From Spirochaetia bacterium (GTDB lineage Bacteria; Spirochaetota; Spirochaetia; UBA9216): a stretch of 64,000 nt of DNA. Shown here one piece after another: positions 1 through 64,000 of the stretch. Numbering within the stretch: the first letter of the stretch is position 1; each line of letters begins with the position of its first letter. Position numbers and translations under genes: made by a program. The DNA lies in assembly GCA_963675665.1 (NCBI GenBank), contig OY776510.1, forward strand, positions 3,680,001-3,744,000. The letters are read 5' to 3'. Under the pieces are notes generated by a model. That model was not told the origin of the DNA. It made no database searches and worked only from the letters and a program-made list of their open reading frames with translations.

Positions 1-2
1 CC

Positions 3-773
3 CAGGGCATTATGGATATACCCGTCTATTTTGCACCAACAATCGGACCTGAAAAGATTAATACGTCTCTTCCCTATCTTGACGGAATAAAGGGCCTGAT
101 AACGCTGAACAACTCCCCGGTGAAAATAAACGAAGACCTTCCCGAAGGCAGAACAGCGGAAGTTCTATTTTCATCTTCTGATGATTCATGGATTGTCGAT
201 GATCCTCAGCAGATTAATCTGTACAATCCCATGATGATTATGCCTCCGTCAAACCCTGAAGACAGGGGAAGCTATCCTCTTGCTGCGGTTGTTGAAGGCA
301 GCTTTACTTCGTATTTTGCCGACAAGGGTATTCCCGAACGTCCGGATCCTGAAGAGGCAGCTGGTCCTGCAGCCGAACCCCCTGATGAGGATTACCTGAT
401 AGAAATGGACCGTGTTTCCCGTGAGGAAAACATGATTAAATCTACAGACAGAGCCCGGCTTTTCGTGTTCGGTTCTTCTCTTGCACTATCCGACAGCCTT
501 GTTGACCAGAACGGCTCGTCAACCAATTCCATTATGATTATGAATATTCTCGATGAGATGAACGGAAAAGGAGCCTTTGCATCAATGCGGAAAAAAGGTC
601 TCAATTATAATCCGCTTGATGAAACTGCACCAAAGGTTAAAACCGCCGTTAAAACATTTAATATGGCTGTTATTCCGCTGCTTGTAATACTTGCCGGACT
701 TCTGGTCTGGTTCAGATGGACAAGACGACAAAAAAAGATTGCGGCAATGTTTACGGAGGCTGAAAATGAATAA
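3..773 (+). CDS. GldG-like ABC-type auxiliary transport protein, C-terminal part (begins before window)
   Basis: Frame open from window start; LAAVVEGSFTSYF and RLFVFGSS motifs, C-terminal TM helix with basic tail; precedes a DUF4340 gene. Confidence 0.75.
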   Translation, partial: QGIMDIPVYFAPTIGPEKINTSLPYLDGIKGLITLNNSPVKINEDLPEGRTAEVLFSSSDDSWIVDDPQQINLYNPMMIMPPSNPEDRGSYPLAAVVEGSFTSYFADKGIPERPDPEEAAGPAAEPPDEDYLIEMDRVSREENMIKSTDRARLFVFGSSLALSDSLVDQNGSSTNSIMIMNILDEMNGKGAFASMRKKGLNYNPLDETAPKVKTAVKTFNMAVIPLLVILAGLLVWFRWTRRQKKIAAMFTEAENE

Positions 774-1656
774 GCTAAAAATCTACAGGGAATATATAAT
801 TCTTGCCTTAATTGCAGCACTTCTTGTTTTATACATCATTTTCAGAAGCGCCGGAAATATTAATTACATTCTGCCCGAACCTGCAGTACTTGACGGGGAA
901 AGTATCAGCGGCATAACAATTCAGGGAGCTGAAGTCAATCTTGAGTTTATTAAAACGGACGGCCAGTGGTATATAGAGCCTGAAGGCTGGCACGCCGACA
1001 ACAGCCTCCTGAATCCTATAGTTAAAGCCCTTGCTGATGTAAAGATTGCAGATCTTATATCTACTTCAGGAAATCCCGCATTCTACGATTTGAACGAAGG
1101 CAAACGTATCCTGGTTAAGGCATACAGCGGTAATGAAACAGTCAGGGAACTTTTTGTCGGTAAAGTATCCTCAACCGGAATATATACTTACATGATGTTT
1201 CCCGGGGACGACAATATTTACTCGATAAGAGGCGATCTGCCCTCACGAGTATCGGACAGGGATTCAATGCGCGATAAAAAGTTTTTAAATATCAATCGTA
1301 ATTCCGTTATCAGGATGACGCTTAATACAGCAGTGACCAAACCCGTTGCGCTCACGAAAAACTCCGACGGCATCTGGATCAGCGACAGCTTTGAAGCTGA
1401 CGATTCCGCTGTAAAAGCAGCTGTAAACATGCTTGATCCGCTTCGCTGCAAGAGTTTTCTTTATGATACGCCTGCCGACAGCCCTGAATGGACAGTTATT
1501 ATCTATACAGATGAAGGCGAAGAAAAACTTGAAATCTGGCCCGAATCGAATGAATTATACCCCGCGCGCTGTTCGCAGAACGGTTACTTTGTAAATGCAA
1601 CACCTTATGCAGTTGAAAAACTGCTTGGAGCATTCGGAGTCGTTTTCAGCGACTAA
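766..1656 (+). CDS. DUF4340 domain-containing protein
   Basis: ATG at 766 with GGAGG RBS overlapping upstream stop; N-terminal TM anchor, repeated 'W.I.P...AD' modules; typical GldG partner. Confidence 0.7.
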   Translation: MNKLKIYREYIILALIAALLVLYIIFRSAGNINYILPEPAVLDGESISGITIQGAEVNLEFIKTDGQWYIEPEGWHADNSLLNPIVKALADVKIADLISTSGNPAFYDLNEGKRILVKAYSGNETVRELFVGKVSSTGIYTYMMFPGDDNIYSIRGDLPSRVSDRDSMRDKKFLNINRNSVIRMTLNTAVTKPVALTKNSDGIWISDSFEADDSAVKAAVNMLDPLRCKSFLYDTPADSPEWTVIIYTDEGEEKLEIWPESNELYPARCSQNGYFVNATPYAVEKLLGAFGVVFSD

Positions 1657-1668
1657 AAACATCCCGGC

Positions 1669-1700
1669 GGCTGCAGCCTTACGGTTGCAGCCTTATTTTT
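1669..1700. terminator. Intrinsic terminator between convergent genes
   Basis: GGCTGCAGCC-TTAC-GGTTGCAGCC hairpin followed by T tract. Confidence 0.7.
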
Positions 1701-2431
1701 CAGCCTTGGGAGAGCTTCAGTTTTATATTCCATAAACGGTTAAGGGTCTCCTCCAGCCGATTTCCAAGCGCATCGCCTCCCGGGGTCGTTACATCATCCA
1801 TATTTTCAAATTCTGAATACGGTACCTTTATGTCGCGAACAGTAATAAACTCCCGGGATTTTGCTGTAAAATCTTCCCAGTCGCTTTCTTTATAAAGACG
1901 TTCCATCTTTTCATCAGGAAGCCCGTGCTCAAGAATGCTGTGCGGTTTATCAGGGTTGAAACGTCTTCGGTTTTTTCTGAGTGATTCTTCAAAATCAACA
2001 TTTATATAAAGTATTGCTCCGGCTTTCAGAACCTCATCGGAAAAATTATTAAAAGCCTCTTTCCAGCCTCCGTGCTCTGATCCCCTGGCAAATTCAAGCA
2101 CAGCAGTATGTTCTGATTTGAATTTCGGCTGGTCTGCAAGCATCTTGTTATAATCAAGATCAATTCTCTGAATCAGTAAATTCCAAAGATAATTATGTTT
2201 AAAATAGCCGTCTTCAGTTGAATGAATTCGCTCTTTTCCCATGCGCTGAAGCAGCGCATCTTCCTCGAACCATGTCCATAACATGGGAAAATCGTCAATC
2301 TCTTTAAAATCTCCTATATGAAACCGTTTTTGCCGTTCTTCCCTGCTGCATGCTTTCAGATATTTAATTATCTCGCTTTTTCCGGCGGCAGGTCTGCCGA
2401 TTGAAAATATTATGGAAAAATTCTCATTCAT
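1700..2431 (-). CDS. Hypothetical P-loop protein (nucleotide-kinase-like fold)
   Basis: N-terminal Walker A GRPAAGKS; 243 aa. Confidence 0.6.
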   Translation of the reverse strand: MNENFSIIFSIGRPAAGKSEIIKYLKACSREERQKRFHIGDFKEIDDFPMLWTWFEEDALLQRMGKERIHSTEDGYFKHNYLWNLLIQRIDLDYNKMLADQPKFKSEHTAVLEFARGSEHGGWKEAFNNFSDEVLKAGAILYINVDFEESLRKNRRRFNPDKPHSILEHGLPDEKMERLYKESDWEDFTAKSREFITVRDIKVPYSEFENMDDVTTPGGDALGNRLEETLNRLWNIKLKLSQG

Positions 2432-2468
2432 ACTTCATTATACCATAAAAAATCATTATGATGAAAAT

Positions 2469-3467
2469 GTGCACAGATATATTAAAATCATAATACCGCT
2501 TGCAATTCTCATTTTACTGCTTATAGCTGCCGTATTCGGGTTTTCTTATTACGAGAAGCTTGAGTTTTTTGATGCGCTTTGGATGACCGTAACTACCGTA
2601 CTCACTGTAGGTTACGGGGATCTTATTCCCGGGTCCCATGAAGGCAGGCTTATTGCAATTCTCCTTGTTCCTGTCTGCATTCTGCTTTTTACATATTTCA
2701 TGGGACTTATCATAAGCGCACTTGTTGAATTTAATATATCCGTACAGAAAAGGAGCAGAAGCATGGAACGCAAAATAAAGAGAATGAACAAGCATATTAT
2801 CGTCTGCGGCCTTAACCAGATGAGCCAGATTATAATCGACCGAATACAGAAGGAAAAACGTGATTTTGTGCTTATCGAACCTGACGAAACCCGCTGCGAA
2901 CCATTCATTGAGAAATTTAATATCGTTCTCGGCGATCCGTGCGAAGAAGATGTTCTTAAGCGGGCGGGTATTGAAAAAGCCGAGGGTTTGATTACAACCG
3001 GCAGCGATGCGGAAAATGTTCTTGTTGTTCTGACAGCCAGAGGCATGAACAGCAATCTAAGAATCACATCAAGCGCAGAGCGTATTGAAAGCGAATCAAA
3101 GCTTATAAAAGCCGGGGCCGACAAGGTTATAAACCCCGAGCGTATCGGCGGCACCAGAATTGCATTATCGGTTCTCAAACCTGCGGCCGTTGATTATATG
3201 GACAGGGTTTTTACATCTGATAACGACAATTTCAAGATCAATGAACTTTTCATCTCGGAAGGTTCAAGCCTTTCCGGTGCAACCATAAGAAATGCCGAAA
3301 TAAGAAACCGGTACAACCTGAGTGTAATGGCAGTTAAACGTGAAGGAAATATCTACACATCGGAGTTGGCCGATTTTATTCTTCAGCCGAATGATACTCT
3401 CATTGTATTCGGCAAAGAAGAAAATCTGGATGTATTTACAGAAACCACACGTGCGGACAATATATAA
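2469..3467 (+). CDS. Potassium channel with TrkA-N/TrkA-C (RCK) domains
   Basis: Selectivity filter TVGYGD, HIIVCG Rossmann motif, TrkA-C tail; GTG start inferred at 2469. Confidence 0.9.
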   Translation: MHRYIKIIIPLAILILLLIAAVFGFSYYEKLEFFDALWMTVTTVLTVGYGDLIPGSHEGRLIAILLVPVCILLFTYFMGLIISALVEFNISVQKRSRSMERKIKRMNKHIIVCGLNQMSQIIIDRIQKEKRDFVLIEPDETRCEPFIEKFNIVLGDPCEEDVLKRAGIEKAEGLITTGSDAENVLVVLTARGMNSNLRITSSAERIESESKLIKAGADKVINPERIGGTRIALSVLKPAAVDYMDRVFTSDNDNFKINELFISEGSSLSGATIRNAEIRNRYNLSVMAVKREGNIYTSELADFILQPNDTLIVFGKEENLDVFTETTRADNI

Positions 3468-3469
3468 GA

Positions 3470-5845
3470 TTATTCCGGCATAATGTTTAATCGATAATAT
3501 TCCCTTCCATTGTCAAAATAAATTGATATTGAATTATTTTGATAAACCAAAGTACTTTCAATTCGGTTCTGAAATTTTCCGGATTTTATCTCGCTAAAAA
3601 ATGTTTTTAACCGAAGCGGAGTCTCTCCGTTGTTTTCTATATATTCAACTATCTCATTTTCAAAATTAATGAATTCAAAAGCATAGGCCGTATCTTTATT
3701 TCCGTCAAAAAGAACAACTGCGGGAGCATATTCCATTATACTGGTATCAAAGGATAAATTTAAATGTTCAATACTCCGGTTGATTTTTTGAAGATTCAAA
3801 CCTGCCGCTTCAAGATAAAGCACGGGATTTTCATAAAAAATGTATCCGGCAGCTCCATTTTCAAGAATACTGTAGTAATAATTAATTCTCCGTTCTATAT
3901 GGGTTTCATAATAATCATACATCCATTTTTTATTATAACGTATTGATTCCGAATATCTTTTGATTTTATCCAGGATTACACCGGAGTGCATTGTTACCGT
4001 ATATAATTTTGGATAATCAATTCTGTAAAGTCCTGTGATATTCAGAATTTTTTCAATGCCCGAATAGGTCATGTCCGATAAACTCGTACTGAAGTTCTGC
4101 CCTCCCAGGTTCATTTTGCCGGCTTTAATTACCTTCAGGAATTCCCTGTTACGGTGAATTAATTCCATTAATTCTCCGCGGTTTTCTTTTTGCAGCTCTT
4201 CAGGCTTATCTGTTGACAGTTCTTTTTTGTTAAACAATCCGGAAACCGGATCATCATTCAGCAAATGATAACGTTTTATAATTTCAGGATTGATATTCTG
4301 CTCCTGTTTATCCCTTACGAAAACCATTCGCATATTCGAAACTTCCGGAATTGCCGATTCAACTATCAGGCACCCGCCAACTGCCTCAGCAGTAAATGCA
4401 AAAGTTTCAAGATCAAACGGTGAAAAATATTCCGACAAACCTTTTATATTTTCTTCAGGTACATCCAGGGTAACCATAAAAAGTTTTGCTGTCCCGTCAC
4501 GCCCCGGAAGATGCCGCGGAAGGTAATACCACATCTCGACCGGATGAAAATCAATTTCCAGCATGCCGTTTTTATTTGAAACGTTCATAACACAGGAGCC
4601 TTCATAGATATTAAACCCGTCAAGTAACAAATCAATATCATCAAGGGGCTTGTCGTCATACCACATTTTTCCGTAATAAATATTGTCGACAGCAGGTCCG
4701 TATTCAGCCTTAATGCCTGTTTCAAGAAAATCGACCAGTTTTAACGGCGTTTTCTTAAAACTCCATGTTGTATCTTTTAATTGCTTATAATAAAAACCGG
4801 GCTCTCCGGAGACGTCTGTTCCGGCCACTCTCATTTCACGGGCGTCATTGCCTCTTCCATTCTGTAAAATCGAAATTCTTTTTGTTAACATTGCATGGCC
4901 GCCCAGTTCTATTTCAGGCTGCTTCCGCCAGTTTTCAGCCGGCAATGCCCAGTAGTTAAAATTAGTACGGTAATCAGAACCTGGCCTTTCATCCAGATAT
5001 TTGCCATCATATGTATATTTAAAAAACATTGGATCGCTGCCGACTGTATCATAATCGACAAGCCGGGTATACATCTCCCCGGCAGAATTTATTACGAACA
5101 CGGTGGAAGCGCTGGCACTTAACGATTCGGCGATAAAAGTGCCTCTTTCGGGCCCAAGAATATTGTGACTGAAATCGGAAGGAAGCCCGGGATCGGCAAA
5201 TTTTATTTCCCGCCCGTCGTTCATCAAAAAATAATTTGTTACTACGCCGATGGTTCCGTAATGATGCTGGTTACCGTTTACATCCTCATACCATAAAACT
5301 TCTTCTCCGCGACGGCTCATTGCCCAGCTCTTTTTTTTCTCTATTTCTGAATTTATTCTCAGAGTAGTCTTTTCGGGAAAGCCTGTCTCCTGCACCCACC
5401 GCCGCCTGTTTCTGAAAGATTTTTTTTCCAGTTTGATATTGTAAAAAATTCCCTCATCTGAAAGTGCATAAAGTTCATCACTGTCGGCGCTGATTTCTAC
5501 AATAGCTTTCGGTTCATCAAATTTAATTTCCAGTTTATTTTCCGGAAGCCCCGTTTTATTAAAAATTGTCCATAGTTCAGGATTTTTCCCATCAATATCC
5601 TTATAAAATATTTTTCCTTTATACAACTGAAATTCGTATAGCGAATTAAACGTCTGAGTTTTGGTTTTAATATAAACATGATCAGGAAACAACCCGTTTA
5701 TATTTTCCGAATATTCATCTTCCAGATAAATATCGGATTCAAGAAAATCGTAATCCTGGTTATTTACAATTCCTGTTGCGCATGAAGAATATAAAATCAA
5801 CACTAATATTAAAAAAAAAGATATTTTTATTTCGGCTTTTATCAT
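3470..5845 (-). CDS. Large hypothetical lipoprotein (~790 aa)
   Basis: Start MIKAEIK, hydrophobic stretch and lipobox-like LYSSC; beta-rich middle region. Confidence 0.6.
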   Translation of the reverse strand: MIKAEIKISFFLILVLILYSSCATGIVNNQDYDFLESDIYLEDEYSENINGLFPDHVYIKTKTQTFNSLYEFQLYKGKIFYKDIDGKNPELWTIFNKTGLPENKLEIKFDEPKAIVEISADSDELYALSDEGIFYNIKLEKKSFRNRRRWVQETGFPEKTTLRINSEIEKKKSWAMSRRGEEVLWYEDVNGNQHHYGTIGVVTNYFLMNDGREIKFADPGLPSDFSHNILGPERGTFIAESLSASASTVFVINSAGEMYTRLVDYDTVGSDPMFFKYTYDGKYLDERPGSDYRTNFNYWALPAENWRKQPEIELGGHAMLTKRISILQNGRGNDAREMRVAGTDVSGEPGFYYKQLKDTTWSFKKTPLKLVDFLETGIKAEYGPAVDNIYYGKMWYDDKPLDDIDLLLDGFNIYEGSCVMNVSNKNGMLEIDFHPVEMWYYLPRHLPGRDGTAKLFMVTLDVPEENIKGLSEYFSPFDLETFAFTAEAVGGCLIVESAIPEVSNMRMVFVRDKQEQNINPEIIKRYHLLNDDPVSGLFNKKELSTDKPEELQKENRGELMELIHRNREFLKVIKAGKMNLGGQNFSTSLSDMTYSGIEKILNITGLYRIDYPKLYTVTMHSGVILDKIKRYSESIRYNKKWMYDYYETHIERRINYYYSILENGAAGYIFYENPVLYLEAAGLNLQKINRSIEHLNLSFDTSIMEYAPAVVLFDGNKDTAYAFEFINFENEIVEYIENNGETPLRLKTFFSEIKSGKFQNRIESTLVYQNNSISIYFDNGREYYRLNIMPE

Positions 5846-5895
5846 GTCAAATAATATAATGCTGTTCCGAAGAAAAAACAAATCGGCTAATTCTT

Positions 5896-6408
5896 TTACA
5901 TTGCAGATCTCAATATTTTTTTTATTCTTCTCCATTCCGAATATTTATCATCGTAAGCCATGGTGTTTGCAGGGCTTGTTGAAGGTAAAATATGCCATTC
6001 AAGTTTGCGATCTTCAAGAAGCTGATACCCGAATTCCCTGTTAAAACTGTCGAAAGCCTTCTTTCCGTTAAAAAAAACGGCGAGAAGCCCGGGAAGCCTG
6101 TCGATTAACCCGATTACTGCATTAGGTTTTTCTTCCCTTATGTTGCTGTCAAGACTCCCTTCCCGAATGCAGCTTCCTATAACATCCCATAAGGCTATAT
6201 TTCCGTTAAATAACATTTTTTCTTTATCAGAATATTTTTCAGGTATTGTGCATTCCTGAATCTGAGATATTATTCTCCAGAACTGGTTTCTCGGGTAGCC
6301 GTAATATTCCTGTTTTCTTAGCGATTCCTCTCCAGGCATTGATCCGAGAATCAGCACTACCGAAACATCTGATAAAATCGGTGCAAGCCCATGTTTTTTC
6401 TTGTTCAT
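5896..6408 (-). CDS. DNA-deoxyinosine glycosylase (uracil-DNA glycosylase superfamily)
   Basis: LILGSMPG..SL...YY..PRNQFW, LWDV, GSLDS, LPSTSPAN motifs. Confidence 0.9.
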   Translation of the reverse strand: MNKKKHGLAPILSDVSVVLILGSMPGEESLRKQEYYGYPRNQFWRIISQIQECTIPEKYSDKEKMLFNGNIALWDVIGSCIREGSLDSNIREEKPNAVIGLIDRLPGLLAVFFNGKKAFDSFNREFGYQLLEDRKLEWHILPSTSPANTMAYDDKYSEWRRIKKILRSAM

Positions 6409-6485
6409 GTCAGGTAATATAACTCTTTTAAATTATGCCGGCAATGACGGATGCTTTTTTAATCAGATTCTGTTACATTTATTTT

Positions 6486-7271
6486 ATGGCGAAGAAACAT
6501 AAAATCTCTTTTGAGGAATTTTATTCACAACTATACATTGACCGCTGGCAGGATCTTAAGAATGCGCTTCTCGGCGACTCCGTCTATTTAAGTATAGATA
6601 ACAACCTTCTGAAGCCCTACTACCTTGACCCTGCTTCAGCTGCTCCGGCAAGGGCCCTTGACGTTTTGCCGGGTGATATTGTTCTTGATATGTGCGCCGC
6701 ACCCGGTGGAAAAACACTTCTGCTTGCCCTTGCTTTGGCCGGAACCGGTTCGCTTACATCAAATGATCGTTCTGCTGATCGAAGACGCAGACTTCATAAG
6801 GTAATCACTGAGCACCTTCCGCTGGAACTACGAAAGAATATCAATATTACCGGGCATGATGCAACGCGCTGGGGCTTATTTGAGAAGAATGTTTATGACA
6901 GGATTTTGCTGGATGCCCCCTGTTCGTCTGAAGAACATGTTTTAAAATCTCCTCCTCATCTGGAAAAATGGTCGCCCGCCCGCACAAGGCAGCTGGCAGT
7001 GCAGGCGCATGCAATGCTTGCTGCTGCTGTGGAAGCGGTTAAACCCGGCGGTACCATTATATACAGTACCTGCTCGCTGTCGCCCTTTGAAAACGACGGT
7101 GTTATCGGGAAACTATTGAAAAAACGCGGCGATATTGTTACCGTTTCTGCTTTAAATGAATCCGACTCCATCCCCGGTGGAGAAGTTACAACATACGGGA
7201 AAATTTTTCTTCCTGACAGGTGCGGGGGCTGCGGGCCTATTTATTATGTTAAACTGATTAAAAACAGTTAA
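6486..7271 (+). CDS. RsmB/NOP2/Sun family RNA m5C methyltransferase
   Basis: LDMCAAPGGKT, DRILLDAPCS, YSTCSL..ENDGV motifs. Confidence 0.9.
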   Translation: MAKKHKISFEEFYSQLYIDRWQDLKNALLGDSVYLSIDNNLLKPYYLDPASAAPARALDVLPGDIVLDMCAAPGGKTLLLALALAGTGSLTSNDRSADRRRRLHKVITEHLPLELRKNINITGHDATRWGLFEKNVYDRILLDAPCSSEEHVLKSPPHLEKWSPARTRQLAVQAHAMLAAAVEAVKPGGTIIYSTCSLSPFENDGVIGKLLKKRGDIVTVSALNESDSIPGGEVTTYGKIFLPDRCGGCGPIYYVKLIKNS

Positions 7272-7313
7272 CGGCATTGACTTAATAAAGCTCAATATGT
7301 AGGTTTAATTCAA

Positions 7314-7919
7314 ATGACCGAAATATGCTTGATACGACATGGTGAAACAAACTGGAACGCTGAATCCAGAATGCAGGGACGAACCGATATCCCGCTTAAT
7401 GAAACAGGACGGCTCCAGGCCGCAGCAACTGCTGAATTTCTCTCGGGAGAACCCTGGGACTATATTTATTCCAGCCCGCTGATAAGAGCCCGGGAAACCG
7501 CCGGACGAATTGCAGAAGCGGTCGGGCTGCGTGAAATTTCTACTGAGTTTGATCTTATAGAATGTAATTTCGGTATTGCTGAAGGCATGCTGATTGAGGA
7601 ACGACGTAAAATTTATCCTGACATAAGCATGATTCCCGATGCCGAAAATTTCGATGATCTGAGAATCAGGGTTAAAAATATTATTAACAGGATTGCATCA
7701 CGTCACGAAAACTCCCGAATAATAGTAATCGCCCACGGCTGCTTTATTATGGAAGCATTAAGCGCTTTCAGTCAGGACAAAATAAACGGACGAAAAACAT
7801 ACCTGAAAAACCTGTCCATGACTATGCTGACTTTCACAAACGGTCAGTGTGTAATTCCCTGGTATAACCGTTCGGCTCTTGAAACACAGCCTGATTCCGC
7901 CTTCTCACTCAGACATTAA
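7314..7919 (+). CDS. Histidine phosphatase family protein
   Basis: LIRHGETNWN, SSPL.RA.ETA, AHG motifs. Confidence 0.9.
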   Translation: MTEICLIRHGETNWNAESRMQGRTDIPLNETGRLQAAATAEFLSGEPWDYIYSSPLIRARETAGRIAEAVGLREISTEFDLIECNFGIAEGMLIEERRKIYPDISMIPDAENFDDLRIRVKNIINRIASRHENSRIIVIAHGCFIMEALSAFSQDKINGRKTYLKNLSMTMLTFTNGQCVIPWYNRSALETQPDSAFSLRH

Positions 7920-7937
7920 TCTGTTAATATTTTATAT

Positions 7938-9080
7938 ATGGATACCAGAGTAGCGCTGCTTAAATGTAATGATTATAACGTTCAGTTAATTCTTGATACG
8001 ATGAAAGAAGCTCTCAGGCTTTGCGGCGGCAGAGAGGCGCTTGACGTAGAAGGAAAAACCGTACTGCTGAAACCAAATGTACTTTATGACGCCCTTCCGT
8101 CAAAGGCTGTAACAACAAACCCGGAATTTCTCAGGGCAGCCATCAGATTAATGAAAGAGCTGGGAGCCGCCAAAATTTATGCCGGAGATTCTCCGGGATT
8201 TCAGAAACCCGGATTTAAGGGAAAGAAATGCGGTCTCTGGAATATCTGTGATGAAGAAGGCGCAGAATGGTACGATTTTTCCAGCGGCACAACTGTTTTA
8301 AAATGCCCTGACGGGAAAATGGTAAACCAGTTTATAGTAAGCAATATTGTCGAAAAAGTTGATTTTATCATAAGTCTTCCGAAACTGAAAACTCACCAGC
8401 TGATGTATTTCACGGGAGCAATAAAAAACCAGTTCGGGCTTGTTCCGGGTCTTTCAAAAAGCCCGTATCACATGATGTTTCCGGGAAGAAACAATTTCGC
8501 ACAGATGCTTGTAGATCTCCATTCCGCGTTAAAACCGGCCTTTGCTTTTATGGACGCTATAATATCAATGGAAGGTCCGGGCCCAGGAAGCGGATATCCG
8601 AAACAGACCAATCTTCTATTGGCATCAGCAAACCTGCTTGCCCTTGATATAACAGCCTGCAGGCTTATCGGGTATGATCCGGACATAATCCCTGTTAACC
8701 GGGATGCAATAGACCGTGAAATATGGCTCAGCTCAACTTCAGACCCGCAGGTACTCGGCCTTGATATTACAGATGCCAAAATTCATGATTTTACAAAAAT
8801 CAGACCTACAGGAAACCCGAGTCAGCTCCTTGAATTTCTGACCCCTAAATTTATCAGGAATTTCGAAAGATCGCTTTCACCTAAACCTGTTTTCAGTGAA
8901 AAAAACTGTATTCGCTGCGGACAGTGCGTGAGGATCTGCCCTGCTGAAGCACTTGAAATGCATGATATGGTTGAGATTGATTATAAAAAATGCATACGCT
9001 GTTTCTGCTGCCATGAGGTTTGCCCTGAAGATGCCATAAAGATCAGGCGGGCGCCTTTCATCAAAGGCATTAAAACTTAA
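7938..9080 (+). CDS. DUF362 protein with C-terminal 2x[4Fe-4S] ferredoxin domain
   Basis: VLLKPN, LPKLKTH, MEGPGP motifs; CIRCGQC..CP and CIRCFCCHEVCP. Confidence 0.85.
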   Translation: MDTRVALLKCNDYNVQLILDTMKEALRLCGGREALDVEGKTVLLKPNVLYDALPSKAVTTNPEFLRAAIRLMKELGAAKIYAGDSPGFQKPGFKGKKCGLWNICDEEGAEWYDFSSGTTVLKCPDGKMVNQFIVSNIVEKVDFIISLPKLKTHQLMYFTGAIKNQFGLVPGLSKSPYHMMFPGRNNFAQMLVDLHSALKPAFAFMDAIISMEGPGPGSGYPKQTNLLLASANLLALDITACRLIGYDPDIIPVNRDAIDREIWLSSTSDPQVLGLDITDAKIHDFTKIRPTGNPSQLLEFLTPKFIRNFERSLSPKPVFSEKNCIRCGQCVRICPAEALEMHDMVEIDYKKCIRCFCCHEVCPEDAIKIRRAPFIKGIKT

Positions 9081-9133
9081 AGATTAACAGTTAAAACACG
9101 GGAAAAAATCCCGGGCCTTAACGGTTTATGTTT

Positions 9134-9925
9134 TTATGAAAGAAGCGCTTCATCCGAAGTGAATTCTTTCTTTCGTATTTTATGGAATTTAGCTACAAGC
9201 GAGTCGACAGTCAGCTTTTTCTTGTCTTCACCGCTGATATCGATGATTATTTTCCCTTCATCCATCATCAGAAGCCTGTTTCCATAATCAATCGCCTGCT
9301 GCATGTTATGCGTGATCATCATAACCGTAAATCCGTACTCGCTGATAAATCTGCCTGTCAGATCCAGCACCTTTTCCGCATTTCTTGGGTCCAGGGCGGC
9401 AGTGTGCTCATCCAGCAATACCAGCTCCGGTTTTGAAAGCGACATCATAAGAAGCGTCAGAGCCTGACGCTGTCCTCCCGACAGCATACCGACATTATCG
9501 TTTATCCGGTTTTCCAGTTCCATATCCAGGCGTTTCAGCTGTTCACCGAAATACTCTCTTTTCTTCCGGTTTAGGCTTATTTTCAGTCCTTTGAATCCCT
9601 TGCCGCCCGCAACAAGCATATTATCGACGATGGACATATTTCCGGCGGTACCCAGCAGCGGGTCCTGGAAAATCCTGCCGATGTACCTGGCCCTTTTATA
9701 TTCAGGATGAGATGTTACATCTTCATCGTTGATAAGGACCCTGCCCGAAGACGGTCTTTTGTTTCCGGAGATTACATTATACAGCGTAGTTTTTCCTGCC
9801 CCGTTCGAACCGATAATCGTAATAAAATCGCCCTTTTTTATCCTGAGATCAATATCCTTCAGAACATGGTTCCTGTCGGGGGTTCCCTCGCCGAAAATCA
9901 TATTAATTTTTTCAAGCTTTATCAT
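9134..9925 (-). CDS. ABC transporter ATP-binding protein (putative aromatic amino acid uptake type)
   Basis: GSNGAGKT, LSGGQRQ, LLDEHTAALDP; ATG at 9925 overlaps permease stop. Confidence 0.9.
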   Translation of the reverse strand: MIKLEKINMIFGEGTPDRNHVLKDIDLRIKKGDFITIIGSNGAGKTTLYNVISGNKRPSSGRVLINDEDVTSHPEYKRARYIGRIFQDPLLGTAGNMSIVDNMLVAGGKGFKGLKISLNRKKREYFGEQLKRLDMELENRINDNVGMLSGGQRQALTLLMMSLSKPELVLLDEHTAALDPRNAEKVLDLTGRFISEYGFTVMMITHNMQQAIDYGNRLLMMDEGKIIIDISGEDKKKLTVDSLVAKFHKIRKKEFTSDEALLS

Positions 9926-10821
9926 TTCGCAGGCCTCCTGAATCTCAGCGATTTGGATCGGTATTTCGTAAAAACCAGACAAACTATTATCAGCGCCCCT
10001 GTAATAAGCTTCAGATCGTTAGGAGTGAGATTTATATAATAACCGTAATATCTTCCGAAAAACATAATCGCTTTGTAAAGAACTGCCCCCAGAATAACTC
10101 TCAGCGTAAGCAGGCCTATCCTGTTTGAAGAGAAAAGAAACTCGCCTAGCATGACCATTGCAAGCCCGGAAACAACTATACCCTGGCCCAGGTTGACATC
10201 GGCGAACCCCTGGTATTGTGCCGCAAATGCGCCGCTGACGGCCACCATACCGTTCGACAGCCCTACTCCGATAATCTTTACTATTTCCGGGTTTACTCCC
10301 TGGCTGATAACCATCTGCTCATTATCGCCCATGGCGCCCATAGTCAGACCCAGATCTGTATGAAAAAACAGGTCGAGCGCAAGTTTTATCGCAAGCACTA
10401 TTATTATAAAAAATATCAGGATAGCGCCCGTCTCGCCGAATACAGGGGCAAACAATTCGTCCACCTTTGAAAGAATTGTCTCCGTGCGCAGCAGCGGAAG
10501 ATTAGCGCGGTTTCCCAGGATCCGGATATTAATCGACCACAGCATGGTCATCGTGAGAATTCCCGCAAGAAGACTTGGAACGCCGAGTTTATTATGTATC
10601 ACAGCCGTTACGCCGCCGGCCGCAAAACCGCATACAAAAGATAGCAGAAGCGCTGCGCCCATGTTCATACCGCCCGACAGGCAGATTGCCATTACCGCCG
10701 CACCCATGGGAAATGTTCCGTCGACTGAAAGATCCGGAAAATCAAGAACTCTGAATGTTAAAAAAACGCCGAGGGCCATGATCCCGTAGATCAGACCCTC
10801 AACAAAAATACCCTCAATCAT
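9922..10821 (-). CDS. ABC transporter permease
   Basis: FRVLDFPDLSVDGTF, AQYQGFADV motifs; multiple TM helices. Confidence 0.9.
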   Translation of the reverse strand: MIEGIFVEGLIYGIMALGVFLTFRVLDFPDLSVDGTFPMGAAVMAICLSGGMNMGAALLLSFVCGFAAGGVTAVIHNKLGVPSLLAGILTMTMLWSINIRILGNRANLPLLRTETILSKVDELFAPVFGETGAILIFFIIIVLAIKLALDLFFHTDLGLTMGAMGDNEQMVISQGVNPEIVKIIGVGLSNGMVAVSGAFAAQYQGFADVNLGQGIVVSGLAMVMLGEFLFSSNRIGLLTLRVILGAVLYKAIMFFGRYYGYYINLTPNDLKLITGALIIVCLVFTKYRSKSLRFRRPAK

Positions 10822-10824
10822 TTA

Positions 10825-11826
10825 TTAATTCTGAACTTTTCGGGCGGCCGAAAGAATTTCACCCGGAATTGTAATTCCGAGCTTATCTGCTACTTCCGTA
10901 TCAATAAGCAGATCAATATCGGAAGGATCGGTCATAAACATGGTCGGGGTGCTGTCGGGATCAGCCCCGGCAAGTATATCAAGAATCATTCTACCCGACG
11001 CCCGGCCCATCTTGTAATAATCAAATCCCCACGCAATAAGAACTCCGCCGTTTTCAGCTGATGTAGGATCTGCCGACACAATTGGGATTCCTGCTTTATC
11101 GGCCACATCAACCAGAGCGCTTATTGCCGATACTACCGTATTGTCAGTACTGACATAGTAAGCGTCTACCTTGCCGGCTATTGTCTGTGCAGCCTGTTTA
11201 ACCTCTGCAGAATTGCTTACGCCGGTTCCGATAAATTCAATTCCTAGCTCGCCGCAGGCTTCTTCGGCAATTTCTGCAAGCCTTACCGCGTTTGCTTCTG
11301 AATTGGTATATACATGTCCCAGAGTTTTCAGATCAATCATTGATGCCAAAAGTTTAATCTGCTCTTTAACGGGGGTCATATCGGATATTCCGGTAATATT
11401 ACCCTCACCTTTGGCAGTTGATGTTATCAGGCCGGCGTCAACAGGGTCTGTAACAGCAGAGAATATAACCGGAACGTCCTTTATAGCCTGTGCAAGAGCC
11501 TGAGCGGTAGGTGTTGCTATTCCGACAGCAAGATCAACTTTCTCTGCCTTGAATTTCTGGGCTATTGAAGCCGCGGTTGCCATTTCCCCGTTTGCATTCT
11601 GCAGATCAAAAACAGCATCAGGATACTTTTCCGATACGACTTCCACAATTCCCTTTTCAAGAGCATCAAGAGCCGGATGCGCTACTATTTTTGAAATTCC
11701 TATCTTGAGCGGTTTAGCTGCCTGATCCGCAGAATCTGCCTCCTTGACTTCCTGGCTGCCGCCTGCAAACACGGTTCCTGTAATAAGGAGTATTATACTC
11801 AATACCGTTAAAAATCTTTTAAACAT
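10825..11826 (-). CDS. ABC transporter substrate-binding protein
   Basis: Spirochaete-type signal peptide (VFAGGSQE); HPALD, IATPTAQ, AVTDPV, NITGISD, DNTV motifs. Confidence 0.9.
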   Translation of the reverse strand: MFKRFLTVLSIILLITGTVFAGGSQEVKEADSADQAAKPLKIGISKIVAHPALDALEKGIVEVVSEKYPDAVFDLQNANGEMATAASIAQKFKAEKVDLAVGIATPTAQALAQAIKDVPVIFSAVTDPVDAGLITSTAKGEGNITGISDMTPVKEQIKLLASMIDLKTLGHVYTNSEANAVRLAEIAEEACGELGIEFIGTGVSNSAEVKQAAQTIAGKVDAYYVSTDNTVVSAISALVDVADKAGIPIVSADPTSAENGGVLIAWGFDYYKMGRASGRMILDILAGADPDSTPTMFMTDPSDIDLLIDTEVADKLGITIPGEILSAARKVQN

Positions 11827-11945
11827 AACAATTACCTCTCTTTTATGTTCTTATGCATAGAAACACTATCACTTGTAGAGCTTTTAGTCAAGCAACTGTT
11901 TGTAACTTGTGGACTATAATTTTCTTGTCTGGTAGAATGCGCGTT

Positions 11946-12425
11946 ATGGAAATAAGGACTATACTTTTAACGGCGGCCTTTACACTGCTTCCAATTTCTG
12001 AGCTTCGCGGGGCTATTCCTTTTGCCGTTCTGAACGGTATGAATCCGTTTGCTGCTTATATATATTGCGTGCTGCTCAATGCTTTGCTTGGTCCTATTGT
12101 TTATCTTTTCCTTGACTCTCTTCATAAGCTTTTTTACAGACTTAACTGGTATCATAATTTATTCGACAAGCTTGTAACCCGCGCAAGATCAAAGGTTGCT
12201 GCCAAAGTCGACCGGTTCGGGTATCTCGGCATTCTTCTTTTTGTAGGTATCCCGCTGCCGATAACCGGAGCATATACGGGAACCCTCGGCGCCTGGATAC
12301 TCGGGTTGAACCGGAAAAAAACATGTCTGGCTGTGGCCGGAGGTGCGGTCATCTCTGGCATTATAGTATCGCTTATCGTTTATTTCGGCACAGAGGCCGC
12401 TTCCATTTTTATTAAACAGGTTTGA
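11946..12425 (+). CDS. Small multidrug export family membrane protein (COG2426)
   Basis: LPISELRGAIP and FVGIPLPITGAYTG motifs. Confidence 0.85.
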   Translation: MEIRTILLTAAFTLLPISELRGAIPFAVLNGMNPFAAYIYCVLLNALLGPIVYLFLDSLHKLFYRLNWYHNLFDKLVTRARSKVAAKVDRFGYLGILLFVGIPLPITGAYTGTLGAWILGLNRKKTCLAVAGGAVISGIIVSLIVYFGTEAASIFIKQV

Positions 12426-12429
12426 ATTA

Positions 12430-14436
12430 ATGGCAATACAGCTTGAAAAAGAACTCAATGATATGCAGTGTAAAGCTGCGTCCATAATACAGGGGCCAGT
12501 TCTTATTATTGCCGGGGCCGGAAGCGGCAAAACCCGGATGATAACATTCCGTATTGCACATATGCTTGAACAGGGTATTCCCCAATCAGCTATCCTGGCT
12601 TTGACATTTACCAATAAAGCGGCCCGTGAAATGGAAGGCAGGGTAAAACAGTTGACAGGCCAGAAGCTAAACAAGCTGACTGTATCAACTTTCCATGCAT
12701 TCGGGGTTAAAATTCTAAGGGAATCAATTCATCATATGCCGGGATATAAAGAAAATTTTACAATATATGATCAGGCGGATAAAAACTCGGCGGTAAAGGA
12801 AGCTGCACGTTACGCAGGCCTGGGAGGGGAAAACCTTGACCTGTATATGGTCAACAACCTTATATCCGAGATTAAAACCGGACGTAAAAAATGGGACAAT
12901 ACAAACGACTTTTATAAACCTGTTTTTGATCGGTATCACAGCCATCTTGCGGCATATAACGCGGTAGACTTTGATGATCTGATAATGATGCCGCAGATGC
13001 TTTTTCAGAAAAATCAGGCTGTTCTTGAAGAATACCGCGGGCGGTATAAATATATAATGGTTGATGAGTTCCAGGACACTTCCATGGCGCAGTACAACCT
13101 GGTACGCATGCTCGGCGAGAATAATCGAAATGTATGCGTTGTAGGGGATGATGATCAGTCTATTTATTCGTGGCGCGGGGCCAACTACCAGAACATCATC
13201 AATTTTGAAAAGGATTTTCCGGAATTAACTGAAATTAAACTGGAACAGAATTATCGTTCAACTCAGAATATTCTTGCTGCTGCTAACAAACTGATTGAAA
13301 ACAACACAAACCGGAAAGAAAAAAAACTCTGGACGGGAACTTCGGGGGGAAAATCAATAGAGATTTTTTATCCCGAGAACGAAATTAATGAGGCTGAGTT
13401 TATTGCTGAACTGATTCACAAGTTTTCCTATGAAGACAATATAAAATTTCACGACATTGGTGTTCTTGTAAGAACCAACAGTCTTACTGCCACCCTTGAA
13501 GAAGCCTTTCTTTCCGCAAACCTGCCGTACAAGGTATCGGGTGGACAAAGTTTCTTTCAACGCAAAGAAATAAAAGATATTATTTCATATCTGCGGGTTA
13601 TATCAAATCCGGATGACGACGTTAATTTTCTTCGAATAATCAATACACCGAGGCGCGGTATAGGCAATACCACTTTGATGAAACTTCGTGAACTTGCCGA
13701 ACATGCGGGCTGTTCAATTTTCTCGGCAATGACGATGGTTGTCAGAGATGCAGAGTCTTCCCTTAAGGATTCACTTAGAGCTCATATCTCGGAATTTGTT
13801 GATCTGATAAACGGTTACCGCGACAGATTTCTTTCGGGTAAGAAAATGACTGCGGCACTCAGAGCCCTGATTGACGAAATTGATTACTGGGGTTATCTGA
13901 TAACGGATAATTCCAAAAACGAAAAACTTGCACGCTGGAAATTCGGTAACGTACAGAAGTTTATCGAATTTTTTGAGAACTGGGAAAAGAATCCTGATAA
14001 CATTAAACCGAATATCTATGATTATTTGAACAAGATTACGCTCGTAACCCATGAGGACACCGAAGACGACGAAGAAGGCAAACTGAATCTAATGACCATC
14101 CACGCTTCGAAAGGCCTTGAGTTTAATGTTGTTTTTCTTGCCGGAGTCGAGGATCATATTATTCCCCATGCAAGGGCGCTTGAGGAAAATCCTGAAAGCA
14201 TTGAAGAAGAGCGGAGATTGTTCTATGTGGCAATAACCAGGGCCAAAGAGAAACTGTTTATAACCTCATGCAGGACCCGCAGGGTAATGCGCGATATTGT
14301 TGAGACTATTCCGTCGCGCTTTCTTGAAGAAATACCCTCGGAGCTTATCGTCCCCCATCAGGAAGATCTCCTGGTCGACAAGGACGATGCGATTACCCAG
14401 TTTGCGTCTATAAAAGCAAGACTGACGGCGAAATAA
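12430..14436 (+). CDS. UvrD/Rep/PcrA ATP-dependent DNA helicase
   Basis: AGAGSGKT, VDEFQDT, VGDDDQSIY.WRGA, LEQNYRS, TIHASKGLEF, EEERRLFYVAITRA. Confidence 0.95.
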   Translation: MAIQLEKELNDMQCKAASIIQGPVLIIAGAGSGKTRMITFRIAHMLEQGIPQSAILALTFTNKAAREMEGRVKQLTGQKLNKLTVSTFHAFGVKILRESIHHMPGYKENFTIYDQADKNSAVKEAARYAGLGGENLDLYMVNNLISEIKTGRKKWDNTNDFYKPVFDRYHSHLAAYNAVDFDDLIMMPQMLFQKNQAVLEEYRGRYKYIMVDEFQDTSMAQYNLVRMLGENNRNVCVVGDDDQSIYSWRGANYQNIINFEKDFPELTEIKLEQNYRSTQNILAAANKLIENNTNRKEKKLWTGTSGGKSIEIFYPENEINEAEFIAELIHKFSYEDNIKFHDIGVLVRTNSLTATLEEAFLSANLPYKVSGGQSFFQRKEIKDIISYLRVISNPDDDVNFLRIINTPRRGIGNTTLMKLRELAEHAGCSIFSAMTMVVRDAESSLKDSLRAHISEFVDLINGYRDRFLSGKKMTAALRALIDEIDYWGYLITDNSKNEKLARWKFGNVQKFIEFFENWEKNPDNIKPNIYDYLNKITLVTHEDTEDDEEGKLNLMTIHASKGLEFNVVFLAGVEDHIIPHARALEENPESIEEERRLFYVAITRAKEKLFITSCRTRRVMRDIVETIPSRFLEEIPSELIVPHQEDLLVDKDDAITQFASIKARLTAK

Positions 14437-14516
14437 AAATAAAGAGCGCCTTAACAAGGCGCTCTTAAAAATAAAGGAGAAGAAGAAAAAAGGAGGTCTG
14501 TTGTCCAAACGTTCCT
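14436..14516 (-). ncRNA. Candidate ~80-nt small RNA with anti-Shine-Dalgarno motifs
   Basis: TTGATT-17-TATATT promoter (14552-14524), 5' hairpin, CCUCCU and CUCCUUU tracts, intrinsic terminator. Confidence 0.35.
14442..14466. terminator. Bidirectional intrinsic terminator
   Basis: AAGAGCGCCTT-AAC-AAGGCGCTCTT perfect hairpin; U tract on minus strand. Confidence 0.85.
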
Positions 14517-14534
14517 ATATATAAATATAATTAT

Positions 14535-15866
14535 TCAGAACTGACAAATCAAATTTTCCACGCACTTTTCTTGCTTTTTTTTTATTTTTTTTATTCTGCC
14601 GTCATCAAAAGCTTCCAAAGGCATTTTAAGCCGGAATTCCGTACCTTTTTTGTTATCAATAAACAGTTCCGCTTGAAGCTGCTGCGCAAGCGCTTCAATT
14701 ATAACCAAACCAGTTGATTGCATATTCTCTGCAAGTTTTTCTTCATCAAAACCATCGCCGTTATCACTGATAGAGAGAATGCAATAACCTGTTTCGTCAT
14801 ATTCAAGCTTAATACTAATTTCGGGTACTTCAGTATTTTTGAAAGCATGCTTATATGAATTCGTTACAACTTCATTTACAAACATTCCAATTGGTATTAA
14901 AACATTTAAGTTAAAATAAGCAGGGATCAGCTCATGCTTGATTAATACAGGTTTTGACTCATGATACATACTTAGCTGTATTCCTTCCATCAATTCCGTT
15001 AAATAATCTTCAATTAAAATCCTCTTAAAATCCTTACTCTTGTATAAATGTTCATGAACGAGAGCCATTGTGTTTATTCTGTTCTCAATACTGTTAATAA
15101 TTTCTATTCTCTCCGCATCCTTTATATTCTCCGATTGCAGATGCAGAATTGAGGTTATTATCGCCAGATTATTTTTTACCCTGTGATGAACTTCCTGTAG
15201 AAGAATTTCTTTTTCTTTTAACGATAGTTGGATTTCCTGATGCGCCTTCTCCCAATCCAGAAAAATAAAAAATACAAGCAATGATAAATTTATTAATGCT
15301 GTTACGGTAAAACGAAGAGACAACGGCGATTCACTTAAAAATAAATTAAATCCGATAGTATGAAAAAAACCCAGTAATAATGTTACACAAAGCCAGATAA
15401 AACTGTTTCCGGCTTTTCTTTTCCTGAATAGTCGCCGGTTAAAAACAGCGATAAACAACATTGCCAATATAAATATACCCTGAACTGCTATAGTTATAAA
15501 ACCACTCGAAAAAGTTAACAGAAAGTATAAAACAGTCATTAGAAGAATAAAGGAACTTATAATTATCGTAACTGCAAATCCCGACAGAGTCCATATAAAC
15601 AAGGCAATGCTTAAAGTCAGCATCATCGTTGCACACGCAGCCGTAAAAGGATAAAAAATATTTAAAATCTGATTTCCGAGATTATAATTTAACATTGCAA
15701 TCAGCGGCCCTATCATATAAATAAACCACGCTGCTGATAACACACAATACCTCATTGTGTATCTTCGGAACAGAAGAGATAAAAAAACTAAAAGACCAAC
15801 AATTCTAACGCCTGCAAGCATTAATAACGCTATTATTAAATCATCTATATACATTAAACTTTCCAT
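14535..15866 (-). CDS. Membrane sensor histidine kinase (HisKA_2 type), orphan
   Basis: About 7 TM helices, EVHHRVKNNL H-box, NEVVTNSYKHAF N-box, SDNGDG G1 box. Confidence 0.9.
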   Translation of the reverse strand: MESLMYIDDLIIALLMLAGVRIVGLLVFLSLLFRRYTMRYCVLSAAWFIYMIGPLIAMLNYNLGNQILNIFYPFTAACATMMLTLSIALFIWTLSGFAVTIIISSFILLMTVLYFLLTFSSGFITIAVQGIFILAMLFIAVFNRRLFRKRKAGNSFIWLCVTLLLGFFHTIGFNLFLSESPLSLRFTVTALINLSLLVFFIFLDWEKAHQEIQLSLKEKEILLQEVHHRVKNNLAIITSILHLQSENIKDAERIEIINSIENRINTMALVHEHLYKSKDFKRILIEDYLTELMEGIQLSMYHESKPVLIKHELIPAYFNLNVLIPIGMFVNEVVTNSYKHAFKNTEVPEISIKLEYDETGYCILSISDNGDGFDEEKLAENMQSTGLVIIEALAQQLQAELFIDNKKGTEFRLKMPLEAFDDGRIKKIKKKQEKCVENLICQF

Positions 15867-15933
15867 ATGAATATAATTATAGTAAACTTAAAATTCAAAA
15901 TCAAACTATTGTTAGTTCTTTAAGGAATTACTT

Positions 15934-16152
15934 ATGAACTGTCCTGAATGCGAAGGAATCCTTGACGGAAGGGGAAGTCATTACCGCTGCCCTGACTGCG
16001 GTCAAAGCTGGAAGATAACTTTTACATGCGAAATATGCGGAGAGCTTCCCAGGGTAGCAGCGAGCTGCGGCGCAGTCAGTTTTTTTTGTGAAAGATGTGG
16101 TAATCTAAAATCCAGAGAATCCATGAACAAGGAATTTACCAAAGATAATTAA
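15934..16152 (+). CDS. Double zinc-ribbon protein (YfgJ-like)
   Basis: Four CxxC pairs and CGAVSFFC..C..LKSR motif; AAGGA RBS. Confidence 0.75.
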   Translation: MNCPECEGILDGRGSHYRCPDCGQSWKITFTCEICGELPRVAASCGAVSFFCERCGNLKSRESMNKEFTKDN

Positions 16153-16907
16153 TGAATGATTCATTGCTTCTTGATGCACACCTGCATATAAAAGCACACT
16201 CAGAACTTCATATTTCCGAGAATGTTGGACGAATCTTTCTTAATTCAACCGAAACGGCAGATATGGCGACGGTTAAAGAAAGCTCTGAAACTGATAACCG
16301 GATAATCCCATTTTACGGTTTGCATCCATGGAATGCCGGGGTTCATAAAACAGACTTGCCGGACTTTAAGCAGCTTCTTACCCAAAATACTTTTTCCGGC
16401 ATCGGCGAATGCGGGCTTGACTTCGGACAAAAATACAGGGAATCGCGTGAAAATCAAATCGGGATATTTGAAAAGCAGCTTGAACTGGCATTTGAATTCC
16501 GCAGACCTGTTTCCGTACACTGCGTAAGAGCCTGGGGGCAGATCATAAAAAGCCTTGGGAAATTTGTGCCTCTTCCTGCTCCTTTTATCCTTCACTCCTT
16601 TTACGGTTCTTCCGAAACAGCGGAGATCCTTATAAACCTTGGAGGTTATATTTCAATCTCCCCTATTTCGCTTCAAAATCCGGTACGTTCAACCCCGGTT
16701 ATAAAAGATCTGCCTTTAAACAGGATTCTGACTGAAACTGATCTGCTTGCAGGAGGTAAAGATTTTTCTGCTGAAAATCATTTACACACTCTTAAAAATG
16801 TTTACAATACAGTTGCAAATATTAAATCTACAAGCTTCAATGACTTTTTAAAAAGGATTTGGAAAAATGGAACGGTTTTCACGAACAGCGAAACTGATCG
16901 GAACTGA
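16152..16907 (+). CDS. TatD family hydrolase
   Basis: DAHLH, GLHPW, GIGECGLD, SVHCVRA, LHSFYGS, ILTETD. Confidence 0.9.
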   Translation: MNDSLLLDAHLHIKAHSELHISENVGRIFLNSTETADMATVKESSETDNRIIPFYGLHPWNAGVHKTDLPDFKQLLTQNTFSGIGECGLDFGQKYRESRENQIGIFEKQLELAFEFRRPVSVHCVRAWGQIIKSLGKFVPLPAPFILHSFYGSSETAEILINLGGYISISPISLQNPVRSTPVIKDLPLNRILTETDLLAGGKDFSAENHLHTLKNVYNTVANIKSTSFNDFLKRIWKNGTVFTNSETDRN

Positions 16908-17595
16908 AAAACTTGAAAAGCTCGGTAATTCATCAGCGTTTATTTTCGGACTTGGAGCAGTCGGAAGTTTCGCTGCAGAAGCCCTGGTTCGCAGCGGAAC
17001 AGGAAATCTCACATTAGTTGATTTTGATACTATCAGTGAAAGTAATATAAACCGGCAACTTTTCGCGCTTGAAAGCACTCTGGGAAAATATAAAACCGAT
17101 GTTGCGCTCAAGCGGTTATCCGATATAAATCCTGGTTGCCGCCTTAATGCTCTTAATGCATTTGCCGACAGAAACACAATCCCTGATATACTTTGGAACC
17201 GACCCGATATAATTCTTGATGCAATAGATTCGATAGGCCCTAAAATCGAGCTGCTTTCCTTTGCCGTTAAAAACAATATCCCTATCATTTCATCAATGGG
17301 CGCGGCACGCAGACTCAACCCCCTTGCCGTAAAAGTTGGAGACCTTTTTGAAACTGCAAATTGCCCGCTTGCAAGACTGATGAGAAAATCACTTCGACGA
17401 CGAGGAATAACCAGCGGGATAACCTGTGTGTATTCAGACGAACTTCCTCTTCGCCCTACTGAAGAAGAATCTGTCGAGGAGGTGTCTTTCGACGGGCAGA
17501 ATATTAAAATACTCGGGAGCATGCCTACAGTAACAGGAATTTTCGGTTTGCTGCTTGCTGATACTGCTATCAAGTTTCTTCTTGAAAAAACTTGA
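16867..17595 (+). CDS. tcdA: tRNA threonylcarbamoyladenosine dehydratase (ThiF family)
   Basis: GLGAVGS, DFD.ISESNINRQ, DAIDS, ISSMGAA, CPLAR.MRK, VYSDE. Confidence 0.85.
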   Translation: MERFSRTAKLIGTEKLEKLGNSSAFIFGLGAVGSFAAEALVRSGTGNLTLVDFDTISESNINRQLFALESTLGKYKTDVALKRLSDINPGCRLNALNAFADRNTIPDILWNRPDIILDAIDSIGPKIELLSFAVKNNIPIISSMGAARRLNPLAVKVGDLFETANCPLARLMRKSLRRRGITSGITCVYSDELPLRPTEEESVEEVSFDGQNIKILGSMPTVTGIFGLLLADTAIKFLLEKT

Positions 17596-17663
17596 CCAAC
17601 ACTCGTCAAATCATTAATATAGACTAACTTTGAGTATCCTGCAGACAGGTAATCAGAACAAGT

Positions 17664-17748
17664 GCCGAAGTGGTGGAATTGGTAGACACAGGGGACTTAA
17701 AATCCCCCGGCTGTATAAGCTGTACCGGTTCAAGTCCGGTCTTCGGTA
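17664..17748 (+). tRNA. tRNA-Leu (anticodon TAA)
   Basis: GCCGAAG acceptor, GGGGA-CTTAAAA-TCCCC anticodon arm, long variable arm, GGTTCAAGTCC T arm; CCA not encoded; TTGACC-17-TAATAT promoter upstream. Confidence 0.95.
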
Positions 17749-17761
17749 AAGCATTTTTTAC

Positions 17762-17790
17762 AGGCTGAATCCACCATTCAGCCTTTTTTC
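17762..17790 (+). terminator. tRNA terminator
   Basis: AGGCTGAAT-CCACC-ATTCAGCCT followed by T tract. Confidence 0.8.
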
Positions 17791-17843
17791 ATCTTTAAGA
17801 CTAAGTTGACTGACCGGGCTACTTTGTAGTCCGGTCTTCGTTA

Positions 17844-18161
17844 TTAGAATCCTATCTGTTTCTTTCTGTTTTCAAGGACAACACCTTCTGCACAGGATGC
17901 CATCTCAAGTACACAGGGGGCGGTAATTGTATATTCAACTCTTGTTCCGCTTTTCGAATCGGCAACCAATCCGGCATCTTTTAGCTGTGACAGATGCTTG
18001 GATGCTGCGGATTTCGGAATTCCGGCTTCTGTAGCCAATTCACAAACACACCAGGATTTTTCTCTCAACTTTTCAAGAAAGAATATTCTCATTGGGTGAG
18101 ATAGTGCTTTAAACATATGTGCTCTCATTTCAGCTTTTTTCAGTTCATCTTCACTAATCAT
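17844..18161 (-). CDS. ArsR/SmtB family transcriptional regulator
   Basis: FKALSHP.R, CVCEL, SKHLSQLK.AGLV. Confidence 0.9.
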   Translation of the reverse strand: MISEDELKKAEMRAHMFKALSHPMRIFFLEKLREKSWCVCELATEAGIPKSAASKHLSQLKDAGLVADSKSGTRVEYTITAPCVLEMASCAEGVVLENRKKQIGF

Positions 18162-18167
18162 ATTTAT

Positions 18168-18240
18168 AAAGTTGCAAATTTAAGAAACTTTGTCAATAAT
18201 GGCTTGACATAAATAGCAAAGTTTCTTAATAATGAAACAT
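18168..18240. promoter_or_regulatory. Divergent promoters with paired ArsR-type operators
   Basis: TTGACA on both strands (18204+, 18196-); perfect 13-bp inverted repeat TTAAGAAACTTTG/CAAAGTTTCTTAA. Confidence 0.6.
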
Positions 18241-18293
18241 AGAAACAGTTGTATCGAGTTTTTATAAATAAACTATCATTCGAGGAGTTGGAT

Positions 18294-18533
18294 ATGACAA
18301 TACAGATTTTAGGAACGGGTTGTGCAAAATGTAAAGCACTTGAGGCTTCAGCAATAGAAGCGGTTAAAGCTTTGGCCACAGACGATGAGGTAGTTAAAAT
18401 TACAGACCTCGATGAGATAATGGACATGGGAGTAATGGTTACTCCGGCACTTGCTATTGACGGCGACGTAAAATCGGCAGGTAAAGTATTAACACCTGCC
18501 CAGGTAACTGAATTTATAATGGAAAGCAAATAA
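18294..18533 (+). CDS. Small redox-active disulfide (thioredoxin-like) protein
   Basis: IQILGTGCAKC, GVMVTPALAIDG; GAGGAG RBS. Confidence 0.9.
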   Translation: MTIQILGTGCAKCKALEASAIEAVKALATDDEVVKITDLDEIMDMGVMVTPALAIDGDVKSAGKVLTPAQVTEFIMESK

Positions 18534-18534
18534 T

Positions 18535-18903
18535 ATGTCGTGTTGCTGTGGAAACGATAGAAAAGTCAAATTAGTATACTCATGTTCAGGAGCCGCCAAT
18601 ACCGGTTATCTCGCTGATCAGGTTTTCAGGAAACTGAAAGCAGAAGGGATCGCTGCAGGAACCTGCTTATCTGCTGTAGGCGCAGATTTATCAGGATTTC
18701 TTGTTTCGGCAAAAGAATCAGATGAGAATATTATTATTGACGGATGTAAAATCGGCTGCGGAAAGAAAATATTTGAAAATAAAGAATTGCCCTATACACA
18801 GTTTATTGTAACTGATTTTAATGTCGAAAAAGGAAAAACTGAAATAACCGGGAACGTTATTGACCGTGTAACAAAAGAGATTATGGCAAAAATCGAAGGA
18901 TAA
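18535..18903 (+). CDS. DGC-domain putative zinc-binding protein
   Basis: YSCSGAAN.G, CL, IDGC..GC motifs. Confidence 0.85.
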   Translation: MSCCCGNDRKVKLVYSCSGAANTGYLADQVFRKLKAEGIAAGTCLSAVGADLSGFLVSAKESDENIIIDGCKIGCGKKIFENKELPYTQFIVTDFNVEKGKTEITGNVIDRVTKEIMAKIEG

Positions 18904-18907
18904 TCCT

Positions 18908-20092
18908 ATGGCAAAAAAAGAATTAACTCCCAACAAAGCCCTGATAATAGTAGGAGCGGTATTTCTGACGGCATACTTCGTTCCTTTTGATTCACCGCGT
19001 GTCGGAGGCGCTATTCAGGAAGCATTCCTTATGCTCTCAGATTACGCCAGACAACATGTACTTCTGTGCCTGGTTCCGGCAATGTTCATTGCAGGGGCTA
19101 TAACGGTTTTTCTCAACCAGCAGGCTGTTATCAGATATCTCGGACCAAAGGCCCCAAAATTCGTTTCCTATAGCGTAGCTTCCGTTTCCGGCGCCATTCT
19201 GGCTGTATGTTCCTGTACTGTGCTCCCGCTTTTTAAAGGAATATACAAGAAAGGCGCAGGTCTTGGGCCCGCTATAAGTTTCCTTTATTCAGGACCGGCA
19301 ATAAACATCCTTGCTATTGTTCTATCCTATAAAATCTTCGGATGGCAGCTTGGGCTTGCCCGAATGATTGGAGCTGTCCTGTTTGCAGTAATAATAGGCC
19401 TTTTAATGCATCTGATATTCAGAAAAGAAGATGAGGCAAGATTATCCGACGAACGCATGTTCAAATACCAGGAATCAGGTGAAGAAAAAACCCTTGGACA
19501 GATGGCACTTTACATGTTCTCAATGATCGGAATTCTGGTATTCATCAACTGGGCTAACTCAAAAGGCGGCAGCGCCGTATGGGATGTCGTTTACAGAAGC
19601 AAATACTACATTACCGGCGCATTCACCGTTATTCTTGTGTTTACTCTCGCAAAATGGTTTTCCAGGGATGAATTGAAAACATGGATCACCGAAACGCGCG
19701 ATTTTTCTCTTCAAATCCTTCCCTATCTGTTCTTCGGTGTTCTGGTTGCCGGTTTCCTGCTTGGACGCCCTGATCACGACGCGCTGATTCCAACAAAATG
19801 GGTAGCATCACTGGTAGGCGGCAATTCTGTTTTTTCCAATTTCATTGCCTCCATTTCAGGAGCATTCATGTATTTTGCCACACTTACCGAAGTTCCGATT
19901 CTTCAAGGCCTGATTGGAGCAGGAATGGGTAAAGGGCCGGCTTTGGCGCTGCTTCTTGCAGGCCCGTCGTTATCACTGCCGTCCATGCTTGTTATCGGCG
20001 GTGAACTTGGTCTGAAAAAAACGGCTGTCTATGTAAGCCTGGTAATAGTGATGTCGACTCTCGCCGGTTTGGTTTTCGGGTCAGTAATATAG
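18908..20092 (+). CDS. ArsP/DUF318 family permease
   Basis: LAVCSCTVLPLF, FLYSGPAIN, MYFATLTEVP, LLAGPSLSLP. Confidence 0.9.
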   Translation: MAKKELTPNKALIIVGAVFLTAYFVPFDSPRVGGAIQEAFLMLSDYARQHVLLCLVPAMFIAGAITVFLNQQAVIRYLGPKAPKFVSYSVASVSGAILAVCSCTVLPLFKGIYKKGAGLGPAISFLYSGPAINILAIVLSYKIFGWQLGLARMIGAVLFAVIIGLLMHLIFRKEDEARLSDERMFKYQESGEEKTLGQMALYMFSMIGILVFINWANSKGGSAVWDVVYRSKYYITGAFTVILVFTLAKWFSRDELKTWITETRDFSLQILPYLFFGVLVAGFLLGRPDHDALIPTKWVASLVGGNSVFSNFIASISGAFMYFATLTEVPILQGLIGAGMGKGPALALLLAGPSLSLPSMLVIGGELGLKKTAVYVSLVIVMSTLAGLVFGSVI

Positions 20093-20096
20093 ATCC

Positions 20097-21212
20097 TTAC
20101 TCAAATACCTCTGCAACATGTTTGAGATTTTTAATAATCTCAATATGTTGCGGACAGCTTTCTTCACACTGCCCGCATTCAATGCAGTCTGAAGCCTTTC
20201 CATGATTATCTTTCACATAATTATTGTAATATACCTTCTGCAGCGAAAAAGTACCCGGAACAGATTGTTCTTCAGTATTGTAGAGTGCAAAATATTCCGG
20301 GATCGCAATATTTTGCGGGCAATCGTCCACACAGTATCTGCAAGCTGTACATGGAACAGCAATAGACTCATTTATTATTTCAACAACCGTTTGTACTGTT
20401 TCTTTCTCTTCCGCCTTCAAAGGATTAAAATCTTTCATATAGTCTGTGTTATCTTTAAGTTGTTCAATATCCGACATTCCGCTAAGTACCGTAAGAACAC
20501 CATCCAGGCTTGCGGCATACCGGACAGCCCATGAAGGAACCGACATTGCCGGGGCGGCGTCCTTAAACAGCTTTTCAGCTTTTTCCGGCACTTTAGCCAG
20601 GGTGCCGCCTTTTACAGGTTCCATAACAATAACCGGTTTATTATATTTTCGTGCGACATCATAACACTTACCGGATTGTATAGCTTCATTGTTCCAGTCA
20701 AGGTAATTAATCTGCAGCTGTACAAATTCCACTTCGGGATGATCCGCAAGAATTCTATCCAGTAAACCTGCATGGTCATGATAAGAAAAACCAATATTTC
20801 TGATTTTCCCCTCGTCTTTCTTTTTTTTAATAAATTCAAAACTATCCAATTCCTGAGCAATTTTATAGTGAGGAACATTGAGATTATGAAGAAGATAATA
20901 ATCAAAATAATCAACGCCGCACTTTTCCAGTTGTTCATTGAAAATTCGTTCATGGTCCTCCGTTTTTTTTAAAAACATAGTAGGCATCTTGGTCGCAACC
21001 GTGAACGCACTCCTTGGATGCCTTTTTACCAGGGTCTCACGAAGGGCAATCTCACTTTTATAACCATGGTACATATAGGCTGTATCAAAATATGTAAATC
21101 CTTTTTCAAGAAAAATATCAACCATTTCTTCCAATTCAATATAGTTTATACTTTCCTGATCATCCGAATTAGTCAGCGGCAAACGCATAAATCCAAATCC
21201 AAGTTTCTTCAT
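20097..21212 (-). CDS. Aldo/keto reductase with C-terminal Fe-S domain
   Basis: [51 protein letters not shown]. Confidence 0.9.
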
Positions 21213-21378
21213 AATATATTCTCCATTTTCATCTATAATTTATATAAAATCCTGAATGTATAAAATGTTTATTCCTATTTTAAAATTGCCTATTTGTACG
21301 AAATACAAGAGTGACTGCTTCCATTTCTGTCAAATTTATGCTTAAAATATGAGTCTTATCCACAAGGAGGGTAATTAC

Positions 21379-22260
21379 ATGAAGAATAAAACAAATCAGA
21401 TAAAATCGTTGTTGCTAGACTATCTTCCTTCGGATATGTATTTCGAGACCGCCCTTAAGGGGGTTGCCCTGGTCAGACGTGAGACTCCTTACCAACCGAA
21501 ACCGATAATATACAAACCACAGGTCATTATTCTTGCACAGGGGAAAAAGCGTGTATATATAGGCAACAAGACATACACTTATGATTCCCATAATTATTTT
21601 GTTCTGACAGTACCGCTTCCTGTTATGTGTGAAGCGATAATAGAGGAAGGAAAACCCATGCTTGGAATAGTAATACAAATCGACCCTCAAATTATCGGGG
21701 AAATTCTCTTTGAGATGGATATGGATTCGCCTCAAAAAAAACAAATGAACAACAGTATATACCAGGCGAAATTATCAGATGATTTGGAAGATGCTGTTAT
21801 GCGGTTACTTAAAACATTAAAATCAAAAAATGAAACAAGAATATTGGGTCCAGTCTATTTAAAAGAGATCTTATTCAAGATTCTTAATGGGGAGCATGGA
21901 GAAATTCTGAGAGAATTAGCCTACAACAACAGAAACCTGTATCAGATTTCAAGAGCCATTAACAAAATTCACGCAGGCTACTTCAATCCAATCGAAATTC
22001 AATCTTTGGCACATGAAGCAGGAATGAGTATCTCCACATTTCACAGCAGTTTTAAAGTGATAACCAGCACATCTCCGCTTCAGTATATCAAGAATATCAG
22101 GCTTCACAAGGCAAAAGAACTAATCCAGCAGGAAGGAGAAAAGGTATACGAAGCTGCAATGCAGGTTGGTTACGAAAGTTCATCACAATTCAACAGGGAG
22201 TATAAACGACTTTTCGGAGTAACCCCTGCAAAGGATAGTACAGAAAGTCCGGTTTACTGA
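21379..22260 (+). CDS. AraC family transcriptional regulator (AraC_N type)
   Basis: AQGKK.V, SPLQYIK..RL, VGYESSSQFNREYKRLFG; AAGGAGG RBS. Confidence 0.9.
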   Translation: MKNKTNQIKSLLLDYLPSDMYFETALKGVALVRRETPYQPKPIIYKPQVIILAQGKKRVYIGNKTYTYDSHNYFVLTVPLPVMCEAIIEEGKPMLGIVIQIDPQIIGEILFEMDMDSPQKKQMNNSIYQAKLSDDLEDAVMRLLKTLKSKNETRILGPVYLKEILFKILNGEHGEILRELAYNNRNLYQISRAINKIHAGYFNPIEIQSLAHEAGMSISTFHSSFKVITSTSPLQYIKNIRLHKAKELIQQEGEKVYEAAMQVGYESSSQFNREYKRLFGVTPAKDSTESPVY

Positions 22261-22287
22261 TTTATAAAGTAAGCGGTAATTCTTCCC

Positions 22288-23820
22288 CTATGACTTTATC
22301 TGTTCAGCGGTCAGGTTGAACGGTAGCAGTTTTTCATAATCTGCGGGTTCTTCACAGTACGGTAACTTGCGAAAAACATAGTAGAAGTAATCATAGACCG
22401 ATAGCTTCTGCAATTTAGCAGATTCAACAAGACTGTAGAGTACCGCCGAAGATTCGGCTCCATGTTCGGTGTCGGAAAACAACCAGTTCTTCCGTCCGAT
22501 TACAAACGGCCGGATTGCATTTTCAGCAATGTTGTTCGACGGAGTAAGCAGCGGATCTTCCAGGTATAACTTTAACTGAACCCAGTTATCAAGCGTGTAT
22601 GATATCGCCTTCCCGAAAGCCATTGTAGGCGGAGTCCCTGCTGCATGTTTAGTAAGCTGTTTGAATAAAGAATCAAGGATAGATCCGGCCTGGTTGGCTC
22701 GATGCTTCTGAAAGCCTTTTTTGGAATATTGCTCGCGCAGGGCTTCAAGCTCGAACAGGTCTTTAATCAATTCAAGTATATGTTTTACTTCCGGAGATTT
22801 AGACATCTCCCAGTATTTATAAAAATACCTTCTGGCATGCGCCCAACATAAAACATGACGAGGTCCATCATGTCCATCTTTTCGCAGCCTTTTCAAAGCA
22901 GTGTGATAGGCCTCATAATCATCAGTCTGCAACCAACCGGTATAACCTTGCAGAAAATCATACGGTATTTCATGAGAACGGCCTGTTTCATACTGAAACA
23001 CTACCGATTTTTTATCAGGTTTTCCGCCAAGAAAGACCCACATCCAGGATTTATCCTGTGCTTTGCGACCTTTTTCTTTCAAAACCTGTACCCGGGTTTC
23101 ATCGGCATTTATTATCGGCCCGTTTTTAATATTATCTTTAAGCAACTCATAAATCGGTCTGCATTTATCAGCGCACTTTATTGCCAATGTGCTCAGTGTT
23201 GCCCTTGGAATATCTGCACCAATTGTATTCAGTCTCTTGCTCTGACGGTAGAACGGGAGAGCATATTCAAACTTCTCATTTATGATCCACGCGAGAAGGC
23301 TTTCATCGGCAATGCTCCCGGCGATCAGATGTTTAATCCCTTCAGCAGTCTGCACCCCCGAAGTTTCATCGGTGGTTCCTTCACAATTTCTGCAAACATA
23401 TTTTTTCTTTATCTCACGCCTGACTACTACTTTCGCAGGAACTATGCATAGCCGTTCGGAGACATCTTCACCAATACAAATCTTCTCAGTTCCGCAAGCG
23501 CATGTTTTATCTTCCTCATCAATATCGTATTCAATAATTTCTCGGGGAAGATCTTCTGACAGAGCTTTTCTACCGACACCCTTACGAACAGTTTTCGTGT
23601 GAGCTTTTACTTCACGGGTCTCAGTTTCTATTTCTTCGTTCTGCTCAAATGCCGTATCCTCTGCCTCGTTGAAAAGTGACGCCTGTTTTTTATCTTCATT
23701 CGTGAGCTTCTCTGATTTTGTTCCGAAATGAAGAGATTGCAAAAGCTGGACCTGCTCTTCTAATCGGGCAATTTTTATTTTTAATTTCTCATTCTCTTCA
23801 AGCAAAGCCTGGCTGTTCAT
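22288..23820 (-). CDS. tnpC: IS66 transposase TnpC
   Basis: FGTKSEK, zinc ribbon, LPFYRQ, ADETRV, CWAHARR, SNN.AENAIR, GRKNWLF. Confidence 0.95.
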   Translation of the reverse strand: MNSQALLEENEKLKIKIARLEEQVQLLQSLHFGTKSEKLTNEDKKQASLFNEAEDTAFEQNEEIETETREVKAHTKTVRKGVGRKALSEDLPREIIEYDIDEEDKTCACGTEKICIGEDVSERLCIVPAKVVVRREIKKKYVCRNCEGTTDETSGVQTAEGIKHLIAGSIADESLLAWIINEKFEYALPFYRQSKRLNTIGADIPRATLSTLAIKCADKCRPIYELLKDNIKNGPIINADETRVQVLKEKGRKAQDKSWMWVFLGGKPDKKSVVFQYETGRSHEIPYDFLQGYTGWLQTDDYEAYHTALKRLRKDGHDGPRHVLCWAHARRYFYKYWEMSKSPEVKHILELIKDLFELEALREQYSKKGFQKHRANQAGSILDSLFKQLTKHAAGTPPTMAFGKAISYTLDNWVQLKLYLEDPLLTPSNNIAENAIRPFVIGRKNWLFSDTEHGAESSAVLYSLVESAKLQKLSVYDYFYYVFRKLPYCEEPADYEKLLPFNLTAEQIKS

Positions 23821-23858
23821 AAATAAATTTTAACATGATTAAATTCCGGTGTGAAGCA

Positions 23859-24203
23859 TTAAACGCGGGAATATGATAATTCTTTATGCGCGTTGAAGAA
23901 ATCTATCCCGTCCAGCAGCATCTTAAGTTCCTCGAATCTGATTTCTCTGGCCTCTTCTTCTGTTTCAGGCCAGGGAAACTTGTTCTTCTCCAACCGTTTC
24001 TGCCATAGGCAGAATCCGTTTCGATCCCAGTAGACAATTTTCAAAAGTTTTTGTTGGCCGTTACAGAACAGAAACAAACTTTTCGAAAACGGGTCATTAT
24101 GCATTACGTTCTGAATCTGAAGGCTCAATCCGTTTACCCCTTTTCTTAAATCCGTTTTGCCGGGCCGTATAAAATATCGGTAATCTGTATAATCGAAAAT
24201 CAT
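23859..24203 (-). CDS. tnpB: IS66 accessory protein TnpB
   Basis: TDLRKGVNGL, LFLFCN, WDRNGFCLWQKRLEK..F.WP. Confidence 0.95.
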   Translation of the reverse strand: MIFDYTDYRYFIRPGKTDLRKGVNGLSLQIQNVMHNDPFSKSLFLFCNGQQKLLKIVYWDRNGFCLWQKRLEKNKFPWPETEEEAREIRFEELKMLLDGIDFFNAHKELSYSRV

Positions 24204-24496
24204 TCAAGTTCTCCGATTATTCTCAGAACTGATTTCAGCTCGGCTTCATCAAACCCGGCAGTTATTGATATTAAAAACTTTTTGGACTTCAATACAATTG
24301 GTGCAGCTGCTACAGATTGAACGGGTTTTATTTCTATTATCTCTGAGCTCTTTGACAGGTTCATACCGAACCGTTTTCTGTGCTTATAGAAAGTATTTGG
24401 ATGAATTTCAATCTCTTTGCAAAACTCCGGAATTGATTTTCCGCTCATCTGTTGTTGTTCAAATATTTCTTCCCAGTTTTTGATTATCTTCTTCAT
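24200..24496 (-). CDS. tnpA: IS66 accessory protein TnpA (HTH)
   Basis: W...SGKSI.EFC....I...TFY HTH; GGAGG RBS; overlaps tnpB. Confidence 0.85.
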   Translation of the reverse strand: MKKIIKNWEEIFEQQQMSGKSIPEFCKEIEIHPNTFYKHRKRFGMNLSKSSEIIEIKPVQSVAAAPIVLKSKKFLISITAGFDEAELKSVLRIIGELE

Positions 24497-24656
24497 TTCA
24501 TTCCTCCGTGATTCTTTTCCCGGAGGATAGTACATTTTCAGATTTTCGCAAGAAGGAAAGAATTACCGCTTACTTTATAAAAATAAATCACCCTATATGT
24601 GTTTACTGCATCTTTGCAGGCGATACGAAAATCATGGTGTGGCATGAGATTCTCCA

Positions 24657-24824
24657 ATCAGGGACGGTCGAAAACACAGGGCAAACGGTGAAATGGCATA
24701 CCATTCGCTTGAAGTTATGACTAAAATGCTTCGTTCAGCAAAAGAAAAACAATTCTTTAAGATTGACAGCACTTGCTCGCTGCCTGAACCGCTACCGGTA
24801 GACTTTCCCGGCAATGAAGATTAA
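24657..24824 (+). pseudogene. 3' remnant of a Gfo/Idh/MocA-type oxidoreductase
   Basis: Start-less frame IRDGRKHRANGEMAYHSLEVM...IDSTCSLPEPLP resembles the C-terminus of this family; in-frame stop just upstream. Confidence 0.6.
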
Positions 24825-24845
24825 CCCTGGAGATACCCATAATAT

Positions 24846-25586
24846 TTATGTTGCCAATCTCATCCGGTGCAGTTCTGAACTCATAAGGCTATGGCACTTC
24901 CGGGCCAGCGTCTCTGTAGGAGTGCCCTTTTCAACAAACATAACCGGAAGTATCGATATTTTAATCTTGTGAAACCCGTTCAGAAATTTCCCGTTGCGCG
25001 GCAGAGCCTGAAAAGCTCCGTCAATCACCACCGGAAGAACAGAAGTTGCAGTATTACAGGCAGAGCGGAACGCACCTTTTTTAAACTCAGCTATGTCTCC
25101 GTCTTCAGTACGTGTCCCTTCAGGGTAAATCATCAGCGAGTCACCCTCAATAAGAATATCGTCCATCTTTCTTATTGCTTCAATCTGGCTTTTCCTGTTT
25201 TGCCGGTCAATCAGGATATGCCCGCTCATAAAAAGATTCCAGCCTACAATCGGCACACGGGCAAGAGTCTTTTTAGCAATCATTTTTGCAGGTAAAAAAA
25301 GCGTAAATACAAGAAGAATATCAAGCATGGATTGATGGTTCATTACAATTACACTAGGTTTTGATCGATTGATGTTCTCACGACCACTGTATTCCACACT
25401 TATCAATGGACAAAGCGTCAGAATAACGGTGCAGAGAATTGAGGTATTGTAATGCATTATCTTTCGATGCTTGTCAAAGGGCGATGTGAAAACAAACAGT
25501 AAAGCCTGTATCGGTATATAAATTATAAAACAGATCAGCAGCTCAAGCCAGCTTATTACAGACAGAATAAGAAATATTAAGGGCAT
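24846..25586 (-). CDS. plsC: 1-acyl-sn-glycerol-3-phosphate acyltransferase
   Basis: NHQSMLD, IYPEGTRT, FKKGAF motifs. Confidence 0.9.
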   Translation of the reverse strand: MPLIFLILSVISWLELLICFIIYIPIQALLFVFTSPFDKHRKIMHYNTSILCTVILTLCPLISVEYSGRENINRSKPSVIVMNHQSMLDILLVFTLFLPAKMIAKKTLARVPIVGWNLFMSGHILIDRQNRKSQIEAIRKMDDILIEGDSLMIYPEGTRTEDGDIAEFKKGAFRSACNTATSVLPVVIDGAFQALPRNGKFLNGFHKIKISILPVMFVEKGTPTETLARKCHSLMSSELHRMRLAT

Positions 25587-25714
25587 AATTTCTCCAGAAG
25601 GAATATTCAAAAGTGATGTGCAAATCTACAATTTTGTTTAATAAAAAGATAGTCTTAGTCAGTGATTTTACTATATTATTTAATCTTAATATAACTTCTT
25701 ATGGATTCAGAGGC

Positions 25715-25888
25715 TTAAATGCTGTCGTCTTCGTCAGTATTTATCTCTTCACCATTTATCTCTTCACCCTGCTCCATTTCGTCTTTGAGCTTTTTTCTTT
25801 CCTGTTTTTTCTTTAACTTTTCCTGTTTTTTCTTCTGCTTTTTTAGTTCCTGCTGTCGTTTCTCATATGAATAAAAGTTTTTAGCCAA
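25715..25888 (-). CDS. Small Lys/Glu-rich protein
   Basis: TTG start with AAGGA RBS; AKNFYSYEKRQQELKKQKKKQEK; lies after RRM gene. Confidence 0.65.
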   Translation of the reverse strand: MAKNFYSYEKRQQELKKQKKKQEKLKKKQERKKLKDEMEQGEEINGEEINTDEDDSI

Positions 25889-25921
25889 GAGGTTTTCCTT
25901 AAGTATCAAAATATAAAAATA

Positions 25922-25949
25922 AAAGCAGCCATCTGGTTATGGCTGCTTT
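25922..25949 (-). terminator. Intrinsic terminator after RRM gene
   Basis: AAAGCAGCCAT-CTGGTT-ATGGCTGCTTT hairpin, U tract on minus strand. Confidence 0.8.
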
Positions 25950-25963
25950 ATTCATCAGAATAA

Positions 25964-26242
25964 TTAACCGTAATTATTATATCTGGGTCTTTCTTTTCTT
26001 TCCTGAGCTTCGTTAACCTTCAGCTCACGACCAAGCAGTTCAGTTCCGTTCAGTGCTGAAATTGCTGCTTCAGCTGCCGAGTCATCCTGCATTTCAATAA
26101 ATCCGAAGCCTTTTGAGCGTTCCGTATATTTATCTGTGATGATTTTTACATCTACAACTTCACCATACTGAGAAAAAACTGTTCTCAAATCACTTTCCTG
26201 AGCATTAAAACTTATATTTCCTACATAAATTTTTTTAGCCAT
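25964..26242 (-). CDS. RRM (RNP-1) RNA-binding protein
   Basis: RNP2 IYVGNI, RNP1 KGFGFIEM, LKVNEA. Confidence 0.95.
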   Translation of the reverse strand: MAKKIYVGNISFNAQESDLRTVFSQYGEVVDVKIITDKYTERSKGFGFIEMQDDSAAEAAISALNGTELLGRELKVNEAQERKERPRYNNYG

Positions 26243-26578
26243 TAGATCTCCTGTTACCGTAATAATATCGGTACTAAAATTTTTTTACCAATAAATCAGA
26301 TAATTCTCGGTCATTATTCGCTGATTAGTACAAAATTAAAAAAGGAGCGGGATCGGTAGGATCTGTATGCATCTTTGATAAATATTAGAAACAATTCAAC
26401 TATTAATAAAGAAATAACCTTCAACATGGTATGTGATAAATCTATAGCTATATGATAACAAAATCAAGCTGTTATTTTTTATTTTGGGAATAAAAACTCC
26501 TATTCCGCATTATAAGACCGGACATTTTGATGTAAAAACTGATTTTCAGGTAAAATTATTAATTCTTTCTATATTCGC

Positions 26579-26609
26579 TTGACCCTCCTCTTACAGGAGA
26601 CATTATTGT
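26579..26609 (+). promoter_or_regulatory. MerR-type promoter/operator
   Basis: TTGACC-19 bp-TATTGT with CTCCT-N5-AGGAG palindrome in the spacer; merR gene in same operon. Confidence 0.75.
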
Positions 26610-26630
26610 TTTTGAATCAGGGGAGGTATA

Positions 26631-27410
26631 ATGAAAAAGCAAGACAACACAGATCTGCCGGTTGTTATAGTACAAAAACTGAAAAAATCATACAGGACCA
26701 GCACTGTTACTGAGGCTCTCAGGGGAATTGACATCAAAGTAAACCGGGGAGAAATCTTCGGAATAATCGGGGAAAACGGCGCAGGTAAAACAACAGCAGT
26801 CGAATGCATGCTCGGTTCCAATATTCCTGATTCCGGAACAGTAAATATTCTCGGTTTTAATCCTTTTACTTCTGACCGCAAAACCCGAAAAGCATTATTT
26901 AACCGAATAGGGTTTCAGTTTCAACAGACTAATTTCCGGAATAAAATAAAGGTTTACGAAACCTGTGAAACAACAGCCGCATTGTACGACAATCCTGCCG
27001 ACTGGAAAGAACTGTTAAAAATATTCAAACTTGATTCCAAAGAGCATGAATACATTTCGGCGCTCTCCGGCGGACAGAAACAGAAGCTTTCGGTCTTACT
27101 TGCACTTATCCCGAGTCCGGAACTTGTTTTTCTTGATGAGTTGACTACAGGACTGGATCCGAAGGCCCGCAGAAGTATGTGGATTTATTTAAAACAGCTT
27201 CAAAGTGAGGGAATAACCATTATTCTTTCTTCTCACTATATGGATGAAGTAGAATATCTTTGCAGCCGTATAGCCATTCTGAAAGACGGGCTGATAACGG
27301 CGGAAGGAACTCCGGCCGAGCTGATTTCCAGGCATTCAACAAAAAACCTTGAAGAAACTTTTCTGTTGTATATGAAAAAAGATGATGATAAAGACTTTAT
27401 TGAAAATTGA
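26631..27410 (+). CDS. ABC-2 type exporter ATP-binding protein
   Basis: GENGAGKTT, LSGGQKQ, FLDELTTGLDP. Confidence 0.9.
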   Translation: MKKQDNTDLPVVIVQKLKKSYRTSTVTEALRGIDIKVNRGEIFGIIGENGAGKTTAVECMLGSNIPDSGTVNILGFNPFTSDRKTRKALFNRIGFQFQQTNFRNKIKVYETCETTAALYDNPADWKELLKIFKLDSKEHEYISALSGGQKQKLSVLLALIPSPELVFLDELTTGLDPKARRSMWIYLKQLQSEGITIILSSHYMDEVEYLCSRIAILKDGLITAEGTPAELISRHSTKNLEETFLLYMKKDDDKDFIEN

Positions 27411-27428
27411 ACGCAGGAGTAAATAATT

Positions 27429-28145
27429 ATGAAAAATACATTTGCAGTTCTGCTTAAAACAGAGATAAAACTGGCTGTCCGGGGAGGCGACATGCTCATA
27501 TTCGGGATAGCAATGCCTGCGGGCATCATGCTCTTGATTGGATATATAACATCACAGCAAACAATGCTTAACGCCTTCAGCGGGGTTGCAAGTATCGGGA
27601 TTTGCGCATCTGCGTTCATGGGAATACCATTAACATTTGCCGGACTGCGCTACGAAAAGATCCTCAAGCAATATAAACCTACTCCGGTAAGCCCGCTGAT
27701 GCTGCTTGGAGCGAATTGCCTGCTTCAGTTTCTTTTCGTTCTGATATCCGGAAGCCTGATATTCCTTATTGCACATTTTTTATTCGGTATTACTCCTGCA
27801 AACGGCTTAAGGTATATTCTTACATTTTTATTCAGCACATTCACTATCTTCAGCCTGGGTTTTCTTATCGGTTCACTGGTACCCGACATTCAAACAGCCA
27901 ACTGGGTTACCACAATCATCTATTTTCCTTCCCTTTTCCTTTCAGGCGCAACCGTACCGTACACGGTGCTGCCGGACGGCTTGAAATCAGTCGCCGGGTT
28001 TTTCCCGATGACTCAGGCTATACATCTGCTTGATAATGCAGTTCACGGCAATCCTGTTAAAGAAGATTATATACGTATTGTTATAATGACCTTTACCGCG
28101 TTAATATGCTATCTGGTTTCAATAAAGATTTTCAAATGGGAATAA
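27429..28145 (+). CDS. ABC-2 type exporter permease
   Basis: Six TM helices, ILK....P, FLSGATVP, FKWE end. Confidence 0.85.
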   Translation: MKNTFAVLLKTEIKLAVRGGDMLIFGIAMPAGIMLLIGYITSQQTMLNAFSGVASIGICASAFMGIPLTFAGLRYEKILKQYKPTPVSPLMLLGANCLLQFLFVLISGSLIFLIAHFLFGITPANGLRYILTFLFSTFTIFSLGFLIGSLVPDIQTANWVTTIIYFPSLFLSGATVPYTVLPDGLKSVAGFFPMTQAIHLLDNAVHGNPVKEDYIRIVIMTFTALICYLVSIKIFKWE

Positions 28146-28158
28146 CGGCGGCGATATT

Positions 28159-28971
28159 ATGTACCGGATAGGTCAATTTTCAAATATTACAAAGGTAACT
28201 GTAAAAGCATTAAGATTTTATGAGGAATCCGGTTTGATAAAACCTGCCTTTATCGATCCGTCAAACGGTTACCGGTATTTCTCATCGGATCAGCTGCCCG
28301 CAATGCATAAAATAGTTTCTCTGAGACAATGCGGTTTTTCTATCCCCGAAATAAAACAGATGCTGGAGGGCCATGATTTGCCCAGGCTCCTTTCCGGACA
28401 GAAGCAGAAGCTTGAATCGGAGCTTACTGAAAAAGCAGCACAGCTGGCATCGATAAATTCATATCTTGATTTCATAAAAGAGGACACTTCCATGAAATAT
28501 CAAATAGTAATTAAAACCCTGCCGAGGGTTATCGTTTATTGCATGAGGACAGTTGTTAAATCATATGACAGCTATTTTGAATTAATCCCGGGAATCGGAA
28601 AAGAAATATGTGCGGCCAACCCCGGATTAAAATGTATTGAAGACCCTCCCTATTGCTTTATTATTTATCATGACGGGGAATACAAAGATCATGATATTGA
28701 TATTGAATTCTGCGAAGCGGTATATGAAGCCGGTGTTGAAACTGAAAATATTAAATTCAAAACCATTGACGCAGTACCCAGAGCCGCATGTATTCTTCAT
28801 AAAGGTCCCTACTCAACCCTTTCCCGTGCTTACAGTGCTGTTTATAAATGGATTGAGGATAATAACTATATTCCGGGCGGAAATCCCCGTGAATCATACA
28901 TAGACGGTATCTGGAATCAAAAGGATCCGGCTGATTGGCTCACAGAAGTGCAGGTACCGCTTCTTGAATAA
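28159..28971 (+). CDS. MerR family regulator with GyrI-like effector domain
   Basis: YRIGQFS, LRFYEE.GL, NGYRYF; HKGPY..L..AY, PRE.Y. Confidence 0.9.
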   Translation: MYRIGQFSNITKVTVKALRFYEESGLIKPAFIDPSNGYRYFSSDQLPAMHKIVSLRQCGFSIPEIKQMLEGHDLPRLLSGQKQKLESELTEKAAQLASINSYLDFIKEDTSMKYQIVIKTLPRVIVYCMRTVVKSYDSYFELIPGIGKEICAANPGLKCIEDPPYCFIIYHDGEYKDHDIDIEFCEAVYEAGVETENIKFKTIDAVPRAACILHKGPYSTLSRAYSAVYKWIEDNNYIPGGNPRESYIDGIWNQKDPADWLTEVQVPLLE

Positions 28972-29136
28972 AGGCTCCTGAGACTTTCCTTCTTGATATC
29001 TTTTCACTATTAAAGTATGATGCCCCAGGTAAAGGCATCAAGCCTTGTTTTAATTGTTCTGCCGTGAATATTGCGGCCTCTTCTTTTCCATGTGTCCGGC
29101 GGGTAGAGATTTGTAACAGCCCGGACCAGGATATAT

Positions 29137-30462
29137 ATGGAAAACAACTCTAATAAAAAGAACCATCGCAGACACAGATCTGCCGCTTCGCCAGTAATTA
29201 ATACAGATGCGCTTACCGGCGTTTTCAAAGCGCTTATACCCGAACTTCAGAAAGCGGTTGCTGCTGAGGGCTACATATCACCCTCTCCAATACAGGAACA
29301 GGCAATACCTCATTTATTAAATGATCGGGATATTCTCGGATGTGCCCAGACGGGAACTGGCAAGACTGCAGCCTTCGCTTTGCCGCTTCTTCAGAAGCTG
29401 TCAAAATACAGCTCCAGACCGGGCCGTGGAACTCCCCGCGCCCTGATTCTTGCTCCGACAAGAGAACTTGCAGCACAAATCGACGACAGCATAAAAGCCT
29501 ATTCCAGGTTTTTAAGGACCAGCCATACCGTAATATTCGGCGGAGTAAACCAGGGCAGCCAGGTAAAAGCTCTCAACCGCGGAGTAGATATTCTTGTGGC
29601 CACTCCGGGCAGGCTTCTGGATCTCATACAGCAGGATTATATATCTCTTTCTGAAATCGGTGTTTTTATCCTTGATGAAGTAGACAGGATGCTCGATATG
29701 GGATTTATTCATGATATCAACAGAATAATGAAATACATACCGGATCAAAGGCAAACCCTGTTTTTTTCAGCAACTCTTCCGCCCAAAATTATGCAGCTTG
29801 CCGAAACAATGGTTAAAACTCCGATCAGGATAGACATAGCGCCTGAACAGCCTGCTGTTGAAAGGATTGAGCAAAAGGTTCTTTTTGTTGCCCAGAAGGA
29901 TAAAAATGCCCTGCTTAAAACCATCCTCGATGACAGCAGTGTTGAGAAGGTCATACTTTTCACCCAGATGAAGCATGTAGCCAACAGGGTCGTCGACAAA
30001 CTGACCTCCGACGGTATCCGAAGCGCTGCAATCCATGGTAATAAAAGCCAGTCAGCCAGGGTCAAGGCCCTCGCAGGTTTTAAAAACGGCGATTACCGCG
30101 TTCTTGTAGCTACAGATGTTGCGGCAAGAGGCATTGATGTGGACGACATAACGCATGTAATTAATTACGATTTGCCGATGGAAGCTGAAACATATGTGCA
30201 CAGGATTGGAAGAACCGCCCGGGCAGGCGCTGCAGGTGTGTCAATTTCGTTCTGCTGTGCAGAAGAACGTGCATATCTTAAAGCTATCGATAAACTTCTT
30301 GGTTCTTCTGTCCCTGTTGAGATGAATCATCCGTATCACTGCAATGAATCTCTTAATTCAAAATTGCCGGCACCGAAAAATTTCGGAAGAGATGCCAACC
30401 GTAAACAGTACCCGGGACGAAGAAGCAGCAGTACAAGAAGACACAACAGATATTCAAAATAA
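29137..30462 (+). CDS. DEAD-box RNA helicase (RhlE-like)
   Basis: AQTGTGKT, PTRELA, TPGRLLD, DEVD, SAT, HRIGRTAR. Confidence 0.95.
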   Translation: MENNSNKKNHRRHRSAASPVINTDALTGVFKALIPELQKAVAAEGYISPSPIQEQAIPHLLNDRDILGCAQTGTGKTAAFALPLLQKLSKYSSRPGRGTPRALILAPTRELAAQIDDSIKAYSRFLRTSHTVIFGGVNQGSQVKALNRGVDILVATPGRLLDLIQQDYISLSEIGVFILDEVDRMLDMGFIHDINRIMKYIPDQRQTLFFSATLPPKIMQLAETMVKTPIRIDIAPEQPAVERIEQKVLFVAQKDKNALLKTILDDSSVEKVILFTQMKHVANRVVDKLTSDGIRSAAIHGNKSQSARVKALAGFKNGDYRVLVATDVAARGIDVDDITHVINYDLPMEAETYVHRIGRTARAGAAGVSISFCCAEERAYLKAIDKLLGSSVPVEMNHPYHCNESLNSKLPAPKNFGRDANRKQYPGRRSSSTRRHNRYSK

Positions 30463-30488
30463 TAAGAATTTCATGTTATAATATTTGC

Positions 30489-31139
30489 ATGAAAAGAAAA
30501 ATCGTTATAGCGGCTGTAATAGCAAGTCTGAGTTTCGCGCTTTCCTCGTGTCTTGATGCAATAGAATATATTACAATAGACAAAAACAGGGATATTCAAA
30601 TCAGTTTCATGATTACTGTGTCGAAGAGCCTTTTCGCGATGGGGGGAGAAGGCGAATCAGTAGAGGAAACATTTGAAAAGGATATTCTTAATCCTGATGA
30701 AATCTCCGGTCTGATACCTGGAGCCAAGAATGTGGAAACACATCTGATAGATTCAGATGTTGATTACGGTTATCTTTTTGTTTTTACTTTGCCCCGGAAT
30801 TACCAGCCTGCTGACGACGTACCGATGACTCCCCGTATCAACTGGGACAGTATGGAAATTCTTCTTACCATGCCTAATACGGAAAAGGAAGAAAAAGCGG
30901 ACACCGCACAAACGAATGAAATTGACGAGATGGCAGAAGCCATCTTTTCCAGCGCCAAATACAAAATACAAATCAGCAAAAAAGTCCTCGAATACTCCTC
31001 GAAAGCTTATGTAAAATCTGCCGATGGAGAAATCATTAATGTTGATCTTGTTGATCTTGGCGACGCATATCTTGTCAACCTGCCCCTGCTTATGGTGATG
31101 ACCAGCGAAAAACAAACGTATCTTGTTTTTGAATTTTAA
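30489..31139 (+). CDS. Hypothetical lipoprotein
   Basis: MKRK, hydrophobic core, lipobox LSSC. Confidence 0.7.
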   Translation: MKRKIVIAAVIASLSFALSSCLDAIEYITIDKNRDIQISFMITVSKSLFAMGGEGESVEETFEKDILNPDEISGLIPGAKNVETHLIDSDVDYGYLFVFTLPRNYQPADDVPMTPRINWDSMEILLTMPNTEKEEKADTAQTNEIDEMAEAIFSSAKYKIQISKKVLEYSSKAYVKSADGEIINVDLVDLGDAYLVNLPLLMVMTSEKQTYLVFEF

Positions 31140-31222
31140 CATGGTTAGATGAAATATAATTCGATTTGCATTCAGGGCTTTAATACTTTATACTAACCAC
31201 ATTTAATAACCAGGGGTAAACC

Positions 31223-33061
31223 ATGCACCGAACATTACAGGAAGTTTATGCTGAATGTCTGAAACAATTCACCGGAGCGGACGGCCGGGAGGGCCTTGGC
31301 GGAGCTCCGTTGAAGACCGCAACAAAAGGCAGTCTTGCTGAAAAAACAGCCTTGATTCTTACTGCAATGATGGAAGACAAGCCGTTTCCTTCCGGTATTC
31401 CGGAACAATCCGCTATAGGAACATTTTTCAATCTTGTTAAAGATGACTTTATAAAACTATATTCAAAAACTGAATACGCTGACTTCCTGAATGAACGTGC
31501 TGAAATCATATTTAAATCTGAAAATCCTGTTGAAAGGGCAAAAGCTGTTTCAGAACTTTGGCTTCCGGATTTAACAATAGACGATGACAGAATCTTCTCA
31601 GCCTGGAAGCTTTCGGAAGCAGTACCCAACCAAAGCCCGTACCGGCCCGAAGAAGTCCTGATTCAGCTGAATGCTCTTTATGCGCCCTGCGGAGATACGG
31701 CTCCGGGCTGGATATCACCTGAACTGGCAGCCGAATACCAAAGTTATTTCGAATCTGCACCCGAAAAAATTGCCGTATATGACCATCCGGTTCCGGTTTT
31801 CAGCCGAGGGAAATCTCATGAACTGGAAAACTGTCTTATTGAACTCAACAGCGATATAGGATATGAAAAGCAGTGCGGGGTATTTCCTGAAAACCTCAGG
31901 CTGCCGGTACTTATATCTATTTCAACCACCCATGCAGGACTGGACAGGATTTGTGAGAAATGGCTCGGAACAACTATAAACGACTTTAACCTGGACAACC
32001 TTGACTGTTTCCTTCTTTCCGAGAACAAAGCCGAATCGCTCCGGGACATTCTCGGAAGTGCTGCCGGTATTTTTACAGTACAGGGTGAATATGCCTGCCA
32101 TTTCGGAGCGCTCAAGTACGCCCAATTAATCTTTGAGAAAGCATACGGCATAAGAGCGGGTTTCAAGCTTGATACCGATGAAGGCATTCACTCACAGGAT
32201 TTAAAAGAAGCAACCGGCCGAACCTGGCTTGAACACCTCTGCCACCCATTCTGGGGCGGTTCGGCAGTTACTTCGGACAACCGCAGGGTAATGCTTGGAT
32301 TCAATATCGGTGAATATGTAGATTCAAGGGACATGGATAATCTGGGATATGCAACTGCAATCAGAACACCGGAAGTCAAGCTGAAAGAAGACCTTAGGGG
32401 GCCGTTTCTGCTTTTCAATAAAGGTGCCGCCCAGGCCAAGGGAACTGCTTTACTGAACCGTACGGAAAAACTTGAAGATTTTATCTCACACCCCCTCGTA
32501 AAAGGCGGCGGATACGGGGTTGATAACTTCACATTAAAAGCAGCTGTTCCTGTCGGGTTTTCAATGGTCGGCAGGGCTGAAGATCAGCAATTCTATTTTT
32601 CAGCCCTGGGAAGCGGGTTTCGGGGTATATTTAATCCTTTTCTCAGAATAATCCATTACAAGGACTCTGTAGCTGGAGCTGAACATAAAAATGAAGCTGT
32701 CCGAAATGTAGCGGACATCTACCGGATGCTGATTTTCAGGGAAATGATGAAAAACCTTGATGTAATAGATCTGACACGTCCGTTCCCGTCTGTTTATGCT
32801 TCAGAACTTGCGCCGCTTCAGGCATTCATCCTGTGGATATACTTTATCTTTAAGAGTTCTCTGGAAGGAGATGAGGCAACAGCGGAAGTTTACCTGAATG
32901 AAGGCAAAAGCCGGTTAATCCCGCTTCTTTCTGAAATCTCGTGCGGCAAGGTTATGAAGCAATTTAATAAAGAGCGTTCGGATTGGAAATTCTTTATCAA
33001 TTCGGTAATGGATATTTCGGTCGAAGCCGCCCGCAGCTGGACAGAATCACTCAAACTCTGA
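31223..33061 (+). CDS. Hypothetical protein (612 aa), possible GT-A glycosyltransferase-like fold
   Basis: Long ORF with TTGCAT-17-TATACT promoter and RBS; DTD and GRAED motifs; function uncertain. Confidence 0.55.
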   Translation: MHRTLQEVYAECLKQFTGADGREGLGGAPLKTATKGSLAEKTALILTAMMEDKPFPSGIPEQSAIGTFFNLVKDDFIKLYSKTEYADFLNERAEIIFKSENPVERAKAVSELWLPDLTIDDDRIFSAWKLSEAVPNQSPYRPEEVLIQLNALYAPCGDTAPGWISPELAAEYQSYFESAPEKIAVYDHPVPVFSRGKSHELENCLIELNSDIGYEKQCGVFPENLRLPVLISISTTHAGLDRICEKWLGTTINDFNLDNLDCFLLSENKAESLRDILGSAAGIFTVQGEYACHFGALKYAQLIFEKAYGIRAGFKLDTDEGIHSQDLKEATGRTWLEHLCHPFWGGSAVTSDNRRVMLGFNIGEYVDSRDMDNLGYATAIRTPEVKLKEDLRGPFLLFNKGAAQAKGTALLNRTEKLEDFISHPLVKGGGYGVDNFTLKAAVPVGFSMVGRAEDQQFYFSALGSGFRGIFNPFLRIIHYKDSVAGAEHKNEAVRNVADIYRMLIFREMMKNLDVIDLTRPFPSVYASELAPLQAFILWIYFIFKSSLEGDEATAEVYLNEGKSRLIPLLSEISCGKVMKQFNKERSDWKFFINSVMDISVEAARSWTESLKL

Positions 33062-33079
33062 TTTATTTGGAGATTCTGC

Positions 33080-34864
33080 TTAATATCCCAGGTATTCACG
33101 TATCCTTTCTATAAAAACAGGTCCGTATGCCGACAGTTTGTGATCTCCCACACCATGAACTCTTAAAAAACTGCAGTTGTCCACGGGTTTTACAATACAC
33201 ATATCTTTCAGACTCTTATCCGAAAAAATTATATAAGGCGGCACATTTTTTTTTGAAGCCAATTCCGCCCGCACCACTTTTAAATATGAAAACATCTTTT
33301 CGTCATATATCCCGGAGCTTCGTTGCTCAGTGTTTAATTCCGCTGCCTTTTTCTCCTTCCTGATAATGAAAAAAGGTTTGCGGCCGTACAGTATCTCATA
33401 ACCTTTTGGAGTCAGTTTAACCGCATTGTAGGATTCGGAATCCTGGACAATTGCTTCCTGCCTTATCAAGTCGTCAACTATGCTTCTCCACCACTTTTTG
33501 GATTTTTCAGCGCCGGCTCCCCATGTTTTCAGTTTGTCATGATTGAATTTTCTGATTTTCTCGGTATCTGCGCCGCTGACAACATCAATTACATGCATTA
33601 TTCCAAAACGCTCGCCAGTCCTTACCGCTGCCGACATTATCTTCTGAGCGTCTTCCGTTGCATTCACTTTTTCAATCTGATCTGTGCATATATCACAGAA
33701 CCCGCAATTATCAGAAGCTTTTTCATCAAAATACTCAAGTAACTGCTTTCTTCGACATACATTTACCGATGCAAAAACAGACATCCTTCTTAGATTATCC
33801 GCTGCTTTCTTCTTCTCTTTATTATCCTTCATATTATCTATGTGATACTGAATCTTCATAATATCGCCTGTGCTGTACAGCAGAAGACATTGCGATGCAG
33901 AACCGTCTCGCCCGGCCCTTCCGGTTTCCTGATAATATCCTTCCATGCTGCGGGGAAGATCTCCGTGTATGATAAACCTGATGTTATTTTTGTTTATGCC
34001 CATTCCGAAAGCAATAGTTGCACATATTACGTCAATTCTGTCCCTGTTGAAAAGCTCCTGATTGGTGCGTCGAACTTCCGCGGACAGCCCGGCATGATAC
34101 GGCAGCGCTTTTATACCCCGCCCCGACAGATATTCAGCGGTTTTTTCAACATCTTTTCTTGATGTCCTGTAAACAATTCCGGCCTGTCCGCCGTGATCAC
34201 GTATAAAGGCTTCTATCTGTCCCAGCGCCTTGTCTTTTTTTTCCACCCGGTAAAAAAGTTCCGGCCTGTCGAATGAAGCTCTGACTTTCAGCGGGTTTTT
34301 AAGCTTAAGCAGCCGTATAATATCTTTCTGAACATGAAGAGTTGCTGTAGCTGTAAAAGCCGCTACCGGAATTCCCGGAAAGTATTTTTTTATCTTTGAA
34401 AGATTAAGATAATCCGGCCTGAAATCGTGGCCCCATTCCGACAGGCAATGCGCTTCATCAACAGCAAAAAGCCTTATTGGAAGTTTGCCGAGCTTTTCAT
34501 AATAGCCTTCAAGAGATAATCTCTCCGGTGAAAGATAAAGCAGTTTTATCTCTCCGCGGTACAACGAGGAATAAACCGACGATGTTTCTTCCGCAGACAA
34601 AGATGAATTAATAAATGCTGCGGACAGACCGTTTTCGACAGCTTCATCAACCTGGTCTTTCATGAGCGCTACCAGGGGGCTTACTACAATTGTAATACCA
34701 TCGAAAATTATTGAAGGCAATTGGTAGCAAATCGATTTGCCTCCGCCGGTCGGCATTGCGGCAAACACATCCCTTCCGTCAAGTACCGCCTTGATAATAT
34801 TCTCCTGGTTATCCCTGAATTTTTTGTAGCCGAACTGATCTTTTAAAATCTTCTTAAGATTCAT
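33080..34864 (-). CDS. recQ: DNA helicase RecQ
   Basis: MPTGGGKS, VDEAHC.SEWGHDFRP, YYQETGRAGRDG, Zn-RQC, winged helix and HRDC domains. Confidence 0.95.
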   Translation of the reverse strand: MNLKKILKDQFGYKKFRDNQENIIKAVLDGRDVFAAMPTGGGKSICYQLPSIIFDGITIVVSPLVALMKDQVDEAVENGLSAAFINSSLSAEETSSVYSSLYRGEIKLLYLSPERLSLEGYYEKLGKLPIRLFAVDEAHCLSEWGHDFRPDYLNLSKIKKYFPGIPVAAFTATATLHVQKDIIRLLKLKNPLKVRASFDRPELFYRVEKKDKALGQIEAFIRDHGGQAGIVYRTSRKDVEKTAEYLSGRGIKALPYHAGLSAEVRRTNQELFNRDRIDVICATIAFGMGINKNNIRFIIHGDLPRSMEGYYQETGRAGRDGSASQCLLLYSTGDIMKIQYHIDNMKDNKEKKKAADNLRRMSVFASVNVCRRKQLLEYFDEKASDNCGFCDICTDQIEKVNATEDAQKIMSAAVRTGERFGIMHVIDVVSGADTEKIRKFNHDKLKTWGAGAEKSKKWWRSIVDDLIRQEAIVQDSESYNAVKLTPKGYEILYGRKPFFIIRKEKKAAELNTEQRSSGIYDEKMFSYLKVVRAELASKKNVPPYIIFSDKSLKDMCIVKPVDNCSFLRVHGVGDHKLSAYGPVFIERIREYLGY

Positions 34865-34953
34865 GGACGCATTATATCTGCAATTATATTTACAGTATAC
34901 TGCAATCGTCTCATGTGATAATCTTGTTTAATAATTTAATTACAGGAGATATT

Positions 34954-35301
34954 ATGAAAAAAATAGCTTTTTTCGGATTCACCGGTGAACTGATGTGTTT
35001 TGCTCACGCCCTTTTTAATGCGGATGAGATGATAACAAACGGATGGGACGTCAAAGTAGTTTTGGAAGGACAATCAACCGGGCTGATACCGATTCTTGAT
35101 GATGAGAAAAATCCGTTTCGAAGCCTTTATATAAAACTCAGGAACATGCCCGATACTGTTTCCGTCTGCCAGGCCTGCGCTAACAAGATGGGAACGCTTG
35201 AAAATGCAAAATCCCAGAACCTTAAACTTGAAAACAACCTGCTCGGACATCCTTCGATTAAAGATTATATAGACAAAGGTTATCAGATAGTAACAATCTG
35301 A
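34954..35301 (+). CDS. DsrE-like cytoplasmic protein
   Basis: CFAHAL.NA, VVLEG, VCQACA, GHPS..GYQIVT; AGGAG RBS. Confidence 0.75.
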   Translation: MKKIAFFGFTGELMCFAHALFNADEMITNGWDVKVVLEGQSTGLIPILDDEKNPFRSLYIKLRNMPDTVSVCQACANKMGTLENAKSQNLKLENNLLGHPSIKDYIDKGYQIVTI

Positions 35302-35325
35302 CGGTAATAAAGTGTTTAAAAAGTA

Positions 35326-35376
35326 TTGACAGATCCATATTTAGATAATATATTGTGTACTATCTTATTAGAACAC
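35326..35376 (+). promoter_or_regulatory. Sigma70 promoter with GntR/YtrA-like operator
   Basis: TTGACA-17-TATATT followed by GTGTACTA-N6-TAGAACAC palindrome (7/8). Confidence 0.55.
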
Positions 35377-35469
35377 TAATATTGTAACTATGATATTTAT
35401 TCTGCTTATATGAATAAATACTACTGTAAATTGTATGTATAAACGAGATTAAATAAAAAGGACGAAAAT

Positions 35470-36231
35470 ATGAAAAATACGATCAAAAAATGGGCAGGTA
35501 TAATCAGCTCGCCTTCGACAGGATTTGCTACCGTAAATGATGCCACACCGTTTTTCCTGGCGCTGATTATCATACTTATCCTTACATTAGCCTCTTCAGC
35601 TCTTTTACTCCCGGTTCTCGGAAGCGACGGTTACATGAACGCCCTTTCCCGAGCACAGATAAATACACTTAAGGAAAGGGGAACCGTCATGTCTGAGGAT
35701 CAGATAGAGGCGATGCAGAAACAGCTTCAGTCCGACAGTGTCCGTACCATTACCATGGTCAGCGCAACTGCGGGATCTGTAGTAACATATGTTGCTATGC
35801 TTTTTGTATCCGTTCTGCTGATGAAACTGATTCTTCTTATCTTCAGGGAAAAAACTTCATTTAAACTTCTTCTCAGGATAATGATTTTCATCGCACTCAT
35901 TACAGCATTTCAAATGATTGTAAAAAACCTTATAACAGTTCTGACCGATTACGAACGTGTTCTTTCAAGGGTTCAGTATGCTTTAGATCTACAGTATGCC
36001 CTGTCGTCTTCAGTAAGCCTTGCGGCCCTGTTTTCTCCGGCCGGGATGAACCCGTCCCTGTATTATCTTCTCGATGCTTTTACCGATATTTTCAACTGGC
36101 TTTATTACGGTTACCTGTATGCCGGGCTCAGATGGGCAGCAGGACTGAATAAAAGCAAAGCCCTTTCTGTAACAATCGTATCAGCAATTGTAATGATCGG
36201 TATAGGCCTGATTATTACCCTGATAGTTTAA
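35470..36231 (+). CDS. Yip1 family membrane protein
   Basis: IISSPSTGF, five TM helices, DIFNW motif; first gene of exporter operon. Confidence 0.75.
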   Translation: MKNTIKKWAGIISSPSTGFATVNDATPFFLALIIILILTLASSALLLPVLGSDGYMNALSRAQINTLKERGTVMSEDQIEAMQKQLQSDSVRTITMVSATAGSVVTYVAMLFVSVLLMKLILLIFREKTSFKLLLRIMIFIALITAFQMIVKNLITVLTDYERVLSRVQYALDLQYALSSSVSLAALFSPAGMNPSLYYLLDAFTDIFNWLYYGYLYAGLRWAAGLNKSKALSVTIVSAIVMIGIGLIITLIV

Positions 36232-36246
36232 TTTATTAGAGAACAG

Positions 36247-37752
36247 ATGAAAAAGATATTTCTATTAATTTTTTTAACAGCCGTTTCAGCCCGGTTATTC
36301 GCGCTGAACACCCCTGAAATCAATGATTCAGTATTGCAGAACCTTCTTCAGGCCCAACAGCAGAACAGCAGGGCTTATGCTTCAAATGAAGCATTTCTGG
36401 AAACCGGGGCGCTGCAGTACGATATATCCAAATCAGGTCTTTACCCCCAGATTAATCTGGATCTATCGGGAACAGGCTCAAATGCCTTTTATCAGCGCTA
36501 TAAATATGAACCGGACGCCCTGCCCGATACAACCTTTGACATCGAGCTTAATAACAGTTATTTATTTTCAGCCGGTCCGGAGATAAGCATAACCCAGCTT
36601 CTGCCTTCTGCAGGCGTGTTAAGCGGAAGCATAACCGATTCGGTTTCAGCCGCAGGGCTTGAAGAATCCAGCCATCCGGATTTTTATGAAACAAGCGATC
36701 CAAAATATTCGAATGATCTGACCTTTTCATTAGGAGTGTCGCAGCCTTTGTATTTCGGCAATGCATATAAAGCCGGGCTTGTCCAGATTAACGAATCCCG
36801 CGAGATCAACAGGATAACCTACCTGGATAATCGAAACAGCCTGATAATATCGGCTGTCGCAGATTATTACGAATTGATTCAAAAAGCTTATCAACTTGAT
36901 CTTGTGCAGGCGCGCCTGGAAGTCAATTCTGAAAATGAAAAAAAAATGCTTCGCGAACATGAACTCGGCATGTGGACCAGGGCACAGCTTAACTCTGCCG
37001 CCGCAGTAAGGCTTCAATCGGAAGCGGACCTGCTTAAGTCTGAAATGGCATTAACTTCAATACTGGACAGGATTGCAGCGCTTTATGGAATTGTACTTGA
37101 TATGGAATCGACAACACGACAGATAGAGCAGATTTCATTCAGTTTGTCCGATGTTAATCCTGATGATGCTGACATCCTTTCGTCAAGCCCGGCCATACTG
37201 ATTTTTCAGAAAAGAATAATGATTGCAGATTCCGCCGTTACCATTCAGAAAAAAGATTCTGCCATCACCCTCTCGGCAGGCGGAAGTTATACAATTTCAA
37301 ACGGTATAACAGACGAATCCAGCGCTTCGGATAATCTTGTTTTCAGCCTTGGGCTCTCCGTACCGGTTGCTGACGGAAAAGCGTCAGGAAAAAGTATTGA
37401 ATTGAAACAGAAGGAATCTGAAAAACTGCAAAACGATTACGATGATCAACAAAAACGAACCAGGGCCGAACTTCAGACACTTCTGAATAATATCAGCGTC
37501 AGTAAAAGACTTTCAGAAATTTACCGTCTGCAGGAAGAAGCTGCTGCTTTCGATTTGGAAAAAGGCGTGCGGGAACTCGAGCTTGGAGGAATAAGCCAGA
37601 AAGAATTGCTCGATCTTCAAATTAATCTGGAAAATACCAGGCTTACAATGTTGGTCAATAAAATTGAATATAATCTTACGGTTCTTAATATTTACAGACT
37701 TCTCGGCATCGATTTACAAATGCTGACAATGAATCCTTTAGGAGAGAAATAG
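36247..37752 (+). CDS. TolC family outer membrane protein
   Basis: Signal peptide, LYPQINL, SQPLY, SVPV repeats, helical barrel pattern. Confidence 0.85.
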   Translation: MKKIFLLIFLTAVSARLFALNTPEINDSVLQNLLQAQQQNSRAYASNEAFLETGALQYDISKSGLYPQINLDLSGTGSNAFYQRYKYEPDALPDTTFDIELNNSYLFSAGPEISITQLLPSAGVLSGSITDSVSAAGLEESSHPDFYETSDPKYSNDLTFSLGVSQPLYFGNAYKAGLVQINESREINRITYLDNRNSLIISAVADYYELIQKAYQLDLVQARLEVNSENEKKMLREHELGMWTRAQLNSAAAVRLQSEADLLKSEMALTSILDRIAALYGIVLDMESTTRQIEQISFSLSDVNPDDADILSSSPAILIFQKRIMIADSAVTIQKKDSAITLSAGGSYTISNGITDESSASDNLVFSLGLSVPVADGKASGKSIELKQKESEKLQNDYDDQQKRTRAELQTLLNNISVSKRLSEIYRLQEEAAAFDLEKGVRELELGGISQKELLDLQINLENTRLTMLVNKIEYNLTVLNIYRLLGIDLQMLTMNPLGEK

Positions 37753-39060
37753 ATGAACAGAAAAAAAATACTCATCGCAGTTGGTGCGCTTGTGGTCCTG
37801 GCAGTTTTTGTAACAATCAGCATTATAAATAAAAACAGGGAAAAACCGATAGAAGTTGCAGCTTATGAAATTGAGCTTCAGGATTTCATCCGTGAAGTCT
37901 CTGCTAACGGCGATATCAGCTCAAAAGAATATACAAGAATATATGCTGCTGTAGCCGCGTCTGTAGAAAATGTCACTGCAGAAGAAGGAGATTCTGTTCG
38001 GAAAGACCAGGTTTTAATAAGACTTGATCAGGAAAGCCTTGAGAACAATTTAATTAATGCTGAAAATGCTGTTACCAATACAAAAATGGCAGTCAGGGCC
38101 GAACTTCTTAATCTAAGATCCGCCTATTCAAATGCGGTTACTACATTTGCCCAGACCGAACGCGAATGGAAAAGGAAATCTGAACTCTATAAAATTGGTT
38201 CAGTCAGTGACGAGGAATTAAAACTTGTGCAGGAACAGCTTGTTATAGCTGAAGAGAATCTGGATTCTGCCCTTCAGAAACTCAATTTCCGTGAAGGACG
38301 GGAACTTGACGACGACAGGAGCAGTCCTTATTTGTCGGATACGGAAATCGTTAACCGTTCTCCTGAAGTAATAAAGGCGTTGTCCGATTACGATATAAAC
38401 CTGAAAAATCTGAAATATTATGAAATAAAAAGTAAAACGGAAGGAACCCTCACTGCTCTGAATGTAGACAACAACAGCGTAGTTGAACCTGGAATGCTTA
38501 TGGCAGAAATTCATGATGAAGAACAGCTGATTGTTGAAGCGGCGATTGACGAAGTTGACCTGTCTTACATCAAAATTGGGCAGGAGGTTAAAATCACTTC
38601 AGATTCTTTCATTGGAACCGAGATCTCCGGAAAGGTTTCAAAAATTGCGCCCATCATTCGAAAAGTCGGCGATTCAAGGGTATGTGAAATTGAGGTTGAA
38701 CTACTTGAAAACCCCGACAAGGTTGCGCGTATAGGCGCCAGCGCTTCAATTTTTATTATTGTTGACACAAGACTGCAGAAGCCTGCAATACCTGTGGAAG
38801 CATATTTCATTGAGGAAAACCAGAAGTTTATATTTGTTCTTAAACCTGCTGATGACCAGGATCCGGATAATCCGGAATATTTTATTGCCGAACGCAGACA
38901 GATCGAAACCGGCATCCTCGATATTGAAAATATCGAAGTAACTGAAGGGCTTTCAGAAGGAGATTTAATTCTTATCGGCAGAATCCCGGGTGTTGAGGAC
39001 GGCAGCGAAGTCAAAATTATCGCGGAAGATAAGTATGATGAAGAGAACAAAGAAGAATAA
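37753..39060 (+). CDS. Efflux periplasmic adaptor (MacA/HlyD-like)
   Basis: N-terminal TM, EEGDSV.KDQ.L lipoyl half, IDEVDL..IK.GQ, EGLSEGD. Confidence 0.9.
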
Positions 39061-39074
39061 AAGGCTGGATTAAA

Positions 39075-39857
39075 TTGGCTATTATAAAACTTGCTAATAT
39101 AAATAAAATCTACAAAATGGGAAACATCGAAGTGCGTGCGCTCGATAATGTAAGTCTTGAAATTGACGAGCATGAGTTTATCTGCATCATGGGCGCCTCC
39201 GGTTCGGGCAAATCAACCCTGATGAATATCATCGGATGTCTCGATCGTCCTACATCAGGTTCATATCATCTGGACAGTAAAGACGTCTCCAACCTGTCCG
39301 ATCTTGAACTGGCGGCTGTTCGAAATAAAAAGATCGGCTTTGTTTTTCAAACCTTCAATCTTCTTCCCCGAATAAGCGCCAGGCGAAATGTTGAATTACC
39401 GCTTATCTATTCCGGTTATTCTGCCCGTGAAAGGCGGAGCATGGCTGAAGCGGCCCTTGAACGTGTAGAACTTTCAGACAGGGCCGATCATAAACCGAAT
39501 GAACTCTCCGGAGGCCAGAGACAACGTGTTGCAATTGCAAGGGCCCTTGTAAATAATCCGAGTATTATTTTTGCTGATGAGCCGACCGGAAACCTGGACT
39601 CGCGAACCGGACTTACAATTATGTCGCTCTTCCAGAAACTGTATGAACAGGGCGCAACAATTGTAATGGTAACCCATGAAATGGATATTGCCATGTACGG
39701 ACACCGGATAATCCATCTTCGAGACGGGAAAATACACGGCGATGAAGAAGTCAGGGATCGGGCCAATGCGGAACAAACCCTGACCAAACTGGCGGATCTT
39801 AATACACAGAATCTGACCGAAGCAATCAATATTCATAAAACGGAGCAGGGAAAGTGA
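39075..39857 (+). CDS. MacB/LolD-type ABC ATP-binding protein
   Basis: [33 protein letters not shown]. Confidence 0.95.
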
Positions 39858-41068
39858 AGTTTACCGAGGGACTTCGCGAGTCCACATCAGTTATCGGCGG
39901 CAATAAAGCCCGATCTTTTCTTACAATATTGGGTATTAATTTCGGAGTCGGCTGTCTCATAGCTATCTCCGTCATCGGACTTGCTTTCAGAGACTCTGTC
40001 GGCAGCGAGATAGGCCGATACGGTTCTACAATGCTCTGGGTCCAGGTTAACTGGCAATCATATGTGGACAATGAAAACAGAACAACCATGGACGGAAGAG
40101 ACATCACCTTTTTTCAACAGACACTTCCCGGCCTGAAATCATCAGGGTCGCTTTTCTCGGACATGTATACTGCAAGCTATATGGGAAATTCCGAAGAAGT
40201 GGAAGTTCTGGGGGTTGCCCCGGGACATTTCGATATGTTTGATATAAATATTGAAGAAGGCCGGCAGTATTATGAACAGGACATCTACCTCAGAAAAAGG
40301 GTATGTGTCCTGAGACCTGATATAGTTTCCAGACTATTCGAAGAAAAAGATCCTGTCGGAAAGACAATCAGGCTTTCAGGAAAAAACTATACGGTCATCG
40401 GGGTTACCGACCGCGTTTCCAATATGTTTCTTTCGGACGGTTCTGATAATAATACTGTCTTCATTCCGGATTATTTTGTAGGCTCAAGGATATGGGGCGG
40501 CAGATATATTAAATACTGGATCTATCTGTTCAAATTCGACTCGATTGAAGACGTGAATATTGCAGAAGAACGTATAGAATCTTACCTTACAAAAAAATAC
40601 GGCCTTATACGCGGCGAGCCCAGGTTCAGAATATCACGGCTTGATTCTTTTGTGGGAATGGTTGATCGGATACTCGGAATAATCACAACCCTGGTTACAG
40701 TTATCGCCGCCATATCAATAGTTGTCGGGGGCCTTGGCATTATGAATATCATGCTTGTGGCCGTTACCGAACGAACCAGGGAAATCGGCATTCGTATGGC
40801 GGTCGGGGCGACAAGGCAGGATATAATAATCCAGTTTGTTATTGAAGCAGTTGTGTTATGCCTGATAGGCGGCGGAACAGGTGTTGTTTTCGGTTCGGTT
40901 CTTGCAGCAGTAGTCTGCAGGATACTGGAGTGGAAGTTTCTTCTTAGTTTCTTTTATGTAGCCGGAGCACTTGCAATTTCAACTTTTATAGGTCTTGTGT
41001 TCGGCATTTACCCGGCATGGAAAGCTTCAAGACTTATGCCTGTTGAAGCTCTCCGCGCGGACATTTAA
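39854..41068 (+). CDS. MacB/FtsX-type ABC permease
   Basis: [34 protein letters not shown]. Confidence 0.9.
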
Positions 41069-41168
41069 GGAAAAAATTACTTTTTTCCTTTTGAAGTTTG
41101 AAAACTCAAACTTCACATTTTATTCACCGCCCTCCATGGCGGGAATATAGTTTTTTTAAGGAGGATTC

Positions 41169-42416
41169 ATGCGGACATCACGTTCGGTTACAATAGGAAA
41201 TCTCTTCAGGGAAGCCGGTTCGGCCATTATCTCAAATAAATCAAGAACCATACTGACACTTCTGGGAATTGTAATCGGGATTTCTTCAGTCATAACTGTT
41301 ATTGCTGCGGGGGCCGGCGGGCGTTCGATCATCATGAAGGAATTCGAAGGTCTGACTCCGACGACACTCTCAATATATACAAACTGGGAAGCCCGAAGCA
41401 AGAATGCCACTTATAAACCGGATACAATGACCGCCCGGGATATTGAAGATTTAAAGAAATACGCGCCACACCTCACTGCAATTGCGCCAATCCAGCAGAT
41501 GAGAACAATGCTTAAAGTCGGAAATATTGAAAAACAGCTTTCTGTAACAGGGACAACCGAAGCATATATAGAATACGTTGAAGTTGAGCTCCAGTCGGGC
41601 AGAATAATCACTTCAGAAGAAGTACTTCATCAGGAAAAAGTCGCTGTAGTAGGCTCTCTTATCAAAAAAGAGTTTTTTCCTGATTCCGATGCAGTCGGTA
41701 ACTATATTATTGCCTTTGGTGTTCCCGTTAAAATTGTCGGTGTGTTAAAGGAAAAGGAAAAAACCGATACTATTTCAATATCCGACCCTGATTCAAGCTT
41801 CAACAATGCTTTTGTAGTTCCTATCTCATTATTTAAACGTCTGTTCGGCGGGGATGGAAATTACTGGAGCGTTATTGCAAAGGCCACAAGCATCGAAGAT
41901 ATACCAAAAGCACAAAAAGAGACGCTCAACGTTCTTGCACGCAATCATGGCAAATGGGATGATAAAATAGACAAATATACGGTGATGTCGATGAAAGAAC
42001 AGCTTGAGATGATTAATAATGTTGTAACCACTATTACAGTCGGTGTTGCAGTTCTTGCCGGAATTGCCCTGCTGGTTGCAGCTATCGGAATAATGAATAT
42101 TATGCTGGTCTCAGTAAAAGAACGCACCAGGGAAATTGGAATAAGAAAAGCGCTCGGCGCAAGAGAATCAGATATAAGGATTCAATTTCTTGTAGAAACA
42201 CTTATACTCTGCGGCGGCGGAGGGCTCGGCGGCCTCACCGTATCAGTTGCTGCATCAATAATAATCGGGAAACTGGCATCATGGCCGGTTATACTTGATC
42301 CCCAGACGGCAGTAATTGCCGTAGTGCTGTCCCTGCTCACTGGTCTTTTGTCAGGTTTTTATCCGGCAGCAAGAGCGGCCAGGCTTGTTCCTCACGAAGC
42401 ATTGAGATATGAGTAA
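41169..42416 (+). CDS. MacB/FtsX-type ABC permease (second paralog)
   Basis: [39 protein letters not shown]. Confidence 0.9.
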   Translation: MRTSRSVTIGNLFREAGSAIISNKSRTILTLLGIVIGISSVITVIAAGAGGRSIIMKEFEGLTPTTLSIYTNWEARSKNATYKPDTMTARDIEDLKKYAPHLTAIAPIQQMRTMLKVGNIEKQLSVTGTTEAYIEYVEVELQSGRIITSEEVLHQEKVAVVGSLIKKEFFPDSDAVGNYIIAFGVPVKIVGVLKEKEKTDTISISDPDSSFNNAFVVPISLFKRLFGGDGNYWSVIAKATSIEDIPKAQKETLNVLARNHGKWDDKIDKYTVMSMKEQLEMINNVVTTITVGVAVLAGIALLVAAIGIMNIMLVSVKERTREIGIRKALGARESDIRIQFLVETLILCGGGGLGGLTVSVAASIIIGKLASWPVILDPQTAVIAVVLSLLTGLLSGFYPAARAARLVPHEALRYE

Positions 42417-42464
42417 TTTCTTCAGTATGGATTATTTTTAAATTATCCGGTAGATTATTGCCAG

Positions 42465-44339
42465 ATGAAATTTCCTCACTTTCGCAGCAACATAAAATTG
42501 TTCAAAAATGATAAATTTTCGCGTGATAAAGATAACAAAGGGTTTTTAAATGAAATTATTCTTGAATCTCTGAATGAATCCGAACGTGAAAAAGAGCAGA
42601 TTCTTAACAGCCTGATGGAACAAATCAGTTACCTTGATTTGGATTATAAAATTAAATGGGTAAACGAAGCCGGTTTAAAAAATTTGCCGGTTGAATTATC
42701 CATTTCTGATGTTCTCGGCAAGCCATGCTATACAGTCTGGTACAACCGTAAAACTCCATGTGAATCATGCCCGGTATCGACAACAATTAAAACCGGCTGG
42801 CCGTGGAAAGAAGAAATCGAACACATTGACGGCACTACAAAGCTCATTTCGTCTCAGCCTGTACATGACGATAATGAAACACTAATCGGTATTATTGAAT
42901 CTGAAATAGATATCACATTACGAAAAGATGTTGAACGCGCACTTGAAAAGTCTCAGCATCGCTCAAGAGCACTTCTTGATGCAATTCCCGACATGCTTAT
43001 TGTCTTTAATAACAGCGGAAAATTTCTTGATTATCACCCGGGCGCAGATTTCGATTTGCTGACAACTGATTCTAATCTTGAAGGAAAATATCTCACGGAA
43101 ATAATGCCTGCCGGCCTTTCCGAAGAAATTGTCAAACAAAGCAAAGCTCTGGTTAATGTCGGAATTAAACGTAATTTTGAATTCAACACCCGGGTTTCAG
43201 GAGAAAACCTTTTTTATGATTGCCGGGTAATAAAAACCGGCACCGATGAAAACGTCTGTATAATTCAGGACATAAGCGTTCAGAAACACCGGGAAAAAGA
43301 TATTCTTATCAAGAGCTTCCACGACAGCCTGACAGGATTATACAATCGGTCTTACTTCGAAGAAGAACTTAAAAGGCTTGAAAACTCAAGGCATACGTTT
43401 CCTGTTTCAATTCTTGTTGTTGATGTTGACGGCCTGAAATTTACCAATGATGCCTTCGGTCATGATTTCGGCGATAAACTGCTGAAAAAGGTTTCTTCAA
43501 TTTTGGCATCGAACTGCAGAAAAGAAGACGTCATAGCACGCCTTGGAGGCGATGAGTTCGCCATCATTCTTCCCGGCAGTCCACTTATAAAAGCGGAGAT
43601 ACTGTCAAAGCGTATTCTTGAAGCATGCAGAACAAGCAAATGTGATGATTTCTTTGCCCGTCCAAGTGTCTCGATAGGCTGTGCCACCCAAAACGACGAC
43701 TCCGTCAGTTTGTCGGATATTATAAAAAAAGCCGATGAAAATATGTACAGGATGAAACTTGAAAACCGAAGTGCTCATCTAAATACATTAACCAAAGATA
43801 TCCTGAGTTCAATTAATAAATACAGTTATGAAAGTGAAGAACACTTAACCAGGTGCAGCACACTTTCAGAAAAATTCATCAGGACGTGCAATATCTCAAA
43901 TGTATCCATTGAAAACCTTCAAAAGCTTTCAATGCTTCATGACATCGGGAAAATCCGGATTCCGGGCGAAATTCTTTCAAAAAAAACTCCTTTATCAGAA
44001 ATTGAATTCTCAGAGATAAAGAAACATCCGATTATAGGTTACCGTATTATAAAAGCTTTACCTGATTATGCTTCAATTGCAAATTTAATCCTGTATCATC
44101 ATGAACACTGGGACGGCAGCGGGTATCCGTCCGGCCTTGCGGGTAAAGAAATCCCGCTTATCTGCCGGATTTTCAATATAGTTGAAGCCTTTGAGCTGAT
44201 CACAAACGGCAATATTTACAGGAAGGCCCGATCTATAAAGGATGCTGTATTCGAATTAGAAGAAAACGCCGGTAAACAGTTTGATCCGGATCTTGTTAAA
44301 AAATTCATCGACTTTATCACAAAAGAGAGCTTAAACTGA
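42465..44339 (+). CDS. PAS-PAS-GGDEF-HD-GYP c-di-GMP turnover protein
   Basis: DSLTGLYNR, RKED I-site, GGDEF, HDIGK, HHEHWDGSGYP. Confidence 0.9.
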   Translation: MKFPHFRSNIKLFKNDKFSRDKDNKGFLNEIILESLNESEREKEQILNSLMEQISYLDLDYKIKWVNEAGLKNLPVELSISDVLGKPCYTVWYNRKTPCESCPVSTTIKTGWPWKEEIEHIDGTTKLISSQPVHDDNETLIGIIESEIDITLRKDVERALEKSQHRSRALLDAIPDMLIVFNNSGKFLDYHPGADFDLLTTDSNLEGKYLTEIMPAGLSEEIVKQSKALVNVGIKRNFEFNTRVSGENLFYDCRVIKTGTDENVCIIQDISVQKHREKDILIKSFHDSLTGLYNRSYFEEELKRLENSRHTFPVSILVVDVDGLKFTNDAFGHDFGDKLLKKVSSILASNCRKEDVIARLGGDEFAIILPGSPLIKAEILSKRILEACRTSKCDDFFARPSVSIGCATQNDDSVSLSDIIKKADENMYRMKLENRSAHLNTLTKDILSSINKYSYESEEHLTRCSTLSEKFIRTCNISNVSIENLQKLSMLHDIGKIRIPGEILSKKTPLSEIEFSEIKKHPIIGYRIIKALPDYASIANLILYHHEHWDGSGYPSGLAGKEIPLICRIFNIVEAFELITNGNIYRKARSIKDAVFELEENAGKQFDPDLVKKFIDFITKESLN

Positions 44340-45145
44340 TGCAGAATAAAAACAGTAAAATTAATTTGAGAAATGGTATTATCGATTCACATTTTCACCT
44401 GTTTCATATGAAAAAACGGGGAATGAATCACCTTGAAATTATTGAACAATGTTTTGATAGCGGGCTTGAATATGCTCTTGATATTGGAATAAACCCCGAG
44501 AATTTTCAGGAAAGAATTAAAACAGCGTTAAAATATCCGGGACTTTACACAGCACATGGTTATTATCCGTCGGAATGTACCAGTAAGGAACTTGATTCCA
44601 GCCTTGCCTATCTTGAGAGCTGCCTTAGCAATGATTCAAAAGCATTGGCTCTCGGAGAAATAGGTTTTGATTTTTTTCATGAATACGGCAATAAAAGTTT
44701 GCAGGAAGCCCTGTTACGCGATCAGCTTAAAATTGCTGACAAACTTGATTTGCCGGTTATTATTCACAGTCGTGATGCTGAAGCAGAGACTCTGCAGATT
44801 CTCGCAAATGAAACTCCTTCCAGGGGCGGTATTATTCACTGTTTTTCCTACTCTGCTGAAACGGCTTTGAAATTTATTGATATGGGCTTTTATATATCTT
44901 TCGCCGGGAATCTGACTTATAAAAAGTCCAAAACTATCCAGCAGGCGGCGGCTTTGATTCCTGTTGACCGCATTCTGCTTGAAACAGATGCCCCTTACCT
45001 GAGTCCGCAAAAAGTACGAGGACTTATGAATCATCCCGGCTATATCGGCTATACCTATGATTGCCTGGCTGAAATAAAAAATATCAACATCGAAGAACTG
45101 ATACCTGTAATAAATAATAACTTTAAAACACTTTTCAGGTTATAA
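44339..45145 (+). CDS. TatD family DNase (YcfH-like)
   Basis: IDSHFH, GEIGFD, IHSRDA, IHCFS, LETDAPYLSP. Confidence 0.9.
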   Translation: MQNKNSKINLRNGIIDSHFHLFHMKKRGMNHLEIIEQCFDSGLEYALDIGINPENFQERIKTALKYPGLYTAHGYYPSECTSKELDSSLAYLESCLSNDSKALALGEIGFDFFHEYGNKSLQEALLRDQLKIADKLDLPVIIHSRDAEAETLQILANETPSRGGIIHCFSYSAETALKFIDMGFYISFAGNLTYKKSKTIQQAAALIPVDRILLETDAPYLSPQKVRGLMNHPGYIGYTYDCLAEIKNINIEELIPVINNNFKTLFRL

Positions 45146-45221
45146 TCCGGGAACCTCTGATATGATGTGACCCATGTCAAGTTAAAATATCCAGGTTTTA
45201 TCTATAAGATCCCCCCCCTGT

Positions 45222-45420
45222 CCAGGACAGGAAGAAAGATAGAACAACGTTTATGCGGCGATAGACCACTCTGATATTCGCGGATTGGTTACCGCAGGTC
45301 AATGGGATCGTCGGGAGCTGCCTCTGTCTAAAACCGAGGATCAATATTATTATTGCCTCATAGAGGTGCCGAGGGTTCTCCTTTATCACTGTTGTTGTTC
45401 TATCCATCCTTCTGTCCTGG
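45222..45420 (-). ncRNA. Candidate bridge/seek RNA of the IS1111-type element
   Basis: Long closing stems enclose two internal loops whose sequences match the target and the donor junction. Confidence 0.7.
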
Positions 45421-45444
45421 TAGCTTATTAACCAACTATCGAAG

Positions 45445-46548
45445 TCATGCGACTTCTGTTCTACCTACCATCATTCCCCAAATAAATCCTGATAATTCTC
45501 TGGCAACTGCCGTAACAGTTTTCTGAGGGCATACCCCTCTACGAATCATCCTGAAATATTTCTTACTCAACCTTCTGCCGGCTTTATCAGCATAAGCTAT
45601 TGTTTCAGCAGATTGTCCTTTCCTTCTCGCTGTCAGTCGTTTCGATGGCGAATACCTTTGGTAATGCCAGCTTGATTCCACTAACAGCCGTCGTAGCCTG
45701 GAGTTGTCGGCCTTCGTAATCCCGCCAAGCTTCCGGCCCTCTCCGCTTGAGTATTCTGACGGCACAAGTCCAAGATACGCCATGAAGGATTCCGCTTTTT
45801 TAAATCTTCTGAAATCTCCTATCTCGCATACAAATGTTAATGCTGTTAATGTCTCTATACCTTTGAAACATCGAAGCCGGGATACCCTTTCTTTATATCT
45901 GTCTTCAGCAGCAATCTCTTCTATTTTTTCCTGCAACCGTTCAATCTTTTCCTCTAATTCCACAATCGCAAGATAATATTCTTTTAAAACTTCTTTATGC
46001 ATTACCTGTTCAAACTGCAAGTTTTTCAACCAGGTTCGATGCGCCCCTGTCCAGTACTTTTTCCCAATATCATATTTCTTCCCGTTCCTTAGCAGAAACT
46101 GTAAGAGCCTCTGTTTCTGTTTCCTCAAATCAATTTTCATATCGTTACACATCCTCATGTAATCACGAACTGATTCATCTGTGCGTGTCGGTATATTCAC
46201 CGGTGTTATTTCCTGATTCCTTAATGCTCTGGCTAATTTGACTGCATCCCTCTTGTCTGTCTTTATTCGGTCTCCGGGTTTCCTCGGCAATAATGATGGT
46301 GCTGCTACGTAACAGATAATTCCCATATCTTCAAGTAATCTATAAAGTGTAAATCCTGTAGGGCCTGCTTCGTAACAACACAGAATATTTTCTCCATTCT
46401 CTTTAAGTCGCTTGAAGAATCTTTTAATATTTCCGGGTTCGTTCCTGAGCTCTCTTTCAAACTCAGGATTCTGATAATTATCTCTGAATACCGCTACTGC
46501 GATTGATTCCTTGTGGACATCCATCCCTACATAAATTACACTATTCAT
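45445..46548 (-). CDS. IS110 family DEDD transposase/recombinase
   Basis: YVGMDVHK, CYEAGPTG, KTDKRDA (RuvC-like DEDD); LGLVPSEYSSG catalytic Ser motif; GGAGG RBS. Confidence 0.95.
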   Translation of the reverse strand: MNSVIYVGMDVHKESIAVAVFRDNYQNPEFERELRNEPGNIKRFFKRLKENGENILCCYEAGPTGFTLYRLLEDMGIICYVAAPSLLPRKPGDRIKTDKRDAVKLARALRNQEITPVNIPTRTDESVRDYMRMCNDMKIDLRKQKQRLLQFLLRNGKKYDIGKKYWTGAHRTWLKNLQFEQVMHKEVLKEYYLAIVELEEKIERLQEKIEEIAAEDRYKERVSRLRCFKGIETLTALTFVCEIGDFRRFKKAESFMAYLGLVPSEYSSGEGRKLGGITKADNSRLRRLLVESSWHYQRYSPSKRLTARRKGQSAETIAYADKAGRRLSKKYFRMIRRGVCPQKTVTAVARELSGFIWGMMVGRTEVA

Positions 46549-46652
46549 AGTGGCCTCCGTTCCTTTGTATGTGGCGTGTCTGCGCTTTGCCATTAGCCAT
46601 TGTGTAGGCTAATCCACGATTTTGCAAACACGGCGGTCACTTCATATTGTCT

Positions 46653-46790
46653 AATAACCCTAAATTGGGCTTATTAGAGGTTCCTTGGAGTTTATTTATT
46701 TCCTTATCAGTCAATAAATAAACATCCAGTACATCTAAGGAAGACTTCGAAAACTAAAGTTTTATAAAACTGCAGTTTTTAGAAGTCCCC
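46653..46790. repeat. REP-like palindrome cluster (IS target hairpin plus a degenerate copy)
   Basis: Reconstituted GGAACCTCTAATAA-N13-TTATTAGAGGTTCC; then GTTTATTTATT/AATAAATAAAC; then GACTTCGAAAACT..AGTTTTTAGAAGTC. Confidence 0.65.
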
Positions 46791-46796
46791 ATCCGT

Positions 46797-48029
46797 TTAT
46801 TCATCAAGTATTACAAGCTCAACCCTTCTGTTTACTGCACGTCCTTCATCTGTTGAATTATCCGCTAATGGTTCATCGCCGCCCCGCCCTTCATAAATAA
46901 AAACCTGCGGCAGCATGCCCAGTGCAGTAAGCTCATTTATTACAGTCAGCGCGCGCTGCTCTGATAAAACATACTGGCTTTCCTTTGTTCCGATATCCGC
47001 AGTATGTCCTATCACAAGAATCTTCTTTACATCAAGGCTGTTCAGAACATCAAAAATTGACTTAATCCTGTTCCTTTCTTCAGGCAGAATTTCAACAGAA
47101 TCAGGAACAAAATGCAAATTCTGAATACTTAGGGCTATACCCTCGGCTTTTTCAATTACTTCAACATCAGTCAGATCGGCAAGTTCCAGGCTCTTTTCCG
47201 TTTTCCCGGCAACGTCAACTCTATCCATTCCGATAATGTCATTATACCAGGTCAGAATAAAGCCGGAATGTTCTCTGACTCTCCCGCTGAAATACAAATA
47301 CTGTTCATCAAGCTGATCACGAATAAATATGGAAGACCTGTCTTCATCATCAATAGTTATAGTAAGCAGATGTTTTCCTGAAATCTGTTTCAAATCCGGA
47401 TCGTTCATACTGGAATCTCCAGGTTTATAACGCATTGCATACTGTGCGGTGATGAAATGCTTTGGCCCTGTTTTTGTCTCTTTCAACCCGTCATAGCGGT
47501 ATTCACAGTAAAATTTTACCCTGGTGTATTTACCGTTGTTGTCCGGATCTACAATCCGCTCTCCGTAATCTTTCCATTTGTCACCCGGAAGTACCTCTTC
47601 AGGAGAAAAGACCGGAAAACTTCGAAGAACAGGGACTACCTGATCCGGCCCGGTACGATAATGTCCCTGATCGTCGATCAGGATTTCACAATATTCATTG
47701 AGATTAACCGGATTAGCAATCAATCTTGTATCCTGTTTTGATGCTTCAAAAACATAGTAATTGCCGGCATACTGTGAATAACCGTCTTCATACCACATAT
47801 ACTGAAGGACCGCTCTTGATTCGTTATAGGTTAAACCTGCATAATTTCCGTTCTCAGTAACCCGTATATTTGAACGTTCAATTATTTTCAGCTTGTTCGA
47901 GCTTCCGAACATAAAGAGAACAGCTTCTTCAGAATATAAGTTCTGAAGCACGATAGAGGATAAGATAATCAACAAAACTGTAAAAAAAAGGTTCCTTCTG
48001 CGAAGGAACCTGAAAATGTATCTATACAT
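46797..48029 (-). CDS. OmpA family protein
   Basis: C-terminal IGHTADIG, LSEQRA, NRRVE peptidoglycan-binding domain; signal peptide. Confidence 0.85.
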   Translation of the reverse strand: MYRYIFRFLRRRNLFFTVLLIILSSIVLQNLYSEEAVLFMFGSSNKLKIIERSNIRVTENGNYAGLTYNESRAVLQYMWYEDGYSQYAGNYYVFEASKQDTRLIANPVNLNEYCEILIDDQGHYRTGPDQVVPVLRSFPVFSPEEVLPGDKWKDYGERIVDPDNNGKYTRVKFYCEYRYDGLKETKTGPKHFITAQYAMRYKPGDSSMNDPDLKQISGKHLLTITIDDEDRSSIFIRDQLDEQYLYFSGRVREHSGFILTWYNDIIGMDRVDVAGKTEKSLELADLTDVEVIEKAEGIALSIQNLHFVPDSVEILPEERNRIKSIFDVLNSLDVKKILVIGHTADIGTKESQYVLSEQRALTVINELTALGMLPQVFIYEGRGGDEPLADNSTDEGRAVNRRVELVILDE

Positions 48030-48034
48030 TTATT

Positions 48035-48763
48035 CTACCATACGTCGGCAATATCATCCTCATCTCTGTTGTTTTCAGTGAAGAGATCCGTAGTTGCTCT
48101 AAGATCATCAAAATAAATATAATACGAACCATATGTTTCTTCAGGATCACAGTCAACCCTGAAACCAAGAATCTCTATCCCCATACGGTTAACATAGTGA
48201 TAATCTTTCTGAACAATATGGGTAGGTATTGCAACAGTCATTTTTTTCCAGCCTGCAAAATTCAGTTTACCCATCGTAACTTCGGCTTTATTACCGAACT
48301 GATCTTTGATCAAAAGTTTAAGAGTATGATTTGTATTTCTTCCGATTACCCAAACCGAAACGGTTTTACAGATACCTTCAATAGGCATGGGATGTGATGG
48401 AATAACCGAAAAAGAGGTTACTGACCTTTTATAAAAATTCACACGACAGCCTAAAACATAATCATCCGCCTCGTTAATACCAAGGTTTTCTTCATCCGCT
48501 ATAGGTTCCTTGTCTATCGGACTTCCTTCTATCTTCCTGATTGAAGTTATACCGGAATCTCTCGGCATCTGACTTGACCACATACCTGCATCTTCAAATT
48601 TCGTAATTGAGATTTCCTTAAGCTCCTGCTGAGCAGTATCTACTCCGACCTGGGCAGGATCAGGTTCCCCGACCCGGCTTGTCGACTGCGCGAACAGACC
48701 TGTAACAGAAAATGTGAAAATAACAAGAAGCACCAGAACTGTTTTGAATCTTTTAATATTCAT
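48035..48763 (-). CDS. flaA: Flagellar filament outer layer (sheath) protein
   Basis: Signal peptide; VLGCRVNF, CKTVSVWVIGR, LNFAGWKKM, IYFDDLR. Confidence 0.85.
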   Translation of the reverse strand: MNIKRFKTVLVLLVIFTFSVTGLFAQSTSRVGEPDPAQVGVDTAQQELKEISITKFEDAGMWSSQMPRDSGITSIRKIEGSPIDKEPIADEENLGINEADDYVLGCRVNFYKRSVTSFSVIPSHPMPIEGICKTVSVWVIGRNTNHTLKLLIKDQFGNKAEVTMGKLNFAGWKKMTVAIPTHIVQKDYHYVNRMGIEILGFRVDCDPEETYGSYYIYFDDLRATTDLFTENNRDEDDIADVW

Positions 48764-49494
48764 TATTCACCCCACATCTCATCAATCTTCTCAGGCCAAG
48801 TGAGCGTATCACCGTCAAATCTAGACTCAAACACATCAGTTAGAACCTTCAAATGGTCGACATATACAAAATATTCATGAACAGATTCCTGCGGTTTTGT
48901 CCATATCATAAGCTTTTCGAAGGTCATCTGTTTGTAATACGGTATATACTGTGTCGCCTGAGGGATATAATTAGGTATATCTACGGCAAGGTTTTTCCAC
49001 CCTGAATATCTGAGATTTCCAAGCGGCAGAACCCAGTTCATACCGTTATAATCCATTAAATGCATTTCAATGTCGTAATCATACATCGAACCCCATACCC
49101 AGCAATCAAAAGTTTTTACGCGGCCGCGCAACGGAATCGGGTTGTGTTCCCATTCTTCGGCTGTTGCGTCGACAACAGGAATTATTTCCAGGTAGTTATA
49201 TCCCTTTCTGTCGAACCTGGCATTAATACCAAGGACCTCATAGTCAATCTGTTCTTTGTTATATCCCCAAAGAGCTTCCGGCCAGGTTTTTGCATAAACC
49301 TGTTTCGGGTAATCTTCTGTTATAAATTTACTGCCTACTACAAGCCAATCACTCGTTCTGTCGTCCGGATCGAAGCTTTCCACAACTATCGAAACCAGAT
49401 TTTCTGTTGATTCGTCGGCAAACACCGTCGATGGAATAACGAAAGCAATGGCGAGTAACATACACAGGGAAAAGACGCTACCTCGTTTCATCAT
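48763..49494 (-). CDS. flaA: Flagellar filament outer layer (sheath) protein, paralog
   Basis: Signal peptide; FDRKGYN, WVWGS, L.YSGWKNL, YVDHLKVLTD. Confidence 0.85.
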   Translation of the reverse strand: MMKRGSVFSLCMLLAIAFVIPSTVFADESTENLVSIVVESFDPDDRTSDWLVVGSKFITEDYPKQVYAKTWPEALWGYNKEQIDYEVLGINARFDRKGYNYLEIIPVVDATAEEWEHNPIPLRGRVKTFDCWVWGSMYDYDIEMHLMDYNGMNWVLPLGNLRYSGWKNLAVDIPNYIPQATQYIPYYKQMTFEKLMIWTKPQESVHEYFVYVDHLKVLTDVFESRFDGDTLTWPEKIDEMWGE

Positions 49495-49543
49495 TTTTAC
49501 TCCTTAATGTAGTACAAAAGTCACATATTACAAGACATTTTGA

Positions 49544-49572
49544 ATTATATTTCTTACGAATATGTTTGTCAA
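49544..49572 (-). promoter_or_regulatory. Consensus sigma70 promoter of flaA operon
   Basis: TTGACA-17-TATAAT exact. Confidence 0.85.
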
Positions 49573-50492
49573 ATCTTTTTCTTTTTTAACCCGTTCTGGT
49601 ACAAAAAAAATTCAGCTTCTATCAAAATCGGATCATCATAATTATCTATGCTGATATAGTTTACGATTTCCGTCAGAATACGAATTGTACCCAGTTCTAT
49701 TGAAGCCGCAATACTGTAACCAGCAAAATTCCACGGTCCTGAATTAATTGTAACAACAGAAACCGGTTTGTCGCTTAAACCCGTAACGACAGTTTCAGTA
49801 TACGGCCCTGCGAAAACTGCCGCAATACCTTCGCCGCCCTGAAAAAAAGCCTCATACCCGGTCAGAAGATCATTACCGGACACCTCCGTATCCTTAACAC
49901 TTGAAACATTCAGATTTTTTCGTTCATTTACAGTCTCCCATCCGCTGATAAAAGATGATTCAGAATCTGGATAAAGTTTTTCATCCTTAAAAAACACAGC
50001 ATGGGTTTTTTCATCCCTTGTCCCTGCCCAGACGCCTGCCGAATGGAAAGCTTTTTTGTAATCATATACAACTTTTACGGTATTATCAGTCCCGGCAGTA
50101 CTTCCGGTTCCGGTAAGAACAAATATTTTATCAGTGTATTCTCCGGCAATTTCTCCTGCTTCAGCGGAAAAAAGCGGGCTGAGGATAATATAACTTTCGC
50201 CGCAATTCTTAACCGCATCAGCAACCGCAGCCCTGTCTTTATCTTTTCCTTCAGCTTCTATTACAATTTTTTTTACTTTTTTTCCTTTGAGCCTGAAGCT
50301 TTCGCTTTGCAGAAACGGTATGTGTGAAAAAACAGCATTTTTCAGCGAATAGAATTTATCAGCTTCCAATTCACGATTCAGCGCAATATCCCAGAATTGA
50401 TCAGTGATGAGACACACAGGCTGAGAGTTTGCAGCCGCAATAAAAAATAAAACTAAAAAAACTGAAATAATTATTATCTTTTTATGATTCAT
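49569..50492 (-). CDS. Hypothetical exported protein (periplasmic-binding-protein-like)
   Basis: Signal peptide; alternating alpha/beta pattern. Confidence 0.55.
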   Translation of the reverse strand: MNHKKIIIISVFLVLFFIAAANSQPVCLITDQFWDIALNRELEADKFYSLKNAVFSHIPFLQSESFRLKGKKVKKIVIEAEGKDKDRAAVADAVKNCGESYIILSPLFSAEAGEIAGEYTDKIFVLTGTGSTAGTDNTVKVVYDYKKAFHSAGVWAGTRDEKTHAVFFKDEKLYPDSESSFISGWETVNERKNLNVSSVKDTEVSGNDLLTGYEAFFQGGEGIAAVFAGPYTETVVTGLSDKPVSVVTINSGPWNFAGYSIAASIELGTIRILTEIVNYISIDNYDDPILIEAEFFLYQNGLKKKKI

Positions 50493-50633
50493 TCCAGCTA
50501 ATGCTACCCTGTTCAGCCCGGTTTATTCAACCACAAATTTTGATATAATGTGCTATTCCATCCGCTTCGCCTTGACATTGTAAACATCTGTGATTAATCT
50601 ACAAATTGAATCAACCTACAAAGGAGTTAAAGG

Positions 50634-51626
50634 ATGACTTCATATAAAGAACTTGGTCTTGTAAACACTAAAGAAATGTTTGCCAGGGCTGTGAAAGGCG
50701 GATATGCTATTCCCGCTTATAATTTTAATAATATGGAACAGATGCAGGCAATTATCCAGGCATGTGTTGAAACAAAATCACCTGTTATTCTTCAGGTTTC
50801 CGCCGGAGCAAGGAAGTATGCCAACGGTACGCTTCTCAGAAATATGGCGAAGGGTGCTGTTGAATATGCCCATGAGCTTGGATACGATATTCCTGTAGTA
50901 CTTCATCTTGACCACGGCGCCGACTTCGAAATCTGCAAAGAATGTATTGATAACGGTTTTTCTTCAGTAATGATAGACGGAAGCCATTTTCCCTATGAAG
51001 AAAATGTAGCTCTTACAAAAAAAGTTGTTGAATACGCCCACAAGTTCGACGTAACAGTTGAAGGCGAGCTTGGCGTTCTTGCAGGTATTGAGGATGATGT
51101 TGTTGCAGAACACTCAACCTATACACAACCCGAAGAAGTAATTGATTTTGTTGAGAAAACAGGTGTTGATTCACTTGCAATCTCGATCGGGACTTCACAC
51201 GGGGCCAATAAATTCAAACCGGAACAGTGCACCAGAAATGCCGAAGGCATCCTGATTCCTCCTCCGCTGCGTTTCGATATCCTCGAAGAAATTGAAAAAC
51301 AGCTTCCCGGTTTTCCGATTGTTCTTCACGGTTCTTCATCCGTACCCCAGGATCAGGTTGCAATAATTAATGCCAACGGCGGAGCCCTTCAGGATGCAGT
51401 CGGTATTCCCGAAGAACAGTTGAGAAAAGCCGCCAAATCTGCCGTCTGCAAGATAAATATTGATTCAGACGGAAGACTTGCAATGACAGCCGCCATCAGA
51501 AAACATCTTGCGGAGAATCCGGGGCATTTTGATCCCAGGCAGTACCTGGGCCCGGCCAGAGAATCACTTAAAAATATTTACAAAGCAAAAAACATCAATG
51601 TTCTCGGTTCTGCCGGCCAGGCATAA
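50634..51626 (+). CDS. fba: Fructose-bisphosphate aldolase class II
   Basis: HLDHG, SVMIDGS, VEGELG, GTSHGA, VLHGSS, KINIDSD; TTGACA-17-TAATCT promoter. Confidence 0.95.
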   Translation: MTSYKELGLVNTKEMFARAVKGGYAIPAYNFNNMEQMQAIIQACVETKSPVILQVSAGARKYANGTLLRNMAKGAVEYAHELGYDIPVVLHLDHGADFEICKECIDNGFSSVMIDGSHFPYEENVALTKKVVEYAHKFDVTVEGELGVLAGIEDDVVAEHSTYTQPEEVIDFVEKTGVDSLAISIGTSHGANKFKPEQCTRNAEGILIPPPLRFDILEEIEKQLPGFPIVLHGSSSVPQDQVAIINANGGALQDAVGIPEEQLRKAAKSAVCKINIDSDGRLAMTAAIRKHLAENPGHFDPRQYLGPARESLKNIYKAKNINVLGSAGQA

Positions 51627-51642
51627 ACTTTCTATAAAAACC

Positions 51643-51679
51643 AAAAAGGGGCATCTTCCGGCAAGGTGCCCTTTTTTTT
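51643..51679 (+). terminator. fba terminator
   Basis: GGGCATCTT-CCGGC-AAGGTGCCC followed by T8. Confidence 0.85.
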
Positions 51680-51726
51680 ATTGAAAAGTATCGTAAACGG
51701 AATAAATGGTTTAAAATATTTCGGTA

Positions 51727-54288
51727 ATGATAATATCAAAACACGCTGATCATACTGAAAAGCTATGCGGAATACGAGCCGAAGACATACACAAGTGGAT
51801 TGACGGGTATTTCGACAGACATAGTTTTGAGAATTTTATCGAATACGGCAGAACGCAGGGTTATGATCCGTATAACCACAGGCAGTTCAGACACTGCATT
51901 GAAGCCCTTCCCGAAGCTGTTAAGGAATTTTCCGACAAATACAGCAACAAGGATATTGAGTGCGTATTTAAATGTCACCTGGCTGATGATTATAGCGGAT
52001 ATATTCCCAACCGGGCGGATTTCACCGACGGACGCTTCATAAATAAATACCATGAAACTGCCGAAGAACCCGAAGCTGTTCTCAGCAGGACCGAGCTGGA
52101 AAAATATTTTAAAGGTCTGCATTATAAAAGTGAAGACAGGAACAAACGGCAGGGTCCTTTAAATCGGTTTTTTCTCAGAATAGCGTTGCCGTCAACAGCA
52201 GCTGTCGCTCTGTTTGTCGCCGCAGTATTCCTTTTCATGCTTCCGCAGTTTCATGACAGCCTTATGGCTGAAAAGGAGAACACCCTTGAGGAAATAACAT
52301 CGGTTGCCGTCAGCATACTGGACTACTATGCAGGGCTTGAAGCCTCCGGCGAGCTCTCCAGGGATGAAGCCCAGCGGGCATCCATAGAGGAGATAACCAA
52401 GCTTCGATATGGTCCCGATAATGACAATTACTTCTGGATTACGGACATGACGCCCGTGATGATTATGCATCCGTGGCGCCCTGATCTTATTGGTACCGAC
52501 CTGAGTGATTACAAGGACAGCATGAATCGCAGCGGTAAAAGACTTTTTGTTGAATCCGTAAAACTTGTTAATGAATCGGGAGGCGGCTTCCTTGAATACC
52601 TCTGGCAGCTTGATGAAAACGACAATCGTACTGTCCCGAAACTTTCCCGGGTAGAGGGATTTGCACTTTGGGGATGGATTATCGGAACAGGTATATACGT
52701 TAACGATGTTGAAGATGAAATTTCAGGATTAAGCAGACAGCTTGTAATAATTTTATTTTTAATCTCGGCTGTCCTGACTGTATTTCTTCTATACCTTGCG
52801 CTCCAAAGCCTCAGAATAGAACGTGAACGCAGACAGGCTGAAGCAGGGCTGATTGAAGCCAAGGAAAGGTATAGAGCCCTTGTTGAAGCCTCCAATGAAG
52901 GCTACCTCCTGATAGTGAACGGCTTGAATATCTTTTCAAACCATACCTTCAGGCGCATGACCGGCTTCCAGGAGGAAGAGATTGCCCAACCTGATTTTAC
53001 AAAAAAACTTTTTCCTGAAATAGACACAAACCAAAGAATTAAAAAACTTATTGATGAAATAAGCCGTCCGGGTTCTGCGGAATTTGAAGCCGTTATTGCA
53101 TGCCGAAGCGGTGCACGACTTGATGTTATAGTACGTAAATCCAACATTTTCCTGACAGAGTATAACGGCGTAATAGTCTCTTTCCGGTTGCTTCTTGGCA
53201 ACAGAAATATATTCTCTCCGTTTTTTGCTGCCGACACATCTCAGGCTGATCCTTATATTCTGTTTGATCAACTTGACGAAAGTCTGAACGCCATCAATGC
53301 TGTCCGTATACTGAATCTGCTTCCGGTTGCCGTCAGAACGCTTGTTTCCGACAGGGCCACATCAGAAGACATCCGCATTTTCATTTCAGACATCTATAAA
53401 AAAGGCCTTAAAAAGATTGCTTTTTTTGCTGAACAGGAACTCGGACCGCCTGTCTGTGAATATACTTTTCTGTCGCTGGGCAGCAGCGGCCGCAGCGAAC
53501 TGACTCTTTTTTCCGATCAGGACAATGCTCTTGTATTTCGAAGTGATGCCATTGATCCGGAACCCGTAAGACTTTACTTTCTTAATCTTGCAAACAGGAT
53601 CTGCAGTCTTCTAAACCAGGCGGGATTTCCTTTCTGTCCCGGCGGAATTATGGCGGTAAATCCGGCATATTGCCTTAGCTTGCAGGAATGGAAAAACAGA
53701 TACAAAGAGTGGTTTAACCAGGCGGATAAAATCTCGATTCTGGATATACACGTTTTCTTTGATATCACAACAGGATGGGGCTCCGACAGCCTGGTAAAAG
53801 AATTATACAGCTTTATTTTCTCGCAGAATGGTGTCAGTTCCGAATTCCTTCTTCACTTTGCACGCAACTGTCTTGAATACAAAGCGCCGCAGGGTATTCT
53901 AGGCAGTCTGAAAACTGAAATTCATGACGGGGTTCAGGTAATTAATCTGAAAGAAACCCTGATACCGCTGGTAAATTTCGCCCGCATTTCAGCACTAAGA
54001 GACGGAATAGAAAATCCTTCAACAACAGGCCGGCTTGAAATCTTGTACAGTAGCGGAAAGATTGACCTGGCATCATTTACAGAAATAACCCGTGCATTCG
54101 GAACCCTCTGGAAACTCAGGTTTTCCAATCAGGTTTTTGCCCATGGCGAGCTTAGAAAGGTCAACGATGATCTTGATCCGACGGCTCTCAATGCAAGGGA
54201 TTTAAAAGAACTTAAAGATGCAGTATCGGTAATCGCGGCGGTTCAGTCGCGTCTGAGCTATGAATTTCTCGGCGTGGATCTGTCATAA
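51727..54288 (+). CDS. Membrane sensor nucleotidyltransferase: His-rich N-domain, TM, sCache_2, TM, PAS, DUF294/DUF294_C
   Basis: Cache motifs YFWI..MIMHP..YLW..K..WIIGTGIY; LGSSGRSE..FSDQDNAL NTase motif; CPGGIMA.NP; FFD. Confidence 0.85.
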   Translation: MIISKHADHTEKLCGIRAEDIHKWIDGYFDRHSFENFIEYGRTQGYDPYNHRQFRHCIEALPEAVKEFSDKYSNKDIECVFKCHLADDYSGYIPNRADFTDGRFINKYHETAEEPEAVLSRTELEKYFKGLHYKSEDRNKRQGPLNRFFLRIALPSTAAVALFVAAVFLFMLPQFHDSLMAEKENTLEEITSVAVSILDYYAGLEASGELSRDEAQRASIEEITKLRYGPDNDNYFWITDMTPVMIMHPWRPDLIGTDLSDYKDSMNRSGKRLFVESVKLVNESGGGFLEYLWQLDENDNRTVPKLSRVEGFALWGWIIGTGIYVNDVEDEISGLSRQLVIILFLISAVLTVFLLYLALQSLRIERERRQAEAGLIEAKERYRALVEASNEGYLLIVNGLNIFSNHTFRRMTGFQEEEIAQPDFTKKLFPEIDTNQRIKKLIDEISRPGSAEFEAVIACRSGARLDVIVRKSNIFLTEYNGVIVSFRLLLGNRNIFSPFFAADTSQADPYILFDQLDESLNAINAVRILNLLPVAVRTLVSDRATSEDIRIFISDIYKKGLKKIAFFAEQELGPPVCEYTFLSLGSSGRSELTLFSDQDNALVFRSDAIDPEPVRLYFLNLANRICSLLNQAGFPFCPGGIMAVNPAYCLSLQEWKNRYKEWFNQADKISILDIHVFFDITTGWGSDSLVKELYSFIFSQNGVSSEFLLHFARNCLEYKAPQGILGSLKTEIHDGVQVINLKETLIPLVNFARISALRDGIENPSTTGRLEILYSSGKIDLASFTEITRAFGTLWKLRFSNQVFAHGELRKVNDDLDPTALNARDLKELKDAVSVIAAVQSRLSYEFLGVDLS

Positions 54289-54740
54289 GCAGCAATTTCG
54301 GACAGCAGCAGCGGTGCCGCGATATTTGTAAAAACGCCGGAAGATTTCAACAGCTGGACAGTAACCTCATCCGTACATGCTTTAGGCGTAATGCCCATTT
54401 CTGTAACAGCCCGCGTAAAATCAATATAGACGCTGCGGTATGCATTAATCTCTTCTTTAAGCAGTTTTCTCTTTTTCGGAAAAAAAAGCAGTGTGAATAT
54501 ACCTTCAACAGACAATGTCCCGATCAATACCTGCTGCAGTTTTGAAGGCAGGTCAATATCGTAATGATGGGTCCTTTCCCCCTCAATCAGGCCGGGCAAT
54601 ACTCCCAGATAAAGAATCCGGTCGTCACTGCCTGCCTTGAAGAGGTATCCGCCCTTCTCTGTAAGAATTTCCCTGCTGTTGAATGCGGAAACAAGGGCCG
54701 ACCTCTGCCTGAGATCGGCCTTTTTATTATTAATTACCAG
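54258..54740 (-). CDS. Hypothetical protein downstream of actP (start uncertain)
   Basis: Frame open from 54764; only TTG (54599) or CTG/ATT starts; protein-like composition. Confidence 0.4.
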   Translation of the reverse strand: MVINNKKADLRQRSALVSAFNSREILTEKGGYLFKAGSDDRILYLGVLPGLIEGERTHHYDIDLPSKLQQVLIGTLSVEGIFTLLFFPKKRKLLKEEINAYRSVYIDFTRAVTEMGITPKACTDEVTVQLLKSSGVFTNIAAPLLLSEIAAYDRSTPRNS

Positions 54741-56637
54741 CTGTTTCAGTTTCTTTTTTAACCTGGGTCAGAAGCGATACTATAACCAGGGTCAGCAAAC
54801 TGAGCGGAATTGATATAATACCCGGATTATCAATAGGTATTATCGCCTGCGACGCACTGAGTCCGTAACGCTCAAACATGCTCGGCGACAACAGAATTAT
54901 TCCGATAGCCGAAACCATGCCTACGGCAACTGATGCAGCAATACCCTTTGCAGTTGTTTTCTTCCAGAAAAGAAGCATGATGATAGCCGGAAAGTTGGCT
55001 GAGGCAGCAATTGCAAATGCCCATCCGACAAGAAACGATACATTCATTCCTTTAAAAAGGATACCAAGCAGTATGGCTATAATTCCTACGCTTACGGCAG
55101 CTATCTTTCCGATAATGACCTTTTTCCTGTCGGTCATTTCCACTTTAAAGTATCTGTCTACCAAATCATGTGCAACCGCGCCCGAAGCAGCAACAATCAG
55201 TCCGCTGACCGTTCCAAGGACCGTTGCGAATGCTATTGCGGAGATTATTGAGAACAGTACCTTGCCGAAAGCCTTTGCAAGCAACGGCGCGGCCATATTC
55301 GAACTCTCTACATCAAGAACGCCGTTAGTCATTGCACCTAGACCAATAAACAGGGTAAGTATATAGAAAAATCCTATTGCTATTATAGCAAGAATCGTAG
55401 ATTTCCTGGCATCCCTGGCGCTTGGAACCGTATAGTACCTTATTAATACATGAGGAAGTGCTGATGTGCCGAAGAACAGTGCCAGCATCAGCGAAACAAA
55501 GTTCATCTTGGATACAGGGGTTGCGCCCTTATCTACCTTGAATTTCAAACCGGGTCGAAGGATCTCGCTTCCCGGAGTGGGCTCCTGGTACCAGACGGAA
55601 ACATGACCGTCCTCGTAATCAAAGACATGTTTGGTAAAGCGGATTACAGTGCTGCTTTCGATTGTTGATATATAACTGAACGGGGTCAGAGGCCCTGTTG
55701 CATCAACCTCCTCACCGTCAACGATTATCCTGTCAAGATGCCCTACCGGATAAAAACGCTCTTCCTCTATCGGAGCCCCGTTATACAGCATTCCACTGTC
55801 TTCCAAATCAACAATGCTCAGGGCCTCGGTAAGCTTTCCCTCTTCGGTAAGCATCCACCAGTTGTCATACCCGTTATTGTGAAGCCTGACAAAACTGCCG
55901 ACTGAATCCCTGTATTGTCCGGTTATCTCATACCCGGGTTCGGCTATGGATGTTATATCTTCTCCGGCAGTCACTGCAGTCAATTCTGTAAAATCATGGT
56001 AATCGTCAGAAACATCCTTATCAAATCCTCTTGTTATTAACAGAACGACCAGAACTGTTGAAAAAACTATCAGAAGAGCACCTTTAATAAACTGAACATA
56101 CGTTGTTGATTTCATTCCTGCTGTCGCTACTATAAAAATAACAATGGACCCGACCATTATTACACCTGCATAATGCGGAAGTCCCAAAAGAGGGGTTACA
56201 AGAGCGCCGGCGCCTACCATCTGCGGTATAAGATAGAAGATGGAAACAAGAAGAGTGCTGATTCCGGCCATAAGCTGAATGGCAGGTGAATTGAACCTGG
56301 AATCAAGGGCATCGGTAAAAGTGTACTTTCCAAGTTTTTTCATCGGTTCGGCAACAACAAACAGGGCCATTACCCACCCTGCAAGATAACCTATCGAATA
56401 GAGAAACCCATCGTATCCCGAAAACGCAATCATTCCGCATATACCGAGAAACGATGCTGCAGACAGATAGTCTCCGGCAAAAGCGATACCGTTCACGGAC
56501 CAGGGAATGGTGCCGCCTGCGGCAAAATACCCTTTTGCAGAGCTTGTTTTTCTTGCGGACAGAATTGAAATTGTCAGGACCGAAGCAACAATAGCCAGAA
56601 AGAGAATTATCGGCATTAAAGAAGCGTTATAAATCAT
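54730..56637 (-). CDS. actP: Cation/acetate symporter (SSS family) with large extramembrane insertion
   Basis: NGIAFAGDYLSAASFLG, GMKSTTYVQFIK, GTSALPHVLIRYYTVP, AFATVLGTVSGL, AASANFP. Confidence 0.9.
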   Translation of the reverse strand: MIYNASLMPIILFLAIVASVLTISILSARKTSSAKGYFAAGGTIPWSVNGIAFAGDYLSAASFLGICGMIAFSGYDGFLYSIGYLAGWVMALFVVAEPMKKLGKYTFTDALDSRFNSPAIQLMAGISTLLVSIFYLIPQMVGAGALVTPLLGLPHYAGVIMVGSIVIFIVATAGMKSTTYVQFIKGALLIVFSTVLVVLLITRGFDKDVSDDYHDFTELTAVTAGEDITSIAEPGYEITGQYRDSVGSFVRLHNNGYDNWWMLTEEGKLTEALSIVDLEDSGMLYNGAPIEEERFYPVGHLDRIIVDGEEVDATGPLTPFSYISTIESSTVIRFTKHVFDYEDGHVSVWYQEPTPGSEILRPGLKFKVDKGATPVSKMNFVSLMLALFFGTSALPHVLIRYYTVPSARDARKSTILAIIAIGFFYILTLFIGLGAMTNGVLDVESSNMAAPLLAKAFGKVLFSIISAIAFATVLGTVSGLIVAASGAVAHDLVDRYFKVEMTDRKKVIIGKIAAVSVGIIAILLGILFKGMNVSFLVGWAFAIAASANFPAIIMLLFWKKTTAKGIAASVAVGMVSAIGIILLSPSMFERYGLSASQAIIPIDNPGIISIPLSLLTLVIVSLLTQVKKETETAGN

Positions 56638-56930
56638 TTTTCATCTTCTCCTTCGTCCGATAAAGCATTTAATTCATTTTCTTTTTTCGTACATATTGCG
56701 TTATAGACTATTCCGGCAATTATTGCCAGGATAATAAGTCCGAACCCGTAAGTGACGGCCAGATTCAAGCCCAGAACAACAGAAACCCCCATAAGTTTGG
56801 GAGCTACAGTGTTTATAATGATAAATCCGGCATACACAACAGCATAAGCAATAAACATTCGGATTCCTATTTTCTTTTTAAATTCAGATGCTGGATCTTT
56901 CCCGGCGGGAACGGCAGGTTCGTGCAACAT
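56634..56930 (-). CDS. DUF485 (YjcH-like) small membrane partner of ActP
   Basis: Two TM helices; ATGA overlap with actP; AAGGAG RBS. Confidence 0.85.
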   Translation of the reverse strand: MLHEPAVPAGKDPASEFKKKIGIRMFIAYAVVYAGFIIINTVAPKLMGVSVVLGLNLAVTYGFGLIILAIIAGIVYNAICTKKENELNALSDEGEDEK

Positions 56931-57117
56931 TAAATTCTCCTTTTAATAATGTTTATTAACAATATCATATTAATATGGATAGTCAAGTTTTATACTGTTT
57001 ACAATTTCAAAACGATTTCAAAATGATCATTCAAATTGTATAGCCAAGAAAACTATAATTTTGTATAGTAACCCGCTGATTCTTCAGCTAAAGTTATATA
57101 AATCATGGGAGATTTTA

Positions 57118-57726
57118 ATGTCTACATCACAGACTTACGGAAACCCGGCGCCGTTAGGCCTTCTGGGTTTCGGTTTGACTACAGTTCTGCTTAATATTCA
57201 CAATGCAGGGTTTTATCCTCTTACATCGATGATACTCGGAATGGGAATTTTCGTCGGGGGGCTGGCACAGGTCATTGCCGGTATCCAGGAATGGAAAGTC
57301 AATAATACCTTTGGTGCCACAGCATTCACTTTGTACGGTTTTTTCTGGCTGTCATTTGTTGCACTCAAGGTTTTACCTTCAGAAACAGTTATGTCAGCCG
57401 CTTCCGCTGATATGGGTTTTTATCTGCTTTTGTGGGGGCTGTTCACTCTTTTCATGTTTTTCGGAACACTTAAAATCAGCCGCGCACACCAGACTGTTTT
57501 CATGAGTCTGACTATTCTTTTTTTCCTTCTTGCAATCGCCGATTTTACGGAAAATCATACAATTAAAACAATTGCAGGATTTGAAGGTATTTTCTGCGGA
57601 GCTTCCGCTTTCTACACTGCTGCAGCAATTGTGCTTAACGAGGTGTATGGGAAAACAATCCTGCCGCTTGGAATTGCCGCAGATGTAATCGCAGGCAAAG
57701 CGGAACTTGAAGCAATAGCAATCTGA
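57118..57726 (+). CDS. satP: Acetate/succinate uptake transporter (GPR1/FUN34/YaaH)
   Basis: [11 protein letters not shown] signature, [21 protein letters not shown]. Confidence 0.95.
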
Positions 57727-57738
57727 TTCTTTCTTCCG

Positions 57739-58752
57739 TCAGGGATATGTCTTCCTGAATCCGGCTACTCTTGAGCCGGCGCCGAGATCAACATCAGATC
57801 GGTCGCCGCGCTTAAGGTAGTGGTAACCCAAACCTGCCACCATGGCGGCATTATCGGTGCACAGCTCCATTAACGGAAAAAACACCTCTATATTATTCTT
57901 TTTTGCAAGCAAAGTTCGTAAATATGAATTAGCCGCGACACCGCCGCCTGCTACAACCCTGTTTATTCCCGTATCACCGACAGCCTTAAAAAGTCTTTTT
58001 GTCAGCATCTTTATGGCCGCCTTCTGAAAAGATGCGGCAATATTCTCCGGAGTTTTTTCGTAACCCTCATTATGAAACTGATCAAGCTGGTTTATAACGG
58101 CAGTTTTCAGACCCGAATATGAAACATCATAACGGTGTTCGCCCTTGTGAAGCGAAGGATCAGGGAAACTGAATGCCGAAGGGTCCCCCTTCGCTGCAAG
58201 CCGGTCTATAAGAAGTCCGCCGGGATAACCGAAGCCGTAATGCTTGGCAACCTTGTCGTATGCTTCACCGCATGCATCATCAATTGTGGTACCCAGAACC
58301 TCTACTTTATCAAATGAGCTTACTACTGATATTATTGTATGGCCTCCTGATACTATAAGACCTATGAAAGGATAATTTATATCATATTCGAGCTGTGCAG
58401 CATACATATGGGCAAGTATATGGTCTATACCGATAAACGGTATACCTGCAGATAAAGAAAGCCCCTTTGCAAATGACAGGCCTACCATTAGCGAACCTAT
58501 CAGGCCGGGTCTGTTGGTTACAGCAATACCGTCTATATCATTCAGTGTTTTGCCGGAAGCATCAATTGCATTCTCGACTACGCTTTTTATCCACTCGGTA
58601 TGAGTTCTTGATGCGATCTCCGGGACAACTCCGTCATAGGGTTTATGAATATCAATCTGTGTTGCGATATTATTGCTCAGGATTTTCTTTCCGTTTTCGA
58701 CCACTGCGGCCGAACACTCATCACATGAACTTTCAATACCCAGAACCAACAT
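57739..58752 (-). CDS. tsaD: tRNA N6-adenosine threonylcarbamoyltransferase
   Basis: LGIESSCDE, GVVPEIASR.H, SGGHT, DDACGEA.DK, SYSGLKT, CTDNAAM. Confidence 0.95.
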   Translation of the reverse strand: MLVLGIESSCDECSAAVVENGKKILSNNIATQIDIHKPYDGVVPEIASRTHTEWIKSVVENAIDASGKTLNDIDGIAVTNRPGLIGSLMVGLSFAKGLSLSAGIPFIGIDHILAHMYAAQLEYDINYPFIGLIVSGGHTIISVVSSFDKVEVLGTTIDDACGEAYDKVAKHYGFGYPGGLLIDRLAAKGDPSAFSFPDPSLHKGEHRYDVSYSGLKTAVINQLDQFHNEGYEKTPENIAASFQKAAIKMLTKRLFKAVGDTGINRVVAGGGVAANSYLRTLLAKKNNIEVFFPLMELCTDNAAMVAGLGYHYLKRGDRSDVDLGAGSRVAGFRKTYP

Positions 58753-58753
58753 T

Positions 58754-59713
58754 TCAGTTTTCGTCCGTAATCGCAGAATTCATTTCAAGATAAAGCTCTG
58801 AAATCTCTTTTAGTGAGAAGCCGTCCTCAATGAAATTCGGGTAAAGTTCCAGCATCAGCTCTGCAAGTTCTCCGGACATGACATGACCAATCATAACAGC
58901 ATGACCGTTCTTTCCGGCTGTTTTTTTCCCTTCGTTTATCGCTTTCTGTATTGATTCATGATCTTTTTCGTTGTCTAAAAACATACTGTTCCTTTTCATA
59001 TATTGTACTTCGTGACTTGCAGCAGACTCTTTTCCAAGACTGTTTGAAACCGTAAAACTGTCGAGGAAAAACAGATTGTTTTCCGACAGGTATTCCATAA
59101 CGGAATTCATAACAGCCGTATCGGTTGTTGCAGCCGATCCCATATGGTTGTTCATGCCATTTGCATCGGGCAGCTGCTTAAAATTATGCGCTAACACAGC
59201 TTTAATCTCTTTATCTGTCATGCCCGTGTATATTGCTGATTTGCCGGGGTCTGCTCCGCCGACAGCTTCCATTGGCTGATGCAGAATATATTCCTTTCCG
59301 GCAGCTTTTATCATTTCGGCACATTCCCTTGTATAACGCCTGTCCGGCATTACAGCAAATGTAACCGGGAACGGAATTTCAAGAAACGCTTTGAGCTGTG
59401 CAATGCTGTTGCCCACATCATCAATAATAAAAACAAGTTCAGGGCTGTAGACTACATCGGGTTTTTCAGGAATTCCTGCCGTATTTTCAATAACACTATC
59501 GGTTTTCCCGTCAGGTATTTCTTCCTGTTTCGGCACAACTTTATCAGTTGGTTCCGCCGTATATTCAAATTCAGAAACCTGATATTCTGCCGATCCTGCA
59601 TTTTTAAGTATTATCAGAATGATGCAGAGCAGAATTATTATAATTCCTATAATAATATAATAGGGTTTAAGCCCCTTGAGACCCAAACCCCTTTTTTTTC
59701 TGTTTTCAGTCAC
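58754..59713 (-). CDS. Divergent polysaccharide deacetylase family protein
   Basis: IIDDVG, LHQPME, MNNHMGS, FLDS, FLDN, IGH motifs; N-terminal TM. Confidence 0.9.
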   Translation of the reverse strand: MTENRKKRGLGLKGLKPYYIIIGIIIILLCIILIILKNAGSAEYQVSEFEYTAEPTDKVVPKQEEIPDGKTDSVIENTAGIPEKPDVVYSPELVFIIDDVGNSIAQLKAFLEIPFPVTFAVMPDRRYTRECAEMIKAAGKEYILHQPMEAVGGADPGKSAIYTGMTDKEIKAVLAHNFKQLPDANGMNNHMGSAATTDTAVMNSVMEYLSENNLFFLDSFTVSNSLGKESAASHEVQYMKRNSMFLDNEKDHESIQKAINEGKKTAGKNGHAVMIGHVMSGELAELMLELYPNFIEDGFSLKEISELYLEMNSAITDEN

Positions 59714-59763
59714 AGACTAAAAAATATTACTAATATCATCTTTGGTCAACTGTAATACGGTAT

Positions 59764-60603
59764 CTATCCCGTATAAACATACTCTCTAAGCTTTTCTGAT
59801 TCCTTGCTCAATTTTTTCAGGGCCCGCATTTCAATCTGTCGTACAGTTTCGGGAGAAATACCGAATTTGTCACCGATTTTTTTTAATGTATATTTCTTTC
59901 CGTCATAAAAAGAATACCGGTACAGAAGTACCTGTTTTTCCTTTTCTGCAAGTATATTCATGGTTTTCAGCGTATCCGCACGCATAAACTTGTTAAATAC
60001 TGCTGTTGCAGGTTCAAAAGATTTGTCCTCAAACATGGTTATCAATGTTCCCGCATCATCGTTTATCTCGGCATCAAGCGATACGATGTCCCCGCTCATT
60101 TGCATAATAGTTGTAAGCTCATCCTCATCAATATTCAGTTCTTTGGCTATTTCGCTTATTTTGGGCTCGCGCATGTAGACCTGACTGAGAGAATAATACG
60201 CCTGTTTGATTTTTCTGATTATTTCTTCTTTTCTGTGCGGCAACCTTATAGGGCGTCGCTTATTCGATATGGCACGTACAATAGCTTGACGTATCCACCA
60301 GGCTGCATATGTGGAAAAACGTACATTCTTCCTGTAATCATATTTCTCTGCGGCTTTCATAAGACCAAGATTTCCTTCCTGAATTACATCAAGGAAACTC
60401 ATCTCTTTGCTTACATACGGCTTCGCGATTTTTACAACCAGGCGTAAATTGGATTCAACCAGAATTTTCTGGGCATCCCTGTCTCCCGACTGTATTTTTT
60501 TTGACAATTCTATTTCCTGATCAAAATCAAGGAGCGGATACTTCTGTATCTGTCTGAAATATGATTTTATGGCACTGTCCTGAACTACTGCTCTATTTGA
60601 CAT
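59764..60603 (-). CDS. rpoS: Group 2 sigma-70 factor, RpoS-like
   Basis: Regions 1.2-4 without 1.1 (SNLRLVVKIAK, QEGNLGL, FSTYAAWWIRQ, ETVRQIE); sigma54 promoter and Borrelia-like synteny support the rpoS name. Confidence 0.7.
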   Translation of the reverse strand: MSNRAVVQDSAIKSYFRQIQKYPLLDFDQEIELSKKIQSGDRDAQKILVESNLRLVVKIAKPYVSKEMSFLDVIQEGNLGLMKAAEKYDYRKNVRFSTYAAWWIRQAIVRAISNKRRPIRLPHRKEEIIRKIKQAYYSLSQVYMREPKISEIAKELNIDEDELTTIMQMSGDIVSLDAEINDDAGTLITMFEDKSFEPATAVFNKFMRADTLKTMNILAEKEKQVLLYRYSFYDGKKYTLKKIGDKFGISPETVRQIEMRALKKLSKESEKLREYVYTG

Positions 60604-60625
60604 ACATATCACCTCATAATAGAGA

Positions 60626-60641
60626 TGCAAAATACGTGCCA
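60626..60641 (-). promoter_or_regulatory. Sigma54 (-24/-12) promoter
   Basis: TGGCACG-TATT-TTGCA, exact consensus, 22 bp upstream of the ATG; GAGGTG RBS between. Confidence 0.85.
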
Positions 60642-60850
60642 AGAAGAATAATTTGTTTATGTATTCAATTATTTCTATACTGGATAAAGATTTATATAAT
60701 ACTCAACAAATATGTAGGTGTTTTTACTTTGAATTTGTATACTTTTTTATACGTCTCTTATTAATAAAACTGTACAGTTTGACAATTAATATAACACTTA
60801 ACAATTATTTTTCAGCGATTTTTTATATTTTTAAATAATTATTGTCCTTT

Positions 60851-61171
60851 TTATTTCACTCCGGCAAGTTCATCATACATCAGCCTCGCAATTCCGAAGC
60901 TTCCTGTATCGGCCATTGATTTGGAATATTCATCATAAAGCATATCTTCAAAAATATTTTCAGCCATCCCGCCGTCAAGTAATCCGCTTTTATTTACCGT
61001 CTTTTTCATGGTGTCAAGCATTTGCTTGATAAATAATGCCTCAAAGTCCCGGCATGCTTCCTTAAGCTTTTCTGATTCTGCATTATTTAGCTTGCCGTTT
61101 TTCATGCTGTTCAGCTGACTCTCAAGTAAAGTGTTATTGTATTGAAGGCTTGCCGTATCCGTTACCGTCAT
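60851..61171 (-). CDS. flgJ: Flagellar rod-binding protein (single-domain FlgJ)
   Basis: LKEAC.DFEALFIKQML..M, IFEDMLYDEYS, GIA...Y. Confidence 0.85.
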   Translation of the reverse strand: MTVTDTASLQYNNTLLESQLNSMKNGKLNNAESEKLKEACRDFEALFIKQMLDTMKKTVNKSGLLDGGMAENIFEDMLYDEYSKSMADTGSFGIARLMYDELAGVK

Positions 61172-61183
61172 TTATCTACCCTG

Positions 61184-61978
61184 CTATCTTTTAAGATTAT
61201 TTGCGATTTGAAGCATCGAGTCCGACGTCTGTATGGCTTTCGAATTAAGTTCATATGCTCTCTGGGCAACAATCATGTTAACCATCTCCTGAACTACCGA
61301 AACATTGGACATTTCGAGGAATTTATGCTGGACCGTTCCCATGCCGTCGAACCCGGGCCTGCCGCCTATGGGATCGCCGGAAGCGTTTGTAACCTTCAGA
61401 AGGTTTTCACCAATAGCGTTAAGTCCGGCAGGGTTAACAAAGCGGAAAAGCTGCATCTGGCCGACCTGAAGGGGATCATCGCTGCCTGCAATTTTTACTG
61501 TTATCCGGCCGTCCTGCGAAATAGTCAGAGAATCCCGTACAAAACCTTCCGGCAGTACTACATCAGGCATAAGCCGATAACCCTGAGATGTGACCAGCTG
61601 CCCGTTTGAATCGATTTTAAGCGCTCCGTCGCGCGTGTATCCGTATGTTCCGTCAATCAGCATTACACGCATAAAGCCTTCGCCCTGAATGGCAAGGTCT
61701 GAAATATTGCCGGTGTTCTGAAGAGCTCCCTGTGTGTACATTTTCTGGGTAGCTGCAACCTTTACACCATGGCCCACCTGAACTCCGGTAGGAACAACAG
61801 TCAATTCGGTCGCCGGGGTTCCCGCAGTTCTGGTTGTCTGGTACAGAAGATCTTCAAAATCAACACGATTCTGTTTGAATCCGGTAGTATTTACATTCGA
61901 AAGGTTATTTGAAATTGTATCAATATTGTACTGCTGTCCGGTCATTCCGGAAGCTGCTGTATACAATGATCTCATCAT
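61184..61978 (-). CDS. flgG: Flagellar basal-body rod protein FlgG
   Basis: SNNLSNVNTTGFK, FEDLLYQ, YTRDG, LEMSNV, QRAYELNSK. Confidence 0.95.
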   Translation of the reverse strand: MMRSLYTAASGMTGQQYNIDTISNNLSNVNTTGFKQNRVDFEDLLYQTTRTAGTPATELTVVPTGVQVGHGVKVAATQKMYTQGALQNTGNISDLAIQGEGFMRVMLIDGTYGYTRDGALKIDSNGQLVTSQGYRLMPDVVLPEGFVRDSLTISQDGRITVKIAGSDDPLQVGQMQLFRFVNPAGLNAIGENLLKVTNASGDPIGGRPGFDGMGTVQHKFLEMSNVSVVQEMVNMIVAQRAYELNSKAIQTSDSMLQIANNLKR

Positions 61979-61991
61979 GGTCGTTTACCCC

Positions 61992-62837
61992 TTATACCCT
62001 TACTGCCTGGTTTATCAGTTTATCCGTCATCTGATCATGAGCCGATATTACTTTCTGGTTTGCTTCATAAGCCCTGTTTACCGAAATCATTGCAACCATT
62101 TCGGTAACAGAATTGACATTGGATTTTTCAAGAAAACCCTGGATTGTTTTTGTTGATGCTCCAAGAGCAACATTTTTCGGATCACCTGATTCATCAGTGG
62201 CCATCCACATTGAATTTCCCTGCTTCTTCAAATATCTGTCTCTGGTAAAATCTACAATTTTCAGCGTATCGACAAGCTCCATATTTGCCCAGTCGTTTTC
62301 CTTCATTGAAACAAGTCTTTCGGGGTCGTCTGCAAAGTCTGCGTTCTGGTAAACCCTGCCCTGCTTATCGATTACAAAATTGTTCAACTTCAGATATATT
62401 TTTCCATTTTCACCTTCAACGGGCATACCGTCCTTTGTGACGAGAAGGCCGTTGTCATCTATCAAAAAAGTTCCGTTTCTTGTGTATCTCTCTCCGAGAG
62501 GAGTTTCAACTGTAAAAAATCCTTTTCCGTCCAGGGCTATATCAAAGGGGTTTCCGGTTTCTTTCAGCGATCCCTGTTCAAATTGTGTATAAATCTCATT
62601 CAGCTCAACACCGCTTCCGAGTTTACCAACAACGGGCGTTGTATCAACTGATCCGAATGGAAACTTATAGACTTCGTCATTCATCCTGCGGATAAGCATT
62701 TGAGGAAAAGATTTTTGTACAGAGGTATCTTTCTTGTAGCCTGTTGTATCAACATTGGCCAGATTGTTCGCAAGCGCGTCCATTTTGTGAATCTGGGCCT
62801 GCATTCCGCTGGCACCGGTATATATACCCCTTAGCAT
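61992..62837 (-). CDS. Flagellar hook-basal body rod protein (FlgF/FlhO)
   Basis: ANNLANVDTTGYK, ETGNPFDIAL, YTRNG, GFLEKSNV, RAYEANQK. Confidence 0.9.
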   Translation of the reverse strand: MLRGIYTGASGMQAQIHKMDALANNLANVDTTGYKKDTSVQKSFPQMLIRRMNDEVYKFPFGSVDTTPVVGKLGSGVELNEIYTQFEQGSLKETGNPFDIALDGKGFFTVETPLGERYTRNGTFLIDDNGLLVTKDGMPVEGENGKIYLKLNNFVIDKQGRVYQNADFADDPERLVSMKENDWANMELVDTLKIVDFTRDRYLKKQGNSMWMATDESGDPKNVALGASTKTIQGFLEKSNVNSVTEMVAMISVNRAYEANQKVISAHDQMTDKLINQAVRV

Positions 62838-62866
62838 TTTTTCCTCCGCAGAAACTTCTATTTTGA

Positions 62867-62893
62867 ATATCGGATTTTGAAAAAATGTCTTGA
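62867..62893 (-). promoter_or_regulatory. Putative sigma28 promoter of rod operon
   Basis: TCAA-N15-TCCGATAT. Confidence 0.6.
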
Positions 62894-63064
62894 GATTTTA
62901 TTAAAGGATATTTTTCATATAAATAAAATTGTCAGCAGACTTCATTTTTTTTGTCCATGTGGATAGCTATGGACGATATGAATCCCCGATTTAGATATAT
63001 TTTTCCCAATCATTCAGAAATCTTCCTGCGGCATCGGGAAGTTTTTTAATAACGGAGGATATTT

Positions 63065-64000
63065 ATGAAAAATACTAACAGAAAACCGCTTGTCCGTAAA
63101 AAGTATTCATTTTTTGAACTGCTTAAGGTGATTTTTTCGAAAATTTCAGGCGGAAAATCTAAAAGCGAATTGTGTATTCCGGGTTTCGCCGAAACAATCC
63201 AATTCAGGTCTGTAGCTTCATATCAAGAAAACAGCTCAGCTGCAGACACCGCATCTCAATTGAGCCGGGAGCAAATCTTTTCGGCCATGCTAACGAATAA
63301 TCTGCGCGGTTTTGGGGGCGCCGGATTCCCGATGGCTGAAAAACTGAAGGCTGTTCTGGATTCCGGGCACGCCGAACCTGTTCTGATCATTAACAGCACA
63401 GAATGCGATCCCGGACTCTATCATGATAAATGGATTCTTGAAAACAAACAGAAGGAACTTGAAAACATTTCAGGAATTCTCCGTTCGGTTTTCGGCTTAT
63501 CCGGCATCTATCTTGCCAAAAAGAAAGGAACGCCTCCGGTTAGGCTGGAGGGCGTAACTGTCGTTGATATACCGGATATATATCCTGCCGGAGAGGAGAA
63601 CAAACTGGTTTCCTGGCTTCTGGGCATCGAATGCGGGGAGAATGAATATCCCGCACAAAAAGGGGTCTGGGTCCAGAATGTGCAGTCGCTCCTTATGTTG
63701 CATTCAGTTCTATCGGGCGATCTGCCTCTCAGATATATCACCATGACGGATCTGAACCGAAAGCATGCAGTTGTTGTTGAGTGTAATATCGATTCTTCAA
63801 TAGAGTATTTGGCCAGGGAAGTTTTCGGAAAATACGATCAGCTGTATCTCGGCGGAGGAATAATGCAGAGTTATCCCGCAACCGGCAATAAAACACTTGA
63901 CAGCAGAATAAACCTGATTGCCGCCGGTAAAACCGCAGAATTTTCCGATAAAGACTGCCACCACTGCGGTCAGTGCACTCGATACTGCACGGCTGATCTT
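63065..64000 (+). CDS. RnfC/PduS-like flavin-[4Fe-4S] protein (runs off window end; missing from ORF track)
   Basis: GGAGGA RBS; GFGGAGFP..K, IINSTECDP...D, YPAGEE, QNVQS, CHHCGQCTRYC. Confidence 0.8.
   Translation, partial: MKNTNRKPLVRKKYSFFELLKVIFSKISGGKSKSELCIPGFAETIQFRSVASYQENSSAADTASQLSREQIFSAMLTNNLRGFGGAGFPMAEKLKAVLDSGHAEPVLIINSTECDPGLYHDKWILENKQKELENISGILRSVFGLSGIYLAKKKGTPPVRLEGVTVVDIPDIYPAGEENKLVSWLLGIECGENEYPAQKGVWVQNVQSLLMLHSVLSGDLPLRYITMTDLNRKHAVVVECNIDSSIEYLAREVFGKYDQLYLGGGIMQSYPATGNKTLDSRINLIAAGKTAEFSDKDCHHCGQCTRYCTADL

Follow-up and report, generated by a model that had tools for sequence, protein, structure and literature searches.

The window analysed here, a 64,000-nucleotide stretch of the Spirochaetia bacterium contig OY776510.1, contains an IS110-type transposase gene followed by a long non-coding tail, which raises the question of whether the tail encodes an RNA that guides the element to its insertion site and, if so, whether the guides can be read from the DNA. 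With a probability of roughly 90%, the segment 45159-46652 is an autonomous-type insertion sequence of the IS110 family with IS1111-type organisation and a guide RNA encoded at its 3′ end. The element is a further example of the known bridge RNA/seekRNA class in the IS1111-type layout, the mechanism of which was described in 2024. The first-pass annotation of the locus had arrived at the same family, layout and RNA anatomy, and had rightly regarded the class as already described; the NCBI protein model for it is itself named 'IS110 family RNA-guided transposase'.

Organisation of the element and its insertion site

The CT core lies within the left arm of a REP-like hairpin (Table 1). Inverted-repeat analysis of the window shows that the flanks, when brought together, form a hairpin with a 14-bp stem, so that the earlier proposal of a palindrome split at a CT core holds, coordinates included; every other sequence feature named in the first-pass annotation likewise stands at the position given there. 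At the right junction ...ATTGT is followed by CT at 46651-46652 and then by AATAACC.... The 13-bp sub-terminal inverted repeats, likewise proposed before, are complementary at 12 of 13 positions and start 1 and 3 bases inside the ends if the core is excluded, which fits the 7-17 bp range of the IS1111 group. The tips of the element carry no inverted repeats, the target is not duplicated beyond the core, and in all seven genomic copies the element is flanked by ...CT and CT..., the shared bases amounting to a single core, a core-dinucleotide insertion as found in the IS110 family. The non-coding sequence downstream of the transposase gene measures 286 nt (45159-45444), close to the ~290 nt given at first, while only about 104 nt are non-coding upstream.

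Table 1 Features of the insertion sequence and its flanks (positions in the window)
Feature	Position	Strand	Remarks
Left target half	45150..45158	+	GGAACCT + core CT; left arm of REP-like hairpin
Insertion sequence	45159..46652	-	1494 bp including one CT core; transposase and RNA both on the minus strand
Sub-terminal inverted repeat, right-donor side	45160..45172	.	13 nt, 92% complementary to 46635-46647
-35 hexamer of predicted circle-only promoter	45176..45181	-	TTGACA
Predicted bridge/seek RNA body	45222..45420	-	199 nt, from basal stem 5′ strand to 3′ strand
AG after right donor guide	45269..45270	-	Complementary to last two bases (CT) of left target
Right donor guide + core	45271..45277	-	3′ side of loop 2, AUAUCAG, with CT+GATAT at the end of the element as pairing partner
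Left donor guide	45296..45303	-	5′ side of loop 2, AUUGACCU; fits ATTGT-CT irregularly
ACA after right target guide	45325..45327	-	Complementary to last bases of left donor (TGT); putative handshake position
Right target guide + core	45328..45333	-	3′ side of loop 1, UUUUAG, with CT+AAAA or CT+AATA as pairing partner
Left target guide + core	45362..45370	-	GGCACCUCU; 5′ side of loop 1
Transposase/recombinase gene	45445..46548	-	367 aa from ATG behind a GGAGG ribosome-binding site
Codon 281	45706..45708	-	In motif ITK.GN; Gly in six of the seven copies, Asp in the window copy
Sub-terminal inverted repeat, left-donor side	46635..46647	.	Partner of 45160-45172
-10 hexamer of predicted circle-junction promoter	46646..46651	-	GACAAT; second core base + the element's first five bases
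Right target half	46653..46684	+	AATAACC... + remainder of REP-like hairpin

The seven copies are each exactly 1494 bp long, have the same end motifs and differ at a single base overall, and uninterrupted target sites occur at other places in the genome. The targets of the copies read (G)G(A/C)ACCT-CT on the left and AA(A/T)A on the right; the left half takes the form [G/-]G[A/C]ACCT-CT in six of the seven, and that of copy 2, GGCACCT, matches the guide perfectly. The REP-like repeat family occupies 13 places in the genome, of which five are beside copies of the element. An additional relative in the same genome, here called rel, is 68% identical and occupies a different site.

Four sequencing runs, all of one study, contain the DNA of the stretch, and no RNA run was listed among those containing it. 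All contigs of these four runs were compared against the element, and among them neither a contig bridging the flanks, as expected of an empty site, nor a circle junction was found. The one contig joint listed, from 45180 to 45251 with 65 other letters between, is the diverged paralogue. In run X1 the element has a word depth of 114 and the flank one of 15.8; this does not give a copy number but is in keeping with a repeat present several times.

The copies are all on the same strand. From the GC skew, which puts the origin at about 0.84 Mb and the terminus at about 3.54 Mb, one replichore carries three copies and the other five, so that a leading/lagging-strand bias was ruled out as the explanation of the shared strand.

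The recombinase and its residue 281

The open frame of the transposase extends to 46593, and relatives use the same ATG as the start at 46548. The protein matches the Pfam families DEDD_Tnp_IS110 (PF01548, E = 2.6e-13) and Transposase_20 (PF02371, E = 1.3e-20) and scores 234.4 bits against the cut-off of 140 for the NCBIfam equivalog NF033542. The catalytic D, E, D and D, together with the serine of the SG motif, align with the IS621 recombinase chain 8wt6_A in the segments GMDVHK, CYEAG, KTDKRDA and YSSGEG, and the GL-P----S(T)G motif of the IS1111 group is present as GLVPSEYSSG from residue 260. The similarity to the IS621 recombinase is weak (phmmer E = 2e-9) and falls mainly in residues 195-290, while an IS4321-family transposase is 25% identical over residues 1-293 (pairwise E = 2e-16); the length of 367 aa compares with a range of 330-350 for the group.

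The sole difference among the seven copies, at position 45707, changes Gly to Asp in the window copy (G281D). Over the 68 loci read at this residue, Gly is found in 64 and Asp in two, both of which are the window copy itself; one has a stop and one was read out of register. Owing to G281D in an otherwise invariant motif, the window copy may lack an active enzyme, in which case it would be a non-autonomous, crippled copy with RNA and ends intact that moves only by means of the enzyme of the six other copies. This is a serious possibility, if somewhat short of an even chance; the Asp codon could also be an error of assembly or consensus. The public contigs show the majority base at 45707, which is indecisive because they collapse all seven copies. 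In either case the matter concerns a single copy and is compatible with an RNA-guided IS1111-type element.

Structure of the 3′ tail

The first-pass annotation had suggested that the tail folds on the minus strand around two internal loops and had proposed folding 45222-45420 as a check. The minimum-energy fold of the tail (-75.8 kcal/mol) indeed consists of a long basal stem, in which 45222-45248 pairs with 45394-45420 over 27 nt (85%), and two arms, each with an internal loop. The fold energy has a z of -2.5, with one of 200 shuffles as good, and the comparison of relatives agrees with the fold. Among 25 relatives, 20 of the 46 consensus pairs show changes on both sides, that is, compensatory ones, and 96.5% of the paired cells are occupied by pairs, as opposed to 43-55% with slid partners, a value reached by none of 500 shuffles.

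A search of Rfam 15 over 44800-47000 with E up to 10 gave no match to a bridge RNA family; a RUF2 match outside the element, which scored 19.8 bits where the gathering score is 90, was set aside as chance. In a scan of viral contigs the donor-loop scaffold pattern had no matches, and within the tail no terminator-like site was found on the minus strand.

Target guides in loop 1

GGCACCUCU has the same sense as the plus-strand target and therefore base-pairs with the target's bottom strand. The guide complementary to the minus, or tnp-sense, strand thus comes first and UUUUAG, complementary to the plus strand, second, which is the order of the IS1111 group. This agrees both with the seekRNA order in Siddiquee et al. 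2024 (PMC11187229), in which the more 5′ of the two guides matches the tnp-sense ('top') strand and the more 3′ one the other strand, and with the rule in PMC11208160, whereby the 5′-side guide is assigned to the bottom and the 3′-side guide to the top strand.

Evidence that the loop reads the target comes from natural variation. The site of the paralogue rel is AAAAAAG-CT on the left and ACGG on the right, and its loop 1 contains UAAAAAG-CU and CCGU-AG, so that both guides are altered to suit its own site, while its loop 2 is identical save for one base; its right donor guide has one mismatch. From 36 related elements, 23 unique left and 20 unique right pairs of guide and flank were obtained. 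Agreement with the element's own flank extends to 106 of 161 positions for the left guide (permuted mean 44.3) and to 71 of 140 for the right guide (permuted mean 50.0), values that none of 100,000 permutations reached in either case, although these figures overstate the significance because the related elements are not phylogenetically independent. The predicted guides of loop 1 covary with the target across relatives, as is expected of the target loop of a bridge RNA or seekRNA, and both target guides read in the first pass, together with the covariation proposed there as their test, are borne out.

Could the matches between tail and flanks nevertheless be due to chance, with the tail being only a structured 3′ untranslated region or a terminator? 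The guides are short, with approximately 5+2 and 4+2 informative bases, and Rfam offers no family for the tail; against this stand the covariation of either guide with its flank, the paralogue with both guides changed to its own site, and a minus strand devoid of terminator-like sites, which together make coincidence extremely improbable.

The ACA that follows the right target guide is kept as A-C-N in most relatives; the element ends are near-constant, hence this position carries no covariation signal either way.

Predicted donor guides in loop 2

Loop 2 is more difficult to assess, as most of it is invariant because the element ends are invariant. The right donor guide AUAUCAG, as read in the first-pass annotation, is nonetheless supported by the base adjacent to the core, which occurs in relatives in all four states, each matched by the guide: C in 20 rows, and A, T and G in one row each. 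Two exceptions, L020 and L044, have an end base G against a guide C together with a second mismatch, yet both are inserted in different sites. The left donor guide is the weakest of the four, and the initial caution that it fits only with a bulge was justified. Its match consists of AUUG, then a mismatch, C, a bulge and U; AUUG is conserved, whereas the next base is A, U, G or C depending on lineage while the DNA stays T. One compensatory case is seen, L048, where T has become G in the left donor and U has become G in the guide. Judged from these alignments, loop 2 corresponds to the joined ends through its right guide, and the left guide fits in part.

The AG following the right donor guide had been proposed as handshake bases. 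It does fit the targets of all seven copies, but in relatives the position shows no covariation with the target, with 13 matches of 50 against 11.7 expected, a count equalled or exceeded in 37,781 of 100,000 permutations, and a donor-loop handshake was therefore rejected as a general feature.

An alternative is that the RNA is a seekRNA for the target only, in which loop 1 picks the target, the protein reads the ends through the sub-terminal repeats, and loop 2 is structural or protein-binding with an incidental resemblance to the ends. According to PMC11187229, an 82-nt RNA of ISEc11 with target matches alone sufficed for movement, and its authors emphasise that IS1111 elements may recognise their ends in a different way. 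The irregular left donor guide, with one position free against an invariant DNA base, is consistent with such a role, and the near-invariance of loop 2 leaves little to test it by. However, the four matched states at the right donor, despite the two exceptions, and the paired change in L048 argue for reading of the ends by RNA, and the covariance models published in PMC11208160 place donor loops in RNAs of the IS1111 group too. A target-only RNA is accordingly improbable, and the favoured reading remains a bispecific RNA with loop 2 directed at the joined ends.

Within this reading, donor recognition in the clade might be asymmetric, the right donor being recognised by base pairing and the left chiefly by the protein, which would use the sub-terminal repeat, an arrangement which is considered unlikely. 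In that case the left guide would retain just its 4-nt match, leave the core-adjacent position, at which all four bases occur against an invariant T, deliberately unpaired, and require a bulge in the core. If true, asymmetric recognition would represent a donor-binding logic unlike that of IS621 and would bear on how IS1111-type elements recognise their ends.

A predicted circle-junction promoter and the proposed life cycle

Joining the ends would bring TTGACA and GACAAT together across a 17-nt spacer, which agrees with the promoter consensus at 10 of 12 positions. The relatives have 20 distinct tails, of which 16 carry TTGACA at -24 or -25 relative to the 3′ end, and no sigma-70-like site was found on the minus strand inside the element.

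A life cycle consistent with these features would begin with excision of the element as a circle. The joining of the ends would create the promoter, with TTGACA in the RNA-side end and GACAAT across the junction, and this promoter would drive the recombinase gene and the RNA downstream of it. The RNA would fold into the basal stem and the two arms with an internal loop in each; loop 1 would then bind the target and loop 2 the circle junction, AUAUC-AG pairing with core and right donor and AUUG.C.U, less regularly, with the left donor. Finally, the recombinase would exchange strands at the CT core, resulting in insertion without target duplication into AACCT-CT-AA(A/T)A sites, the majority of which here belong to one arm of the hairpins in a small REP-like family. 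That the RNA is transcribed and processed, that an RNP forms and that strands are exchanged are steps that we infer from the published mechanism of the family.

Comparison with known systems

The comparisons below draw on the work of Siddiquee et al. 2024 for the IS1111 family elements with a 3′ seekRNA (ISEc11, ISPa11, ISKpn4 and ISPst6; IS1533 is also called a member of the IS1111 family there), and of Durrant et al. 2024 (PMC11208160), Hiraizumi et al. 2024 (PMC11208158) and PDB entry 8wt6 for IS621. The window element resembles the seekRNA elements of PMC11187229 in its long non-coding region downstream of tnp, the sub-terminal inverted repeats, the GL.P....SG motif, the position of the tnp-sense-strand guide 5′ of the other, the natural re-direction between close relatives and a promoter, here predicted, that exists in the circle alone; a REP-type palindrome as the target is a feature shared with ISPa11. 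It differs from them in its recombinase, which is longer than the 330-350 aa stated there, and in a predicted RNA of ~200 nt with a 27-nt basal stem and both loops in one molecule.

With the IS621 bridge RNA the window RNA shares the two internal loops and the CT core (PMC11208160), and with its recombinase the aligned catalytic D/E/D/D and Ser. As described for IS621 in PMC11208158, the core-adjacent positions of the left donor find complementary bases 3′ of the right target guide. In contrast to IS621, the RNA of which lies 5′ of the gene (PMC11208160), the window RNA lies 3′ of it and is read towards the right-donor end; moreover, the window element has long sub-terminal repeats, its loops are carried by two arms that meet at a junction, with a long stem closing it, and its left donor guide is irregular.

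The best match among plasmids is an IS110-family element (L047) on the Leptospira interrogans plasmid NZ_CP136246.1, a host of the same phylum, with a recombinase 47% identical to that of the window element; copies of it are also present in the genomes G061, G081 and G107. Downstream of tnp it has the same RNA scaffold, and the donor-loop hairpin and the AAUAUCAG guide are shared too, whereas its sub-terminal repeats, left-donor sequence and target guides are all different.

Implications

The mechanistic understanding of the family is unchanged by the window element, which adds to it a clean, multi-copy and apparently recently active IS1111-type representative from a genome of the spirochaete phylum. 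The roughly 25 relatives constitute a natural series of repeated re-programming of the target guides, with a scaffold that has stayed nearly constant. The series reveals which guide positions matter in this clade, approximately five bases plus core on the left and four plus core on the right, and provides four-state evidence for reading of the right donor by RNA. Such information is of use for annotation and for the prediction of insertion sites, and the element itself is a candidate compact recombinase consisting of 367 aa and an RNA of ~200 nt.

Insertion sites and genomic copies

Rejoining the flanks without the window element gives a 14-bp-stem hairpin whose left arm the element occupies at CT, in agreement with the palindrome split at a CT core described in the first-pass annotation; the sub-terminal inverted repeats reported there are likewise real. 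The host genome, a single contig of 5.15 Mb, contains seven copies, all exactly 1494 bp long and with one variable base among them, and one locus of a relative with 68% nucleotide identity, hereafter the genomic relative. Six of the seven copies lie at the equivalent position within related REP-like hairpins, and the seventh occupies an AACCT-CT-AAAG site adjoining a different small hairpin. The REP-like hairpin family is found in 13 places, 5 of them beside copies of the element. Vacant sites with a good guide match are still present, among them the well-fitting hairpins at 4993746-4993821, 2935099-2935170 and 386485-386520 of the genome, the one near 2.935 Mb being a perfect match to the left target guide; the supply of sites is thus not exhausted.

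The copies are positioned near 0.554, 2.046, 2.621, 2.819, 3.725, 4.457, 4.981 and 5.030 Mb. In all eight, the genomic relative included, tnp is encoded on the contig's minus strand, the chance of one shared strand being about 1 in 128. A leading/lagging bias was rejected as an explanation from the GC skew, which places the origin at about 0.84 Mb and the terminus at about 3.54 Mb.

Features of the window element, in window positions
Feature	Position	Strand	Remarks
Left flank GGAACCT-CT	45150-45158	+	followed by GATATGATGTGACC
Far end TTCATATTGT-CT	46641-46652	+	followed by flank AATAACCCTAAATTGGGCTTATTAGAGGTTCC
Sub-terminal inverted repeats	45160-45172, 46635-46647		13 nt, 92% complementary
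Stop codon to element end	45159-45444	minus	286 nt
Basal stem	45420-45394 with 45248-45222	minus	27 nt
Left target guide and core, GGCACCUCU	45370-45362	minus	loop 1, 5′ side; same sense as + strand target
Right target guide and core, UUUUAG	45333-45328	minus	loop 1, 3′ side; complementary to CT+AAAA
ACA	45327-45325		complementary to left donor TGT
Left donor guide, AUUGACCU	45303-45296	minus	loop 2, 5′ side; irregular fit to ATTGT-CT
Right donor guide, AUAUCAG	45277-45271	minus	loop 2, 3′ side; same sense as RNA-sense 3′ end CATATC-AG
AG	45270-45269		complementary to CT ending all seven left targets
Sole long open frame	45445-46593	minus	tnp start placed at 46548
Codon 281 of tnp	45706-45708	minus	Asp in window copy
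Leader	~46549-46634	minus	left-donor repeat to tnp start

The recombinase gene

The tnp start, placed from relatives and a GGAGG site, gives a recombinase of 367 aa with the Pfam domains DEDD_Tnp_IS110 and Transposase_20. The protein scores 234 bits against NCBIfam NF033542, "IS110 family RNA-guided transposase" (cut-off 140), and its D, E, D, D and SG residues line up with their IS621 counterparts (PDB 8wt6). The single base difference among the seven copies, at 45707, replaces Gly281 of the motif ITK.GN with Asp in the window copy. Across the 68 loci read, this residue is Gly in 64, while the window copy itself accounts for 2, a stop for 1 and an out-of-register locus for 1; the Gly is present in all relatives with an intact frame at that point. 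The window copy may thus encode an impaired recombinase and rely on its sibling copies. Another possibility is a mistake in the assembly at this base; the public contigs merge all seven copies and so do not discriminate between Asp and Gly here.

The leader preceding tnp is nearly the same in the element and the genomic relative, is also kept in more distant relatives and is far better conserved than the adjoining coding sequence, which suggests a function, possibly as a protein-binding site or a leader structure.

Structure and predicted expression of the tail RNA

On the minus strand, the region downstream of tnp folds into a basal stem enclosing two arms, each composed of a stem, an internal loop and a hairpin; loop 1 is the predicted target-binding and loop 2 the predicted donor-binding internal loop. 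The predicted fold has an energy of -75.8 kcal/mol (z = -2.5), equalled in 1 of 200 shuffles. Relatives were collected by scanning species genomes from a protein seed (6 loci, of which 4 have a full tail), by scanning metagenome contigs for a degenerate donor-loop scaffold pattern with both donor guides left free (30 loci), and by a protein search across 401 genomes from the phylum, 14 of which had a match, the host genome included. The first two sources together with the window copy and the genomic relative comprise 36 elements, of which 25 were aligned after removal of 3 truncated in the RNA, 5 duplicates and 3 rearranged (L028, L029 and L035).

RNAalifold returned the same architecture for the 25 elements, with 46 pairs, 20 of them changed on both sides. 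Paired cells amount to 96.5%, versus 43-55% with partners slid by 1-3 columns, and double-change pairs to 20 versus 6-10; the covariation score was reached in 0 of 500 shuffles. The structure was taken from the same alignment and is therefore somewhat favoured, the margin being large nonetheless. Among Leptospira-type elements, L054 (genome G081) has about 40 extra bases in the target-arm hairpin compared with its sibling L047 from a L. interrogans plasmid.

No sigma-70-like promoter was found on the minus strand within the element, the single hit being on the plus strand with 3.1 expected in shuffles. When the ends are joined as in a circular intermediate, they present TTGACA, a 17-nt spacer and GACAAT, matching 10 of 12 consensus positions, and among 20 distinct tails from relatives, 16 have TTGACA at a distance of 24-25 nt from the 3′ end. 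We infer that expression would proceed from this circle-junction promoter.

Target guides

Because the left target guide runs in the sense of the plus-strand target, its complement is the bottom strand. At the seven insertions the target sequences are (G)G(A/C)ACCT-CT and AA(A/T)A, with a perfect left-guide match at copy 2 and perfect right-guide matches at copies 4-6. The decisive test of the target guides is the natural re-programming seen in relatives. The genomic relative resides at AAAAAAG-CT / ACGG and has UAAAAAG-CU and CCGU-AG in loop 1, while the remaining scaffold, loop 2 included, is nearly unchanged. Taking the seven bases before the core, the left guide (26 of 36 usable, 23 unique) matches its own flanks at 106 of 161 positions against a permuted mean of 44.3, and the right guide (20 of 36 usable, 20 unique) at 71 of 140 against 50.0, with 0 of 100,000 permutations as high for either, although the relatives are kin and the counts overstate independence. 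The anticipated covariation of guides and targets among homologues is thereby borne out. Matches at target positions 1-7 number 3, 7, 13, 19, 21, 21 and 22 on the left (n = 23) and, counted from the core, 19, 20, 11, 10, 3, 6 and 2 on the right (n = 20); reading thus covers about five bases of the left target and about four of the right, together with the core. The poorly fitting insertions of L018 (3/7) and L014/L041 (3/7) may be off-target events.

L052 (genome G367, recombinase 51% identical) shares the GGAACCT-CT / AAAA site motif, with fitting guides GUCACCU-CU and AUUUU-AG; its end and donor guide are altered, with A next to the core. In L060, L066 and L072 (genome G270, recombinase 39% identical) the RNA-side junction is TT versus the expected CT, the other junction being CT, and the left and right target guides carry UU and AG, respectively. 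The pattern resembles natural recombination in which the donor core was CT and the target core TT.

Donor guides and handshake positions

The CATATC-AG end is common to most relatives, and this shared end alone is no test of the right donor guide. In more distant relatives another base adjoins the core, and the guide changes with it: the ends ATAAG, ATTAG and ATGAG of L052, L058 and L061 are accompanied by AUAUAAG, AUAUUAG and AUAUGAG, respectively. Over 25 unique rows, with L057 left out (no end found) and two rows set by eye, the RNA/DNA state at this base is C/C in 20, A/A, T/T and G/G in 1 each, and C/G in 2, namely L020 and L044, each with a second mismatch. This metagenomic lineage has the end CATATGAG and the guide AUCUCAG (5/7) and is found at two different sites, so it would have moved despite the mismatches or used another register.

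The left donor guide is plausible but less certain than any other part. As noted in the first-pass annotation, it fits only with a bulge: AUUG is followed by a mismatched base, then C, the bulge and a final U. All four bases occur at the mismatch, depending on lineage, with the DNA always T; L013-type relatives have AUUGUC, with six bases matching the left donor, and in L048, a relative on a Sinorhizobium plasmid, a left-donor T-to-G change is matched by U-to-G in the guide.

In IS621, as described in PMC11208158, once strands have been exchanged, left-donor positions 6-7 pair with the dinucleotide on the 3′ side of the right target guide, and left-target positions 6-7 with that on the 3′ side of the right donor guide. 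Handshakes of both kinds had been proposed for the window element, and ACA and AG fit it. The former is kept as A-C-N in most relatives, which is agreement and not a test because the element ends do not vary. For AG, a programmed role is not supported: among relatives the dinucleotide matches the targets in 13 of 50 cases with 11.7 expected (37,781 of 100,000 permutations at least as high), and it is constant within a lineage regardless of target.

Relationship to known systems

The IS621 bridge RNA, as described in PMC11208160, has two internal loops whose 5′ sides address the bottom and 3′ sides the top strand, core included. The mechanism predicted for the window RNA matches it in the two loops, the strand rule and the core. 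The element matches the IS1111 group in its layout of sub-terminal repeats and an RNA downstream of tnp, in the GL.P....SG motif, and in guide order, the one complementary to the tnp-sense strand preceding the other (PMC11187229). Membership is short of certain because the recombinase has 367 aa versus the stated 330-350 and, over residues 1-293, only 25% identity with a transposase of the IS4321 family. The nearest named relative, an "IS110 family transposase" of a Leptospira interrogans plasmid, shows 47% identity and has the same RNA scaffold, and its element also occurs in genomes labelled as the same phylum as the host, which supports the spirochaetal attribution. Close relatives (50-76% identity) lie on contigs labelled Spirochaetales, Vulcanimicrobiota, Dehalococcoidales and archaeon.

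The original observation is confirmed, and its interpretation as an RNA-guided element with readable guides is supported. The element holds no surprise for a specialist and opens no long-standing question; it is a new, well-resolved case of an already known RNA-guided element type, and its irregular left donor guide offers a small lead on end recognition in IS1111-type elements.

Follow-up and report, generated by a model that had tools for sequence, protein, structure and literature searches.

GlnE and GlnD are sensor-governed enzymes that nucleotidylate proteins. They place NMP on protein tyrosine, as does DrrA (SidM) of Legionella, and both combine the writing activity with one that undoes it, located in the AR domain of GlnE and in the HD domain of GlnD. 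DrrA is a secreted effector that combines its AMPylation domain with GEF and lipid-binding domains and acts on host Rab. MctSR is a carboxylate-responsive sensor system tied to the SSF monocarboxylate permease MctP; the CrbS/CrbR system likewise places such a sensor beside or in control of ActP and Acs. The sCache_2 carboxylate chemoreceptors PscD, McpP and Adeh_3718 feed CheA through an MCP signalling domain. Here we analyse a 64,000-nucleotide stretch of spirochaetal DNA (the window), in which a single gene joins a sensor of the PscD type to an enzyme with the fold of GlnE and DrrA.

The receptor gene (positions 51727..54288, forward strand) encodes 853 residues, arranged according to ORF, translation and Pfam as N-domain, TM1, sCache_2, TM2, PAS, DUF294 and DUF294_C. 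Hydropathy scanning places TM1 at aa 148-177 (52168..52257, forward strand) and TM2 at aa 331-364 (52717..52818, forward strand), followed by a cytoplasmic PAS domain at aa 380-484 (52864..53178, forward strand; Pfam PAS/PAS_9/PAS_8, with PAS matching aa 380-476 at E 3e-5, and TIGR00229). The Pfam matches for sCache_2, PAS, DUF294 and DUF294_C all lie over their cut-offs, and the same scan of the receptor turned up no domain of the kinase, cyclase, GGDEF or DNA-binding kind. A preliminary description of the locus had given a TM-sCache_2-TM-PAS input and a DUF294/DUF294_C output with no kinase or cyclase domain; our analysis confirms this architecture, although the description had overlooked an N-terminal DUF6915-like domain of ~130 residues. 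More than 330 full-length homologues exist. The family is widespread and uncharacterised, and the literature searched contained no characterised receptor of the Cache-DUF294 kind, in agreement with the earlier statement that none was known. In contrast to MctS/MctR and CrbS/CrbR, which act on transcription, the window receptor lacks a histidine kinase, a receiver and a DNA-binding domain, and its control would be post-translational.

The periplasmic sCache_2 domain (52264..52728, forward strand; aa 180-334; Pfam E 9e-32) matched PscD (5g4y) and Adeh_3718 (4k08) among PDB sequences, each at E 2e-32; the likeness to the PscD, McpP and Adeh_3718 sensors is about 45% over about 150 residues. PscD binds glycolate, acetate, propionate and pyruvate, with Tyr90, Trp92, His103, Phe126, Tyr143, Trp145 and Lys156 as contact residues (PMC5062169). 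When mapped by hand from the sequence alignment of the PDB match, all seven of these residues are identical in the window domain (Y235, W237, H248, F274, Y291, W293 and K305), and they are invariant across an alignment of 24 homologues. The pocket appears to be of the C2/C3-carboxylate type, which supports the carboxylate sensing proposed earlier and suggests the class of ligand. The nearest sensors in NCBIfam are MctS, the best match, and CtpM. Whereas the chemoreceptors signal through an MCP domain, the window receptor carries an enzyme as its output within a single polypeptide.

This enzyme consists of a DUF294 nucleotidyltransferase (NTase) core of the pol-beta type (53329..53727, forward strand; aa 535-667; Pfam E 6e-36, own-genome search) and a helical, KNTase_C/HEPN-like DUF294_C domain (53842..54267, forward strand; aa 706-847; Pfam E 2e-27), which matches the C-terminal halves of GlnE and DrrA as well as HEPN domains. 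The catalytic motif, G585-S-S-G-R589-S-E591-L-T-L-F-S-D597-Q-D599-N600, is intact; the motif GS.GR.E..SDQDN given previously has the right residues but the wrong spacing, with four residues rather than two between E and SDQDN. The G-S...D-x-D residues, a motif shared with GlnE and GlnD, and D679 are invariant among 24 homologues. Single-sequence and profile searches of the PDB with the DUF294 module gave no match, and neither Pfam GlnE nor GlnD_UR_UTase matched the window protein at E<=0.01. The AF2 model of the module (pLDDT 90), however, aligns over both domains with the GlnE AR domain (1v4a; Z 27.2, 316 residues aligned), the GlnE AT domain (3k7d; Z 26.5) and DrrA (6yx5; Z 26.2, 295 residues aligned) in VIA-align. 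After these, the best match to span both domains, ANT(4'), drops to Z 9.1. Foldseek returned the same top three, with DrrA at E 2.4e-8. The fold match supports the proposed output, a protein-modifying NTase of the GlnE/GlnD type, for which NMP transfer would be the expected chemistry. Since the AR and AT domains of GlnE share this fold, the fold class is compatible with either addition or removal of nucleotide by DUF294. The literature searched contained no biochemical datum for any DUF294 protein.

The differences from the known enzymes are considerable. Identity of the module to GlnE and GlnD is only 13-16%, the window protein sits in the membrane and carries its ligand sensor outside the cytoplasm, and it has no link to nitrogen genes. 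In DrrA the module belongs to a secreted effector, whereas here it serves as the output of a bacterial receptor. The partner of the NTase also differs, being a second NTase or an HD domain in GlnE and GlnD and a DUF6915-like domain here.

Residues 1-~147 of the receptor form a conserved cytoplasmic domain and not a leader. Alignments delimit a His/Asp-rich, all-helical N-domain (51727..52116, forward strand; aa 1-~130), distantly DUF6915-like (16.3 bits in Pfam, below the cut-off of 27), as the best-conserved part of the receptor. H6, H22, D26, R52, H56, H84, D88, Y89, P94, D98 and H109 are invariant whether the domain is fused or stands alone, and Y72 and Y92 are almost as constant. Its AF2 model is moderately confident (pLDDT 72.8); a fold search with it gave no Foldseek match at E<=1e-3, a best VIA Z of 4.9 and no detected likeness to HD or other hydrolases. 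A profile search across 1.84 billion representatives yielded only 99 clusters at E<=1e-3. Nine strong multi-domain matches were scanned with Pfam, and each proved to be a Cache(-PAS)(-CBS)-DUF294 protein or an N-terminal fragment of one. Every receptor of the family carries the domain as a fusion, or else it is encoded separately beside a DUF294 gene, lying 0-7 bp downstream in all three informative cases (L064, L079 and L081). In L081, a Cache-PAS-CBS-DUF294 protein without the N-domain is followed by a separate N-domain gene. L064 is a paralogous pair in the window's own genome, whose stand-alone 110-aa protein is 49% identical to the N-domain (E 7e-39); this genome holds exactly two NTase modules and two N-domains, paired. 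The N-domain is the strongest candidate for a partner of the NTase.

Soluble cNMP-CBS-DUF294 proteins that go with an RNase T-like exonuclease (P. alloputida PP_0354/PP_0353, P. fluorescens pflu5625), likewise uncharacterised, share the DUF294/DUF294_C output and have their partner gene immediately downstream. They sense through cytoplasmic cNMP and CBS domains instead of a periplasmic Cache domain, and their partner is a DEDDh exonuclease. An RNase_T-like exonuclease gene directly follows all four soluble DUF294 genes surveyed in two gammaproteobacterial genomes, as the preliminary description had anticipated, and no N-domain was found near these genes; conversely, none of the 666 ORFs of 61 receptor loci is exonuclease-like. 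A 29-sequence tree splits the NTase modules by partner type, with the soluble modules in a clade separate from those of the receptors (support 1.0). The N-domain thus takes the genomic slot that the exonuclease holds in the soluble systems. One soluble cluster adjoins DUF4212-SSF and hybrid kinase genes and another an Acs gene. The genes of soluble relatives lie within the CrbS/R (MxtR/ErdR) regulon for short-chain fatty acids, and mutants that lack them grow more slowly on propionate (bioRxiv 10.64898/2026.09.07.749794; PMC5715377), a tie to short-chain carboxylate metabolism that the window receptor appears to share.

The partner conserved in the soluble systems, a 3'-5' exonuclease of the RNase_T family, would be just as compatible with a substrate of nucleic-acid or oligonucleotide type. 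In such a scheme, carboxylate binding would cause DUF294 not to modify a protein but to tail an RNA 3' end or to make an oligonucleotide-type messenger, and the partner, be it the exonuclease or the His/Asp-rich domain, would degrade the product. Both RNA-tailing and messenger-making enzymes are found among the pol-beta NTases, the TM-Cache-PAS-enzyme layout is that of messenger-making cyclases, and the linker helices of our model resemble those of phytochrome-linked cyclases (Z ~6.5). Only GlnE and DrrA, both protein (de)AMPylases, however, match the whole two-domain module at Z 26-27; scores fall to Z 7-9 for the small-molecule NTases ANT(4') and AAD(9) and to Z 6.6 for Hailong HalB, the single oligonucleotide-bound NTase among the matches listed. 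The Pfam clan also unites DUF294_C with the C-terminal domains of GlnD and GlnE (PMC3710099). We consider a nucleic-acid product quite improbable.

The N-domain could alternatively be the NMP acceptor and not an eraser. The fused domain or its stand-alone paralogue would be modified, for example at the invariant Tyr89 in the DDY.GY.P motif, and the modified or unmodified form would bind and gate the symporter or another effector, packing a GlnD-GlnK-AmtB-like carboxylate circuit into one membrane protein. The obligate 1:1 coupling between the NTase and the N-domain and the conserved tyrosines are consistent with this, the three closest structural relatives of the NTase all modify protein tyrosine, and TM1 anchors the adjoining fused domain at the membrane, within possible reach of a transporter. 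On the other hand, the six invariant His and four Asp are more suggestive of a metal or catalytic site than of an acceptor loop, and what occupies the equivalent slot in the soluble systems is an enzyme and not a small signalling protein. We regard an acceptor role as a tentative possibility, with perhaps one chance in four.

The receptor gene is convergent on a DUF485-actP-like gene pair and satP lies nearby, as described before. The symporter gene (54730..56637, reverse strand; 635 aa; Pfam SSF, NCBIfam, hydropathy) encodes an MctC/ActP-like Na+/monocarboxylate symporter that scores 451.8 bits for MctC and 412.9 bits for ActP, both under the equivalog cut-offs. Its hydropathy profile shows a hydrophilic insertion of ~170 aa (aa ~208-378) that is probably periplasmic. 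A terminator-like hairpin of 10 pairs, 7 of them G-C, lies just past its stop codon (54696..54720, reverse strand; consensus scan only). The gene for the YjcH-like DUF485 small membrane protein (56634..56930, reverse strand; Pfam) overlaps the symporter start by 4 bases and is the only DUF485 copy found in an own-genome search. SatP (57061..57726, forward strand) is an AceTr acetate uptake channel (Gpr1/Fun34/YaaH) by Pfam and NCBIfam (AceTr_1 271.8 bits, cut-off 50). ORF calling, Pfam and locus comparison delimit a small ORF of 113 aa with no family (54258..54599, reverse strand); homologues of 76-212 aa with the motif GERTHHYDI occur at four related loci, and the window copy is N-terminally shorter. 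Acetate physiology in the window genome is uncertain, as no AcsA was found there above the family cut-off.

Locus ORFs were called with a crude script, and the Pfam or NCBIfam checks covered a single representative of each neighbour cluster. On this basis, an ActP-like SSF gene lies within 5 kb of the receptor at 21 of 60 loci and at 14 of the 30 fully flanked loci (those with 4 kb or more to each side), so that the link to ActP-type symporters is real but partial. SatP neighbours the receptor at only 2 of 61 loci, and the proposed satP link is not conserved. The symporters fall into two subfamilies, one MctC/ActP-like with DUF485 and the other the VC_2705 family with its own small subunit; an OprD-like or DcaP-like porin also occurs at receptor loci in some phyla.

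The preliminary description, which our data support in part, had the receptor NMPylate the ActP-like protein, DUF485, SatP or the small ORF directly, with a merely structural N-domain. The convergent arrangement, the symporter neighbours and the sole DUF485 copy agree with such a target. However, 13 of the 30 fully flanked loci, close to half, lack both an ActP-like and a DUF3360 gene in the vicinity, and the target therefore need not be a neighbouring transporter; the soluble paralogue pair of the window genome has none nearby either. The two symporter subfamilies carry different small subunits, so no single conserved acceptor is evident, and nothing singles out ActP, DUF485 or SatP. The symporter insertion would probably face the periplasm, and the small ORF is confined to four loci plus the window. 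We consider direct modification of a neighbour unlikely.

The reading that we favour, with about even confidence, is a protein nucleotidyltransferase that is gated by carboxylate, has a phosphodiesterase-like domain as its dedicated partner and tunes the uptake of monocarboxylates. In this one-component transmembrane receptor, an acetate-, propionate-, glycolate- or pyruvate-type ligand would bind the sCache_2 domain and signal through TM2 and a helical linker to the PAS domain and on to the cytoplasmic GlnE/DrrA-fold NTase, which would transfer NMP onto a protein hydroxyl, most likely a tyrosine by analogy with GlnE, GlnD and DrrA. The NTase and the N-domain would work as an obligate pair. 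Residue types and genomic position suggest for the N-domain the role of a metal-dependent phosphodiesterase, reversing or editing the NMP mark, in an arrangement resembling the pairing of NTase and HD domain in GlnD. Physiologically, the receptor would adjust monocarboxylate uptake or assimilation post-translationally, in one direction or the other, and the regulated system in the window genome may be the adjacent DUF485-ActP-like symporter. If this is correct, the family would represent a kind of receptor without characterised precedent, one that answers acetate-like acids outside the cell by nucleotide-tagging a protein.

The receptor is an 853-residue protein encoded on the forward strand (51727-54288, +). 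Hydropathy gives two transmembrane (TM) segments, at residues 148-177 and 331-364, around an sCache_2 domain (PF17200, residues 180-334; 110.5 bits against a Pfam cut-off of 25). The Cache domain is therefore expected to be extracytoplasmic, with residues 1-147 and 365-853 in the cytoplasm, an orientation consistent with the basic residues that precede TM1. The second TM segment is followed by a PAS domain (380-476, above the Pfam cut-off) and then, in the expected order, by DUF294 (PF03445, 535-667; 123.8 bits against 21) and DUF294_C (PF10335, 706-847; 96 bits against 22.5), which together form a nucleotidyltransferase (NTase) module. Pfam detects none of the kinase, cyclase, GGDEF/EAL, MCP or DNA-binding families in the protein. 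Lacking the domains that would define a histidine kinase, a cyclase or a transcription factor, it is none of these, and the preliminary description of a receptor lacking kinase and cyclase domains holds.

The receptor gene is convergent on an ActP/MctC-like sodium:solute symporter gene (54730-56637, −; Pfam SSF), which is followed by a terminator-like hairpin (54720..54696) and overlaps a DUF485 gene (56634-56930, −; Pfam) by four bases. A SatP/AceTr channel gene lies beyond (57061-57726, +; Pfam and NCBIfam), and a small open reading frame (ORF) of 113 residues (54258-54599, −) sits between the receptor and symporter genes. Genes for FlaA sheath proteins (Pfam), located upstream of the receptor gene, identify the organism as a spirochaete; between them and a class II aldolase gene is a 307-residue ORF (49569-50492, −) that has a hydrophobic segment at its N-terminus and matches no family in Pfam or NCBIfam.

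Proteins of this kind form a family. A word-indexed search, in which the best 7,999 candidates were scored, gave at least 330 relatives at E ≤ 0.001. All 120 matches listed contain both sCache_2 and DUF294, and most of those listed share 41-58% identity across 100% of the query; database names of the relatives are by domain only. A scan of 185,579 species, each represented by a single genome, gave 221 encoded relatives, found in Spirochaetota, in Kiritimatiellales, Pontiella and other Verrucomicrobiota, in Phycisphaerae and Sedimentisphaerales, in Fibrobacterales, and in Cloacimonadota and Delongbacteria, with a few further relatives in other taxa, Vibrio and Corallincola among them. In a subgroup of about 930 residues, PAS and DUF294 are separated by CBS domains. 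One metagenomic relative (L088:4001-6558) is divided into two ORFs with a 4-base overlap, one of 236 residues holding the N-terminal domain and the start, the other of 616 residues holding the rest of Cache, PAS and DUF294; the division may be real, or may reflect a frameshift or a sequencing error.

The closest solved relatives of the Cache domain by sequence are 5g4y and 4k08 (E = 2e-32 each). The former is PscD of Pseudomonas syringae, reported to bind glycolate, acetate, propionate and pyruvate; the same report lists Tyr90, Trp92, His103, Phe126, Tyr143, Trp145 and Lys156 as its propionate contacts and describes these seven residues as identical among PscD, McpP and Adeh_3718 (PMC5062169). 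We mapped the pocket by hand on the PDB-hit alignment, anchored by the strings YFW, MHP, VFNEM, NYRW and KK and by the published numbers of Asn94 and Met129 of PscD (PMC5062169). All seven contacts have identical equivalents in the receptor (Y235, W237, H248, F274, Y291, W293, K305), and all seven are invariant in an alignment of 24 homologues. A second-shell difference is Ser277, at the position of Met129 in PscD. The nearest NCBIfam sensors are MctS, a monocarboxylate-transport kinase, and CtpM, a chemoreceptor. The likeness to MctS is confined to the Cache part; by Pfam, the HisKA/HATPase_c transmitter of MctS/CrbS-type proteins is absent from the receptor. Because the pocket is fully kept and the NCBIfam neighbours are MctS and CtpM, the Cache domain is very probably a sensor of C2/C3 monocarboxylates, and the carboxylate binding previously ascribed to it is borne out at the level of prediction.

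In the same alignment, the invariant residues of the NTase module are G585, S586, R589, E591, D597, Q598, D599, N600 and D679. The pol-beta NTase motif G-[GS]...D-x-[DE] is present (G585 S586, D597, D599), and D679 is presumably the third catalytic carboxylate. A PDB profile search with the last 358 residues returned no relative (best E 0.038, an unrelated lyase). An AF2 model of the module has a pLDDT of 90 and a pTM of 0.88. Structural comparison of this model with VIA-align gives as best matches the N-terminal adenylyl-removing domain of GlnE (1v4a; Z 27.2, 316 aligned residues), the GlnE adenylyltransferase domain (3k7d; Z 26.5, 314 residues) and the AMPylation domain of DrrA (6yx5; Z 26.2, 295 residues). 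The best other match over both domains is ANT(4') (Z 9.1, 234 residues); in between come matches to partial DrrA fragments (Z 11-13) and HEPN-like ones that cover just the C-domain (Z no higher than 10.0). Foldseek again places the GlnE domains and DrrA as the top three (E 2e-8 to 1e-7).

On the strength of the Z 26-27 matches, the predicted structure places the module in the fold class of enzymes that nucleotidylate or de-nucleotidylate proteins, and the kinship of DUF294 to GlnD/GlnE proposed beforehand is upheld by the model. The fold is silent on whether DUF294 adds or removes the nucleotide. An aminoglycoside-type small-molecule NTase is unlikely, with Z 7-9 against 26-27 for GlnE and DrrA. 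Beside this protein-directed fold class, we consider it improbable that the module acts on a nucleic acid or makes a nucleotide messenger. GlnE and GlnD share superfamily and two-domain fold with the receptor, but the latter falls outside both Pfam families, with no match to GlnE (PF03710) or GlnD_UR_UTase (PF08335) at E ≤ 0.01. Homologues stay below threshold: the split relative L088 reaches 21.4 bits against 24 for GlnE, and P0126, from the profile search, 21.4 bits for GlnD_UR_UTase with no single stretch passing alone. The helices preceding the NTase core are similar to those used for signalling in phytochrome-linked cyclases (Z ~6.5, VIA-align), which fits a sensor-linker-enzyme design.

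Residues 1 to ~130, overlooked in the preliminary description, form a further domain, here called the N-domain. It is the most conserved stretch of the receptor, with a mean column identity of 65% against 55% in the NTase module, and its invariant residues are H6, H22, D26, R52, H56, H84, D88, Y89, P94, D98, F99, F104 and H109. Among 1.84 billion representative proteins, a profile of the N-domain matches 99 clusters at E ≤ 1e-3 and 45 at E ≤ 1e-10; 18 of these 45 are at least 500 residues long and 13 have 106-120 residues. We scanned with Pfam ten matches at E ≤ 1e-10 that are each far longer than the N-domain. Nine are Cache(-PAS)(-CBS)-DUF294 proteins or their N-terminal fragments; the tenth is a repeat protein matched via low-complexity stretches.

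The weak tail of the profile matches consists of DUF6915, a family largely from phages. Scores against the DUF6915 model (PF21866, cut-off 27 bits) are all below the cut-off, at 16.3 bits for the window N-domain, 16.5-24.6 for homologues and 21.2 for a stand-alone copy. The profile also matches two proteins, P0172 (E 9e-8) and P0160 (E 3e-15), which lie above the DUF6915 cut-off (41.6 and 32.3 bits). In an Atlas feature search DUF6915 clusters come first (0.96-0.97), and no other named cluster scores above 0.75. The profile link and the feature search suggest that the N-domain is a distant relative of DUF6915 in a distinct subfamily. The N-domain itself has no match in PHROGs; the distant DUF6915 proteins match only phrog_8143, of unknown function. 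For the N-domain model (pLDDT 72.8), Foldseek against the PDB gives no match at E ≤ 1e-3, and VIA-align over 48,161 chains gives a best Z of 4.9. A complex prediction of residues 1-135 with residues 375-853 scored 0.00 and yields no verdict.

The organism's own genome, as scanned a single contig of 5.15 Mb, contains exactly two NTase modules and two N-domains, paired one to one in a six-frame scan. The second DUF294 gene encodes a soluble 700-residue PAS-CBS-DUF294-DUF294_C protein (L064:8826-10928), and seven bases past its stop codon begins a gene for a 110-residue protein that is 49% identical to receptor residues 1-109 (E 7e-39). This paralogous pair (G000:C1:1310825-1313268; L064:8826-11268) is followed by a lipoprotein-like gene and genes for an fn3 protein, a DEAD-box helicase and an FGGY kinase; the order pair-helicase-kinase is common to L064 and the metagenomic locus L079. 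Across 401 sampled genomes of the same phylum, the N-domain occurs in four.

Searching metagenomes with the stand-alone form yielded 53 loci, in 37 of which the frame ends within the contig and in 16 of which it runs off. The 37 complete frames comprise 31 fused proteins (851-935 residues), three stand-alone copies, one split form (L088) and two short fragments. At L079 the stand-alone gene starts three bases past a PAS-CBS-DUF294 gene; at L081 it directly follows a gene for an 845-residue Cache-PAS-CBS-DUF294 receptor without an N-domain, itself preceded just upstream by an ActP/MctC-like gene. The copy at L083, cut by the contig end, was left out of the informative set. A DUF294 gene thus precedes the stand-alone N-domain gene in all three informative cases (L064, L079, L081). 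This constitutes a Rosetta-stone relation and indicates that NTase and N-domain work together.

In soluble DUF294 systems the same slot is taken by an exonuclease. The receptor-carrying Vibrio and Corallincola genomes hold four further DUF294 genes, three cNMP-CBS-DUF294 and one CBS-DUF294, and each is followed by an RNase_T-family gene (227-242 residues) that overlaps it or is at most 6 bases away, going by the start codons that our script assigned. This agrees with the background given earlier, that a DEDDh exonuclease gene accompanies soluble cNMP-CBS-DUF294 proteins. Soluble DUF294-exonuclease pairs occur in clusters of short-chain fatty acid (SCFA) type. In a Vibrio locus (L143, G401:C11:47500-57500), cNMP-CBS-DUF294 and RNase_T are followed by acetyl-CoA synthetase; in a Corallincola locus (L144, G402:C4:107500-118000) the order is DUF4212, SSF, CBS-DUF294, RNase_T and a 1167-residue hybrid kinase. 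No N-domain was found near these four genes. Conversely, no exonuclease-like ORF is present in the window cluster or among the 666 ORFs of 61 receptor loci, and the only one in the organism's own genome is about 0.6 Mb away. The soluble systems also differ from the receptor in their sensors, cNMP-binding and CBS domains, neither of which occurs in the window protein, although CBS is found in some ~930-residue relatives. A FastTree tree of 29 NTase modules separates those partnered by an exonuclease from those partnered by an N-domain with a support of 1.0; support is weak for the fused and stand-alone subclades (0.6 and 0.77).

Shared position and exclusivity suggest that the N-domain serves its NTase in the way that the exonuclease serves its own. 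The N-domain may be a phosphodiester-cleaving domain that removes the mark, as the HD domain does in GlnD, a role to which its fold adds no independent support. Alternatively, the N-domain could be the acceptor of a PII-like relay, which we regard as possible though not likely. For the soluble systems, MxtR/ErdR dependence in P. alloputida is described as strongest for the DUF294-exonuclease operon, whose deletion is reported to slow growth on propionate (bioRxiv 10.64898/2026.09.07.749794). The P. fluorescens orthologue is placed in the CrbS/R regulon, with a mutant reported as lacking a phenotype (PMC5715377), and the P. aeruginosa cluster PA3232-PA3235 is reported to rise about 16-fold on propionate (PMC9765439).

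We surveyed the neighbours of 61 receptor loci, with ORFs called by a simple script and grouped by BLAST and one representative per recurrent group typed by Pfam or NCBIfam; locus L033, in which no receptor ORF was called, was dropped, leaving 60 loci. An ActP-like SSF gene lies within 5 kb in 21 of the 60, and in 14 of the 30 whose flanks each reach 4 kb or more; counting multi-TM DUF3360 neighbours as well gives 17 of the same 30. The proposed linkage to actP recurs in part of the loci; SatP is a neighbour in just 2 of 61. The spirochaete pattern is receptor, small ORF, ActP-like and DUF485, and that of Kiritimatiellales and Verrucomicrobiota is OprD-like porin, ActP-like and DUF485. Opitutales and Puniceicoccales have a VC_2705-family symporter with small subunit and a DcaP-like porin. 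The ~930-residue CBS form, in Armatimonadota, Cloacimonadota, Delongbacteria and Spirochaetaceae metagenome-assembled genomes, has a TPR protein next to the symporter; in L030, the single locus typed, that symporter belongs to the VC_2705 family and has its small subunit. The recruitment of two distinct symporter subfamilies argues for a functional tie between receptor and symporter rather than mere inheritance.

The window symporter scores 228 bits against the SSF cut-off of 22.8 (Pfam) and lies below the NCBIfam equivalog cut-offs for MctC (451.8 against 670) and ActP (412.9 against 750), the match being split by an insertion. It is best described as ActP/MctC-like, with a putative monocarboxylate substrate. 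The insertion comprises ~170 hydrophilic residues (~208-378 of the protein) between hydrophobic segments and, from its charge pattern, is probably periplasmic; receptor-linked symporter homologues in other phyla likewise have 620-660 residues. The small ORF, which in spirochaete loci lies between the receptor and ActP-like genes, contains a GERTHHYDI motif, belongs to no family and has homologues in four loci (L004:10527-10994, L006:10535-11041, L001:1183-1413 and L056:7327-7965). The window copy is ~50 N-terminal residues shorter than the longer homologues and lies beyond the terminator-like hairpin. DUF3360 (PF11840; ~500 residues, at least eight hydrophobic segments), which may be another carboxylate transporter, is a divergent upstream neighbour of the receptor in five loci of Vibrio, Corallincola and Fibrobacterales (L039, L040, L059, L011 and L012; at ~6.1-7.7 kb within each locus). 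Additional ORFs near the Vibrio and Corallincola receptors, at first taken for DUF294 receptors, proved to be MCPs sharing only the Cache domain. The organism's own genome has a single DUF485 gene and no acetyl-CoA synthetase at the AcsA cut-off (best 146.7 bits against 724.95). A neighbour such as ActP or DUF485 might be modified directly and the N-domain be merely structural, a reading to which we assign a low probability.

The reading we favour, at roughly even odds, is a carboxylate-switched protein NTase of the GlnE/DrrA type with a DUF6915-like reversing or editing partner. A C2/C3 carboxylate would bind in the periplasm and switch the NTase, which would nucleotidylate a protein; the DUF6915-like domain would be the dedicated reversing or editing partner of the NTase, and the net effect would be on monocarboxylate uptake or assimilation. 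The three alternatives (PII-like relay, direct modification of a neighbour, nucleic-acid substrate or nucleotide messenger) overlap in part. More tentatively, and less likely than not, DUF294 systems could be a widespread writer/eraser currency for short-chain carboxylates. The receptor would then be the first of transmembrane chemoreceptor type to use reversible protein nucleotidylation, and the N-domain either a new family of de-nucleotidylating metalloenzymes that replaces the RNase T-like partner or a PII-like acceptor that plugs ActP.

Taken singly, the Cache sensor, the GlnE-like NTase and the SSF symporter are of kinds already known. What the literature searched does not describe is their combination, the obligate pairing with a DUF6915-like domain or the swap of that partner for an exonuclease. 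That literature contains no function for DUF294 or DUF6915, no nucleotidyl-transfer assay for any DUF294 family member, no paper on DUF6915/PF21866 and no Cache-NTase receptor, in line with the initial view that no receptor of this kind has been characterized. To our knowledge, the transmembrane receptors described so far in bacteria act via kinases, chemotaxis adaptors, cyclases or c-di-GMP enzymes; one with protein nucleotidylation as its output would, if true, add a class to these. It would also bear on a question posed by Pseudomonas and Vibrio, namely what the DUF294-exonuclease operon does, the one that depends most strongly on CrbS/R in pseudomonads. The family offers a tractable entry, as its ligand can be predicted (C2/C3 carboxylates), it is tethered to the membrane and its partner is fused in cis; the chemistry and the role of the partner are thus directly testable, and the family would provide the first functional context for DUF6915, a family found mostly in phages.
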